DNA of 63,655 nucleotides, the filler included, from Atractiella rhizophila (lineage: Eukaryota), in the NCBI GenBank assembly GCA_021432655.1. It is 39 parts of 39 records of this genome, joined end to end, with 100 filler letters (N's around TTAATTAATTAA, not from the genome) between each part and the next. Parts side by side here need not be neighbours in the genome. Positions count along the whole stretch, not along the records: positions 1,692 to 3,282 come from MU272920.1; 38 more parts are not named here. One strand, 5' to 3'. A program made the position numbers and the translations under genes. This document shows, one piece after another, positions 1-63,655 of this stretch; positions within the stretch are counted from its first letter, which is position 1, and each line of letters begins with the position of its first letter. A model generated the notes under the pieces. The model was not told the origin of the DNA. It did not search any database and was given only the letters and a program-made list of their open reading frames with translations.

Positions 1-1270
1 CAGTTAGTTCAGCCTGGCATTTCTGCTCCAAGGAACAACTACTCACCGAGGTGCGTGTACTACTTGATCCTGATTGAACTCGGGGTGTCGTCGCAGTGGT
101 TTTGCCTGCAGAAATGTGAATCATTGAATACTGGCTTCCCCAGTAAAAAACAGCTAAAAAAACCTGTTTACTCACCAGTAAAAAACCAGGCTCGACGTTC
201 CCGCTTTCTCGCCCGGTATTGGTTCATTTTTATCAGCCTTGCCCAGGTAAATTACCGGCACTAAAAACCAGTTTTACAAAATCACAAATATTGACGTAGA
301 AGCACAACCACCACCAGTTACTCCGCCCAAAAATGTCTCCCAATCTCGAACATCACAGACCTTTACTTCAGGAACAGGCACATCCTTTGTAGATTATCAG
401 GAAGAGAGTACAATTCAAATGTACTCTGATGCCTTCTGGAAACTTGTGGCCTGCTGAATCCAGTTCAAAGCCACTTCCTCAATGATGGAGAAGCAGCTGA
501 AGTTCTTTACTGTCTTATGACTCATGCCAACTGATGAATCTTTTGAGGATAGGATTCAAAAAAAACTAAGGAACTTTGCCACCGAGCGGCACAAAAGTAG
601 ACTGCAAAATCCAACAGGACTGTGGACCCCTATTAGGATTTGCAGGGATTATGAATGCATTGTAATCGTTAAATTGTTCCTGGGCTAACTCATGAATTAG
701 GTTCATCATGTAGCCACACAAATCCTGGTTGCATGCAAAAAAAGTTATTTCCTTCACTCATAAGCAATCAGTGCGGCCAGAAATCACTCAAGTGAAGGAA
801 AAGCATGCCTTCTGAGCAGGTAAAAGATAGTCTCCAATGCAATTTGGAACGAAGAAGGGAACAACCCAAGACACGTGCATTAACCTTCAGAGCGACCGTT
901 CCCTTCCAACTGTGTAATCTAGCCTTTCTTCCACATCTCTAACTAGCAATAACATAGGCACGCCTCTTCAAGCTAACACACTACTGACAGTGAGGATCAG
1001 CTAAAGTAAGATACCTCTAGTCGAATGCTGTACAGTGTTTTCTGGGTCGAGTTGATTTTTGTACTCAGGCCATTGATCAAACACTCGGATGAAGCGCCAA
1101 CCGCAACTGGTAGACTGTTTCACACATCTTGACACAAGTTTGGGCCCAAAACTGAACATATATGATTGCATTCGACCTATTTAGACAATCCAGACAGCAA
1201 TTTAGTTCTCCATCGATGCTGCCTCTGGCAGCAACAGAAGCACCCCAGGCAAGTCACTTGCAACGGTAAT

Positions 1271-1591
1271 TCAACCACCAATCTTGCCCAAAGCAAAACT
1301 GACGGCCTGGTTTTGGTATGTGCTGACGACGACGAGATGGTCGTTGACGTTCCCACCGCGTGCGCTATTGCAGGGATCACTCGCTAATTATTGAAGGGAG
1401 GTGGCGGTAGGAACGCACCAAACGGGATCATTCACCAGGCAATAGCTCTGCAGCACGGACGAGAAAGCATTTAGTGCTCCAGGGGCACGAGGGGAGAGCC
1501 CACTCCTGGTATATGGTAGTCGGCATCAGATTAGCGGGCAGAGATGTAGGGTTGCGCACCTTGCATTCCCCGTGCCAGCGTTGTAAGGTTG
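1271..1591 (-). CDS. Acetylxylan esterase/cutinase (CE5), C-terminal part, 2 introns
   Basis: Removing two GT-AG introns gives QPYNAGTGNARSGLSPRAPGALNAFSSVLQSYCLVNDPVCARGGNVNDHLVVVSTYQNQAVSFALGKIGG*. This carries the CE5 SYCxxxDPvC...H catalytic Asp/His signature. It is not visible in the ORF track. Confidence 0.8.
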
Positions 1592-1691
1592 NNNNNNNNN
1601 NNNNNNNNNNNNNNNNNNNNNNNNNNNNNNNNNNNTTAATTAATTAANNNNNNNNNNNNNNNNNNNNNNNNNNNNNNNNNNNNNNNNNNNN
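1592..1691. other. Artificial contig-joining spacer (first of 38): 44 N + TTAATTAATTAA (stops in all six frames) + 44 N
   Basis: Identical 100-nt spacers start at 1592, 3283, 4972, 6658, 8343, 10027, 11702, 13371, 15031, 16687, 18342, 19992, 21640, 23287, 24932, 26574, 28213, 29850, 31483, 33113, 34743, 36367, 37990, 39609, 41227, 42845, 44458, 46068, 47678, 49287, 50895, 52503, 54111, 55716, 57311, 58902, 60488 and 62072. The intervening contigs never increase in length. Confidence 0.99.
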
Positions 1692-3005
1692 GACAGAAGT
1701 CTCGACGACATCATCACGAGCAAGAAGAAAACCACTCGGGGACGCATCTACCGTGGTGGAGGACTCCCTCGTCGAGGTTCTGGTCGAAAAGTCTCTGCCC
1801 CTTACGACCGCAACGTTCGTGCCGTCCCTAGTCCCGTGCTCGCCAAAAGGGCCCAGGCTCCTGCCTCTGGTGGCGCTCCTTTGCCTGGAGGGAGTAAAAT
1901 CATTGTCAGTGGCTTCCCACAGGATGTTCTCCGCGAGCAGATCCTCGTACGTGACTTCCTTATCCGTTTTATGAAGTGGCAAGTTTATTGGTTGGTGGCG
2001 AAGGAATTGTTTCGAGAGACCGTTGGACCCGTGGTATCCCTCATTTTGAGCTTTGACGACAAAGGAAGGTCGAGGGGTATCGCCGAAGTCGAATTTAAGT
2101 CTTCCGAGACTGCCCAGAAGGCGTACCAACAGTTTAACGGAAGATTGATTGATAACAGTTAGTATACCATTCTCATCCTTAGGTTTCCCTCCTATCCCCA
2201 TTTGCATCGTCACACACGTCACCGGACGCGGTCTGGCCTTGTCGCTGGCTACCTTGATTGAAGGGAATAGCAAGAGCAAGGTGCATCTCAGTTGGGCTAC
2301 GCGCCGCACTTGAAACAGAAGAGTCGAGAAGACCTGACGTAGTCCAGGCTGCGCAGCCTTCTAGACGATTCCTTGCTCTGCGAGGAGTCTCAGGGTTCGG
2401 ACGTTCAAGCCGTTCAAGTTCGTGGCCGTAGCCCAACTCTCCATGACCACAGTCCTGCACCTGTGCGATCTTGTTCTGCTTCTCCTAGTCTATTCTTCTA
2501 TCTCCTTGGCCACTCTCGACGTCGAACCCGTTTCTGACCAATCCTATGCCTTCATCTTTGCCGTGCCCTCGATTCGCTCCGTACACTTGCTCGTCATGTC
2601 ACACAATCCTCGGATCGGTTTCAACCTTTTTGTCTACTCTACTCAACTACGCCAACGATGGACAACAGAATTCAAGATGAAGGTGGAGATGGTTGTGGAT
2701 CCCTCCAAAGTCCCACCCAAACCCCTCTCGACACGCTTAAATCCAGCACCCGCCGTCACTGCGCCAACGGCCGTGAGGTGAATTACTCGCTTTCAGGATC
2801 GTGGGCCTAACTGACACCTTGACTGTCGTGGAACAGACCGACTGGAGTGGTGGGACCAAGGGGCAGGGGATTCAGGGGGAGAGGAGGGAGGATTGGGAGG
2901 GGTGGAAGGGGAGGCGGAAGGAGAGATGGACCACCACCCACTAAGGATCAGCTCGACGTTGAGATGGATGATTGGACTGCGCAAGCACAGACTGAAGCGA
3001 AATAA
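1692..3005 (+). CDS. YRA1: mRNA export adaptor Yra1/ALYREF (REF family RRM protein), start codon just off the contig; introns 1947-2003, 2158-2668, 2778-2836
   Basis: N-box DRSLDDII, RRM (KIIVSGFPQDV...GRSRGIAEVEF...AYQQFNGRLIDNKFKMKVEMV), RGG tract and C-box TKDQLDVEMDDW, with the stop at 3003-3005. Confidence 0.9.
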
Positions 3006-3396
3006 GGCTAGAGTGGATTGGTATGTTAGTTCCTTTCGGATTTAGAATCTGTCTAACACTAGGTTGCTTAACTTTAGTTAACCGTGGTCCTATGCTTTTC
3101 TTCCCCTCCTGCCTGTCGCGGTGTGATATATGTTGTTATATTTGTCGGTTATGTTCTCTAAAATACAACTGGGTGCCAAAGGACAGCCATGGTGCCGTGG
3201 TTTCAATGCATATTGCTGCTCATGCACGTGCTCTAGGGATGATGAGTACTGATAGCGAATGTTTCCATGGCCATCAAAGAACNNNNNNNNNNNNNNNNNN
3301 NNNNNNNNNNNNNNNNNNNNNNNNNNTTAATTAATTAANNNNNNNNNNNNNNNNNNNNNNNNNNNNNNNNNNNNNNNNNNNNACCGTTCATTCCAG

Positions 3397-3656
3397 CAAC
3401 TCCATCCGAACAAGGTAAGCCTTTGTCTCTAGACATTTATTCCAACTTGACACTCACTATGTTCAGAGTTCTACGATAAATTGAGCGAACCGTTAAAACG
3501 CGAAGTGGACAAGCGTCGAGCCGAGAGACTGGCTTATGAAGCTCAACTCCGAGAAGATGCTCGCAAGGTGATTCCTTTCAGGAGCATGCTGTTTCGTCCC
3601 TTACTCAATGCCCTTGATATACGCAGGGAATGTCCAAGCCAACAAATCCTTCGTAA
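3397..3656 (+). CDS. Probable cytochrome bc1 assembly factor Cbp4-like protein, C-terminal exons
   Basis: Spliced product TPSEQEFYDKLSEPLKREVDKRRAERLAYEAQLREDARKGMSKPTNPS* resembles the Cbp4 pattern TPtxEqLYxxLspeLkrkVDxxRAxRL. Confidence 0.5.
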
Positions 3657-3897
3657 CTTCACTGCAAGTTGCGCTGAATTACTGACTTCTACCTACATGG
3701 CGCGAAACCTTTTGGATGCATCCATTACATAGTGATATTCAGTGCTAATCTTTATTCGGCACCCCAGTCAGACATGATGATACTTTGTGCAATCTTATCC
3801 TTAAACTAGTGCTTTGTAAGTTGACTTGTGAATTGCGGGAACAAATTCAAACAACGAGCCGATAAGCCTCGCTCGTGTGAGCACTTCTAACAACATT

Positions 3898-4971
3898 ATG
3901 CGGCGCGCTTCCTTCTTTGCGCTGCTTCCGTGGGCTTGGTGCATTCCCACGCAAGTCCCTTTCTCTTCGAAGGCTGAGACAGAATACAGAAATTATTCAA
4001 ATCACCAGTGTGGGCACGATCACTCACCGCTTTCCCTCTTGCGCTGATTGCGATTGTAGTGTGGCAACTCGAGTCGACAAACGAGCTCCCCCAGACATTT
4101 TTTCCCCTCCTCGAAGTTCTAGGGAATATATCTTTATGGCACGCCACCCCAAGTTCTGTTCAAATTCAAGTGCCTCCTCTCTGGAGTCCAAACATCGATG
4201 CCCTCGTGGCTTCTCTGCAGCACTTTTCGGGTGTTGAGCTCAAAAGTACGCTTCTCGTAGAGGATATTGGTTCTTTGATACCTCCCGTGACTCCTTTATC
4301 CACCTACACACAGCAATTCTATCAGTTCTCGAACCTCCTCACACAAGAGCCCGCGAACCCACATGAGATGTTCCATCCATACTCCGCAATACATTCCCTC
4401 ATGTACCAGATGGCCGCCGACTACTCCGAGTTTGCCAGCATATCGAAAATTGGTGAAACTGAGGAGGGAAAGGACGTTCTCGCTCTTAAAGTGGGATATC
4501 TCTCCGGTGACGAGAAACTCGGCTCTCAAGGAGGCAAGAGAAGGAGGAAAGGAAGTGACGAAGAGGAGGAAGACGTTGAGCTTATGAGTTTAGCAGTGAT
4601 CAGTGGTCTCCATGCAAGGTAAGCATAGTTTCGCTCAGAAGGAACCTCTCAGAGAACTGCTCCGTAGGGAATGGATTGGGCCGGCAGCATCCTTGTATTC
4701 GGCTCACTCTCTGCTCTCCTCGCTTTCTTCTGGGGCAACCCCAGAACTCCAAGATCTCTTCTCGTCTATCCAGCTCGTGTTTGTGCCTCTCATCAATGTC
4801 GATGGCTACCACTTTTCCTGGGAGGTGGACCGCCTCTGGAAGAAGAACCGCCAACCGTTGTCAGCGCCGTCGTGCATTGGCCTTGACCTAAACAAAGGTT
4901 TTGGAGCGCACTTCGCTCCCTCTACAACGTGCAGCGAAAATACTGCAGGCAGCGAACCTTTCGAAGCGAAA
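3898..4971 (+). CDS. Secreted M14A zinc carboxypeptidase-like protein (Ecm14-like), 3'-truncated
   Basis: Signal peptide MRRASFFALLPWAWC and a prodomain, then GLHAR|EWIG (HxxE split by an intron), VPLINVDGYHFSW, LWKKNRQ and CIGLDLNKGF. Confidence 0.85.
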
Positions 4972-5071
4972 NNNNNNNNNNNNNNNNNNNNNNNNNNNNN
5001 NNNNNNNNNNNNNNNTTAATTAATTAANNNNNNNNNNNNNNNNNNNNNNNNNNNNNNNNNNNNNNNNNNNN

Positions 5072-6657
5072 CAGCGTGATTTCAAGGACTCGGAGATTTA
5101 TCTTCTGCGATTTCAGCAATGCCTCACTCGAGCCATGACTCTCCTCAAAATGTACTTCATCAACTTTCTCCGACACCTTTGGGGCGAAATATCGGCCCTC
5201 ACTCTCGGGAAAGAGCTCGATCCAGTTGTTGAGGGGACACTTTTTTACGGGAAGTTTACAACGTATGCGGATACAATACGCCCATTAGTATGGGAGCTGG
5301 AGAAGCGAGCTGATAGAGAACCGGAGGAGTATAAAAGTCTTCTTGGAGAGTGTCACCAGGCATGGACTGCGACTAGAGGTCAACTCATTGGTGCAATGGT
5401 TTCAGAGGAAGTAAGGAGGATGGGGGTGGCAGAAAAAGACTTGGTCAAACTGGTGAGGTGTACAAATCAGTTAAGCTGGTGTTAACGGACTATGACACAG
5501 ACGAAAACTGGCTGCTCCTACCTACGAAACGTCTGCCAGAAAGAGTATGACCTATTTCGCTCCTACTTCGCACTATCCGGTACTCCAGAGATCTAGTTAG
5601 CTGACATCCCACTTTCCTCTGAAGTTACGAGCTCACCTCTTCTATAGTCAGCAACTGGAGCACCTTTGTGATACTCTATACGACTTGTTGCGACCACTTA
5701 TCCTCTCATCCACGCTGCCGACCCTTTGCGATCTCTGCACCGTTCTCTCCGCCATGGTCTCTCTCGATGTCTCGGACTCTGAACCGTCATCTCCCTTAGC
5801 CTCTCCCTCCCACTTCATGCATGAGCAATCCCTCCATTCTTTCCGATTCAACGTTCTCCTCTCTCCTCTCCTCGAAGATGCGCAAACCCGTCTAGTTTTC
5901 CGAGCGCAGGCTGTCCTCGAGAGCGACATCGTTCGATTTGTACCAGCTGCGAAGGATTTGGACTACCCGGAGAAGCTGGAGGGTGGAAACGGAGGCATCG
6001 CAGCCTGGAAGACCGCCGACGGTGGACTGGCTACATTCGAGCTACCGGAAGGAGACCAAAAGGATAGCTTCTATCCGACTCTCATCAAAACTGTCTGGTT
6101 GTTGGGAAGTCTTGAAAGTCGTGTGGCGGTTTGTCTTTAGCCTCCAGGTTGCAACCTTCTTCATATGAGCATAGGGAACTATTTTTGAGGATTTTGGCAA
6201 TGAAGCCGTCAGTTGCTGTCGACGCTCTTTTCATACAGCCGCAGAATCTATCGGAAAGAAAAGCCTGTTGGACTCCAAGCTGTTTCTAATCCGGCATCTT
6301 CTCATTCTCAAAGAGGTCGTACGGAACGTAGACATGGTACAAATTGACAGAGCGGTGGACTTCACTTCGTCAATAGGTTCGTGACAGCGCACTATCTGTG
6401 GCTAGGTTGAACCATTTGACAGATGTGCTTGGAAATTTGTTGCGAGGGAAATCCAACATTCTTGACCCTTCTACGCTCTATCATTTGGCGTCCAAAGGAA
6501 TGCCGAGTTTTGCAGAGAAGACAGTGGACGCAAAAAATGTGCGTAATGTTGCCTGATCAAGGATACGCCATTGACAAATCTAACAGGAACTGGAAGCTGA
6601 CCTTCGTTTAGCGTGCGAAGAGGCGATCACGACAGCAACCAACGAGATTAACAAAGC
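5072..6657 (+). CDS. COG3: Conserved oligomeric Golgi complex subunit 3 (Sec34), internal multi-exon fragment
   Basis: YLLRFQQCLTRAMTLLKMYF, LLEDAQTRLVFRAQAVLESDI, YPTLIKTVWLL and LFLIRHLLILKE are characteristic Cog3 blocks. Confidence 0.92.
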
Positions 6658-6757
6658 NNNNNNNNNNNNNNNNNNNNNNNNNNNNNNNNNNNNNNNNNNN
6701 NTTAATTAATTAANNNNNNNNNNNNNNNNNNNNNNNNNNNNNNNNNNNNNNNNNNNN

Positions 6758-8101
6758 GTTGAACTCATCGTCGACGTCGAGAAGGGGGATCTTGGATCGC
6801 TTACAGTACTCGTAGCATCGCTGGAGACTAGAAGCAGAAACCTCTTCTCCTTCCTCCGGGACGTGTTGGAGCCAATCAACCAACTCGAATCGCTCTAACA
6901 GGGACATAGCACCGTCGGTTTGCTCGGGGAGCTCATCATCGAAGATCTCATCCCCCACCCTCGAATATTCGTCCTGCTCCGACTGAAATACATCGGCATC
7001 GGTTTTGACGGGAACAGTTGAGAGAGGACGGGATGCTGGAGCTGAAGGGGAGTTTTGGCTAGGGGATGGAGAAAGATCATTGGTCATGGACTGAACGCAA
7101 ACGGTTTCCTGTTGAACAATCGGTCCATGTACGCTCTGCTCCCTGACAGTCGGTCGATGTTGAACTTGAGCACTAGATTTTGGTTGATTCTTCCTGCTCA
7201 AACAGTCCACTGCACATCCACTAGCTTTAGCTGAGTTCTATAGCCTGGGGTAACGAAAGGATTCACCTCCAAAGCGACCATAAAGCATTCCTGACAAGAC
7301 ATGGAATGCGCCATTGTAAAAATCGGCAATCTTGAAGCCTGATACGATAACGTTGTCCTTACATTTACTCCATTCCGCGTCCCGGTTGCCACCGCCACCT
7401 ACATAAAACGAAGCATCGACTAGATGTCTCAAGAAGCGATGCACCGCGGAATCTCGCACAATCCTTCCTCCGACGAGTCGAAGAATAGTCCATACGTGGC
7501 CGTAAACTGTCTGTTTGAATAGAAGAGACGGGTTGTGAGCCTTTTTTATAGCTAGGTACCTAGTTAGCCCTGACAGATTAGATAACGAACGGCGTACCTT
7601 CTTCCGGCCCGGAACGATAAATTGTGGTAGCAAGGCTGTCTTCACCTGTGCAACAGCTGTAAATGACGCAAGAAAATAGCACAAAAAGTTAAGAAGTGAC
7701 GTACCGGGCCAATGCCTGGAAATGTTACCAACCATCGCGTCCTGGTTATTACGCTTCCGCTCGTCTTCCAAGGCCCTCACCAACCGTTTCAAGATCTTTA
7801 CTTCTCCTTGATCGCTATCGCAGATATCATCGGTGGTACCTTTCTTCAGGCGCCAAGCAGGAGCGTCCTTCGCGGCCCTGTTCTTCGAGAGGGTGGGACC
7901 TTTACCTGGTGCCGCATGGTGCCACGCAAAGGCCATAAGTGGATCAAGGGCACTGAGGTCAAGGACAGGCAGTCTGAACAATTCATTGATGGTGTTGACC
8001 AACGGTTGAATCGTGGAACCGGCATGTCGGGAAGTGAAGTTCTGATGTTTCTGCGAGAATGTTGTAGGAATCATCAAAAGAGCGGCGATTCTGAGAAGCA
8101 A
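6758..8101 (-). CDS. Hypothetical multi-exon protein
   Basis: Long ORFs 7238-8101 and 6758-7210 can be linked by a plausible GT-AG intron. No family recognised. Confidence 0.5.
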
Positions 8102-8442
8102 TCAATCTCTCGATACAAAGAGTTTGATGTAACTTACAGCATAGCCTGCTCTGGTGGAGTACAAGGATAAAGTAAGCTATTGTTCTTCCCACTCTTCGAG
8201 CTATGAAACGGATGTGAGAAAGGTGTATAATAAGTGCGTTACGCGTTAGAAACTTACTTCCATTCCCTGATGTGCGCAATCGCGTCGGTAACGGTCGAAA
8301 ACTCATTCCCTGTCAAGTATGGGCTAGAGATCACAGGATATGNNNNNNNNNNNNNNNNNNNNNNNNNNNNNNNNNNNNNNNNNNNNTTAATTAATTAANN
8401 NNNNNNNNNNNNNNNNNNNNNNNNNNNNNNNNNNNNNNNNNN

Positions 8443-8746
8443 CCTCTCCTCCTTCTCCTGGAACCGCTTCTCCAGCAAGACGCGACTCTCCGTTGCCGAA
8501 GCGACCACAGTTGGCGGCTATCAGAGAGATGCAGTCTTACCAATCCGACGCGTCCTCAGCCGCTATTCCTTCTCCAGGCGCGGGAGCTGAAGACACGATT
8601 GCGCTCTTAAATGCCTCTCCCGTCCAATCGGAGGAGACACCATACCTCAATTCGTCACCAGACTCGGTGCAGTATGTTGGATTTGGAGATGAGTATTTTG
8701 CTAAGAATGAAGAGAACCAGTCAAAAGGTAATGTGGTCGATTCGTG
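8443..8746 (+). CDS. C-terminus of a hypothetical Ser/Pro-rich protein
   Basis: Frame is open from the contig start to ...KGNVVDS* and is followed by T-rich 3'UTR-like sequence. Confidence 0.45.
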
Positions 8747-10126
8747 ATTTGACTTTTTCAGTGTATAGTTGTTTTGGCATTCACGTTTATTCTGCTTTCA
8801 TTACATCTGTGAACAGTTGACGGCTCTATCATTCGTATGGACTGCTGTAAATATTTCAAGGACTAATATTATTGCTCGCGGTAACACATTTTAGCATGCC
8901 AAAGTAGGCCGTCCGTGGAGCACTAACTTCGATGTGAAAAGAACCACCCCAGTGAGCGTCGCATTTACAAATAAGAGGGTCTCTACCTTCCCGTACAAAT
9001 CAGACTGACGTCAGTATGGAGCGAGATGTTGAACAATATGACATCATGTTAACAAGAGTGGCTCGTATTAAGATCCATTAGCGACGTGCGATAAATTATT
9101 CCAGGTATGGAGTATCTATACTTTCTTAAGCAAATGTTGAACCAAACTGTTCCATTTGGTTGGTTTGCGGACGCCACGTTGAAATAATCTACTTTCGTCG
9201 CATTTGTGAGATGCTCGGTCGGCTCTGCTCTAGATGGTACGACCATAGAGCAGGAGGAAGTGGCCTATATACTGTATATATGGAAGCAGGGCGAAGTGGG
9301 GGCAAGCACGAAGACAACGGTGGGCGGTGCGGTGAGTGCCACGCTCCCACTCTCACAGCATTCTATGTATTGCTGTTGTTCTTCAGCAGCATACGCAACA
9401 CATCTATGTTTTTTACAACTTACAACTGTCCTCTGAGCCAAAATATGTCTCAGCATGGCCGTTACAACCAGCAATAATTGTGCGGCGCGTAAATTGAAAA
9501 CAATGTTAACATGGAGAAGCTTATTTGACTTCGTTCCCTTCATTACACAGTTTAGCGCCAGCTGGAGTTTTACTCAGAGCCTCAGGCATTGTTTGCGGAA
9601 ACAACTTTGCACTTTGATTGTTTGAAGAGTATGTCTATCTTAATGTTCCGACTACTGGATTTCACTTTTTATGTGCCGTGTTCTCCCAATCTCTGTAAAG
9701 TTTCCACATAGCAACTTCCGACTGCTTCATGTTTGCCATGTGCTTCTTCGCCCAAGGGGTTTCAAGTACAGCCTTCCATTGTTCAGATTCGACCACTTCA
9801 GGACCAAGTTGATCGTATTCTAAACATTTGCTTTAACCAAGTGATTGCTCAAGGGTGGAGATCACGCACCATAAAGGGCCAGAAACTGTGGCGCTTTGCC
9901 CACTTCATCTTCTTTCCCGGATTGGTGAAGCTTAGAGTCAGTAACTTTGAACCTCATGCCACGTCTAAATGTTTCAAACTGTCACCATCGCAAATGGCAG
10001 TAAGCGAAAAGAAGCCAACCTAAAGTNNNNNNNNNNNNNNNNNNNNNNNNNNNNNNNNNNNNNNNNNNNNTTAATTAATTAANNNNNNNNNNNNNNNNNN
10101 NNNNNNNNNNNNNNNNNNNNNNNNNN

Positions 10127-10539
10127 CTAACTGGCACGACGCTCGCCTCATAATAATTCGCACCAAACCAAGGTTGCTCAAACCTCCCATCCTGAAAGTT
10201 TCCAATAGGGATCGACAAACTCTCTAGATCCTTTTTGTCCTCCTCCTCCTCTCCTTCCTTTTTCTCGTTCGGCGAATCCGTGATGAAAACTACACGCTGG
10301 TTGGAGAGATGCACGACCCCATATGCGTTCTGCCCTGCTCCAGCGGGAGAAGGTACGGAGGTAGTGGAACATGGACGGAGAGTGAGATCGATGCCGGCGA
10401 TGGAGATAAAGAACTTCTCGTCTAATAGATGGCATGTCAACTCACCAATCAAATTCGAGATGTTGGGCAGGGGAAACGCACTTGGTAGTGGAACAGGCTG
10501 CCTGTTCACAGGCGAAATCATAGTCCAGTTTACCGACAT
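10127..10539 (-). CDS. WBP2-like PH-GRAM domain protein (UPF0664 family), 3'-truncated
   Basis: MSVNWTMI...PVPLP, GVVHLSNQRVVF and LESLSIPIGNFQDGRFEQPWFGANYYEA, with one in-frame intron. Confidence 0.8.
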
Positions 10540-11801
10540 GTTCGCTAAGATGTCTTTGGAGGCGCAAGACAAAGTACAAAGGAAATGGCCGAGATGTGAT
10601 GAAAGAGATGTTGATTGTCGATTGTCGAAATCAATTTGCCTGCGCGACTAAGCCCGTCGTGTCACGTGAAGCTACACAAGATGCTTCCACAACACAACCA
10701 CGCCCGCAAATGTCTTTTGGGTGAAAGATTGTTATAGACGAAGATCGGGACATGTAGGAAGACCAGGAAGAGCTGAAAAAGACATGACATTCTCAGCATG
10801 ATGAGATTGAATGGAAACTTGAAAGTTGGGTTTAATAGCCCTGTAGCGACAGCACTATCATTGTCTTGTTGCATGGTCTCGCTTCTACGGGATTCTGACG
10901 CGATCTGGCAATTACAGATCTCAGCCTGGGGTGTCGGACCGAGTGTTTCCCTTCTACACCGTAGCCGCGCTCACATTTCAACCTCAGGCAGGCATGCTTA
11001 CTCCTTCGCTCCTTCGGCAGGCGACATTGCTCGCTGGATCCTCATGCGTACTGTCGGCCCATTTGGTTGCAAATTAACAGTATCACGATTGCCCGTCTTG
11101 TGGAGTTCTCAAATATCGAATCGACTTCAAGTTCCAGAACCCAGAATCACCACACCGCTTGCAAGCCCATCTCCCTTCAGCTCCTCCTTCCTGATCCTTC
11201 TTCCTGGATCTTACTCAAACTAAGAGGCGACGTACTCGGAATCAGTTCAGTGATATAGTGATAGTCAGAAATTGAAGTCGGTTGCTTGCTGTTCTCACCC
11301 CTTGAAAGGGTTCGACCTTGTGAGTCTCGTTTGCAGTGTTGGCTTTGTTTGCAATTGGCATCTCAGCCAGCCCCCAAAACTCTTAGTTGGGGTATGGTTG
11401 CCCGTTTGTATCACTACAGAGAAAGAAAACATCAATCAAATTGACAATTCGTGATGGCCCACATTTTCAGTTTCGAAGTTGATGTACATCATGTTGAATT
11501 TTGACAAGAGCAGAACAACAGCCCAAAAAGGAGGTAAATATGAAATCTAGGGTCTAAAGCTGGTTTATTGCTTTTAAAATATGACCGTAGAAAAAGATTC
11601 ATTCAATGAGCTCCGACATATGATAGCCGTCGTGAGAATGGCCATCTTCCTGTTCGGACCTGTTCCAGCTTCTGCTCCTGCAACTTAATGCCAGCTAGCC
11701 ANNNNNNNNNNNNNNNNNNNNNNNNNNNNNNNNNNNNNNNNNNNNTTAATTAATTAANNNNNNNNNNNNNNNNNNNNNNNNNNNNNNNNNNNNNNNNNNN
11801 N

Positions 11802-11930
11802 GTTGACGGCATTGATATCTCTGGCCTCAACTATACAGATCCAACATTTGACTGCAGCAGTCCTACCATCCCTCAGTTACGAGCAATACTGGCACTATAT
11901 GAAGTGACTGCACCAAAGGGCAATCTGAAA
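11802..11930 (+). CDS. Fragment resembling a HeH/LEM-like helix-extension-helix domain
   Basis: YTDPTFDCSSPTIPQLRAILALYEV resembles the HeH pattern YxxPxFDPxsLtvpxLRxILxxhxV. The continuation is unclear and may be decayed. Confidence 0.35.
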
Positions 11931-13470
11931 GTAAATTTCCTTTATTACATTCTAATTACCAGATACTAATACAGAGAAATTTCAGTCATTTTATATGGCT
12001 CAGCTTACCGAAAAGCTAGCTCAGGAAAGAGAGCATGCATTAGAAGACCAAGACAGAGCAAAATCAGAATATGGCGTGCAAGAAGGATGGAGCAGAGGAG
12101 GATATGGTGGTAGTATGATATAACTTAATTGAGCAACGTGATAGTCTCCATTAATGACCGTCAGAGTTGTGTATGCGAACGAAATAGAACAGCTTGCTCC
12201 CTTGCAGCTGTGGGAGGAGAGCGAGCATGGCGGACACAAGCGAGCCAATTGCTTGCTTGCCGCTGGCCACTGGCTTCCCTAGCTCGACGGACCATTGTGA
12301 GGATGTTTTTTTTAAGCACTTGGAGACCTTATAACCAACTCCGGGCAAACTGCATTTGTTTTGAGCCCTCTGGGACTCACTTTTGGAGTCTGATTCCAAA
12401 GGTCCGTTTCGACTGTTGGCGCATTTGTTTTGTGGGGCCCAGCTGAACTCACATCTCACGACCAACACAAGTGGATTATCTGGCCTGCAAATACACTTTG
12501 CTGTGTAGGCGACCTGCACCATACACTTTCAAAATCGTCACCAAATCTTTGCAAAAGCACATAGATTGCAAATAATGACGTACCCCCTGTCCTGTCCATA
12601 CATACTATCACGTGACAGCCTTAAGTCAAAGACGGACACATGCGAGGCAAACGGCCTATTTCACTGCAACACCAACCAAATTACGTACCAATTCAAGATA
12701 GAACAAGGACCAAAAGAAAACTCCATCTTAACCTTAAATAAGAAGACAATGGCGATTGAACAAGATAGAAAATGTGAGCAAGATAAAAGGAAATAGGGCA
12801 ACGTAGGACTTAGGGGAAGGATGTAGGAGATCAGGGTGGAGCCAGGTGGAGCGCTGGAGAGGAGAAAAGCTATAAAAGGGGAAAGTTTAGATGGAAATAT
12901 CATTCCTCACTCGTGCTGTGAGCATCCTACACTTTCATTTGACTTCTTACTTATTCCTCTCATCCTCAGGTGCTTGCTTAGTGTACTTTGGGCCTATTAT
13001 AGTGTTGAAAGCATGTTTGTTTCATTGCAAAACCGCTAGTTTGCTGACCTAGTCCTTTTTCACTAAGCTGCTTCAGTGTTTGCCCGCCAAACGTTTATTC
13101 CCAATTTCGAACTCTCCCTCTAGTCCGGGATAAGCGACTTCAATAAATACTTGGATTTCTTTCTAGAGGTCAGATTGCCTGACGTCCGATTTGCGTTCCA
13201 AAATTTAAGTTGGATCGTGGTGTGTCCAATCTGTGACAAGAGTCTTGCATCCAAAATAGGTCTAAATGGGTCACACCGGTGACGTGGGGCGGCGAAACGG
13301 AGAGCAGAGGGGACGTAGGGGCAGAGAGGTGGCAGGGGTGGTCAGAAGACCTCCCACGCCTCTTCCCGTGNNNNNNNNNNNNNNNNNNNNNNNNNNNNNN
13401 NNNNNNNNNNNNNNTTAATTAATTAANNNNNNNNNNNNNNNNNNNNNNNNNNNNNNNNNNNNNNNNNNNN

Positions 13471-14256
13471 CTCTCCCAACACATTCTCCCCATCCCCTCC
13501 TTCACCCCGCCTCTCCTTGAAAGCAGCAGAAGTGGAAGTGGGAGTAGCAGTGGTCATAGCCCTCGACGGCGGGACGAAGGACGCGGTGCGTCGGGACGCG
13601 TGAGGAGAGTGTGTAGGCGTGGCAACGTGCGGAAAGACGAGGCTGCCGCTTATTGCAGGAGTGGTGGGTATGACGGTGGGGTCGAAGGGTTTGGTCGCTT
13701 TCGAGCGCGGAGGAGTGATGAGTTGAGGAGCAGGCGGGAGGTCCGGGTAGAGGTCTTCGGCTGTGAAGGTGCGGGACATGGTCATCGTTCGTTCTCCCTC
13801 TCCATCTTCCTCCTCCTCCTCCACCTCCTCGTTGTCACTTATAGCATACGACCCTCGCTTTTTTGAGGTGGAGTTGGAGGTGGGACGACTGAACAAAGTG
13901 GAATTCGCGAATCCCGCATCTTCGACTTCGGGATCGGACACCTCTCCAATCCCACTGCTCTCACTAACACCCACCGACCTCTCCCTCTCCCTCTCCCCAT
14001 CCCCCTCCATGCCACCGCTACCACCACCCAAAAGCTCATCCGCGACCTCCGCCTCCGAATCCTCCTTCTTCCCTCCCCAAAAGAAAGACGATATAGATCT
14101 GAGCAGCCCAAAACCACCGGATGACGCGGAGTTCGTGAGCTTGGGACGCTTTGGCGGTTTGGGCGAAGAGTCGGCGGATGAGAGGGTTTGGATGGTTTGG
14201 GGCGTGGTGGAACGCGAACGCCGCGTAGGCCGGGTGCGGGAGCGGCGGCTGGACAT
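13471..14256 (-). CDS. Hypothetical low-complexity (S/T/P/E-rich) protein, N-terminal part
   Basis: Uninterrupted frame from MSSRRSRTRP to the contig end, with an NLS-like PPKRPKL. Confidence 0.65.
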
Positions 14257-16004
14257 CTCTTCTTCGTGGTGAAGAGAGCGCGAAGGGAGGGAGAGGGGCA
14301 GAGGTAGGCGCAAGAGGCAAGAGGCGGAGTGGTTGTTGGAAAACGAAAACAAGGATGAGTGGAATGGGAGCTTAGTGTCTTGTGATGCAAAGAACTAGAG
14401 CAAGACTACTGGTTTGCTTCTTCTCAGTTGCCGCTTCTATAACATGTCGAAAGAAAAAGGATGCTTTGCATGCAAGGTGAAATTGTGTACATTGCAAGGT
14501 CACATGCTGGCTCAGCGACGGAATACGTGTGTAGATATGATCCCACACCTCCACCTTCAGTTAGAATCTTCAATCGCGCTGTCGAGCCTACGACGTCAGG
14601 ATAGTGCTCGACTTCACTTCGAAACCCCCCTAAAGTGAACAAGAGCGATCCTTGTCGAGATTTCTCCGGAAGGTCAAGCGGTGGTAGTCAAATCCACCAG
14701 CTGCGTTTTAGCACTTTGTCATGACCTCGACAAATTCTCTGACCATATGGACATCTCACCCCTCGCCTGTCCTTCCTACACGAAGGAAGAGGGCATCTTC
14801 GTCGTCAAATGCGCGGCCCCCATCTGGGATATGATAAACGAAGAGTATTTTGTGGATATCGGGCATGATCATAGGAAGCTGCCGAAGTACAAACGTACTA
14901 AGTGAGCGGGTAAGGGGGCGAAGTTGTGGCGGAAAGAGGTAAGTCTTTCTTGTACGCCCTCCTCTTTGATAGCGTAACCAATTGGGCCAAGGATCGAGCA
15001 TCGAGGATATCAAACTACTTATGTTTCGGTNNNNNNNNNNNNNNNNNNNNNNNNNNNNNNNNNNNNNNNNNNNNTTAATTAATTAANNNNNNNNNNNNNN
15101 NNNNNNNNNNNNNNNNNNNNNNNNNNNNNNCAACCTGCTTCTTGCCACACAATTCTAAGGTTTCGACTTTGGGCCTTCCATCTGGGTTCTTGGAAACAAA
15201 TCAATCGACAAAAATCGAAGCCACTTCAAAATACGGATTTTAGGTAGTTTTAAGGACTAGTTTTAGGAGGAAGACATGATATAAGGCAGACCGAATCAAG
15301 TTGTAGCGTTGTTGGAAAGCTGTGTCGTTCAGGTGAGTGGTAGTTTTCTGCGAGATTCCTTACGCAGTATTAGGCAGCTGAGAACCTGTTTTATTTTTGT
15401 GTTCACGGCTGACGTGTATGGGTATGTGTCCCTTGCTGACAAGATCGCGAATTACCACCTGTTGTCTGCCTGTCGACACGAGATGCAGTGTTCTAAACGC
15501 TTGCATCTCCAGCAATCAACCGCTCTGTAAACAGTTTTACCTCGAATAATCCTTCATGACTATCATAGATCTCCGCCAATGCAATGCTATATCTCATGGT
15601 TCTGCTCAAGCTACATAGTTCCATTAGCGTTAACTTGCAGGCTATTGATGTCTTATGGTAGAACTTGCATTCAGAAGCAGAGGAGAACCGTGCATTTCGT
15701 ATACATACAAATACAGCTTACTGTTTCCAGCAGGGGAAACATTCTTTGAACACACAATTCGTTGTTTTACTTCTTTACACATTGAAAGCTTGTTGATACA
15801 CCTTCTTCCTAACATTGGCGTATGGATTGGTCTGGTTCGTCTTGTGCAAAGAGTCGCCGTCCTGTCGTTGTTAAACGTTAGTTTCTGATTGATGGAATAG
15901 AGTGACACCAACACTTCCACAACCAACTGCTGTCACTGTCGTTGTCGTTGCCATAGTCGCTGTCCCAAGTTCTTAATTGTCGCAATCAGAATGGTCACGC
16001 CAAC

Positions 16005-16686
16005 TCACCTGCTCTCATCATCATCCTTGCGTCTCAAGATCCATATTTGACCCTCATCCTTGACAGTGCTTGGCCATAGATCCTTGATGTCGGAGTGATG
16101 TTGATAGCCAAACGACATTGTGATTCGCACAAAGGAGGCCGCTCTTCCTATGAGCTCATACCCGTGATCCTCAATAGCCATTTCGATCCCCTCCTCAGTG
16201 TAATGGCTCTGGCTCTTTCCTTTTCTGTTACTCATGTAACTGCAGCGGGGGTCCAGGGTTCCAAGATAGAAATGGCTACCGGGTGATTGAACTTTGCTTG
16301 CAGACTGAAGTGTTGCATAAATGAGATATTCTGGGTGAAGACTCCACGGAAAGTTGAAAAAGAGGTCGAGGCCATTTAGAATCGACTTTATTGCTTGGGG
16401 GGACTGTTCAAGTTTGGTTGCGTCCACTTCGTAAAAGAAATGCTGGTTGAAATGGTCCAGTTCGCTGAAATTATCGGTTCCATCGGTCGTTGTTGCTCCT
16501 CCCTCCTCATCTTCTTCCAAGCGGTTAATCACTGCTCTGCTTGCAGCCTCCCACATCTCATCAGTTATTTCAGAAGAGTTTGGTCCCGGTATAACACATC
16601 GTTTCTCCCTTAAGCCTACCATTCGATCCCTCAGGCTTTTCCACGTTTCCTTCTGGCGGGCATTAGGCTCTCGTGAAACAAACATG
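16005..16686 (-). CDS. Hypothetical protein, C-terminal part
   Basis: 226-aa open frame running from the contig edge to a stop. No family recognised. Confidence 0.55.
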
Positions 16687-16848
16687 NNNNNNNNNNNNNN
16701 NNNNNNNNNNNNNNNNNNNNNNNNNNNNNNTTAATTAATTAANNNNNNNNNNNNNNNNNNNNNNNNNNNNNNNNNNNNNNNNNNNNATATCAAGTTGTTT
16801 TAAATATCAACCTACCCTGAACTACCGACGCGTCTCAATAACTCAAGC

Positions 16849-18341
16849 ATGGACAAAAACATGATGGACTCCCTCGTCAATTCTTCCAAGCGAATGGCTG
16901 AATTGCTGGGGAGCTCATCAGGCGGTGGAGGAGGAGACCTTCCGCCTTTACGTCTTGGACTCGAGGCAGTTGAAGCAGAATCTCGCCGTTTACTTTCGAG
17001 AGCTCAACCTCAGAAACAAAATGATACAAAAGCGTACGCTGCATTTTTCACTGTCAGCCCAGGCAGTAATGCTTCTTTTAGCGCCTTTCTACTTGCTGGA
17101 GTTGGTGTCAATGTGGACGAGCTGATGCGAGATGTCACTGATGTCAATCTCGTGAACACCTTTGAGCCGCTGAAACCAATCCATGACACAGACATCGAGG
17201 TGAGGTTTACAATATGACTTCCCAAAATCTGATCTCCGTCATGTAGGGATACCTTCAACATGAGCATGAGCAACACATAATATCTGCCATCGAGGAAGGT
17301 CGACGTCAAACAGCTCAGGACTTTTACAAACAGATGAACAACTCTGTCCACGCTTCATGGGCAAAGCAAAGAGCACGAATATTCGAGGACTTGCTCGTCC
17401 ATAATCCCGCTCTGTCTCAGCACATGAACGAGGATACGCACGCTGGCATACTTAAGGACAGTGCTGGCCTTCCTGCTTCACGTTCAGCAGCTTCTTTTGG
17501 TTGGTGGTGTTCTTGAGTTCTCGTGCTCAGGTTTGCTGATGAGCAGTAGACGGTCAGCGTCAAATGGCGGGATCGCTTCGGATGCATCCTCAGATGCTTC
17601 GTTATTACCTTGTTGTTGAACGTTTACATCAGCACCGTAAACAGAGGCAGCCATATCCCCTGGCTACTGCATTCCTTGATGCCTCGCAACCATCTGGGAC
17701 TGATTTCGTAAATTGTTCCGCCTCTGTGACATGCAAGTTCTGAAGAGAACGACAGAAATCGGTTGCTATTCAGAGACTGTGGCAAATTGTTGGGAAGCAA
17801 GTGGGGGAACGCGAAGTCGCCAATGGAGAATTTCAGCGGGAAACGGTGACAGAGAGACAATATGCCCAAATTTATTGCATGGAAGTGGATTCACCGGCAT
17901 GGTCACATCTCCAGCAGCAGATAGCCCAAGGCAGCCGAGCTTTTCTGGAAGATCAGTGCGTACACCTTGGTTGCTGAACGCATCTTAAGAGTTGTAACAG
18001 ATTTCTTCAGCATATGGAACGAGAGATAATGTCTCGACCAGTGGAAGCCGGCTTGGGTGGGGTACCGACCATCGAGAACAAAGTCCGTGCATATCTGAAC
18101 ATCAAATTTCAGAAGGAGTCAGCCGCAGGTCTCGAGGTAACAATTGAATCTAACGGTTTTGTCCTGCTGAAAAAGCTTGCTAGATGATTAACAACGTCCC
18201 TATTTGGGCCCGTCTCTTCTATCTTCTGCGTGCAGGTCATGCACAGGAGGCAGTCAATTATGCCATTGATCCCTCTAACCAGTTAGAAAGTCTGGAGCGC
18301 AATTTCGGCACTTACTTCAAAGCCTGGTTCGAAGCAACGGA
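16849..18341 (+). CDS. NIC96: Nucleoporin Nic96/Nup93, N-terminal multi-exon part
   Basis: DLPPLRLGLEAVEAESRRL, DTDIEGYLQHEHEQHIISAIEEGRRQT, LGGVPTIENKVRAYL and PIWARLFYLLRAGHAQEA. Confidence 0.9.
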
Positions 18342-20091
18342 NNNNNNNNNNNNNNNNNNNNNNNNNNNNNNNNNNNNNNNNNNNNTTAATTAATTAANNN
18401 NNNNNNNNNNNNNNNNNNNNNNNNNNNNNNNNNNNNNNNNNTAGAGCTGTTGATGGGTAAATCTGGGTGAGGCTTGCGGCTTGCGGTGTTCTTGACGACA
18501 ATACCATGGGTTGGGTTCCATGTATCGTAAAAAAGCAGGACAAAGAGATACTCTGTAACATCTTTCCACGTTCGAGGGCCTCCTGACTGATCAGCATGGA
18601 TATCTTTTTAGCGAGTGCACCTTCTTACCATCGTATTGACTATAAGCCAAATTGGTAACACTTAATTGATAGAGTACAGATCCTCCTGGAATAGAGGCTT
18701 GCTGGATTCCTAATATTACCTCATTACTAAGGAATACTTCTATATTGCTTTCATATGGAACATACCTGGAATAGCATTTTGACGGGACTTCTGGGTTTGG
18801 CTTGATAGCTGCTTGATATCGAACTTTGGATTCTACAGATCCTGCAGAGCATGAACACAGACCCTAACAATATTAAATATCACCCACCTCTTCCTCTTGT
18901 ATTTGGTAGTACCGTTAAATTGCCAACATCGACAGGTTCCTTGTTTCTTCTGTTCCACTCATCAAAACAAGCCTGACACCAATGTCATATCTCCTCTTGT
19001 GATCCAGCTCTGCCTTTCACTGCGACCAGATCTGAGAGGCGATATAAATCTTTTGGCTTCCGGCAGCTACTTTTCTGATATCTATGATATGTTTGTCCTG
19101 GGAGAACGGTAAGTTCACTGATATCTACAGTGTTCATCATTGGCCCAATCTTGACTGATGGATTGTCACAAAATTTGAGGCTAGATACAGAGACTTCATA
19201 TTGAGGCGGTTGTCTCTGACTACAGCAGTTGTGGCTGAAGCTTTTGTTGTCTAGTTTTCAATATCATCCACTTCATTATGCCTCCTATGAGAGAAAGACC
19301 ATGTCCTGCTCCGCCCGCAGGCTTTGATACTACCTCAAGCTCTACTTCTCAGCCAAAGCAGAAAAATCAATATAGTGTTAAACGTAAGTGTCTTAATATG
19401 TGTAAATGTTATAGTGCTCAACTCTTACATGAACATATGATTGTAGCGAGTAGTACTATTCTAGTACCTTTGATCAAGAAATATCAGCAGAGAGGCGAAA
19501 CTGAGGGAAACTCGCTCATGTTTATTAAATGCAGAGCTAGCAAAAATGAAGGAGAATTCCATCAGGTGAATAGTGATACGATCAAAGTGAATGTTAGTCC
19601 TGATTGCGTTTAAGTCTATCACATTTACAGTGAGTTAAATGAGTGAAAATCTTCAAGGAGCTCAAGGTTCTGGGCACCAAACAGACGAATCTTGGAAACT
19701 GTATGCTCTGGAGATCATGACCAGGTTTCCAAATATCAGGAGCGGGCTGCTCCTTTCTCATCTACGTCAACAGATGATTCTGATTCCTCAGTATGTTTTA
19801 ACCATGAATAGATATAACCTAATCATTTCAGCGGCCATAGTGACACTGTGCGAGAATTTGTAAGAGAAAATAAGTTGGAGAGTTCTATGCCCAATAAAAG
19901 AGTTGGAGCCCGCAAACATTTCTGGGTTGTTGGAAAGAATGATCGCTGGACATTCGATCAGCATGACAAGGTCGGTTAAATATCCATAGTCNNNNNNNNN
20001 NNNNNNNNNNNNNNNNNNNNNNNNNNNNNNNNNNNTTAATTAATTAANNNNNNNNNNNNNNNNNNNNNNNNNNNNNNNNNNNNNNNNNNNN

Positions 20092-20330
20092 AGGTGCAAT
20101 TTGAAGGGAAATCCCTTCAACTGGCTTTTTTTCAGCCATATGAGTGGAAACGGCGCCATGATCTCACCGGAATGCCATATTTTAAGCGGCAATACCGACT
20201 CGAAGTCATAGAGGTTACGGCTATCTTGCAAAGTTGTTATTTTCAGCCAGATGGAATGGAGCGTTCTCACGTACACCTTAATGATCTGGCAGAGCCTGAC
20301 CTTTCACTTCGTTTGAGGGGACTTGATTAG
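20092..20330 (+). mobile_element. Possible C-terminus of a basidiomycete DNA-transposon protein (Plavaka-like)
   Basis: ...LAFFQPY...TGMP...VIEVTAILQSCYFQP...HLNDLAEPDLSLRL* resembles the NDlxdxDmfLRL tail of such transposases. The fragment is short. Confidence 0.4.
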
Positions 20331-20900
20331 CTGTAACTACTGTTCAACAAGCTGCCAGTGTAACTAAATGATATTGTTCACAAAGAGCCATAGTAGTACC
20401 ATTTCTCACATTCGCTTTGATGGATTCCTGCCGGTGAGGAGAGCGAAGAAAGGTTAATGGATCGAGTAGATTACGAGCCAGACAATCTCTGAGGAGCTGT
20501 CCGAGTCAGCAACAGAACGAAATGAAAGATACAGGTCGACGCTGCTAAGGACTCGTCAGCTTTAGAACTGAGATGTATACAGACCTCTCAACGAGGGTCC
20601 TTAATAGCTTCTGAAATATCCACCGTCGACCACTTATCGTGACCGGCTTTTTCAGGATGCGACATCATACATTGGTAGGTCATACGAGGTATCAACACCT
20701 CGACAAGCTGATCGATGGTGGATCAAGGGACGTGGCAGTTGTTCAGATCCTCAGGCATTCACCCCAATGACCAGGCACTGCTCAGCCATAACGCAGTTTA
20801 GCGCGATGCATGCTCAGCTCTGGTCAGCGCAATTTCTCTGATCAGACAGACTATGTTTTTGTGATGTTGAAGACAGTAGAGTACATATGGTGAGTCTGTG

Positions 20901-20993
20901 CTTGCCGAAGGCAAGGCCCCACGCAGTGGCTGCCAGAGGCAAGAGCTCCACGCAGTGGCCGCCGGAGGCTGGGGTCCAAGGGGCAAAGCCCCT
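20901..20993. repeat. GC-rich cluster of six triloop mini-hairpins including a 22-bp direct repeat
   Basis: CTTGCC-GAA-GGCAAG, CCAC-GCA-GTGG twice, GCC-AGA-GGC, GCC-GGA-GGC and AGGGGC-AAA-GCCCCT. The repeat copies are 20919-20940 and 20948-20969. Confidence 0.8.
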
Positions 20994-21884
20994 GGCGGGG
21001 GGGGATGCACGAGGGACGAGGGCACTGACACACTTGTTGTCATCATAGAGGTAGAACGAGTCTAACCAATAAAAGGCCGAAGACAGTCAACCCGAAGTAA
21101 CCCTGGTGCTCTCTTCTCTCTTTCCTTCCTCCTTCGCCGAGACTTGATGAGCCTATCGGATGCTGAGAGCTGTCAAGGATCGGATCTCACGTCATGGCCA
21201 AAGGTCAAAATGAGGTAAATGAGGTATAAAAGCACCTTGCCATCCCCAAACACTCTGTAAGACCTGTCGGATCCAGCAAGGTGAAGAAACAAAATATGGC
21301 GTGCTTGAACATCCCCCAACTTCGGTGGTGAGGGCAAGGATGTGTGAGAAATGGCCCTCAGGGGCTAGTAGACTTCGGAGTGTGAGTCATGCCAATTATA
21401 AAACCAAGATCTAACCCCTTGGGGCCGCGGTGACTTGTGACGTCCCAAGTTCAAGTTGGTCGATTTCGATTTCGATGGCCACGAGTCCGAGTCCCCCCCC
21501 TACTCTTCGTCTCAAAGCTACAACTCCCCCCGCTAGCAACACCACCAATCCCTCTCTAATAAAACCTACCCCGAAGCGGCTGGCTAGTAGCTCCAATCAT
21601 GACGGTCAAATCATTCCAGCGACAGAGAACGAAGATGCCNNNNNNNNNNNNNNNNNNNNNNNNNNNNNNNNNNNNNNNNNNNNTTAATTAATTAANNNNN
21701 NNNNNNNNNNNNNNNNNNNNNNNNNNNNNNNNNNNNNNNGAAGTTGAACAATCCTAAGTCTGATTTGCTGTTTAGGATATAGCTATTTAATTATTCATTG
21801 CATTTTCATTCAGTCTTCTATCCTTGGAAACAGTATGAAGGGAAAGTCCATGAAAATGTTATCAAAATCAGCCACAATAGGCTA

Positions 21885-22583
21885 CTAGAAATCTTGAGTA
21901 TGAGTATTTATGATGAAATGAAGTTGAAATACATACTGGTGGCTCAGGCGTGCCCCTGGTAGAAACTTGCTCTCTCGCTGGCCTTGTAGAACTATCGGAC
22001 TGTTGACTGACACGACTATTGAAGACAGTTGAAGTGAAGTAAAAAAATTGCAGTACAGATAAGCTTGATGGTGCAAGCATATATAAAGACTGACCTTGTT
22101 ATGTAACAGCGCCTTCAAATCTGATTCTTTCTCAACCCGTATCAGAAGTAATGGTCGGTCATGTATTTCCTGAGTTAAACTTGACCATGCTGAAGTTAGC
22201 ATACCCTGTACTGTTTCAAAATCTGGAACAGGCAGAGTTGCCTCCGAAAGTGGAACAATTTGCTGCTGAATAGCTGTCCATTGGTTCCAGAGTCTTGTGG
22301 CACAGTATAAATCATCCTTGAGTTGTCTCTTCAGATCCACATTTGCCTTTTTAGTTGTGTTTCTATATTGGAAGTTAATATTTCTCTTTATTTTTTGCAG
22401 TGATTTGACAACTGTCGTGACGTTCTGATGAATCAAAGATGGGAAGTGAGATCTAGATTGATTCTTTGTCTTCTGACACAATGTTTGCCAAATTTGTTGC
22501 TGTCGTTGATCACTATTTACCGCTCTAGACATAAAAGAGTTCTGAGAGGGTGCGTGAATTGAGATTGACTGTGCCTCAGCCAA
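21885..22583 (-). CDS. Hypothetical or decayed ORF, possibly transposon-derived
   Basis: 232-aa open frame in an AT-richer contig whose upstream part is broken by stops. Confidence 0.35.
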   Translation of the reverse strand: MAEAQSISIHAPSQNSFMSRAVNSDQRQQQIWQTLCQKTKNQSRSHFPSLIHQNVTTVVKSLQKIKRNINFQYRNTTKKANVDLKRQLKDDLYCATRLWNQWTAIQQQIVPLSEATLPVPDFETVQGMLTSAWSSLTQEIHDRPLLLIRVEKESDLKALLHNKVSLYICLHHQAYLYCNFFTSLQLSSIVVSVNSPIVLQGQRESKFLPGARLSHQYVFQLHFIINTHTQDF

Positions 22584-23386
22584 CCTTAGATTTGCAGCAT
22601 CTCGAAAATCTATACTCCTCCATCTAATGGTCTCATCACTGACAAGTCACCACTTTGAATCAAATCACATACTCGATAATGGCCTGCGGCAGTGGTGATC
22701 CTACCCCAATTGATAGGCATGAGCTCCTTCAACTAATTTGATGAATGTGCGAGTTGATCCCAGACATTCCGAGGGATAGGACATAAAGCTGGAACTGAAG
22801 ATGTCTAGAACCAGCCAATTGAATCCTTATTTGTCAACCAATCTTAATATACTCTATTTGTAAGCTTGACAAAGTAAAGCAGAATAAATCAAACCTTTTA
22901 GAATGGTGTTGTCAGCTGCTAGCTCTTGCACAACCACATACCACAAACGAAAATCTAATTCGGAGAAGCAATTCATGAACTGTTTCATAAAATTGTCCGA
23001 TAGTCTTTGCCTTGATGGGAGCAGCGCTGATCAGATCCTCATACACAAGATATTGATGTCGCTTCACATCGGGCTGATGAGAATCATTGTAAAGAACTTG
23101 AAATTTGGCTTGAATAGTAGGCTCTGTAACGAGTGAAGAAACCATAGATTGGAGATTCCTAAATAGATATCAGAATATGGCTATACTGGTAGGTAGTGAA
23201 GTCTTACCGGTTAACATGAGTCTCACATGTTAAGGATGTATGAGAGATTGTATCTGCTGTAGAAGGTGGCCAAGATGGAGTCAGCTNNNNNNNNNNNNNN
23301 NNNNNNNNNNNNNNNNNNNNNNNNNNNNNNTTAATTAATTAANNNNNNNNNNNNNNNNNNNNNNNNNNNNNNNNNNNNNNNNNNNN

Positions 23387-23835
23387 AGGTTGAGGCGTGT
23401 GGTATCGGGTCAACGGGCATGCTGATCTGTCAGGGTATTAGCCTACAGCTCCAATATTCGCGCCGATGAGCAGAAAAGGCGTACATTCTCGGTATTGACG
23501 TGATCACCACTGACAACCACAATGGGAGGACTGATCGGACTGCTGTGCGCTGGATTCCTGGCAGGAGCGGCACCTGCAGGCATCTGACCTGGTTGCTTCA
23601 GCTGTTGGCCCTGCTGCTGCAACAGGTGCCAATCCGGTGGTATCCTCCCACTCGCCTGCATGTTCAGAATACCTGATCCTGGCCTCACTCCGGATGAATT
23701 CGTCTGCGCATTTTGGTAGCTGTTGCTACTCTGACCATTCTGCGTCGGATGTTGATGTTGAACTTGAGGCTGACCGTAATACTGGTGTTGCTCCTGCGGC
23801 TTTTGGCCCTTGCTGGCTCCCCAAAACTTCTTCAT
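23387..23835 (-). CDS. Hypothetical Q/N/P-rich protein, N-terminal part
   Basis: MKKFWGASKGQKPQEQHQYYGQPQ... open frame followed by a GTACGC splice donor. Confidence 0.6.
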
Positions 23836-23943
23836 ACTCGCTGTCGTCGATTGCAGAAGGTTGTTATGTCAGACTCGCAGCCCTCAGGGGGCATATCCTC
23901 GAACACGTCAATAAACGAGCCTCACACGAAGCTGGTTAGAGAA

Positions 23944-24931
23944 ATGGTTACAATTCTCGCTCCAGTGGCCTATCTGGCATTCCTAATAGGCTCATTATAC
24001 ACTTTTTCTAAAGTTTACAGGAGGAGGAAAGCAGGTACTGTCGTTCTCTCGTTGCAAGGCTTCCAGATAGCTAATTTATGCGACTAGCTGCTGCAACGTC
24101 TGCAAAACCTTGGTTCCCTCCTCATCATGAAAGAGACCTTTATATATCCCTGTTATCCATGGAACCCCCACCTCCGGACTCGTTGCTCAAGGCCGCACTG
24201 CTTAACAGAGCATTTCAAGACATTAAGCGTCTGATGCGCCTTAATCAAGCCAAAGCGGCCTTGTCTACTCTGCTTCAGAAAGGGCAAGTCGGAGACGATA
24301 TCTGGAATCGCTTCCTGGAGGCGGAGAAGGAGCATCAAGCCGAATTGCAGGAGGTCGTTCAGGAAGCGAACACTTTCAGGGAAGGGTGGGGTCAATTCAT
24401 TTTTGTTACCGCGAATGAGATGGTAAGCCACACCTTTCAGAAGGAGAACTATGCGAGTGTGGAAAAGGAAGGCAATGGTGTGTCCATCATATTCTGCAAA
24501 TGACCGAGCTCTGAAAATGCCTCCAGACGATGCCGAAGACGTGTCGCTCCTAAACCTTCCTGCCAATCCATCCAATCGACTACTCTGTCAGCCTCCGAAG
24601 CTACCAGACAACATCAAGATCAGTATTCCGCAGCCCCCTCAGCTCGTCCAGCAGGCTGCTTTACAGCAACAGCAACAACGCGCGCACGCTCATCCTCATC
24701 CTCATCCTCATCCGCATCCACATCTTCAAGGCGTTGGCTCCCCAAGTCCAGCACCTGCTAGAGCACAAGCGCTCCCTCCGACTGCGACACCTCCGAGAGT
24801 TCCATCGTTAGTAAATGGCGCGGCAGAATCGATATCGCCTTTTAAAACGCCGTCGCAAGCTGGTTCTGTGATCGACGACAGCGTTAGCGAAGCTGGAACA
24901 TCTGATGTTGGGGATACCCAGCAGGGATCCA
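23944..24931 (+). CDS. SEC66: Sec62/63 complex subunit Sec66 (Sec71) with a long low-complexity C-terminal tail
   Basis: N-terminal TM segment (PVAYLAFLIGSLYTFSKVYRRRK), PWFPPHHERDLYISLL, LLKAALLNRA, LLQKGQVGDDIWNRF and EANTFREGWGQFIF. Confidence 0.9.
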
Positions 24932-26261
24932 NNNNNNNNNNNNNNNNNNNNNNNNNNNNNNNNNNNNNNNNNNNNTTAATTAATTAANNNNNNNNNNNNN
25001 NNNNNNNNNNNNNNNNNNNNNNNNNNNNNNNAGCTCATCATACTGAACACAGCACAGCTGCATTCGGATCCAAAGATCCGTACGTACAAATGCATGAAAG
25101 AAAATCCAGACGAATGTGAGGATAAGAAGGGAAGAAAGCTTAGGGCAACTTGATCAATTTGTCAACTTGTAAGACAGAGGAACGAATGCTAGGTAACAGA
25201 AGGATGGACCATCCAGCACTGAAGAACTCTTGTCTAACGGAGCGGAAAAGGGTCTGAAGAAGAAGAGGGGTTGTGGATAAGTTGAAGTTATGCTTCCGCT
25301 TGAGCCAATGGAGATATGAAGTATGAAGGCTATATGATATCGAATTGACGAGTGAGAACATAAAATTCATCCCACCAACTCCAACTCATCACTCCTCGTT
25401 AGGTCGACATGCTAGGGTCGATAAACTTGAGACTCACAGGACTCCTAAGACTCTTTCTCTGATCGTGCAGAAACACTTGGCACTCAGCACAAAAAACTCA
25501 GGAATCTTGCTCTCTTCAAGAGTGAGAGAGCGATGCAGTGAGTGTTCGCCGATGGCAGAGACTGGGTTCCAGAAGCTTGTACATTCATCAAACTTCTTGA
25601 GACTCTACCACACATCCCGAAGATGCATTAGACTGTCCAAGAGTCCAAGAGGTGCATCTTATTCCCTCTGATTTCTTTCGTCTCTTCGGAGAAAACCCTC
25701 CACTAAATTCTTGATAACGAAATGGTGCTGACAGAAGGCACAGTTCGACGCTGCGCCTGTCTGGGCTACTTCTGAGTTTGTCCTACCTACCTTAGAGACT
25801 GAGACCAAATCCTCTCTACTGGCACTACATCACCCTGCACACGATCCAAACCATCCACCAACCCTACCCGCCGTTATACCCGTCTCCACCTCCTCACTCT
25901 CTCTCCACACTTTCCGCACCTCTTTCAGCCTTCTCGTTCTTCTCAATACCTATTCGCAGCGCCCCTCCTCCATCCATCCGAAAGAGACTTCAATCTAATC
26001 GAGATCGCCACCTCTGTCTCCAGCAAGCCGCGCGGGTCCGATTCCCAACCTGCGACCTTAAGCGAAGCGCTCGCTCCCTTGATCGCGGCCTCTCCGCCCG
26101 CCTTCGAGGGGAAGGTAGAAACACGCTGCCGGGAGAGGAAAGAGGGGAGGAGCAGTGTAGGGAAGGCTTGGTGTGCATCACCCAGGCGAGAGTACCCAAA
26201 GCAAAAGGCGGAGAGGAGTGTTAGGGCTGACACTATGTGCGGTTGCTGATAGGCGATGCGT

Positions 26262-26357
26262 CTGTAGTGGAGATAAACCTAAGAGCATGATATGACATGA
26301 AGACTAACCTGTAGTGGAGATAAACCTAAGAGAATACTCTAAGGTCACCTCCACTAC
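26262..26357. repeat. 24-bp direct repeat plus an imperfect inverted copy
   Basis: CTGTAGTGGAGATAAACCTAAGAG at 26262-26285 and 26309-26332, and the inverted-like CTCTAAGGTCACCTCCACTAC at 26337-26357. Confidence 0.85.
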
Positions 26358-26673
26358 TCTCTGATCTATATATACAAGCGGAATAACACTGCCACAAAGC
26401 GTAGAGGAGAGCAGATGAAACATGTAAGAGAACTAAAAGGGAAGTGACAGTGGGATTACGCGGAATTAATAAGAGGAGGATAGGCACAATTGGGCTAAGT
26501 GGTGATGTAGGTGCAAATGGGCGAACGGGCGGCGATTTGCACTGCGTGCAAATAGGCGATGGGAGACGCAGTGNNNNNNNNNNNNNNNNNNNNNNNNNNN
26601 NNNNNNNNNNNNNNNNNTTAATTAATTAANNNNNNNNNNNNNNNNNNNNNNNNNNNNNNNNNNNNNNNNNNNN

Positions 26674-27028
26674 GTATTCCAATCCGAGGAGCAACTCTCG
26701 ACATATGATGGAGATGTGTGCTTCGGAGAAAGGACCAGGTTTTAGCTTGTTGCGACAATGTTAGACGGGAATGTGGAATGAAGGTAGAAGCGCACCAAGT
26801 CTAATCCACTCCCACCAGCGAGATACTCCATGATGATCCACAGTTTATAACCCTTTACGAAACTGCCATAATATCGCGTAACATATTCGGAATCGCACTG
26901 CGCGAGATGGGCGATCTCTTGTTGAATTTCAGAGATGTCATCGTCTGAGTCCTCGAGATGGATCTGCTTTACGGCGACAGTTGTTAAGGATGGTAGGTGC
27001 AGTGCTCGGTAGACGACTCCGAAAGAAC
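26674..27028 (-). CDS. Ste20/GCK-III serine/threonine kinase (Sid1/MST-like), subdomains I-VI; exons 26796-27028 and 26674-26745
   Basis: GSFGVVYRA, VAVKQIHLEDSDDDISEIQQEIAHLAQCDSEYVTRYYGSF and LWIIMEYLAGGSGLDL|LKPGPFSEAHISIICRELLLGLEY. Confidence 0.92.
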
Positions 27029-27265
27029 CTGACATTTACAATTGTCAGCATCAGGTTAGACTCGGAAAAGTCGAATGAATTCTGCTGTCAGTCACACGGT
27101 TTCTGAGGCCGCTTGAAGCATTCTAATCTTCTCTCTGCCGCGTAGAACGGCTGATTCAGTGCCCAGTGCGTGTTGTCATCTTGCAGCAGATATCGCGGTC
27201 GCGCGGAGCTAAATCGAGAACGCGAAAAGAACAGCGTTGAAGTAAAGTAAAAAAAGGTCAATTAA

Positions 27266-27541
27266 TGGCCTCAGGTTGAGCTGGAAGGTCCTTCATGCTC
27301 TGTTAAGTGTGCCTCTCCACCTCGTAGTGCGGGCAAGCTGGACGGTGCACTCCAAGGTCACAAGTCACGCCTCCGAGTGTCCTCCTTCCTCCTCTGGAGG
27401 ACAGCAATGCACCACCTCCACCTGAAGGGTTGCCCATAGGACGAACCCTTAAGCCCTTCATTCGAGCTGAGTAAGATTAAGGCTCACCCGAAGGGCAGGC
27501 GTGTTGCATCCTTCTTGTTCGCGACAGGAACAAGTAGGCCA
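27266..27541 (-). ncRNA. Candidate structured non-coding RNA (~276 nt) in the inferred long intron of the kinase gene
   Basis: TATATAA about 24 nt upstream, complementary ends TGGCCT/AGGCCA, at least five internal helices including a C(UUCG)G loop, CTGA next to the 3' stem, and a T7 tract 11 nt downstream. Family not identified. Confidence 0.45.
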
Positions 27542-28336
27542 CAGAAACATGCCTCCCATTATATATTGTCATCCAGTCCACAACCGAACTTTTCCCACAA
27601 ACAACAGTCCACATCAAGCGGGTTATAGTAAGTAAATCATAAACGAATACGCTCAATGATAAATGACAGAGAAAGTGATGAATGAAGTTTGGAAGTTTCA
27701 CAGAATAACGAGAAGCAGTGGTAACTTGCTGTTCATCTCGCGCTGGAGCATTTTAGCAATCAAAAGGGATGCGCCACATTGCGTAGACGGTGGTTGGTGA
27801 GATAGATTCAGTTCTTCTGCTAAGCCCTCCATGTAGCAAGATGGCCCACTCTGCAACATTACGCATAGCGAAACAACCTGGAAATAACAAATACGGCGCT
27901 CTAATCAACAGCGTGAGGGATTTCACCGATCTGGGAACGCAATTGCTCCTACGCCGCTCAAGAGCAACACACAAGACAAGCTGACGGTTCACACAGCAAT
28001 GGTGAGGACTTATGAACCGCAACTTGGTCCTGTCAGCTCAGAACGGAGGAGAAATTGTATCCATTCCTCGATGAGGATGAGAGAGAAGTGATACACGAGA
28101 AGCTTGTAGCGTGTGTATGCGTAGAGAAAGATTCGGCCCCTATCTTTGCACTGCCTACACAATCGTTCTCTGGATGCGCTGACAGAGCGAAAAGAACACA
28201 TTGCAAGCTTCCNNNNNNNNNNNNNNNNNNNNNNNNNNNNNNNNNNNNNNNNNNNNTTAATTAATTAANNNNNNNNNNNNNNNNNNNNNNNNNNNNNNNN
28301 NNNNNNNNNNNNCTTCTAATGAACACCATTGTTTAG

Positions 28337-29543
28337 GTCTGCCACCATCTCGACAAGTCAATCCGTAAGTTTTCATTTATCGTTCATCTACAAAACTGAA
28401 CCACCGAATAGCTGAGGATATGATGTTTGCGGGTAAAGTGCATCAATTGTCAAAAACGTTGCTCACTCGTGTGCAGAATCCAGGATCCGAGCAGAAACTA
28501 TAGCTGCAGAGGACGTTCTTCACGATACAGGGGCAATATCCATTATCTCTTCGGATTCACAAGCGATGGGTAGGATTGGAGAAGTCGTCGCTCGTACCTG
28601 GCGAACCGCTGCAAAGATGAAAAGCATGAGGTACTGGCGCATTACGCTGCGTTTAAAGGGCTAATGAGGCAATAGAGGACGGCTCGATACGGAGAAAGGG
28701 GGCAAGAATGGGACTGATGGAGCGGATAACGAACGAGTTAAAAGGTGAGAATATTGTCGCCTCCCTTCTCGATATCTGACGTTTGCTGGCTAGGTACATT
28801 GCCAAGTACACAAGTTAGCATTCAGATTCCATTCAGATGAATGAGGTCTCACCATAGTTAAAGTTAACCCTGCAATTGTTCACGGTATCGCACACGACGT
28901 TGGCGACATTGATGTTGGAAAGCTAGCCGACTTGGTCCTTTGGCGGCCAGAGAATTTCGGCGTGAAGCCAGAACAAGTCATTAAGGGAGGGGTCATAGCT
29001 TGTACGCTTCAGGGCAGCAATGGTTGAGGATCTGCTGACAGGACCTGAATTAGGGGCTCAGATGGGAGATGCAAATGCCTCAATCCCAACAGTTCAGCCG
29101 GTTATCTCTCGTCCCATGTGGGGAGCTTCTCCAGGTTCTTTTCACCTCTTATTTTCATTGTTATTTGTCTAACCGCTTCCTCGTAAAGGATCGGCAGCAC
29201 TAAATTCTGTTGTTTTTGTCTCGCAAATCTCTCTAACGAGCGGTTCGAAATGTCTTCTCCTTTCTTTCCTCCGTTGCTGAAATCTGACACAGGAACAATC
29301 GCGAGCTACAATTTGAAGAAGAAGCCGAGTGCAGTGAAGAACTGTAGAACGGTGACGAAACGAGACATGAAGCACAACGATCACCTTCCAAAAATGACAG
29401 TCGACCCAGAATCATTTAGGGTCGAAGCTGATGGGGTACATTGTACCATTGAAGCAGCTACAAAGCTACCAATGACACAGGTGCGTAAGCCCGCTTCTTC
29501 GAAGGAGTCCCTCACGGCCAGACAGGGATACCACCTTTTCTGA
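28337..29543 (+). CDS. URE1: Urease, C-terminal part, about 9 short introns
   Basis: [74 protein letters not shown] and LPMTQGYHLF*. Confidence 0.96.
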
Positions 29544-30616
29544 GTTGTATCACCAGTACTGTTTGTTGCAAATATTTTTGGATCTCTGTCGCGACGAAAC
29601 ATATGGGAAATGTACAATATGAGAATAACGATGGGGTAACTGTGCAACAGCTTTACGGTATAATGTCACATAGAGGAGGAACAGCAATACAGTACGATGC
29701 GAACGTGCATATCGACTCGAACTTTAACGATATCCGTCTTCACTGTATCTTCCTGCTCCCCCTCCACCCCCTTCCGGACCTCTCCACTGGCTAGGTCTCG
29801 GATGTCGGAAAAGTTGTCTTGGTTCTTCGTCTTCCTTCTCCTTGCCATTNNNNNNNNNNNNNNNNNNNNNNNNNNNNNNNNNNNNNNNNNNNNTTAATTA
29901 ATTAANNNNNNNNNNNNNNNNNNNNNNNNNNNNNNNNNNNNNNNNNNNNCTGGAGATGGCGCAGTTTCGGCAGCGGCTGGCAGCAACCCAATTGAAGTCT
30001 TCTTGTGTATTTCTGTATGATCGATCGGATCTGATGTAAAGTTACAGGTGACCTTCTTTCAGGAAGTTAGTTTCCTCACACCGGGAGGAGATGCGAGGCT
30101 GCAAGAGGCTGCAGCATCCTGCTTGTTGTAGCTACATATGTTTCTTTGCGGTGTTCTCGAGATGATTTGAGAATGTGTGTATGCCTCCTGTTTAGGAACC
30201 CTCAAAGCAACCCGCTATTTAAATGCGTTTCATTTCCCAAAACGAAACAAGCAATGCATCCGTCCCACGTTGGTTTTGCTAACTTTCCTTCTCCAAGTCA
30301 CGGTGGCTTTAGACTGGCTCCAATTCCATTTACTGGGGTCTTTCAAAATCGAAACTGTCCGCCTCGTCGGGGAAGACAGCTTGGAGCCCTAAATCAGGTT
30401 CAAATAGTGGCTAGAGCTCTTCGGAGTCTCCAGAAGATCTTGAAAAAGCCAAACTCTTTACATGTTTACACCTAGAGCTAATTTACTCACTATTATCTCC
30501 TTGACTTCGAGTTGACAGAGTGACGAGAATTTGGATCTGATGCTGCTGGACGTTTCTGGGGACGAGGCCGTTCAGTGTTCTATCCGGCTATAAAGTAGAC
30601 GACACCCTGTGTTGAC

Positions 30617-31482
30617 ATGTCAGAGCAGGAAGAAAGAGAGGTACAGAAGATGACAATGATTCCGAGCACGACTTTGAGTGATACTGCTCAATATTATAGA
30701 AATGAGGCTGGAAGAACTTACCACGCGAAAGGAGGAGCTTCTTATGTCTACCCGTTTGTGCTCACTTTCTGCTATTAACAAAAATGACTTGGGGTCTTTG
30801 AAGTTGTGATGAAGGCGAGTATAGGCGGTTTGTTTTCTTCTAGCTCCATCCGGCTAGAGTAACAGGTCTAAGTTGCCAGACAAAAAATATTGCACGAGGT
30901 TTGTTGCTTCCTCCCTCCCAGTCGTGAACTAAACTCGACTTAGGCAATAAAAGCTCGTCTAAGCATGTATTCTTTACTTATTAGATTTATGTGCTCTCTC
31001 AACCGTTCTGGCTAACAGATGGCAGCAATTGGATGTTGGAGATCAGGCTTAATGCTCTCCTTGTTATTGATCCCGAGATAGGAGCGACAACGCTGAAAGG
31101 CCCAAAAGGTGCTCTCGACGTTGGTACTAGATATTTGCTCCATTTTGAGAGTGTTGAGCGGCTAATGCGAGTGGCCAGGTTGTGGTACAGGGTGTGTGGC
31201 TATCGAGCTGGCTGATGAGTTCCCACTCGCCCGAGTGACAGCGTAGGCTTCCACATTCTCATTCTCATTCTCTTACACTTTTGAGACAACTCGCACCCAG
31301 AGCATTTGCTGATTCTGTTCTGTTGGAATGTGCAGTTTCGACCTCGTACCTAGTTACCCGACAGAAGTTCCTCCAAACTGCCACTTCTTGATCGACGACG
31401 TATCGCGAGGTTTGGATTATCCAGCAGTGAGTCAAGGATATCTGTTTCCTACTCGGAGGGGATGCTGAGTGTCATCTAAATC
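30617..31482 (+). CDS. Class I SAM-dependent methyltransferase (LaeA-like/Methyltransf_23), 5' part with many small exons
   Basis: YRNEAGRTYHAK...YVYPCDEGEYRR, motif I LDVGCGTGCVAIELADEFP and FDLVP...VPPNCHFLIDD, with TATAAA at 30588. Confidence 0.8.
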
Positions 31483-31582
31483 NNNNNNNNNNNNNNNNNN
31501 NNNNNNNNNNNNNNNNNNNNNNNNNNTTAATTAATTAANNNNNNNNNNNNNNNNNNNNNNNNNNNNNNNNNNNNNNNNNNNN

Positions 31583-31950
31583 GCCGTCCCTCCTTCCTTC
31601 TCCCACGGTTTCCGTCTCACCTCCGCTGTGCTCTTTGAAGGCTTCTCGTCGCTCAGTCGATCCGGAATCTCCTTGATGCCAGGTATCGGCTCTCCGCGTT
31701 CGATCATCTGCACCAATCGTGCAAAAGAGAGTTTCTCAGGCTCTTCTGTCTCTGGAGCATCCGTTATCGTGCCTTCCACACTTTCTGTAGGTTGCGTTTG
31801 TAGTTGCTGGAGATAAAACGCTTTGGCTCGTGCGATTAGCTCGTCCTTTTCGGAAGGAGATAGAGAGGTGGTAGCGGTGAGGATCGAGGAGATGCCTGAT
31901 TGGAAAACAGGATCGGTTTCAAAGTTATGCGTTGAGGGAGTGGTTTGCAT
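31583..31950 (-). CDS. PEX39: Peroxin Pex39-like protein (DUF5572 + KPWE domain; PTS2 import factor)
   Basis: FETDPVFQSGISSIL...ELIARAKAFY, LSFARLVQMIERGEPIPGIKEIPD and RRKPWE. Confidence 0.85.
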
Positions 31951-32041
31951 TGTAAATAATGTTGGTTGATGAATCTTCGAAGGTGCTCAAGTGGTGGACG
32001 TACTTGCATTCGTTGTACGTGTGAGGTGCATTCATGTTGCG

Positions 32042-33112
32042 CTACTTAATTCGAAGTACATCTGCTTTCCAGGAATTCCACTTGCCAGAAGCACTATCCT
32101 TAACGAAATCCAGACAATTCACGCTCAAACCTGGTCTTGCCTTTTCCAGTCTTTGAATCAAATCGTTTCGATTTGTTGATTCGAGGTTTAACTCATCCTG
32201 ACAGCTTTTAAGCCTTTCGTTGACGCAAGAGAGAAAACATACATCAGTAAACCACACCTCGATGTTCTCAAGTTTGGGAAATTTTCCCTTTTCGACGTCC
32301 CTCACCACAGCCTGGAGCAAGTCAAATCTGTCCTTTGACAACGTCGCCCGTAGTGACAGTTTCCTCAATGCAGGAAAATTAATGCATAATTCTTCATCAA
32401 AATACCTCGTGGTTGGGAATGTATGAACGGATGAAAGCGCTTGAAGGTTGGTCGCTGCTGCCTCGAAAGGTTTCAAATCCTCAAACGCACCGCGATGTTC
32501 AAGTGCAACAAGTTTAGGGAAGGGATGGTTGAAAGGAACCCAGGGCAAAAAGTTGGATGGACAAATGTAAAGATCCCGCGTCGTCGCGAACAGCAGGTCT
32601 GTCGAGACGTCGAGGTAGCAGGAAGCTAGGTGGAGGCAATTTAATGAAAACTCGAGCGGAGCGGTATCAGGGCTCATGTACATAATCAATCTCTCTAGCT
32701 TAAGAGATTGGAGTGCTCGAAACTTTGGCAGTTTTGGGAAGATGTTCCACAACCAGGTTGTTCTGAGAGCCCAAATCTCCTGCGAAGTTTGGCCTTCAAG
32801 ATGCAGCACAGTCAGATTGGGCAACTGAACGTCAACTGGCCTCGAAATATCGAGAAGCGTAAGCTCTCTTAAAGAAGAGAGGGAGGACAGGATCGACCCC
32901 AAATCTACGTTATCTGAGATCGTTGACTGCCGCAGAGAAAGACATCGAAGCGATTGTTGTAACGGTGGCAATGAATACAATCTCGCTTCTTCACCTCCAC
33001 GGGTGTCAAGCACAAGTTTCGTCAATTCTGGAGCCTCTGTTTCGTGAAAAGATATCCACAAAGGACCCTTGTTAGAACTTTGTATGATCAGAGTTTTCAA
33101 GGCGGGAAACCC
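32042..33112 (-). CDS. Leucine-rich-repeat (RNI-like, probably F-box) protein, C-terminal part
   Basis: 352-aa frame with repeated LxxLxL motifs (LTKLVLD, LRCLSLR, LRELTLL, LQSLKLE, LRKLSLR, FPKLENIEV). Confidence 0.7.
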   Translation of the reverse strand, partial: GFPALKTLIIQSSNKGPLWISFHETEAPELTKLVLDTRGGEEARLYSLPPLQQSLRCLSLRQSTISDNVDLGSILSSLSSLRELTLLDISRPVDVQLPNLTVLHLEGQTSQEIWALRTTWLWNIFPKLPKFRALQSLKLERLIMYMSPDTAPLEFSLNCLHLASCYLDVSTDLLFATTRDLYICPSNFLPWVPFNHPFPKLVALEHRGAFEDLKPFEAAATNLQALSSVHTFPTTRYFDEELCINFPALRKLSLRATLSKDRFDLLQAVVRDVEKGKFPKLENIEVWFTDVCFLSCVNERLKSCQDELNLESTNRNDLIQRLEKARPGLSVNCLDFVKDSASGKWNSWKADVLRIK

Positions 33113-33212
33113 NNNNNNNNNNNNNNNNNNNNNNNNNNNNNNNNNNNNNNNNNNNNTTAATTAATTAANNNNNNNNNNNNNNNNNNNNNNNNNNNNNNNN
33201 NNNNNNNNNNNN

Positions 33213-34305
33213 CGAGAGCCTGATTGATGGTCAGTATTTTCATGCGGAGGGTAAGGGACCTCACGCGAAGGGCGGAAATTTTGGCATTTTGTTTGCCGCC
33301 TTTGGCAGTTGATGATGGCGTCACGTCTTCCTCCTTCTTCGCAGCTCCCTTCTTCTTCTTCTTCTTCTTCTTGTCACCCCCTTCTGTGCCTTCCGCTTCA
33401 GCTTCTTCCTCGCCCTGATTCTCTTCTTCCGCCTTGGCATGTTCAGGCTGGGCACTCGGTTCTCCTTGGGGTACATCGTCGTCTAATTTGGCGCCTGTTG
33501 CCTTTTTTGCAGCCGCTTGAGCCTTTTTTCTGGCCTGACCAAATGGTGAGTTTTCTACACGAAGATAAGCGAGAAGCCTGAAGTATCACCTTGTCGCGTT
33601 CTTTCTTTGCTTTCTCCTTCTCCGATTTTGTGAGCATGCGCGGCGCGTTCGTATCCTCATTGATAGGAGCACCGGGATCGAGTTTGGACGCAATCGGGAC
33701 TTTGGCGTCATTCTTTACACCTTCCTCCAGCTTCAGGTCACAAACAGCTGCGGCATGACCGTTCGTGTCTGGAGTCACAGCAGCGTCTGGTTCCTCCTCC
33801 TCGTGAATAACCGTTGTTTCCTTCTTTTTCCCCTTCTTGCCATTTTTCGGCTTGGTTTGTTCCTCCATCCAATCATCAGCTGTAGCTTCAGTTGGTGCCT
33901 TGGCACTTAGATCCTCCTCAACTGCTGCCATTTTGCTCGACTTTTTACCCTTCTTCGGCTTTGGATCGTCGATCAACCAGTCATCTGCAGTAACTTCCTG
34001 TGCTTCCTTCCCCGTAAGTTCCGCTTGAACCTGAGGCTGGCTCTTCTTCTTCCCTTTCGATTTATTCGAAGAAGCTTTGATCACAGACATCAGTCCACCA
34101 AAATCTTCTTCATCATCGTCTGCAGGTCCACCGTCGTCCGCAAGATCGGCAAATGAAAAGGTGGACGTCTTTGAAGGCTCGTATGCGTCAACTTCGTCCG
34201 GTGTTGGCGGTTGTTCGCTATTGCAGAAGCCATGGGTGAAAGTCATAGATGTAGAAGAGAGGCGTACAGCTCGTTCCTCCGCGCTTTCGATGTCTTCTTC
34301 ACCAT
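33213..34305 (-). CDS. FUN12: Translation initiation factor eIF5B (Fun12), K/E-rich N-terminal region
   Basis: EEDFGGLMSVIKAS, EVTADDW..KKGKK, LTKSEKEKAKKERDK|ARKKAQAAAKK and KISAL match the N-terminus of basidiomycete eIF5B. The GTPase domain is not in this contig. Confidence 0.72.
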
Positions 34306-34499
34306 CTTGATAATGATATGCTTTGAAAGTGATAAAAGAGGGTTTATGCAGTAATAAGCAACCTCTCCTGCGCTCGAAGAAAGACTCGGATTGCTCGATC
34401 AGATTTGGCTGTCATGAGTCACTGATTAATGAAATGCACGTGATTATTTGGATCGCGAGAAGCAGAGGTGAACAAGACGCTAAAAGAACAATACCCAGA

Positions 34500-34742
34500 A
34501 TGAGTATCAGCGGCGAAGATGAACGAGAAGATTTTGGTGAGCCTCCTTGCTGATACACTGGACTGTTCATGTGACATTCCTCTCAAAGAGATGTCCTCGT
34601 CCGACTCTCCTCCAAACAGCTACCTCCCACCCCAGCCAGCAATCTCAATTCGAGAATTTGGAGATCGCCTGGGATACACTTACTTCCCCCAAACCAAAGC
34701 TCCGGATGCAGGACACTTGAACAGATATGACAACGACCGGTT
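34500..34742 (+). CDS. Hypothetical protein, N-terminal exons, divergent from eIF5B
   Basis: MSISGEDEREDF, a GTGAGC...AG intron, then EMSSSDSPPNSYLPPQP... open to the contig end. Confidence 0.5.
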
Positions 34743-35094
34743 NNNNNNNNNNNNNNNNNNNNNNNNNNNNNNNNNNNNNNNNNNNNTTAATTAATTAANN
34801 NNNNNNNNNNNNNNNNNNNNNNNNNNNNNNNNNNNNNNNNNNTACAGGATAACCGGGAGATAGGCTGTCGGTTTGTGCAAGCTTGTGGAGTTTCTTTTGC
34901 TGGTTGGTGGGCCTTTCCTGGAGCACGATGTCGTCCCGGTCGAACAAGAAATGGACAACCTTATTTATTTGAGGGTAGTGGCAACCAGTTTAAGACGACC
35001 ATTCCTCTTGAGATCCTTCAGAACCCACTTGCGGCCCATCGAGTTTACATCATTTCACCTCAGTCACTCTCTTCCACTCGAAAGCCGAATGAAA

Positions 35095-36366
35095 ATGGCG
35101 GTTCAAAAGACTTCCAGCAGAAATCGCATCTACACCGCTACAGATGTCAAGAAGCATAATTCTCTCAACTCCCTCTGGGTTACAGTCAAGGGAAAGGTGT
35201 ACGATCTTACAGAATTCGCTCCCGACCATCCAGGTGGAGTAGAATATCTCGAGAAATTCGCTGGTCAGGATGCTACCGAAGCCATGCAGGACCCAGAGGA
35301 GCACTTGCATTCAGACTCGGCCTATGAGCTTCTGGCCGATTATCAAGTTGGAATATTGGGCACTGAAGATACCCTCGTCCGTGACGATATTATTATCGAC
35401 GAGAATTTTGAGCCAGAGGAAACCGACATTCAAAAGGACTTCGAAAAACACCAGTTCCTCGATCTGAACAAGCCTCTTCTCCTTCAAATCCTCAACGCCA
35501 ACTATTCCAAGGAATACTACCTCAAGGAGGTCCATCAGCCTCGACATCTCGCAGGTCGTTCTGCGCTCATGTTCGGCCCATGGTGGATTGAGTGGATCTC
35601 GCTCACGCCGTGGTACGTCGTGCCGATGTTTTGGTTGCCCATCGTCGCCTACCTCTTCCAGTTATCCATGAAGCAGCAAGTGGAGGCGGGAGTTTCAGGA
35701 AATCTGTCAGCGGCATTCAACATCACATTGTACTGCTTCTTTGTTGGAGTGTTTTTGTGGACGGTGATTGAGTATGCTGTGTGAGTGGGTTCCTTTCGCC
35801 GTGACAGGATACCATTAAAACTTGGATGGTTAGCCACCGTTTTCTCTTCCACGTAGACAACTTCCTGCCCGATCATCCCTATGCCTTCACATTACATTTC
35901 CTGCTTCATGGGGTGCACCATGCTCTACCAATGGACCGGTATGTTCTGGACTCAGCGCCGTTGCCCACGCTCATTTACAATCCAGTTATCGCCTGGTTAT
36001 GCCTCCTCCTTTGTTTGCTGTTCTGCAATACCCGTGGACCCAGTTCTTGGCATACAATATTCTCCCAGTGTGGATGGCGAATGGGTCAGTATCACTCCAT
36101 TAATTGTGTCTCACCGCAACCTTTTTTCCACTATCTCATGTCTGGCTCATCTGCTAACGTCGATTGTTGGCACAGCGTGATTTCCGGAGCCTTCGGCATG
36201 TACGTGGTCTATGACACCATGCACTATGCGCTCCATCATACAAAGCTTCCTGCCTATGTCAAGAAGCAGAAGGCTTGGCATATGAAACACCATTGGTTGG
36301 ACTATGATGCTGGTGTGCCTTCTGCTTCATCTTTCCGCTCGATCTACGAAACTGATTGTAGGATTT
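35095..36366 (+). CDS. SCS7: Sphingolipid fatty-acid 2-hydroxylase with cytochrome b5 domain
   Basis: b5 domain (GKVYDLTEFAPDHPGG), HQFLDLNKPLL, VHQPRH, and His boxes HRFLFH, HGVHH, HYALHH and HMKHH. Confidence 0.95.
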
Positions 36367-36466
36367 NNNNNNNNNNNNNNNNNNNNNNNNNNNNNNNNNN
36401 NNNNNNNNNNTTAATTAATTAANNNNNNNNNNNNNNNNNNNNNNNNNNNNNNNNNNNNNNNNNNNN

Positions 36467-36939
36467 AGTGACGGGAGACCCATAGATGCCCTCATCACTC
36501 CCGCTGCAGGTATGTCCCTTCACAAGTTCATTGTGGCTTGAGCCTTGGAATCCGGCTAACCGCTTCATGTCTAGCTCATACGGCACCTCCTCACAATAAC
36601 TTTACATATCTAGGCTACACAAGTGTCTTCAATGTCTTTGACTGGCCCTCTGCGGTTTTACCAACTCCTGGTTTGGTAGATCAAACCTATTCAAAGGGCT
36701 GGAACCGTGCAGAATTTCTGGCATCTCGCAATCCACTGAATGAGTTAGACAAGAAGAATTTGGAACTTTGTGAGATTCTTCTACTATTCCGTGCACCTGC
36801 AGCATAATTTTGGATACCGATAGATGATCCGAAGAAATTTGCGGGTGGACCTTTCACCGTTCAAATCATTTGCCCAAGATTGCAAGAGGAGAAATTGATA
36901 GGAATAATGAAAGCAATAGATGGTGTTTTAAATCAGTAA
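36467..36939 (+). CDS. Amidase-signature family protein (acetamidase-like), C-terminus
   Basis: RPIDALITP, YLGYTSVFNVFDWPSAVLP and YDPKKFAGGPFTVQIICPRLQEEKLIGI. Confidence 0.85.
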
Positions 36940-38906
36940 CATATCAGGCCCCTGGTCGGCTTCAAGGTCGTGAAGCTCCCTTTTCGGGTGCGAAAGATTG
37001 CAATAAATGAATTCTTTAACTGCGCAGTGTCAAAGGCACCTTTACAGGTATCAGAATAACAGGAAATGATACATAATAACAAGAAGTAGAAACTGTAGGG
37101 AATCGAACGCTGATTGTGGTTAGTTGAAGGTGCAAGGAGTGTTGTAAACAATCAGGAGGACGAGAATGAGACAGCGAGGGAGAGGAGCACATTTCTTAGA
37201 GCTGTGTGCCTAAGCGCATCGCGACACTGTCAAAGGATTTCATCGCGAGCAATCCGATCGGGAGATATGAGCTTAGCGGATGCTGGTTCGTAGGGACTAA
37301 AGAAATGGAGGTAGATTCCTGTACTGCGGCCCTGCTTTTTAAAATATCGCAGAATAGTATGAAACAGAGCCAAAGATTGAGGAGGATAGATCATTAGGAG
37401 AAATAAACAAAGAGCGGCAACAAAAAACAAAAACCCGGAAGCGGAAGCAGACTCGCTCCCTTGTTACATTTTCTGAGAAGACGACCACAGGAACCACCAT
37501 ACCACGAGGCAAGTCTAAAATCGCTGAGCATATTATCATCGGCAAAGCTCTCGTATTGCATATTATGACCATAGGTCATAGACGAAAAGTTTCAGGTTTA
37601 AAGCCAGATGTTATAGAGGCGCTTGCGGCTGTCCAACAATGGTCTGGATTGAGGAGAAAGATGGGTAGGTGGCCTCAGATTGTTTGTTCGATGATACTGA
37701 AGGAGTGATTGAAGTCACTGAGAAGAGAGTAGCGAATGGAAAATCATGGAACACTTCTGCAGACACAATCGATAGAACTCATGCGACCGCAATGAGATGT
37801 GAAGGTACGCATTTTCCTCTCTCAAAAATGTCTGTAAGGGTCCTCGACAGTTCCGGACAACCACGAGAGAGGAAGTGCCCAGAATGCAGCGCTACTTTCT
37901 TGTGCCGCGCTCAAGAGAAAGCGAGACGACATGTTGAATAAAAATGGGGGAGGAGGTTAGTGTCCAAAAAATGGTACTTTCAAATAGTTNNNNNNNNNNN
38001 NNNNNNNNNNNNNNNNNNNNNNNNNNNNNNNNNTTAATTAATTAANNNNNNNNNNNNNNNNNNNNNNNNNNNNNNNNNNNNNNNNNNNNTGGAACATGCT
38101 ATCCATCTCTCTATTCAGCATAAATAGCCGCTTCTTCTCCATATTCTTTCCATATTCTAACTGCAGGTAGCCTCAAATGGCTTGCCAAAGCAAGAGCCGA
38201 AGGTCTAAACACTTCATGGCACAGAACCGCTGTTGAAACATCTCAACCATCCTCTCCTCACTAGACTTCCCTATGAACGCTCTCCATCGACCTTGTTCTC
38301 CCCAAAACCCCAACAAAAGTGCACGTTTAGGGTACCACCACGTGCCCTCGGTTCAAGGCATCATTCACACAAAACAGATCTTTAAGGCTGAAGAGCCGAC
38401 TGAGGCTTCTTCAGGGACGCGCAAGCTCAACTCTCTTGTCCGACTCCAACGGAGGTAACAAGCAACGAGGGGACAAATACTGTTCCTTGCCAAACTACTT
38501 TCAACTGCCCCTTTCACTCCGCAATGCGAGATGAGTAAACCCCATTCAACGTCACAACAGATGCCCAGCTTGCAAATTAGCAACTGACGGGAACAACAGC
38601 CAGCAGACAGATGGAATACCAATTCGCGAAGCGAAATGTCCTCGTTCACTTGTCTCGTCCTCATCTCGTCAGCCGCTTCCTTTCCGACTTCCGAGACGTG
38701 AGGTCGCGCCACTTTTGGTCCCGACACCAGACAACGTCACTCCACGCTTTCGCTCCTCCTCATCCTTCCTCTCCCTCCCATCTCCCTCTTCCAGCAATGT
38801 ACAAATAAATCATGATACTGTGAGGAAGTTAAGCAGAAAACAAGCGGAATCTCGGTTCACTCCTCACATGGAACAAAAGCAGAAGAGCAATGGAAGAGAA
38901 ACGCAC

Positions 38907-39223
38907 CATCTTCGAGCTGGTAATAACTCCCACACCAGGCATACTGTAACACGACCGCACCGTCTTCTCCCACCTGTTCCTTCGGCACATTCACCTTCTT
39001 TGCGCATCTCGCCTTGAGTGCGGGTAGGGACTCCGATGCTGTATTTCGCGATCAACCCGACACATCCCATGCACCGAAGGCACCCACAAAAGAATGTTAG
39101 TAAGTATGTAATTCAAGATGGAATGCATGAAAAGAGAAAGCCGGGAGAAAGGGACTAACGACGGAGTTTGAGAGCGAGAGAGGGGCCAGATGGGAGGGAG
39201 ATGGAGAGGATGGTCGTTGGCAT
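38907..39223 (-). CDS. Small hypothetical protein with a possible PB1/ubiquitin-like N-terminal domain
   Basis: Spliced MPTTILSISLPSGPSLALKLR|PSESLPALKARCAKKV...LQYAWCGSYYQLED, with a TACTAAC branch site in the intron. The 3' end is unclear. Confidence 0.35.
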
Positions 39224-39709
39224 TTGGGGTTGTGTCTGAGGAACAGGAAATCGATGTCGAGACGGATTTGGTTGTTTGTTTTGATTGGCAGTAGAAAGGA
39301 GGAGCGAGTGGCTCTATTTGTTGACCCATAACACAAGATGAAGCCCCCGAGGTAACTCGGAGATAGCCCCTGAGTGATCAAAGCAGGAGAAGAGAAAGTT
39401 TAAGGGAGCCCCTATTGGATTGCGCTGGATCTCACGCCGCGAATATTCGCCAGTCTTCATGGTCAGTCGCCGCCTTATCCCTTCCTGCCCGCGTAATTAC
39501 TCGCTCTAATCCTGCATCGTGATCAAGGTGTCGATCCCCATCTCCCCCCGTCTCATCCCCCGTCGCTTCTCCTCAAACCCATCCAACTCCAATTCCAACC
39601 AACCAGCANNNNNNNNNNNNNNNNNNNNNNNNNNNNNNNNNNNNNNNNNNNNTTAATTAATTAANNNNNNNNNNNNNNNNNNNNNNNNNNNNNNNNNNNN
39701 NNNNNNNNG

Positions 39710-39772
39710 TTCTATCGCGCGAGAGCAGAGTTCTCTGCTTGGTAGGATTCTATCGCGCGAGAGCAAAGTTCT
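39710..39772. repeat. 25-bp direct repeat downstream of the KDZ transposase (likely subterminal repeat)
   Basis: TTCTATCGCGCGAGAGCA(G/A)AGTTCT at 39710-39734 and 39748-39772. Confidence 0.8.
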
Positions 39773-39966
39773 GTCGACGATCTCGCGTCCCGTCTCAATC
39801 CCCGCCTGCTTCACTCCCACTGCTCGCCCGTGCGAGATACAAGGATCAACTCGCTCAAATGCGGCAACACCGTGTCCAAGGCGTTCAATCAATAGCGTAA
39901 GCACCAACTCAAAACAACTCTCTTCTGATATCAAAGGAGCACAATGTTAAGGAGAAAGAACGGAAT

Positions 39967-41226
39967 TTATTCTAAAGTGCTATCATCAAAACTATTTACA
40001 GTACATTCTGCTTCCTGCAACTCCCCTGCAAAGTCAACTTCCTCGTTACCCTCTTCGAATGCATCTTCATCTTCCCATTCCTGCTCAAAATTTTCAGCGA
40101 AACTTCCTACCACCTCTAATCCTGTCCGAAGTCTTCCCAACCAGGCATGTACACCTTCCTCTTCGCTCCTTGTTTCTTCCCAAAGCCAAGAGAGATCATT
40201 AAACCATACTTGTTCAAGGGATTGTAAGCGACTCAGTTCCCTCTGAAGGAGATGGAGCGTGGACCGTGCACATTTGAGTGGTGAGATGGATGGGTTTTGG
40301 GTTAAGTATGCTGACGTTTGATAGAATGGTGGGGGCGTTGCCGTAAGGGAAGGGTCATGAGGAGAAGTGGAGTCTATCACTACCATTTCAAAGTATTAGC
40401 ACAGAAAACTTGTCAGAAGGAAAAAACGACACACGTGTAGAGATAATCTATGCTCCGAGTAAACTCCAATCCTCTCGCGTTTGCCCAAGCCATCGCACGA
40501 CGCACTTCCCACCCTATACGCCTCAGCTCCTCCACTGCACGATCCCGCCATGACCGTTCGTATCCCTGCCTGGGTGATCACATCTGTCTGCCACAGCCCT
40601 AGGGCGCACATCATGAAGCCATCATTCCAGAAAGGGTCATCAAGGGAAAGGGATTTGAGTTTGCCATACGTTGACATTTTTTTCGGGAGTGCTTCGTCAG
40701 GATAGTCTCGTTCGTACTTCGCAACATGTCGCAGGTAGGCATTGAAAGTTGTTTTGGCGGCAGCGTGATGTTTTGATACAGAGGCAAGGATACGTTCACG
40801 TTTTTTGTATCCTACAAGAATTAGTCTTGATAATGATTACTGAGGTTGACGAACCTGTCAAATAACCTCCGCGTCGTTCTTTGCCAAGTGTGATCGGACG
40901 GAGTTCTTCCTTAATACGAAGTTGACGCCGTTGCAATTCTAGTTTTGCATGCCGAATAAGGAGAAGCTGTTTTCTCCTCTCTTCTATTATTTAACACATT
41001 GCAGGTAAGCATCCAGCTTAGAGAGCAAGAAGCATCTTACTTTCAGCAGGACGGAGGTCACGAAATGCATCTCCCAACTCCCTTGCGAGCAGTTCTAATT
41101 CGGCACTATATTTGTCCATTGCAGTAAGCGCCTTCGCGGCTGTTTCTGGAAGGATCTGGCGCGTGGACTCGAGCATTCTTCTATGCTGATGGGTGAGAAA
41201 TGCGACAAAACTGAAGGAGAGCATAC
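39967..41226 (-). pseudogene. Kyakuja-Dileera-Zisupton (KDZ) transposase C-terminal region, frameshifted
   Basis: LSLDDPFWNDGF...W..D..TQAGIR is followed, after a frameshift, by DRAVEELRRIGWEVRRAMAW. This is the typical tail of fungal KDZ transposases. Confidence 0.75.
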
Positions 41227-41582
41227 NNNNNNNNNNNNNNNNNNNNNNNNNNNNNNNNNNNNNNNNNNNNTTAATTAATTAANNNNNNNNNNNNNNNNNN
41301 NNNNNNNNNNNNNNNNNNNNNNNNNNTGAGATCAGTCCTCTTTCTCAGCGTCAGAGAACGTAATAACAGCTATAGCCAGCATATGATCACGTCAGAATTG
41401 GAGACAGCTTTGGACAGCTTTGAGGTTGGAGCTGGCCGAAGGTTGAGGTTGCTCTCAAGAGAGCTTTACGCTGAAGAGCACATCACGGCTTTTGAATGTA
41501 AAACAGTTGTGGTTTCACATTGGAATAGTCAATGAAAACACCTCAGAATATTCAAAGCTGTCCAGAAATCGGTACTTACTAT

Positions 41583-42844
41583 TTATGCCGACCATATTCC
41601 CTCCCTCATTGCGTGCAAACTTGAGGATTGCTTGCTTTCCTCCAAATGAGGTTGGACGGTTGTGAAGTACATTGGCAATTTCGCGTAACCAAGCTCATAC
41701 ATCGAATAAGGAGCAGTCGGTTCTGATAGCACAAAAAATGCAGAAATTACTCGTTTGAGCATTTTAATGATAACAGATGTCACGGAGTCAAACAAGAAGC
41801 CACTCGAATGCGACTTCCTACGGAAAGCCGATTTTGTTCAGAGTCTCCTCAAAAGTACTCATCACATTACCCCTGCATTCTTTCAACCTCTTCAACTTCA
41901 TGAGAGCAATTGGCCACACTTTCCCTTGCAGAGTTAGGTATCCCTCCAAATAATCGAGTTCGCTGGTGAATGCTAGAATCTTAAGATGGATCGAGCGTCT
42001 CATCGCCCCATCCCCCAATAAATCGGGCTGCGAAATGACCACTTGGATGAGAGAGATAATTCCAAGGAGGATGGCAAAAGAAGAGGTGATGTGACAGCAG
42101 ATGAGGAAGGGGGAATGAATTTCCCCGAATGCCACTTTTGAGCGAGGATCGGAATGAGACATCTCACCACGTTGGGAGGAAGGAGGAGGCTGAAAGCGTT
42201 CCTTTCTTTCCTTCTCGCGTTGGATCCGAGCTGTCTCTTGCATAAGCGTGATACTCCCTTCGGCCGAAGTTACCATGTTCTGAATGGCGAAGAAGGGGAC
42301 AGGCTGAATGTCGACCTTGCGATTTTCTTCAAATTGCGGAGGATTATAAAGGGACAACGAGCGCAAAGACTCCAGCGTGTCGTATACTCCGTTCGGCTCG
42401 AGAGAGCAGATCTTATAATTGAGAGAAAGAGCGGGGAAGTTGTAGGCACGGTTCATGACGATTCTGGTGCTAAAGGTCTTCATTAATACTCTTTCGAGCG
42501 TACGATTGTAACAATAACGAGACAGACGAACGTGGTGAGTACGTGCAGAGCAAAATAATACCCTTCCCTTGAGTACATTTGCTCCCAACTTTCGACGTCG
42601 GATCTAGAGGACGCAATGCGGCCCAGCTGGCCCACTTTTCTTCGGCAATGGCTATTAAATTTAGAAATCGAGTTTCGAGAGCGCTGAATTGTGCCATTCG
42701 AGGAACATCCTCATTTGGGGGAGGAACAAGGACAAGTGCTGCAATATGAGCAGTCCTTATCGAGAACTGCAGCATTTCCTACGCATTTTCGATCACCATT
42801 TTACTATTGAAAGTGTGGTAATTTGTGAACGCACGTCAGGATCG
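41583..42844 (-). CDS. Hypothetical multi-exon protein, C-terminal part
   Basis: Successive ORFs 42470-42775, 41818-42588 and 41583-41795 with plausible splice signals. No family recognised. Confidence 0.45.
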
Positions 42845-43263
42845 NNNNNNNNNNNNNNNNNNNNNNNNNNNNNNNNNNNNNNNNNNNNTTAATTAATTAA
42901 NNNNNNNNNNNNNNNNNNNNNNNNNNNNNNNNNNNNNNNNNNNNCATACCTCCCTCACCAGGCACGTTGAAATGAATGAAGTACACCATCTTACTGCATA
43001 TATTTGTGCCTTTCTGAAAGTGCAAGGAAATTTATTTTAAAGTCATAAAAAAATGTGTTCCCTCCTGGATTTGAACCAGTGAAGAGGCCCACAAAGCCGA
43101 TAATGACGTGCAGGAAGCGCCTCAAGAGATTTCTACAGCGTGTTTTGGTTTTCTCAGGTTGTGTGCCAGAAGAACATGTTTGTCTACCATGAGGGGAAGA
43201 AAGTGAACACATGTGAGTTGGAATACGCTCCTCATTATGTTCTCATGCCATCTTAGAATCATC

Positions 43264-44457
43264 ATGCCCGTCCTAAAAAAAAATGGTGCAAACCAACGCA
43301 TCCATGCTTAGCAACAAAGGCGGGAGGAGAGCCCATCAGATACACCTCAGGTTGCTCCACGTCGCTCAGAAAGACGTCATGCAGGATTGCCACAGCGCTT
43401 CCAGGTTACACAACCGACACCAACTCAGCATTTGACCCATCAAATTCGTATGCAGCAACAGCGGGAGGATGAACCTCCTAGAGGGCGCCGACGACGACGG
43501 CAGCCAGACCTCTACCTTTACGTGAAGAATTCAATGACGGTTCCTCTGATGGACAACAAGGGGGAGTATTTGAGAATACTGATCTGCCTGATCAAACAGT
43601 GGTAGCTCCTTGGGATGCAAGACGATATCAGCATCCTTTTCTCGCATTCAACTACTTACCAGACACAGTGAAGGCAATCCAACTTTCAGGCTGGAATGAA
43701 TCCTTTTGCTCAGAATGTGGTGCCTTTCATTGGCTTGAGGAACGAATAGCCAGGAGCCCTAAGCAGAACCCAATGTTTTCTAACTGTTGTTCTCTGGGAA
43801 AGATTATTCTTCCTGCTTATGAAGAACCACCAGCTGAGTTACATCAGCTATTAATCAACCCAGATACCAGAGAATCAAAGCAGTTTTGAGAGAATATCCG
43901 GTCCTACAATGATGCTCTCTCCTTTACTTCTCTTGGAGTCAAGCAGCCTCCTATTCCTGGGCAAGGAGTTTACTCTTTCCCCATTCAAGGGAGCTGTGCC
44001 ATTGCATTGGAGCTTTGCTACCCGATTCTGATGGAGATGAAAGGTTCACACAAATCTATATGCTGGATTCTGAAGAGCAGATTCGACAAACAATAGAGAC
44101 TGTTGGACAGCACAAACTCAAGTAAGGGACTTTAAGGAAATTACAAGAAATGATGTGGCGAGTCAATCCCTGGCCAGAAATTTATAAAACAGCAAGAGAG
44201 CGCATGGGGGATAATCCGATTTTGAACCTCCACCTTCGAACTATCGATCCTATTGATCGGGACCCTCGACGATACAATAGGCCAACAGGTCATGGCATAG
44301 GAGAAATTGCAGTGCTTCTCATCGGCCAACAGTCAGGAGCTATGGCAAGTATCACAAGGGACATTGTGGTTAAACTTCGACGTCCTGATGGTCAGAATTT
44401 CTTTGAAAGAGTTAGTGATCAGAACGCCAACTACCTTCCTCTACGCTTCCCACTTTT
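43264..44457 (+). pseudogene. Helitron Rep-helicase N-terminal region, disrupted
   Basis: CxxCGAFHWLEER...CCSLGKI, F*ENIRSYNDALSFTSLG, GVYSF.IQGEL.H.IG.LLP, DPRRYNRPT..EIAV, RDIVV and YLPLRFPL. There is a premature stop at 43887-43889 plus frameshifts. Confidence 0.92.
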
Positions 44458-44821
44458 NNNNNNNNNNNNNNNNNNNNNNNNNNNNNNNNNNNNNNNNNNN
44501 NTTAATTAATTAANNNNNNNNNNNNNNNNNNNNNNNNNNNNNNNNNNNNNNNNNNNNGGTGTCGCCTGACCCCAAGACGGACTTGACGATCGCGCGGAGA
44601 GTGTTGGGCTGAGATGGGCTAGACATTTTAGATGATCTGTGTTTCTGGGTGGGTAATTCTGCTGGATGATGCTGCTACGTGCGCTTCGATCGCTTGATGA
44701 AGTCGTGGGACTTTTTGCGGAGCAGGTTGGCGTTGTTTGGCATTTGTTTGTTTTGGAGATCAGGCACTGGCAACCACCAACTCAACTGGGAAGGAGTATC
44801 GGTATAGATAGAGCAGCGAAT

Positions 44822-46033
44822 ATGTCTTCATTTCTAGGGTCTGATTTCCGTTCTTATCTATAAATCGCAGGCTGACTTTGAGCAGGAGAATCGGCGGCGG
44901 CCGTGGGCAGACACCAACTCGAGTTCGTCCCTTGCTTTCTAACGCAACAGATGTCCATTTCCTAACCGGATCTATCGGATTGGATCTAACAGAATCAATC
45001 TCAGCAATCCCCTTCCTCCAATTCTCTCGCCGCAAACATGGCCTCCATGTCACTGCAGAACTCATCGTCCCAAAACCTCACACACTCCGCAAGTGGAAAG
45101 CCACTCTACCTCTGTCAGCCTTTCGTCAAAGCTGCACTCGTCAAGGGCAACTTTAAGAATATTGTGGCGTTACCCAAGTGGGTGGATACTAATGAGTGGG
45201 TCGCTGTCAATCGTGAGTTCCTTCCCTGCTGGGTGTAGTAGTGTTGCCGACAGCAAACTCTGCTCTTGCGTATTCCATTATGCGGAAAAGGAGCTTTTGC
45301 TGCTCGAAGGCGATCAATCCATTAGAATAAGAAGGACACGGACTTGATGTGCTGATGTGCAGGTCGAACGTAGATTGAGAGCGCTGACTTATGACGGTAA
45401 CAGTCGTTGACCTATTCCACAACCTCAATCTTTTCTACGCAGTCGTCACCGAAGTATGCACAAACGAGACATGTCCGACCATGTCAGCCGGCCCAGGGTA
45501 CGTCTCTCCACTCTCTTCTCACACTTCTTACTCACTGCAAATACTCGTGAAGGATGGACTACACCTGGATCGACAAATCCAACAAGCGTGTTAAACTGCC
45601 CGCACCGCAATACATCGACTTCGTCCTAACATGGGTCGAGGGACTAATCAAAGACGAAACCGTCTTTCCGACCAAGGCAGGCAGGGAATTCTCGCCCAAC
45701 TTCCCCTCGGTCGCCCGACACATCTATACCCAACTCCTCCGCGTCTTCGCCCACCTTTACCACGCCCATTTCCCCCATTTCGTCCATCTCAGCTGTGAAG
45801 GACACCTCAATTCGCTCTTCAGTCACTTTTTGACCTTTGGAAAGGAATTCGACTTGTTGGAGGCGAAAGAGTGCAGAGCTCCAAAGGAGGGCTTCGGATT
45901 CGTCGTGGGCGATTTGATAGATGTACGTTTTGCTCTTTCAGATCGAGACTGTGGGATGGATGGAGGTGAAGCAGAAAGACGCTGATGCTTTTCTGGGTAG
46001 GCGTGGACAGGGATGGGGATTTTGACTGCTTAG
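44822..46033 (+). CDS. MOB2: NDR/Cbk1 kinase activator Mob2, apparently complete
   Basis: KPLYLCQPFVKAALVKGNFKNIVALPKWVDTNEWVAVN, CPTMSAGPG, LPAPQYIDFV, FPTKAGREF and LLRVFAHLYHAHF, with the stop at 46031-46033. Confidence 0.92.
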
Positions 46034-46167
46034 AATGAGCATGAAGTGCGACCGACTGGATCGGTGANNNNNNNNNNNNNNNNNNNNNNNNNNNNNNNNN
46101 NNNNNNNNNNNTTAATTAATTAANNNNNNNNNNNNNNNNNNNNNNNNNNNNNNNNNNNNNNNNNNNN

Positions 46168-47677
46168 GGGCTCCTACCGACAGTGCTAGAAGACCTATTG
46201 TCCGCCAGGAAACGTGCTAGGTCGGACCTCAAGAAGGAAACTGATCCCTTCAAGCGAGCTGTGCTGGATGGAAGGCAATTGGCACTCAAAGTGCGTCATC
46301 TTGCTAGTGCTTTTACATTGTTATGCTAACAAAGGAATAGATTAGTGCGAACTCTGTGTATGGTTTCACTGGCGCTACAATTGGGAAGCTGCCTTGTCTC
46401 CCGATTTCGACTTCAGTTACTGCTTATGGTCGACAAATGATCGAACAAACACGACAGGTTTGTCTCTCATTAGGAACAGCCTTATTGACGCCAAGACACT
46501 ACTTCTAGGAAGTGGAAAGCAAATACAATGTTGAGAATGGGTACAAGACTACCGCTCAAGTCATCTATGGCGACACGGATTCTGTGATGGTCAAGTTCGG
46601 AACGACCGACCTGTCAGAGACGATGCAGCTCGGTACGATCTTACCTTCCATCAGACGTCATTGTGACTTGTCAAAATGTCAGGTGCCGAAGCTGCTGCCT
46701 TTGTTACGGAAAAGTTCACCCCTCCCATTCGACTAGAGTTCGAGAAGGTCTATTTTCCATACCTGCTCATCAGCAAGAAGCGGTATGCAGGCCTGTACTG
46801 GACCAAGCCTGAAAAGTATGACAAGATGGACGCAAAGGGCATAGAGGTTTGTTATGTCCTGCAGTCTTACACTAGCTTAATTTTTATAATAGACCGTTCG
46901 AAGGGACAACTGTCGATTGGTTCAGACCGTTATCGAAACATCTCTCAACAAGATGTTGATTGACAGGGATGTGCAAGCTGCCCAATCGTCAGTGCCGTGT
47001 CTATCAAGACCTATTTCTGATCTTCCTTGCAGATACGTCAAGCAAATCATTTCCGACTTGCTTCAGAACAAGATTGACATGTCTCAATTGGTCATCACGA
47101 AAGCTCTGTCAAAGACAGGTACGTCTTTTCGGCTCATCATTGCAACTGATAGCTCATGGGAATTCATGATAGAATATTCTGCCAAGCAAGCGCATCAAGC
47201 TTTGGCAGAACGCATGAAAGCTAGAGACGCAGGTTCCGCTCCTGCCCTAGGTGATCGAGTTGCATACGTGATCGTTAAAGCACACAAAGGTCCGTTGCTC
47301 TCCCTTCGGCCGTAACATTTGGTAGACGATTGAATGTATGTTGAATGTAGATGCGAAGGCATACGACAAGTCTGAGGATCCACTATTCGTTCTCGAAAAC
47401 AACTTGCCCATCGATACGAATTATTACCTAGAGAATCAACTTTCCAAACCACTTATGAGGATCTTCGAGCCTATTCTAGGATCCAAAGCGAGCAGCCTAT
47501 GTGCGTATCTACATATTTTTCATTCTCGCAGATGGTAGCCTGATACAAAGGGCAGTATCCGGTGACCATACGAGGACGATCTCTCTTGCTGCCCCGACCA
47601 CAGGAGGATTGATGAAGTTTACTGTAAAAACTCTGACATGCCTCGGCTGCAAAACGCCTCTCAAGATCACAGACCCC
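46168..47677 (+). CDS. POL3: DNA polymerase delta catalytic subunit, internal multi-exon fragment
   Basis: [58 protein letters not shown] and [17 protein letters not shown], plus the first Cys motif CLGCK. Confidence 0.97.
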
Positions 47678-47777
47678 NNNNNNNNNNNNNNNNNNNNNNN
47701 NNNNNNNNNNNNNNNNNNNNNTTAATTAATTAANNNNNNNNNNNNNNNNNNNNNNNNNNNNNNNNNNNNNNNNNNNN

Positions 47778-48504
47778 GTGACGATGAAATTACGAGATAG
47801 GCGGAGGTAGCGCTGGATGAAGTAGCTCTGCACGACGATGGCGGTCGTGGCTAAGGGAGGGGTTAAGGCGTTTTCTTTCAATGGAAGGAAGATATTGACC
47901 AGTAAGGAGAACGTATGCAGGAAAGTGCCACCCTGCAATACTGCTATCAACTCTCGTGCTGACACGACGTATCGGAGCTTACCTTGACGCAAGAGGTAAG
48001 CTTCATTCCCCCAATTTGTGACGGTGTAGCCATAAACGCCTGCACGTTGGTCAGAAAGGAGAACAGGGGGGAAACAGCGAGGGGAAACAGCGAGGGGAAA
48101 CAGCCTACAGGACATGGTCACTGCTGTACAAGCTGTGTCGACAATTGTGCACTTGGCTACGGTCAATCTGCGTCCTAAAAATGTGAAAAAAGCAACGCAC
48201 GATCGCAACAGCAGTTCGCATCAGCAGTCCATCCCTCGAACATGCGCGTGAATAATACAGGTACACCATGCACCTGAACCAGTCTTATTAGACGATGTCT
48301 CAAAGCCCAACGAACACAAATTTACACTTCTAAACCCCATAAAGCGGCGTTTGTCCTGCAGACGGTCAGCATCCATTTTGACGCTCCTTGCCAAGTCGCT
48401 CACCAGGTCCCAATCACTGTGGAGACAGTCAAGCTGTATGCCACAAGAAGTAAATCAGACTTACCAATGGGGATAACCACAGTTCGAAAGGCTTGAGAGG
48501 GCAT
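47778..48504 (-). CDS. Basidiomycete multi-pass membrane protein (DUF6534-type), 5' part with micro-exons
   Basis: Spliced PL|VIGTW|TNAALWGLE...VYLYY..RD...VDT...VYGYTVTNWGNEAYLLRQ...VVQSYFIQRYLRLSRN. Confidence 0.6.
48068..48104. repeat. 13-bp minisatellite GGGGAAACAGCGA, about 2.8 copies, intronic
   Basis: Tandem copies are directly visible in the sequence. Confidence 0.85.
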
Positions 48505-49386
48505 ATCGAACGCAATCTGAACAATGCTGGCGAGAGTGGCAAATGTCTTCGGTGTGGAAGAGAAATGGTCGCCTGTTTCGATGCAAAATTGCCCCTGCCT
48601 TTAAAGACGTTTGTCACTGAGTTGCCACTTTGCCCTCCAGATCCCGACGAGATCAAATCCAGGATTGAAGCCACTTCTTCTGCAGCTCTTCGGTACGGAT
48701 TGAATGAGGTTTGGTTCAGTGGTCTTCTTCAGCATTACCTGGAAAGAACTGGAGTACAATAGTGCTGTCAGGAGCCACGTCTGACGATCTGACGACTTGC
48801 CTCGGTAAGCAGTTCTTAGCGACTGGCGAGTGCTCTCGTTCTCAGGCTCGATCAGACTGGTAGTGTGGAAGGCGATCGATGTTCTGTGATCGGGTGGACC
48901 GCTCTGAGAGCCCCACCCACATCATTTTGCAGTTCTCATTTGGTCTGTTGGTCTCTGTGACAAACCGAGATAGCTGCAGAGGAGATATTCAGAAGACTTT
49001 AGGTTCTGAAATAGAGTGATTCGAGAATTATTGATCAATACAATATCAATGGTAACGATCAATCTGAGCTCGATCTGGCAGCGCAACCAAATGACGCCTA
49101 GGGAGATTCAGGAGTTCGACCGAGGTGGGGAAGACCCTGGATGGAGGGTCTCAATCAAGTCTCAATGTTAGAGCATGAAAAATGATGACTGTTCTGCCTA
49201 TCAGTCGGTCCTTCACCTATTGAAGTCGTTCTACGAGGAGGTGCGATGAATTCAAAGAGCAACAGCCCTACCCGAGTGAACAGACCNNNNNNNNNNNNNN
49301 NNNNNNNNNNNNNNNNNNNNNNNNNNNNNNTTAATTAATTAANNNNNNNNNNNNNNNNNNNNNNNNNNNNNNNNNNNNNNNNNNNN

Positions 49387-50368
49387 GTTTCCCCAGTGAG
49401 CCGCGAGAGGTCTCTCATTGAGTTCAGTAACTAATCGAACTGCAGGGGATATCCATGTGACGCACATAAGCATGAATATCGTGGCAATCGTATCATAGAG
49501 AAGAATTGAGAGCCTATGCTAGTTATCATCGATCTGATGCAGACTTCAGTTGAGGCGCAAACCAATAAACCCAGAGGTCGCTTAAAGAAGCATCAACTCG
49601 GTTGAAGTCGCATAGAAGAAAGGAATCGATCACTTCTTATCTCCTCTTGTAGAGATGCACCCTCTCAACCCCGGCAGTCTATTGACCCTGTCAACGCCTC
49701 CTCGGACAAATCTTGAAAATTTACAAAGGTAATGCTTTGCTCGTGGTGAATGCCAAGATCTGAAGAGCAGTACTACAGATTGCCAACGTTCCAACGAACC
49801 AAGCAATCCATTTTCGACAGTTCCACATGACCCACACCCTCGCGCCCAGTAGGAACTGACAACTCACTGCAGTTATGACATGTCCGTCAGCTCCGACCCG
49901 AATTGGGAGGCGGCGCTCACAAAAGAGCAAGGTGGTTGCGGCTGGGCCGATAAGGTGAATCTTATCGCAAGTCTTTGGGTCAAATTCGAGCCAAAGGAGG
50001 CACCTCGCATAGACGATGACCAGGAGCCCCCAGAAGCTGCATAATCCTCGCATAAGCCTTCCCGCCTGCGAAGGAATTGAGACAGTTACCGATTCAGGAA
50101 GAATGCGGCACGAACTGACGTCCAACGGTCTGCCTTCCACATCGTCTTGTATTCGTCAGGGAAAGTAAGAATAAAATCCCAACCGTAAATTGCAACGCAA
50201 GCTATCTTCCCGTCACTAGAGTTCATAGTAGAAGCCAGAGGAGTGCGAACCAGTGAGATAGGTACCACTAGCAGAGAGAATGTCCTCAATAGCAGCGCGC
50301 TGAAGGGCGATATCGAGCTGTTCTTCTACGGTAGGACTAGTATTTGTGGAAAGAGCGGAAGCTGACAT
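49387..50368 (-). CDS. Basidiomycete membrane protein (DUF6533-type), 5' part
   Basis: AIYGWDFILTFPDEYKTMWK...AFFLNR, LLGARVWVMW and LLYDTI, with TATATAAA about 46 nt upstream of the ATG. Confidence 0.7.
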
Positions 50369-51384
50369 GGCGTCTCTTGTGTCGCAGAAAGAGTTTTGGG
50401 CATCTACAAGTTCTTTATATACCCCATTTCAGACCCACTGCATGAAGCTCATGAGCCCGGGTTCTTCAACCAATTTGCATACATAACATGAACAGTTGCC
50501 AGCCCTGCTCTCCTTCACTAAAATAAAATCGAGTGGAGTTCTTTCTGTCGGATAGTCTGGCAAGAGTTTGGGTTCCCGTTGGGAATACGCACTTTCTCAG
50601 TATCCCAGGAAGAAGGTTACTGGATACTTGCTTTGACTGCATGCATACATTCATTCTCTTTTCTTGGTGGGGGCGATCGAAAGGCAGAACTTTCGGGCAA
50701 CCATGTCAATAGGTCGATTCCCTTAGGCTACCTCGTAAGGTTGTAGTCACATCAATCCTGGAACATTCGACTTGAAGCTATACCATACAAAATGTTGACG
50801 AAACAATCCATGTTTATTTTCAGAAAGACATGGAGACATCTTTGTTGAGTGATGAAAACGTGGTGGAAAATTAGAGACAATCAGTGATCATTTTNNNNNN
50901 NNNNNNNNNNNNNNNNNNNNNNNNNNNNNNNNNNNNNNTTAATTAATTAANNNNNNNNNNNNNNNNNNNNNNNNNNNNNNNNNNNNNNNNNNNNGTGTAT
51001 GGAGGCGGGGGGAAGGAAAAAATAGGGTGCAAGAGGTGATGAATGTGCTGAAGGTGTTCGGGGTTGGGAGGGATGTGTTGAGGAAGTCACCGGAGGAGGT
51101 TTATTCGAAGTTCTGAGCTGAGTGTGAATGAGTTCATCTCCCCATGCCCTGAACGCGGAGCTAAATGGGCAGCTTTGGGCTTGACTGGACTTATGAGAAG
51201 CCTCTTCTTTTGCTTTCTCTTGTAGATCATATTATTCACAGTCCAAAGGACTTCCTCTCAGCGAAAGACGTTTATTGTACACTTTGTCAACGAGTTAGCT
51301 AACAATCAATTGAATGTCGGGCTGCAAGCATTTGCCTGGCTAGCGAAACGAGTGTACAAGTCCCCCTCGCAAACTCTTTCATGT

Positions 51385-52502
51385 TCACGGCCACCATTCC
51401 ACCCCCTCCTCAGCCTCCCAAACTCCTGACTCCTTGCTTGTTTTGTATGCTTCCATTGTACTCCTCGCAATAACGATCTCCTCCTCCATCCACTCACCAA
51501 AGAATAAACAAACCTCAAGATGCCACCCTATCTCCTCTCCACCAACCGGATCCCTCTTCTCACCTCTCCTCATCTGCCAATTCCCAAAGAACCAGCGGAT
51601 GAAGTCTGGGAAATCGGACGAGTCCACCACACAGTACCGGTGTGTTATCTCACGTATCGCCGTTGCATTTGTGAGGGTGCTGAATAACTCTGGGGAAACG
51701 AGGTTTGACGATTCTTCGCCCCCGTCGAGGATCAGCTGAGTGAGGTGTGTGAGGTGTGCGAAGTAGAACGGATTTGGTAGGATGGACGTCTTTCCGTCGG
51801 CAGAGAAGGGGACTAGCTCGATCCGGAGATATTCCAGAAGAGGCGGGAGAGGGTAGTCTGAGATGGAGGAAGGGAGAGGACACACATGGGAGAGATACAG
51901 GTAGTAGAGGCTCTGTGGGAGGGAGAGCGATGGGAGAGGCGGGTACTTGTGAAGCCATAGGTATTCGAGGCGAGAGGATAAGTGAAGACCTGCTGAGGCT
52001 GAAGCGGGAGAGTCATCCACTTCGGAAACTGTGAGGCGTCTGATCCTACCACCCATCCTCCTCACAAAGTTCTCGATCTCCTCCTTCCTCCACTTTCTCG
52101 AACCGCTTCCAAACCTGACGTCATACACCCGATTCAAGCCTTCGATTGCGTTCAGCACAATCCTTGCCTCCTCTCCATTCCAAAATGCTTCCATGCAGAC
52201 ATAAGTAGCATTAGGCGAGCCCACAATGAGCTCTTTCGACACCCCAACATCCATGCCTTCGCCAAATTTCAGGTCCCTCCAGAAACGTCCGGCATCCGGA
52301 TAGTGTTTCAACTGCTCATACCTTTCTGCGACAGAACGAGGTTCCTCCAAATAAGGAACCGCAACAACCTTCCAGAGCTCGCACACGCGAGGGAGAATGG
52401 AAACATCGCCGACATCGAGGAAATTGAATATGAGAGACAGGAGCTCGACGGGCAAGCACGAGATGGAACACGAAATAACATCTGGAGGCGGTACGGAGAG
52501 TT
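51385..52502 (-). CDS. F-box/LRR-like protein
   Basis: F-box LPVELLSLIFNFL...LPRVCELWKVVA followed by LxxLxL repeats in an intronless 356-aa frame. Confidence 0.75.
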
Positions 52503-52602
52503 NNNNNNNNNNNNNNNNNNNNNNNNNNNNNNNNNNNNNNNNNNNNTTAATTAATTAANNNNNNNNNNNNNNNNNNNNNNNNNNNNNNNNNNNNNNNNNN
52601 NN

Positions 52603-54110
52603 TCCAACCACCTTGACCCCACCGCGAAGGCGCTTGTAATGTGCGACACGACTGGCGACGAAGGCTTGGATCTGCAACGACAGATCGTGATGCGGATGTG
52701 AGGGGTCTTTAGGAACAACTACTCCCAGATTTTGATTGAGCAGAACGATTTGGAGATAGAAGACGGCGCACCGTATGCTCGTGGTAGCTCTGTCGCTTCT
52801 TTGTCTGAAAAGATACCGATTACTGCGGCATCAAGAACAAGCGGACACTGTAGGAGAACGCCTTCAAGCTCTGCTGGTGCGACTTGATACCCTGTCAAGA
52901 TTTGATCATCTAGAGTGTCGAGCAAAAAAAGGGATCACATGCCTTTATATTTAATTAATTCCTTGACACGGTCTACTAGTTTGAAAAATCCTGCACTTTT
53001 TTCAGGAGAGATACTTAAAGATGACAGAGAGAACTTACCAGTTTGAGAGTCGTAAGAAACAATATCTCCAGTCTTGTACCATCCTCCTGCGACAATGGTC
53101 TCCTCGGTAGCTTTCGGATTGTTGTAGTATCCTCTACAGCAAATCATAATGAGGAATTATGACAACGAAAACCTCATGCTTACTTCATGACGTTCTGCAA
53201 TGAATCGATGGATCAAACAACAGGTGGTGAGCTGAAATCTCACGGGTCCTTTAAGCCATAACTCTCCAGCTTCTCCTGCTGCTACTTCCATGCCAGTTGA
53301 GTGATTCACCAAACGAGCTTGCATGCCAGGTGCGAGTCTTCCTAGCGCACCAAGGGTATGACGAGGATGCTCCGGATCGGGAACTCTGCTCAAAGTTTCA
53401 ATTTAAGACTGAGTGCTTAGTACAAATGGGACGCACAGAGCAACAGTTGCGGTCTCCGTCATTCCAAAACCTGGGCAGAAAACTAGTCAGAAGATCATAG
53501 CGGCAATGGAGAAGACAGAGACCTTCGCACACTTTGCATCCGTTGAATTTCACCTGGAGCCTGTTCGCTACATCCAGGGGTAGAGGTGCCTGCAAGTCGA
53601 TGAGTAGACGTAGGAATAATACACATGAAGAGTTTGCGGGAGGGACCTACAGCAGCTGAAATGATGTAACGAAGTTTCGAATCGTCTTTGAGACTCATCT
53701 GAGGATGTGCGATCATTGCTAAAGCCAATGGTGGAACGATATAGCAAGTCTACAACCAGCAATCATCAGGATACAATGTGGAATAAGAATCGTAACAGAC
53801 CTCGACTTGATAGCGGCCTATAGAACGAACGAAGAGCTCCACGTCCCAAGATGAAGCGAAGAACAACGTTCCTCTTTGTAAAAGGGTCCCGTGTAATATC
53901 CTGCGGCTGACAAGTCAACATTGAATGGCCCTTTAAGGCAGAAGTGCGGACCCCATTGCGTAGATATGTGCCTTTGAGAAGATTTCAGGGTAACTTTTGT
54001 CAAACGAGATTCTGGACTCACCATGGGCTATTGAGCCAATCATTAATCAACGGCAGTTATTTTTAAGCAACACGCGGATAAAAGCTGCATACGAGAAAAT
54101 TCAGGTTCCT
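52603..54110 (-). CDS. 4-coumarate-CoA-ligase-like AMP-binding acyl-CoA synthetase, internal multi-exon fragment
   Basis: GFGMTET, GELWLKGP|NVMK|GYYNNPKAT, GWYKTGD, VDRVKELIKYKG|YQVAPAELEGVLL, ELPRAY and YKRLRGGV. Confidence 0.92.
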
Positions 54111-54357
54111 NNNNNNNNNNNNNNNNNNNNNNNNNNNNNNNNNNNNNNNNNNNNTTAATTAATTAANNNNNNNNNNNNNNNNNNNNNNNNNNNNNNNNNN
54201 NNNNNNNNNNTGTATGCAGAAGTGTTTGAACATTCCAGTGTAAATAGCCTTGAATATAATTCATTGACATGGTTAATACTGTATCAGTATTTTATAGATG
54301 GCAGTACCAGTGGCTCCTGAACACAAACTGATCAGGATCCACTGAGGTTCAGGTCTA

Positions 54358-55377
54358 TAGGGATGGCTATCGTACCGTATCGTCGTCTCAGCACCACTTC
54401 CGGACGGTACGTGTCCTGTCTCGGCTCGTATCGTACCGTAACAAATTTCCATTGTCAGATACGTACGAGTACGGCGGAAAACGGGAGAATACGACGGATT
54501 ACGGGTTATATGGCATATAGCAATTTCATCACGTCTTAAGTGTCACGTGTCACACTTTCGTCGCTTCTGACCAGCTCTGCAACGTCATCCTCCAATGTCA
54601 TCAGCTCTATTTGCAAACTCTGTAAGCTGAGATTTCCGAAGGAAGCGCGCAATGTGATCCTGAGCATGATAAGGTCGTGTATCTCAGTATCTGGACAATG
54701 ACAGCAAATACCTGTGGTATCACGAGCACCAGAGAAGATGTGCTTGACTCCCACAGCACAACATATAGCACTGAAAAACCTGAAAACAAGTGAGAACACT
54801 TTGGGGAGACACGTTCTGAAATAGCCAGAACATCTCAAGCCAGAAAAGACAAGTTGTGCAAGTTGTGCTTTGACTCTTACTTCAAAAGGAAAGTGGATCA
54901 GCTCCCAAGCCAGGGTTACATGCTTGAAGAGATGGCTAATTTCCTTCATTACTCTATTTTCATCCGCTCCGGCCTTTGGACCATGACCGATAGAAGCGAG
55001 ATAATCGAGAATGGAGAGAGTCGAAGACGTTTATATGTTTGAGGAGAGGAAGGATGTGTTATCGGTGCGAGCGCTCGTCTTGTTTCATAAGCTGCAGCCT
55101 CAATGTGTCAGTTTTGTTGAAGAATCTAAGAACGCTGAAAAGGAAGCACGGACCATCGCCTCCACTGTCTTCCTTTGTAACCCATTGCCCCAGCTGCAAA
55201 TTGCCTTCCGCCACCGTAACCCGTAATACGACGGATTTTCTGGATGAAAACGGACGGGACGTGGAGGATGGCGTATCGTATCGTATCGTCCCGAAGAACA
55301 GTCAAGCAGGACGGACGGGTACGGTACACGTATCGGACACGTACGTCTGGGACGGTGCGATCCGATTGCCATCCCTA
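54358..55377. mobile_element. Complete non-autonomous hAT DNA transposon (1020 bp)
   Basis: 15-bp TIRs TAGGGATGGC(T/A)ATCG, a perfect 8-bp TSD CAGGTCTA (54350-54357 and 55378-55385), CpG-rich subterminal repeats (CGTATCGT, AAACGG), and no intact transposase. Confidence 0.93.
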
Positions 55378-55554
55378 CAGGTCTAGTCTTAGTAGGGTTA
55401 GGGTTGTAATGAACCAGGCTTCGTTGATCATCTTCGTCCCCTGAAACCTTTCTGAATCTTTAGCTTCGATATTATACAGAAAGCCCAGTTCAGGTGAGTC
55501 TCAAGTCTCTTTCCGCGCAGAAACTGAGAGTCTTTCACAAGCCAGCAGTGATCG

Positions 55555-55715
55555 ATGTCGTCCTATCCATATTATCCTTATGCTTACCCCCCAGGCTACG
55601 GGCAATATGCCTCAGTGCCACCCCAGCAATCGAGAGTTCCAGTATGGGGTCAACTACCGCCTGCAGGTCGAGGATTCTCCACCGGCGGTCGAACTCAGGC
55701 TAGAGGCATCAAACC
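55555..55715 (+). CDS. Hypothetical Y/P/G-rich protein N-terminus
   Basis: MSSYPYYPYAYPPGYGQY... open to the contig end. Confidence 0.4.
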
Positions 55716-55815
55716 NNNNNNNNNNNNNNNNNNNNNNNNNNNNNNNNNNNNNNNNNNNNTTAATTAATTAANNNNNNNNNNNNNNNNNNNNNNNNNNNNN
55801 NNNNNNNNNNNNNNN

Positions 55816-56317
55816 GATCTCAAATCGATTAAACAAGCTTTCTTTTCGATTCAGGCCACCAGGAACTCAGAGGAAGCCATCTCAAACACCCAAATGGCAA
55901 ATCAGGCGTCCAGCAGCAACAGGGGACGTCCTGGAGGACGTGGGAGAGGTGCAAGGAATGGTGGGGATCTGGGAGAAGGGATTGGTCATCTGTGGGGTGT
56001 TTCAACTGCCACAAGAAGGGTCATATCGCTTCCAACTGCCCTGGAACATCTTCAGAAGGTCTCAAAAGCGAGTTGGAATGATATAAAGCGAAGTTTGGGA
56101 AGTTGGAAGATGTTAGGGAAGCCAGAGTCGAAGGGAAAGGGGGAGAATTTGCTGGGGAGACCAGCTATGCAGCGGTAGACAATGCCATTAGTCGCCAGAG
56201 AGCTGGGACTGACTGGCTAATCGATACAGGAGCAACTTCATCAATGACTCCACACCCCCACTTCTTCAAATCCTATCGAAAACACATTGTCCCCATCAGA
56301 GTTGCGAATGGAGAGGT
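55816..56317 (+). mobile_element. Ty1/copia gag-protease remnant (element A), frameshifted and interrupted
   Basis: Zinc knuckle CFNCHKKGHIASNCP and protease WLIDTGATSSMTP...IRVANG. Confidence 0.88.
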
Positions 56318-56807
56318 TGTTGGATTAGGTGTTATGTTTGTGTGGTCAGCCACCTGTTTTGTTTGCTTCACTTCGGAGTTTTTGGCCCCCTAGGGGGCAG
56401 TTTAGGCGGTCATCATCTTTGACCACCAATCTCTGTCCCCTAGCTCCATCCAGCGTCAGATTCTCTCATGGTAGCGAGAGCGGTGGCTAGGGATTGACAG
56501 ATCAGTTTTGCCACCCACTTGGTTGAAAATTTTGATCACTCAGCCATCCGTTGTCCAATCAGTTTGAAACTTTGGGATCATAAACGAGACCCCCTTACGC
56601 CTATATCCACCCATTTCTACGAAGATCGGACGATCCAAACTCGAATTTTATCACCATGGCTGAAGAAAGTAAAATTTTGATTACTCCCCTTGGAGAGAAG
56701 AACTATGGCACCTGGTGCATTGATATGCAGGCGGAATTGATGCGAAAGGGGTTATGGGAGATAGTCTCTGGAGTGGAGACAAAACCTGAAGATTTGAAGG
56801 AGCAAAA
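56318..56807 (+). mobile_element. Ty1/copia element B: 5' LTR (56318-56468), PBS (56469-56481) and gag start (ATG 56656)
   Basis: TGTT...CA LTR, tRNAiMet-type PBS TGGTAGCGAGAGC, and gag N-terminus LGEKNYGTWCIDMQAELMRKGLWEIVSG. Confidence 0.8.
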
Positions 56808-57310
56808 TGTTAGTCGTAGTGTGTTGTTTTGGTCATCTGCCTCTTATGACTCATACGAGTCATCACCATGTAGTTTAGTTTTGCCTAGGAGTGTTGGTGC
56901 TTATTATTGACCACCAACTACTCCTAGGTATGTCTCTCTATACTTCATCAATTGCTTATTATTGACCACCAACTACTCCTAGCCTTAGATCCTTACATGG
57001 TAGCCAGAGCTGGTGGCTAGGATTACATTTGGTCACACCTATCACCTTCCCCCTCCTCCAGACCACAATTTTCACCCTCCCACACTCAAATTTTGCTCAA
57101 TTTCGATGATCAGAACAGATTTGTGACCCTCAAACGTTCCTTTACCACCTTAGAAGGTTTCTGTCTACTCAGGAATCAAGAAATCTATCACCTTACCACC
57201 CATCTCCTGCCTCAAAACGCACTTTGCCACCCTGGACTCAAACTTTGACAAATTTGGACGTTATAGGGCTTATTTTGATCGTGAAACACTGCGCTACAAC
57301 TTTACTAGGA
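56808..57310 (+). mobile_element. Ty1/copia element C: 5' LTR (56808-56997), PBS (56998-57010) and leader
   Basis: TGTT...ACA LTR, PBS TGGTAGCCAGAGC, and a post-PBS motif TGGCTAGG shared with element B. Confidence 0.8.
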
Positions 57311-57410
57311 NNNNNNNNNNNNNNNNNNNNNNNNNNNNNNNNNNNNNNNNNNNNTTAATTAATTAANNNNNNNNNNNNNNNNNNNNNNNNNNNNNNNNNN
57401 NNNNNNNNNN

Positions 57411-58901
57411 AGGAATGCTACTCCGCCGTTGCCGTAGTCGCCAATCAATGGCTCAATGTCCTGACGTCGAAGGCTTCCACTTTGGAAGATGAAGAATTGG
57501 TGGAACTCATCGCAGAGAATCGAAGCATGTCAAAGACGCTTGCAGAATACGCTGGCCAGAAATCAACCTCGATTAGCACGGCTAAGCGGCTCGCTGAATT
57601 CCTGGGAGACCAGATGGTGAAAGACAAAGGTCTCGCTTGCAAATTCATCATATCCGCCAAACCGCTAGGAGCTCCGGTTGCAGAACGAGCTGTCCCCGTT
57701 GCTATCTTCTCTGCGGAGTCTAGCGTCAAGAAACACTTTCTCCGAAAGTGGTTGAAGGACAATGGTCTCGTCAACTTCGACATCCGAGCAATTCTCGACT
57801 GGGATTACTATATCGAGCGACTCAGCTCAGTCATTCAAAAGCTCATCACCATCCCAGCTGCGATGCAGAAAGTCCCAAACCCCGTTCCTCGAGTTCCACA
57901 TCCGGACTGGCTCATGAAGCGAGTGACAAATCAAGGAGATCGCTTCAAGCAGCAGAGATTAGGGGATATGTTCGCAAAGCAGCAACTCGTTGCGAACGAA
58001 CCAGGTTTTGTCGCACGTCCTCTCATCCCCAGGGCACAAAAGCCAGTCATGCAGTCGGCTGTCGAGATCAATACGGAGGAGTCAACTCAGCGTGCCAAAG
58101 CCAAGCTGTGGACCAATTATCACAAAGCTGTCGAATTACTCAAACCTGTCTGGAGAAAAGAGATTGAGGGAAAAAAACAAACAAATCCTCGAATAAGGAG
58201 AGCTGGCCAGATCGGCAGTCTTTTCCACGAACAGTCCGCATCCATGGCTTCGAAAACGTGGGAAATCATACAGATGACGCCCTCGGAAAGGACTCCAGGA
58301 GAGTACAAGATGTGGCTACTCATCAATGACACACTTCAGTGCCTTCGGCTTCGTATTCCTCGAGAATTCTATGTCAATTTTCGACAACTCCCCGTCAATT
58401 CTGTCTGGCCAGATTCTTGCGTCCACGAAAGTCTCGTTAGGACATTACCACGTTCTCAGAAAGCTATCGACTTCGTTAAAGTTTCTCTTCCGGAACAAGT
58501 CTTCGTCAAACAGGAGGCCGACTTTTTCGAGCTTTTGAATAATCCTGACGTTGACGGAGTGTACGAGCTGCAGGTTCCGCTTATCGTCCGAGCTCTTTTA
58601 CGTCTGGGCACAAGGTGCGAGGTAGCCTCAGGCAGCAGCACCCTTTTGAGTAAGGGCCTAAGTCACGGCTTCGACTTGTACGAGTTAGATAAGGCAACCT
58701 CTTCATCGCGCCGAAAGTATCTCCAAGAAGGAAGGGCTGTGCGATATGCGTGGTTATACCACGTTTCCAACAACAAGGATCTTCACATTTTTAGTCTCAT
58801 CGTTCCTCAGGGGTCCTATTCGCGAGTCTTTATCGTTGACCCTCGAAAACAAAAGTCTGTTCCGAATCTCACCAAATATTATGCAGAGCGATTGGCTGCC
58901 T
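57411..58901 (+). CDS. POL2: DNA polymerase epsilon catalytic subunit, internal fragment
   Basis: ENRSMSKTLAEYAGQKSTSISTAKRLAEFLGDQMVKDKGLACKFIIS and ILDWDYYIERLSSVIQKLITIPAAMQKVPNPVPRVPHPDWL. Confidence 0.97.
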
Positions 58902-59001
58902 NNNNNNNNNNNNNNNNNNNNNNNNNNNNNNNNNNNNNNNNNNNNTTAATTAATTAANNNNNNNNNNNNNNNNNNNNNNNNNNNNNNNNNNNNNNNNNNN
59001 N

Positions 59002-60487
59002 CGTATGAACGTACTGTGAGAGCCCGCAATCGTGAAGAAATATGTTCCGTAGGATCTGTGATCGAGTTTAGATGAAACCCTGCGTGGTGCGAGTGCAGAC
59101 TTGAACTCACAGAAGAAACATCGAGCCGCTCGCAGGATGCAACATACAAGCGCCGAGTGCGGCAAGAGTTCTCCTACGATTTACACCCCTATGTTGATGA
59201 ACAGAACATTAGGCTACTCTCTCGCTTTCCGAAGGAGAATGTACGCACCGAAAGAGCTCGAAAATATCAAACTTATGTGCTGACATTTCTTTCTCGGCCT
59301 CCCATGCCGCTTTTATCTCTCCAAATTCCTCCGCGATTAAAGTCTCAGGATACCACGGTCCTCGAAGCTTTTTCAGGTATTTCAATGCCTTCTCTTCCCT
59401 TCCATGGGAGATCGCCCAACGTGGAGAGTCTGGGATGAATGGGAGTGTTGAAAAGAGGAGGACGGGGACAATAAACAGAAGGCAGAGCGGGATTTGATAA
59501 GCAAGGCGAGACATAATTCTCGCAGTGTAGTTATCTGCACAGGCGTTCAGAGGATAAAACGCATCCATTGAACTGAGAACGCACCAATTATCGAAGAAAT
59601 CAAGCTTCCAAATGAGACCCAAAACTGGAAGAATGCGAACCTATTCGGGAACTAAGTATGTGTGAAAATTTTCGTTGGGACAAACGCACATCGTCCCTCG
59701 CAAATGTGGAGGCGATACTTCTTGCAGGAAGAGCTGAGTCTGAACCATCAGGATGCCGTTGGCGACGCCAAGGAAAAATCTGGCAAAATAAAGCGCGCCG
59801 AGTGAAGTCGTTGCGATCTGGATGGCTACTCCAACTGGAAAAGGATTGCCATATCAAGTTTGGGTGGTGATCCAAAGATGAGACATACCGCAACACATGA
59901 GTGATGCAACCGCAAGACAGGAGCGTCAATCAAGGAATTTTGCCATTGGACCGGCGAAAAGGGAACCTGTTTTTGCAGCTCCTTCAGTTAAACGTTGAAC
60001 CCGGAAAGTGGAAGGTTAAATTGTACCAATGAATGCACCTAGTCATATATCATTAATAAATAAGAGATATACATTCGACAACGTGCCAAGTGTCAGCAAG
60101 CTTGCAATGAGTTGTTGCACAGTTGGATCAATGTTCCACCCAATTGTGATAGCTGGATCTCTAAATCCGAATACTGACACTACATTCAATTCGCCTCAGC
60201 TCTGGCTTTTGTGTTTTGCGGCTGCAACTTACAGAATCCAGGCATAGCTAGTTTCCGTTATCGCCCTTTAGTAGCACTTCGTGTGTACTGATTACGGTAT
60301 AAGCTCACACTGAAATCCGCCAATGAGCCCAAAATCTTTGAATATACATCAGCGTCCACCATCATCAACAGAAGAAAGTGAGAAGCCCACCAAGTCCATA
60401 TTGAAAGGCGGCACTTGAGATGATGCTTGCAATAAGCAGCGTCCTCCTATTCTGCCATAGCCCAGAGGACGCAAGGTCGTTATTCTT
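59002..60487 (-). CDS. MFS sugar porter (maltose permease-like), multi-exon internal fragment
   Basis: AYQIPLCLLFIVP...FIPDSPRW..HGREEKALKYLKKLRG, ELFR|GVNRRRT and TYFFTIAG. Confidence 0.85.
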
Positions 60488-60587
60488 NNNNNNNNNNNNN
60501 NNNNNNNNNNNNNNNNNNNNNNNNNNNNNNNTTAATTAATTAANNNNNNNNNNNNNNNNNNNNNNNNNNNNNNNNNNNNNNNNNNNN

Positions 60588-61419
60588 CGTCTCTACCCTC
60601 ACTTCACTTCAGAAGATCGCTCAGACCTGTACGCTCCCACCTTCGGAGCACTGCGCAAGAGCTGGCGGTTCATCCACCGCTTCGAATCCCGACGCGTCCA
60701 CCTCCGTTCCAATCTCACAGAGCGTGAAGGTCTGATCCTCCTCATCCGCGCTTACTTCAAGTGGATCCTCCCAGGTCCGCTACTGCTTAATTCCTGACTT
60801 ACTGCTAACTGAAAATTCGATAGAACATTCAAAGTTCTTTGAGCCGGTCCCTCTTTTCCCCTCTTCCCCCTCTACTTCCCGATCATTAAAATGTGCTTGT
60901 TCTCGCCGTCTTGACCTCAGACGTCAACGGATCTCGCAGAAACCTAGAGGATTGTATGCATCCGTGCTACAGAAAAGGAGGAAGTGGTTTCAGCTTCGAG
61001 GACGCGCAATCATGCCGCCTGATCTGGAGGAAAGCGAAGATGATATGGCTGAGACAGAACTGGAGGAGCAGGACGCATACTGGAGGTACGACGAAGAGGA
61101 AGAACAGCGGTTAAGGAGACAATTTGGTCTTTCAATCTCATGTCGGGGTGCGGCAACCGAATATTCCGATGAGAAGAACAGCGCTGCGCTTAAGGAAGAG
61201 TTACAAGCAGAGGAAGATGGTGCTGTGAACGCAGACGGGCAAGATGATGGATGCTTGGAAGAAGAGCTCGAGAACGATATCGTGCTTCGCTCGTTGTGGC
61301 CGCCTCCTCATCACGACTTAGAGAAGGAGACGCTGAAGCGATCAGGGAAACGGAGGTGGGTGGAAGATAAGGCTGATGAGGGGATAAGAAGGAAAAGGAG
61401 GAGAGTTGCCTATCGTTGA
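60588..61419 (+). CDS. Hypothetical acidic protein C-terminus with a basic NLS-like tail
   Basis: Spliced open frame ending GIRRKRRRVAYR*. The resemblance to Rrn5-like proteins is too weak to name it. Confidence 0.55.
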
Positions 61420-61568
61420 AGGCAGACTTTGTACCATTCTGCTTTTAGTTCAGAGCCATCAGTTCTGTCATCATAACCATCGCTTGTGCAATGATCCCAA
61501 CCTTCAAGCTTGTTTCAAACTCTCAAGGGCACATGTATCCTGTGTATATTATTTCTCACGAAATTCAA

Positions 61569-62071
61569 TTATACTTTCCTCTCCCGTAGCTTTACAGTCA
61601 GTGGCCCAGCCACTGTAACAATCCAGTCCTTCTGGGTTTCAGCAAATGTCTCAAATCCACCACCTTTGACAACCTCGAAATCAAATGTTCTAAGGAAAAC
61701 AGATATGAGCGTCCTCATCTCGTCCAAAGCTACGCCTTTCCCGATGCAATTCATAGGTCCGTACTGCTCAATTCGTGAGGCTATGAAGGACTCTAATGAA
61801 TTGAAGTGGAAGCGTACACTGAAAGGAAAGAAAACCTTAGGGCAGAATTTCTCCTAGTTCTCCGTTTAGTAACATTCGAGGAAAGGGGAGTACTCGCCTC
61901 TTTCTCCGGATGCAGCCATCTTTCTGGTCGGAATTCATGAGCGCCAGGACTAAAGAACTTCGGGCTCCGCTGCATGGCATAAGCAGGCGTAGAAATGGTA
62001 GTTCCCTCTGGGAAAAATTTCCCACAAATGGTTCTTCCGCCTTTCGGTATTTCTCGAGGCTGACCAGACTT
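61569..62071 (-). CDS. Cytochrome P450, C-terminal part
   Basis: FRPERW (PERF motif) and heme motif FS|YGPMNCIGK across an intron. Confidence 0.92.
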
Positions 62072-62171
62072 NNNNNNNNNNNNNNNNNNNNNNNNNNNNN
62101 NNNNNNNNNNNNNNNTTAATTAATTAANNNNNNNNNNNNNNNNNNNNNNNNNNNNNNNNNNNNNNNNNNNN

Positions 62172-63489
62172 TACCCGGCCACTCACGACGTGCCACGATG
62201 CTCAAGAGGGTGTTCAACGAGTTTAAGGAGGATAACAGAGGCAAGAAGATGTTCGACAGACCCCTCTTCGGCACAGCTCCTCCTCCAAAAGAGAACCCCA
62301 CCGCTTCATCCCCCGCCAGTGGCAAAGAGGGAGACGGCACGGGGCGCGAACAAGATCTGAAGGCGGAGGTGGAGGCGTTGAGGAGGAAGTTGGAAGAATC
62401 AGAGAAGGTCTGTCCCTCCCGTTTTACTGGCTCTTGCTGCTACGTAATGGGATGGTGGAACTGAAGTCGTGTGCTTACGGTTAGGAACGGAAAGCCCAGC
62501 GTCAGCAGGTTTACGAGCTGCAGGACGACCTACGCACCCGTGAAGCGCTCCAGGACGACTTGTCGAACGCGAACGAGTCCCTGTCCAGCGAGCTATCGAA
62601 AGCCAAGAGCGAGATTTCGAACCTTTTGGCGAATTTGGACAAGGTGCCTCCGAATTATCATGCTCTGTTGGAGAGCTGGAAGAAGCAGAAGGACTTTGTG
62701 GAACAGCTCAGGGAATGTGTGGTGTGTCCGATGTGTTATGAATACTTGAAGAAGGAGCAGTGGGCAAGTTTGCGGTGTGTTTGCTTGGTGATCTGTATGT
62801 GGGGAATGGAAATGACAGGAAGGATAGGTGCGGGCATTGCTTCTGCTTAGACTGCTTGGACAAGTACTCCGCCTCGCACAAGGTACGTCCTCCGTCCCCA
62901 TCATTGCAGCAAACGTGTTGGCTGAATCCAACCCATCGCGCAGGATCAATGGAAGAAGAACCCTAACGTACAAGGCAGCTATCCAGGGTTCGTCCATCTC
63001 CTTTACTCCTCTCAAATCCCATATAATCCTAATCGAACCATGATGTTAGGTACGACTGTCCCGAATGTCGCCTTCCCGTCTTCTCCGCCTCATCAAAAGA
63101 TTCGCCCTTCGCGGCCGGGCATCCGGGTCTGAAGAATGGGATGTGGCGAGTGTGGATCCTGGAAGAGATCGTCCGTCATCTGGAGAAGAGGGAGGAGAAA
63201 GAAGAGAAGGAAAAGGAGGATTGGGAGAAGCAGCTCCAGGGCATGTTGAAGGGACAATCGTCAGTTGGGGAGAAGAAGGAAGAGGAGAAGATGGATGTCG
63301 ATGAACCGGTCGAGAAGGATTATACCCTGTGAGCTCCTCGTCTCTCACTTACCATCGTCCTCGGCCTCGATGACTGACGCCTTGTTGGACAGGAACTTGA
63401 GTGGCCGAGAGCGACATCCGTACTCATCTTCTCCTGCCCCCTCGCCTCTTTCAACCTCTCCGTTGGATTCATCTCCACCGTTAAATTGA
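62172..63489 (+). CDS. Coiled-coil C3HC4 RING-finger protein (putative E3 ligase)
   Basis: Spliced CPMCYEY...CGHCFCLDC...CPECR preceded by a coiled coil, with the stop at 63487-63489. Confidence 0.85.
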
Positions 63490-63655
63490 GAAAGCGGGAG
63501 CAGACAGCATTAGTATTTATACCACCAATTGTAGATACGTTTAGACCCTTGTTCCTCCACCGTTTCCTCGCTGTCATCAGTGGTAGCAAATTTGTACAAC
63601 GTCAGTCAATGTACCATTTTTCAATACCACGCACTCTCATAAATTAAGCACAAGC

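Follow-up and report, generated by a model that had tools for sequence, protein, structure and literature searches.

The third intron of the mRNA-export gene YRA1 of the root fungus Atractiella rhizophila is probably a basidiomycete version of the splicing brake by which baker's yeast keeps this protein in check, because it is long, is partly left unspliced, has a folded middle and is found at the same spot in relatives. In the reading that we prefer, to which we give about an even chance, the intron would be an autoregulatory element that works through regulated retention and nonsense-mediated decay (NMD), with its fold setting the ratio of the two forms and with Yra1 itself supplying the feedback. 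A previous reading of the DNA sequence (hereafter the original prediction) had interpreted the intron as a regulated one carrying a long nested stem-loop. That interpretation is partly supported; it fits because of the identity of the gene, the folded core, its single copy, the selective retention and the conserved position of the intron.

The gene and its two alleles

The window, i.e., the whole stretch of 63,655 nt that was analysed, is a chain of contigs of ~1.5 kb with ~40 N linkers that have a TTAATTAATTAA core (e.g., 1592–1691), and contigs adjoining in it are not genomic neighbours. The 1591-nt contig at 1692–3282 (G000:C1741) carries a YRA1 copy that is cut by the contig start. Compared with the corresponding part of the contig G000:C311 (L002), which is the other allele and holds the whole gene, with the ATG and intron 1 at L002 961–1025, it has 8 differences in 1591 positions. 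On the plus strand of the window there follow exon 2 (1692–1946), which is cut by the contig start and encodes the N-terminal box, the basic region and the start of the RRM; intron 2 (1947–2003, 57 nt, joint present in 4/4 RNA runs); exon 3 (2004–2157), with most of the RRM; the long, partly retained intron 3 (2158–2668, 511 nt); exon 4 (2669–2777), from the last RRM strand onward; intron 4 (2778–2836, 59 nt, joint present in 3/4 runs); and the coding part of exon 5 (2837–3005), with the RGG region, the C-terminal box and the stop.

The spliced frame encodes 232 aa, and the protein has the N-terminal box, the single RRM, the RGG region and the C-terminal box of the YRA1/ALYREF (REF) family. 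Since ALYREF/REF2 structures are the top matches of a profile built from 37 relatives (E 2e-32), the gene is assigned to YRA1/ALYREF. Its sole close protein match is a 141-aa model of Atractiella rhizophila. Pfam RRM_1 is matched on residues 104–155 of 155 (profile 16–66 of 70), in agreement with the original prediction that the intron interrupts the end of the RRM. Two observations on the other introns are also noted. Intron 2 keeps the frame open without a stop, has AAG at its end and contains no YTRAY; its retention would insert 19 aa within the RRM, and a low-depth contig of run X19 covers it. In the 3' UTR, 15 nt past the stop, there is a 57-nt intron at 3021–3077, for which two runs show a second form of the junction.

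Splicing of the intron and its retention in transcripts

The RNA evidence consists of assembled contigs from 4 runs examined out of 24 listed. The joint 2158–2668 (GTTAGT...CAG) is present in 4/4 runs, so that the predicted 511-nt intron is a real one; what appears as a '513'-nt joint is the identical junction, where an A>G allele lies two bases inside exon 4. Because the remaining four introns of the gene have only 57–62 nt, intron 3 is ~9 times longer, close to the factor of about 10 that had been predicted.

Contigs covering the intron occur in 3/4 runs (X19, X3 and X20, with none in X1). In X19 a single contig crosses the whole intron at depth 108, the two junction alleles have depths 637 and 370, and the contigs over the small introns have depths 12–44, where contig depths are only a hint. 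X3 is an RNA library and the type of the X19 library is not on record, and the depth 0 beyond the 3' end in X19 argues against a DNA origin of the intron contig. The retained-intron contigs continue into one or both flanking exons, and two RNA contigs of low depth end near L002 1904–1907 and are not counted as evidence. Most transcripts appear spliced at intron 3 in the four runs, and unspliced RNA is detectable, as in the inefficiently spliced intron of the S. cerevisiae type, both as far as contig depths can hint. Between the two RNA-seq signals that the original prediction had named, retention is thus the one found, while joints of cryptic exons, i.e., joints that begin or end inside intron 3, are absent from the 4 runs.

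The 5' splice site GTTAGT (2158–2163, plus strand) has U at +3 and contains an in-frame TAG at 2160–2162, with which retention reads Ser-stop and gives a 141-aa product that lacks the last RRM strand and the C-terminal box. The public Atractiella rhizophila model ends at this retention stop. An in-frame alternative 3' splice site at 2488 and a poison exon in the intron were considered and rejected, neither having a supporting joint in the 4 runs. It is noted that the 180 nt after the TAG at 2488 (2489–2668) are open in frame with exon 4, so that splicing to the site at 2488 would add 60 aa.

The putative branch point is a distant CTGAC at 2534–2538 (plus strand), whose A, at 2537, lies 131 nt upstream of the 3' end. 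Around it extends an AG exclusion zone of 178 nt (2489–2666, plus strand), which is the longest of the 8210 AG-to-AG gaps when the two strands of the window are taken together; a gap of this length is reached by 0.7% of mononucleotide shuffles and by 0/3000 dinucleotide shuffles. In the small introns with a match, the branch point is 16–26 nt from the end. Judging from this arrangement, the branch at 2537 is probably the one used for intron 3. The statement of the original prediction that there is no canonical branch site close to the 3' end is correct to the letter but misleads in view of this CTGAC, and the non-canonical branch point supposed by analogy with S. cerevisiae has to be given up, since a canonical CTGAC lies in the AG-free zone. 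Instead of a non-canonical branch point, it appears to be the distant canonical one, together with the +3U 5' splice site, that makes splicing of the intron weak.

Predicted fold of the intron

The expectation that the intron folds better than shuffled sequence holds for its core and not for its whole length: the fold of the whole intron has z −1.13, with 13/100 shuffles as good, while the core 2265–2480 has z −5.63 (0/200 shuffles; reverse strand z −1.44) and a longer piece, 2215–2542, has z −4.32. The core was selected post hoc, and it escapes a fixed grid of 75 nt (minimum z −2.1). Among control windows elsewhere in the window, 0/148 tested (of 375 available) fall below z −4; the lowest control fold, at 27424–27573 on the minus strand, has z −3.92.

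All of the complementary arms named in the original prediction are present at the coordinates given there, and the main nested ones are predicted to pair in a core stem of 12 + 5 + 7 bp (2290–2438, plus strand, z −5.3 to −7.5), with pair probabilities of 0.99 for 2290–2301/2427–2438, 1.0 for 2303–2307/2422–2426 and 0.88 for 2308–2314/2413–2419. The predicted stem closes a multi-branch loop with hairpins at 2323–2366 and 2367–2389, the latter formed by 10 bp (2367–2376/2380–2389, pair probability 1.0). The supposed inner domain, with CCTGA/TCAGG around a palindromic hairpin, is less favourable by 3.9 kcal/mol than the predicted alternative and is replaced by it. The pairing AGGTGCA/TGCACCT is the minimum-energy register for the isolated 216-nt piece but has p <0.15 in the whole-intron ensemble, where the register 2273–2282/2468–2477 (p 0.92) is preferred.

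Below the core a basal rod of several short helices (p 0.4–0.96) is predicted, with its 5' strand at 2218–2286 and its 3' strand at 2463–2538 (both plus), and its last helix pairs the TGAC of the branch point (p 0.77). The only internal GTRNG of the intron (GTGCGA, 2463–2468, plus strand), a candidate proximal 5' splice site, lies in a predicted basal helix; no joint from it occurs in the 4 runs, and the candidate sites do not stand out when internal 5' sites are scored by U1 match.

Since perfect inverted repeats of at least 12 bp within 400 nt occur 3 times in 59.9 kb, such a repeat alone is not rare. The core element has two genome matches, both alleles of YRA1, even at E 10, in a search where very common words were skipped by the tool; a multi-copy MITE, which the original prediction had named as the result that would speak against it, is thereby rejected. 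Rfam yields no match in intron 3 at E 5 nor, at E 1, in the paralogue and 11 orthologous loci, and box C/D- and H/ACA-like words, inspected by eye for a snoRNA-like layout, gave nothing coherent. Among alleles and strains, three intron sites vary, namely 2168, 2330 and an insertion near 2491. The 24-bp main stem is free of variants, with low power at three variable sites, and the changes at 2330, found in two strains, each disrupt an inner pair of the predicted fold.

The intron in other Basidiomycota

A metagenome scan found 177 relatives, from which 80 loci were kept. An intron starts at the same position in 57/80 loci, the other 23 being spliced transcripts or having no match to the search patterns. 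Five of these 57 introns are short, and the 52 others comprise 35 complete ones and 17 without a called 3' end. All 35 complete long introns have 451–1023 nt, with a YTRAY 34–132 nt from the end and within an AG-free zone in 35/35, and together with the Atractiella intron they make up 19 sequence groups. GTTAGT starts 43/57 introns at this position and also opens a 59-nt intron in L081. In five loci that are Malassezia-like by protein similarity, the intron has only 26–32 nt and begins with GTACGT or GTGAGT, and the long intron is therefore dispensable in that lineage.

In the transcript contigs L008, L017 and L022, as judged against same-species genomic contigs (L008 vs L074/L075/L081, L017 vs L071 and L022 vs L049), the small introns are out and the long intron is kept; the long intron is selectively retained in orthologue transcripts. 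In L009, also a transcript contig, splicing starts at an internal GC 5' site ~115 nt ahead of the 3' end (compared with L022:1094–1208); this site is invariant in its group, and its use keeps ~620 nt of the intron in the mRNA. Among public YRA1 models of basidiomycetes, many break off at 120–160 aa, a few residues past the RLID motif, their shortness being due to the reading of the long intron as exon. In seven other basidiomycete genera, models stop just past this point, and full and truncated models coexist in the Lentinula, Rhodotorula and Puccinia clusters; the truncated ones may be prediction errors. The Atractiella genome itself has a second YRA1-like gene, with a 657-nt intron (L083:1246–1902, G000:C599) at the same position, which starts with GTGCGT, has its branch point 27 nt from the end and folds weakly (z +1.55 as a whole, −2.53 at best). 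The database model of this paralogue, P0092, reads through parts of the intron.

Covariation was assessed in 11/35 introns that were chosen for a shared anchor and are mushroom-forming-like by protein similarity. In this set a long-range helix (hereafter the mushroom-type helix) links sites ~80–130 nt after the 5' end and ~140–215 nt before the 3' end. Across the 22 pairs of this helix, pairing holds in 84.6% of cells, against 40–47% in slid controls, and double changes occur in 8 of the pairs. Its paired fraction, double-change cells and covariation score are matched by 0/500 shuffles, its number of double-change pairs is reached by 29/500 and its pair types by 224/500. With 9 rows (L067 and L053 dropped and L079 shifted by hand), 172/198 cells pair and the arms are 71% identical vs 37% for the enclosed part. 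The helix begins just after a pyrimidine-rich CAG in 7/9 non-redundant rows and ends at a GTAAY/GTATG site in 8/9. Because the structure was derived from the same sequences and the shuffles ignore relatedness, this covariation is support and not proof. In two other alignable groups RNAalifold gives little covariation (1/121 and 10/199 pairs), so the covariation anticipated among orthologues is seen in the mushroom-type helix and hardly in these groups.

Folding of the orthologues is weak, with 4/145 windows below z −3 among 20 introns, and their domain scores range from z −5.25 to −0.17, the latter in L062. By blastn the Atractiella core has no match in the orthologous introns and the paralogue, and the k-mers enriched across 20 introns are those of the mushroom-type group and are absent from the Atractiella core. 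In local alignment to the 20 introns, the score is reached by 0/300 shuffles in L007, 1/300 in L044 and 1/300 in L062; these alignments are gappy, with ~50% identity, and are not shared by L017, L022 and L057. Hence the conservation expected among relatives is borne out for the position and layout of the long intron and not for the Atractiella stem, which has no detectable homologue in these introns or in the paralogue. Comparison of the loci indicates that the long-intron architecture, in its position and layout, is conserved across Basidiomycota, with a helix sequence that appears to be lineage-specific. As to recurrent words, a CTGATCA-type, branch-point-like word lies in an apical hairpin loop of L008, L011, L015, L040, L047, L069 and L079 and may be a decoy or a site for a protein; several introns of the mushroom type have CAGCC ahead of the real branch point; and GAATATC recurs in 6/20 introns.

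A model for the intron and its alternatives

In the model that we propose, the intron would be built to splice inefficiently, by its length, by the +3U 5' splice site and by a branch point 131 nt upstream of the 3' end, from which the 3' splice site would be reached by scanning the AG-free tract. Upon retention, the in-frame stop of the 5' splice site would give the 141-aa product, and the transcript would most likely be a substrate of NMD, as in Cryptococcus and Yarrowia. The folded middle (core 2290–2438, basal rod 2218–2538) would remove ~250–320 nt from the path that leads from the 5' splice site to the branch point, and with the branch point itself predicted to pair in the extended fold, folding may set the spliced-to-retained ratio. 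A high level of Yra1, which is an RNA-binding export factor, would then lead to retention and export of the pre-mRNA, giving negative feedback as in S. cerevisiae. Against such a regulated intron stand the orthologues, whose folding is not generally strong (4/145 windows below z −3), the lack of both a blastn match and the mushroom-type motifs in the Atractiella core, the Malassezia-like loci that manage with 26–32 nt, and the fact that long introns, for trivial reasons, are more often assembled and retained. More tentatively, and with considerable doubt, we put forward an independent basidiomycete YRA1 switch at another intron position, in which a long-range helix would conceal either a proximal 5' splice site or the branch point and would be remodelled by Yra1 or a helicase partner; the architecture would be phylum-wide, with the helix sequence replaced in each lineage and with the covarying mushroom form absent from Rfam.

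It is rather unlikely, in our view, that the stem is a constitutive zipper, which merely shortens the distance from the 5' splice site to the branch point while retention is a passive leak without control by Yra1. Zipper stems are common in long yeast introns (32/88, as given in the accessible part of PMC12350175), most Atractiella transcripts appear spliced, and the helix geometry fits both in Atractiella and in the covarying group; but such a zipper leaves unexplained why a long intron, with a stop in its 5' splice site and a branch point far from its 3' end, is kept at one position across Basidiomycota, and why both paralogues have a long intron there while 26–32 nt suffices elsewhere. An unlikely alternative form of regulation is that the basal helix hides the proximal 5' splice site and that its opening yields an unproductive isoform, like in DEAD/45ABC, perhaps with the 3' site hidden too, so that a poison exon is made. 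This would be in line with the pyrimidine-rich CAG (7/9) and GTAAY/GTATG (8/9) that flank the mushroom-type helix, with the splicing of L009 from a group-invariant internal GC site and with the presence of Atractiella's only internal GTRNG and of the TAG at 2488 in the 3' basal strand. However, no joint falls inside the Atractiella intron in the 4 runs, L009 is a single contig and the candidate sites are unremarkable in a simple U1-match score.

The opposite possibility, that regulation goes through length and splice signals and that the stem is a product of chance or a small inverted-repeat relic, we consider quite unlikely. While no homologue of the Atractiella stem was detected, a 12-bp inverted repeat is by itself nothing rare, the 12-bp arms have a direct repeat of 3 nt (CTC) on either side and the changes at 2330 in two strains break a predicted inner pair, the element has only the two allelic matches in the genome even at E 10, its strand asymmetry (z −5.6 vs −1.4) and G-U pairs favour pairing at the RNA level over a DNA palindrome, and the 24-bp main stem has no variant, with low power at three variable sites. 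Very improbable, finally, is an independent non-coding RNA, snoRNA-like, hosted in the intron with the stem as its fold. A compact folded domain of 150–220 nt in a long intron and intron contigs in RNA runs would suit it; against it, Rfam gives no match (E 5 for the intron, E 1 for the 11 orthologous loci and the paralogue), the sequence of the domain is not conserved and the retained contigs run into the flanking exon(s).

The dose of Yra1 must be tightly limited, and to our knowledge the block that yeast Yra1 exerts on its own splicing is still without an explanation at the level of an RNA element. The basidiomycete version, apparently independent and the second after that of yeast, would have defined parts, i.e., a 5' splice site that carries a stop, a branch point far from the 3' end and a long-range helix. 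Moreover, the mushroom-type helix with its compensatory changes is a candidate new Rfam family, and the long retained intron accounts for the many public basidiomycete YRA1 models that are truncated at 120–160 aa.

Comparison with known systems

In the literature searched, which was mostly open access, no structure or distant branch point is reported for the YRA1 intron of a basidiomycete; a screen for covariation among fungal RNAs omitted Basidiomycota, according to the accessible part of PMC8216456. Distant branch points with an AG exclusion zone are described, in what is available of PMC1431707, for human alternative exons, while here they would be found in a fungus whose ordinary branch points are 16–26 nt from the end. 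The plant DEAD and 45ABC elements, as their reports describe them in part, are alike in being a conserved pre-mRNA structure in the gene of an RNA-binding protein, where it controls an unproductive splice choice, and differ in kingdom and genes, with no alternative-site joint in the 4 Atractiella runs. The zipper-stem autoregulation of RPL7B, so far as its available description goes, is an analogue of the Atractiella intron. From the yeast zipper stems in general, as partly available in PMC12350175, the Atractiella core stem differs in that its linkers exceed 42–85 nt unless the weaker predicted basal rod forms.

Retention of a YRA1 intron is shared with Cryptococcus, which is a basidiomycete, and with Yarrowia, where the retained forms are degraded by NMD: by the available portions of these papers, retention in Cryptococcus neoformans YRA1 (CNG03240) rises in upf1 mutants (PMC5006051), and that in Yarrowia lipolytica YRA1 is likewise NMD-sensitive (PMC2911113), with no mention in these portions of an RNA structure, a branch-point distance or a feedback.

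With the S. cerevisiae YRA1 intron, the Atractiella intron has in common the gene family, one unusually long intron in the RRM (511 nt vs 57–62 nt for the others in Atractiella) and inefficient splicing. The two long introns are probably not the same intron, because their positions in the RRM appear to differ: nt 285 of yeast presumably falls early in the RRM, near the short intron 2 of Atractiella and not at the RRM end. In the accessible parts of the yeast studies, the YRA1 intron follows nt 285 and the pre-mRNA decays via Edc3 and escapes NMD (PMC2864733), and a conserved structure is predicted in the Saccharomycetaceae YRA1 intron (PMC4937481). Yeast YRA1 autoregulates via a long intron with a degenerate branch point, as stated in what is available of PMC2911113, whereas the putative branch point of Atractiella is canonical but distant.
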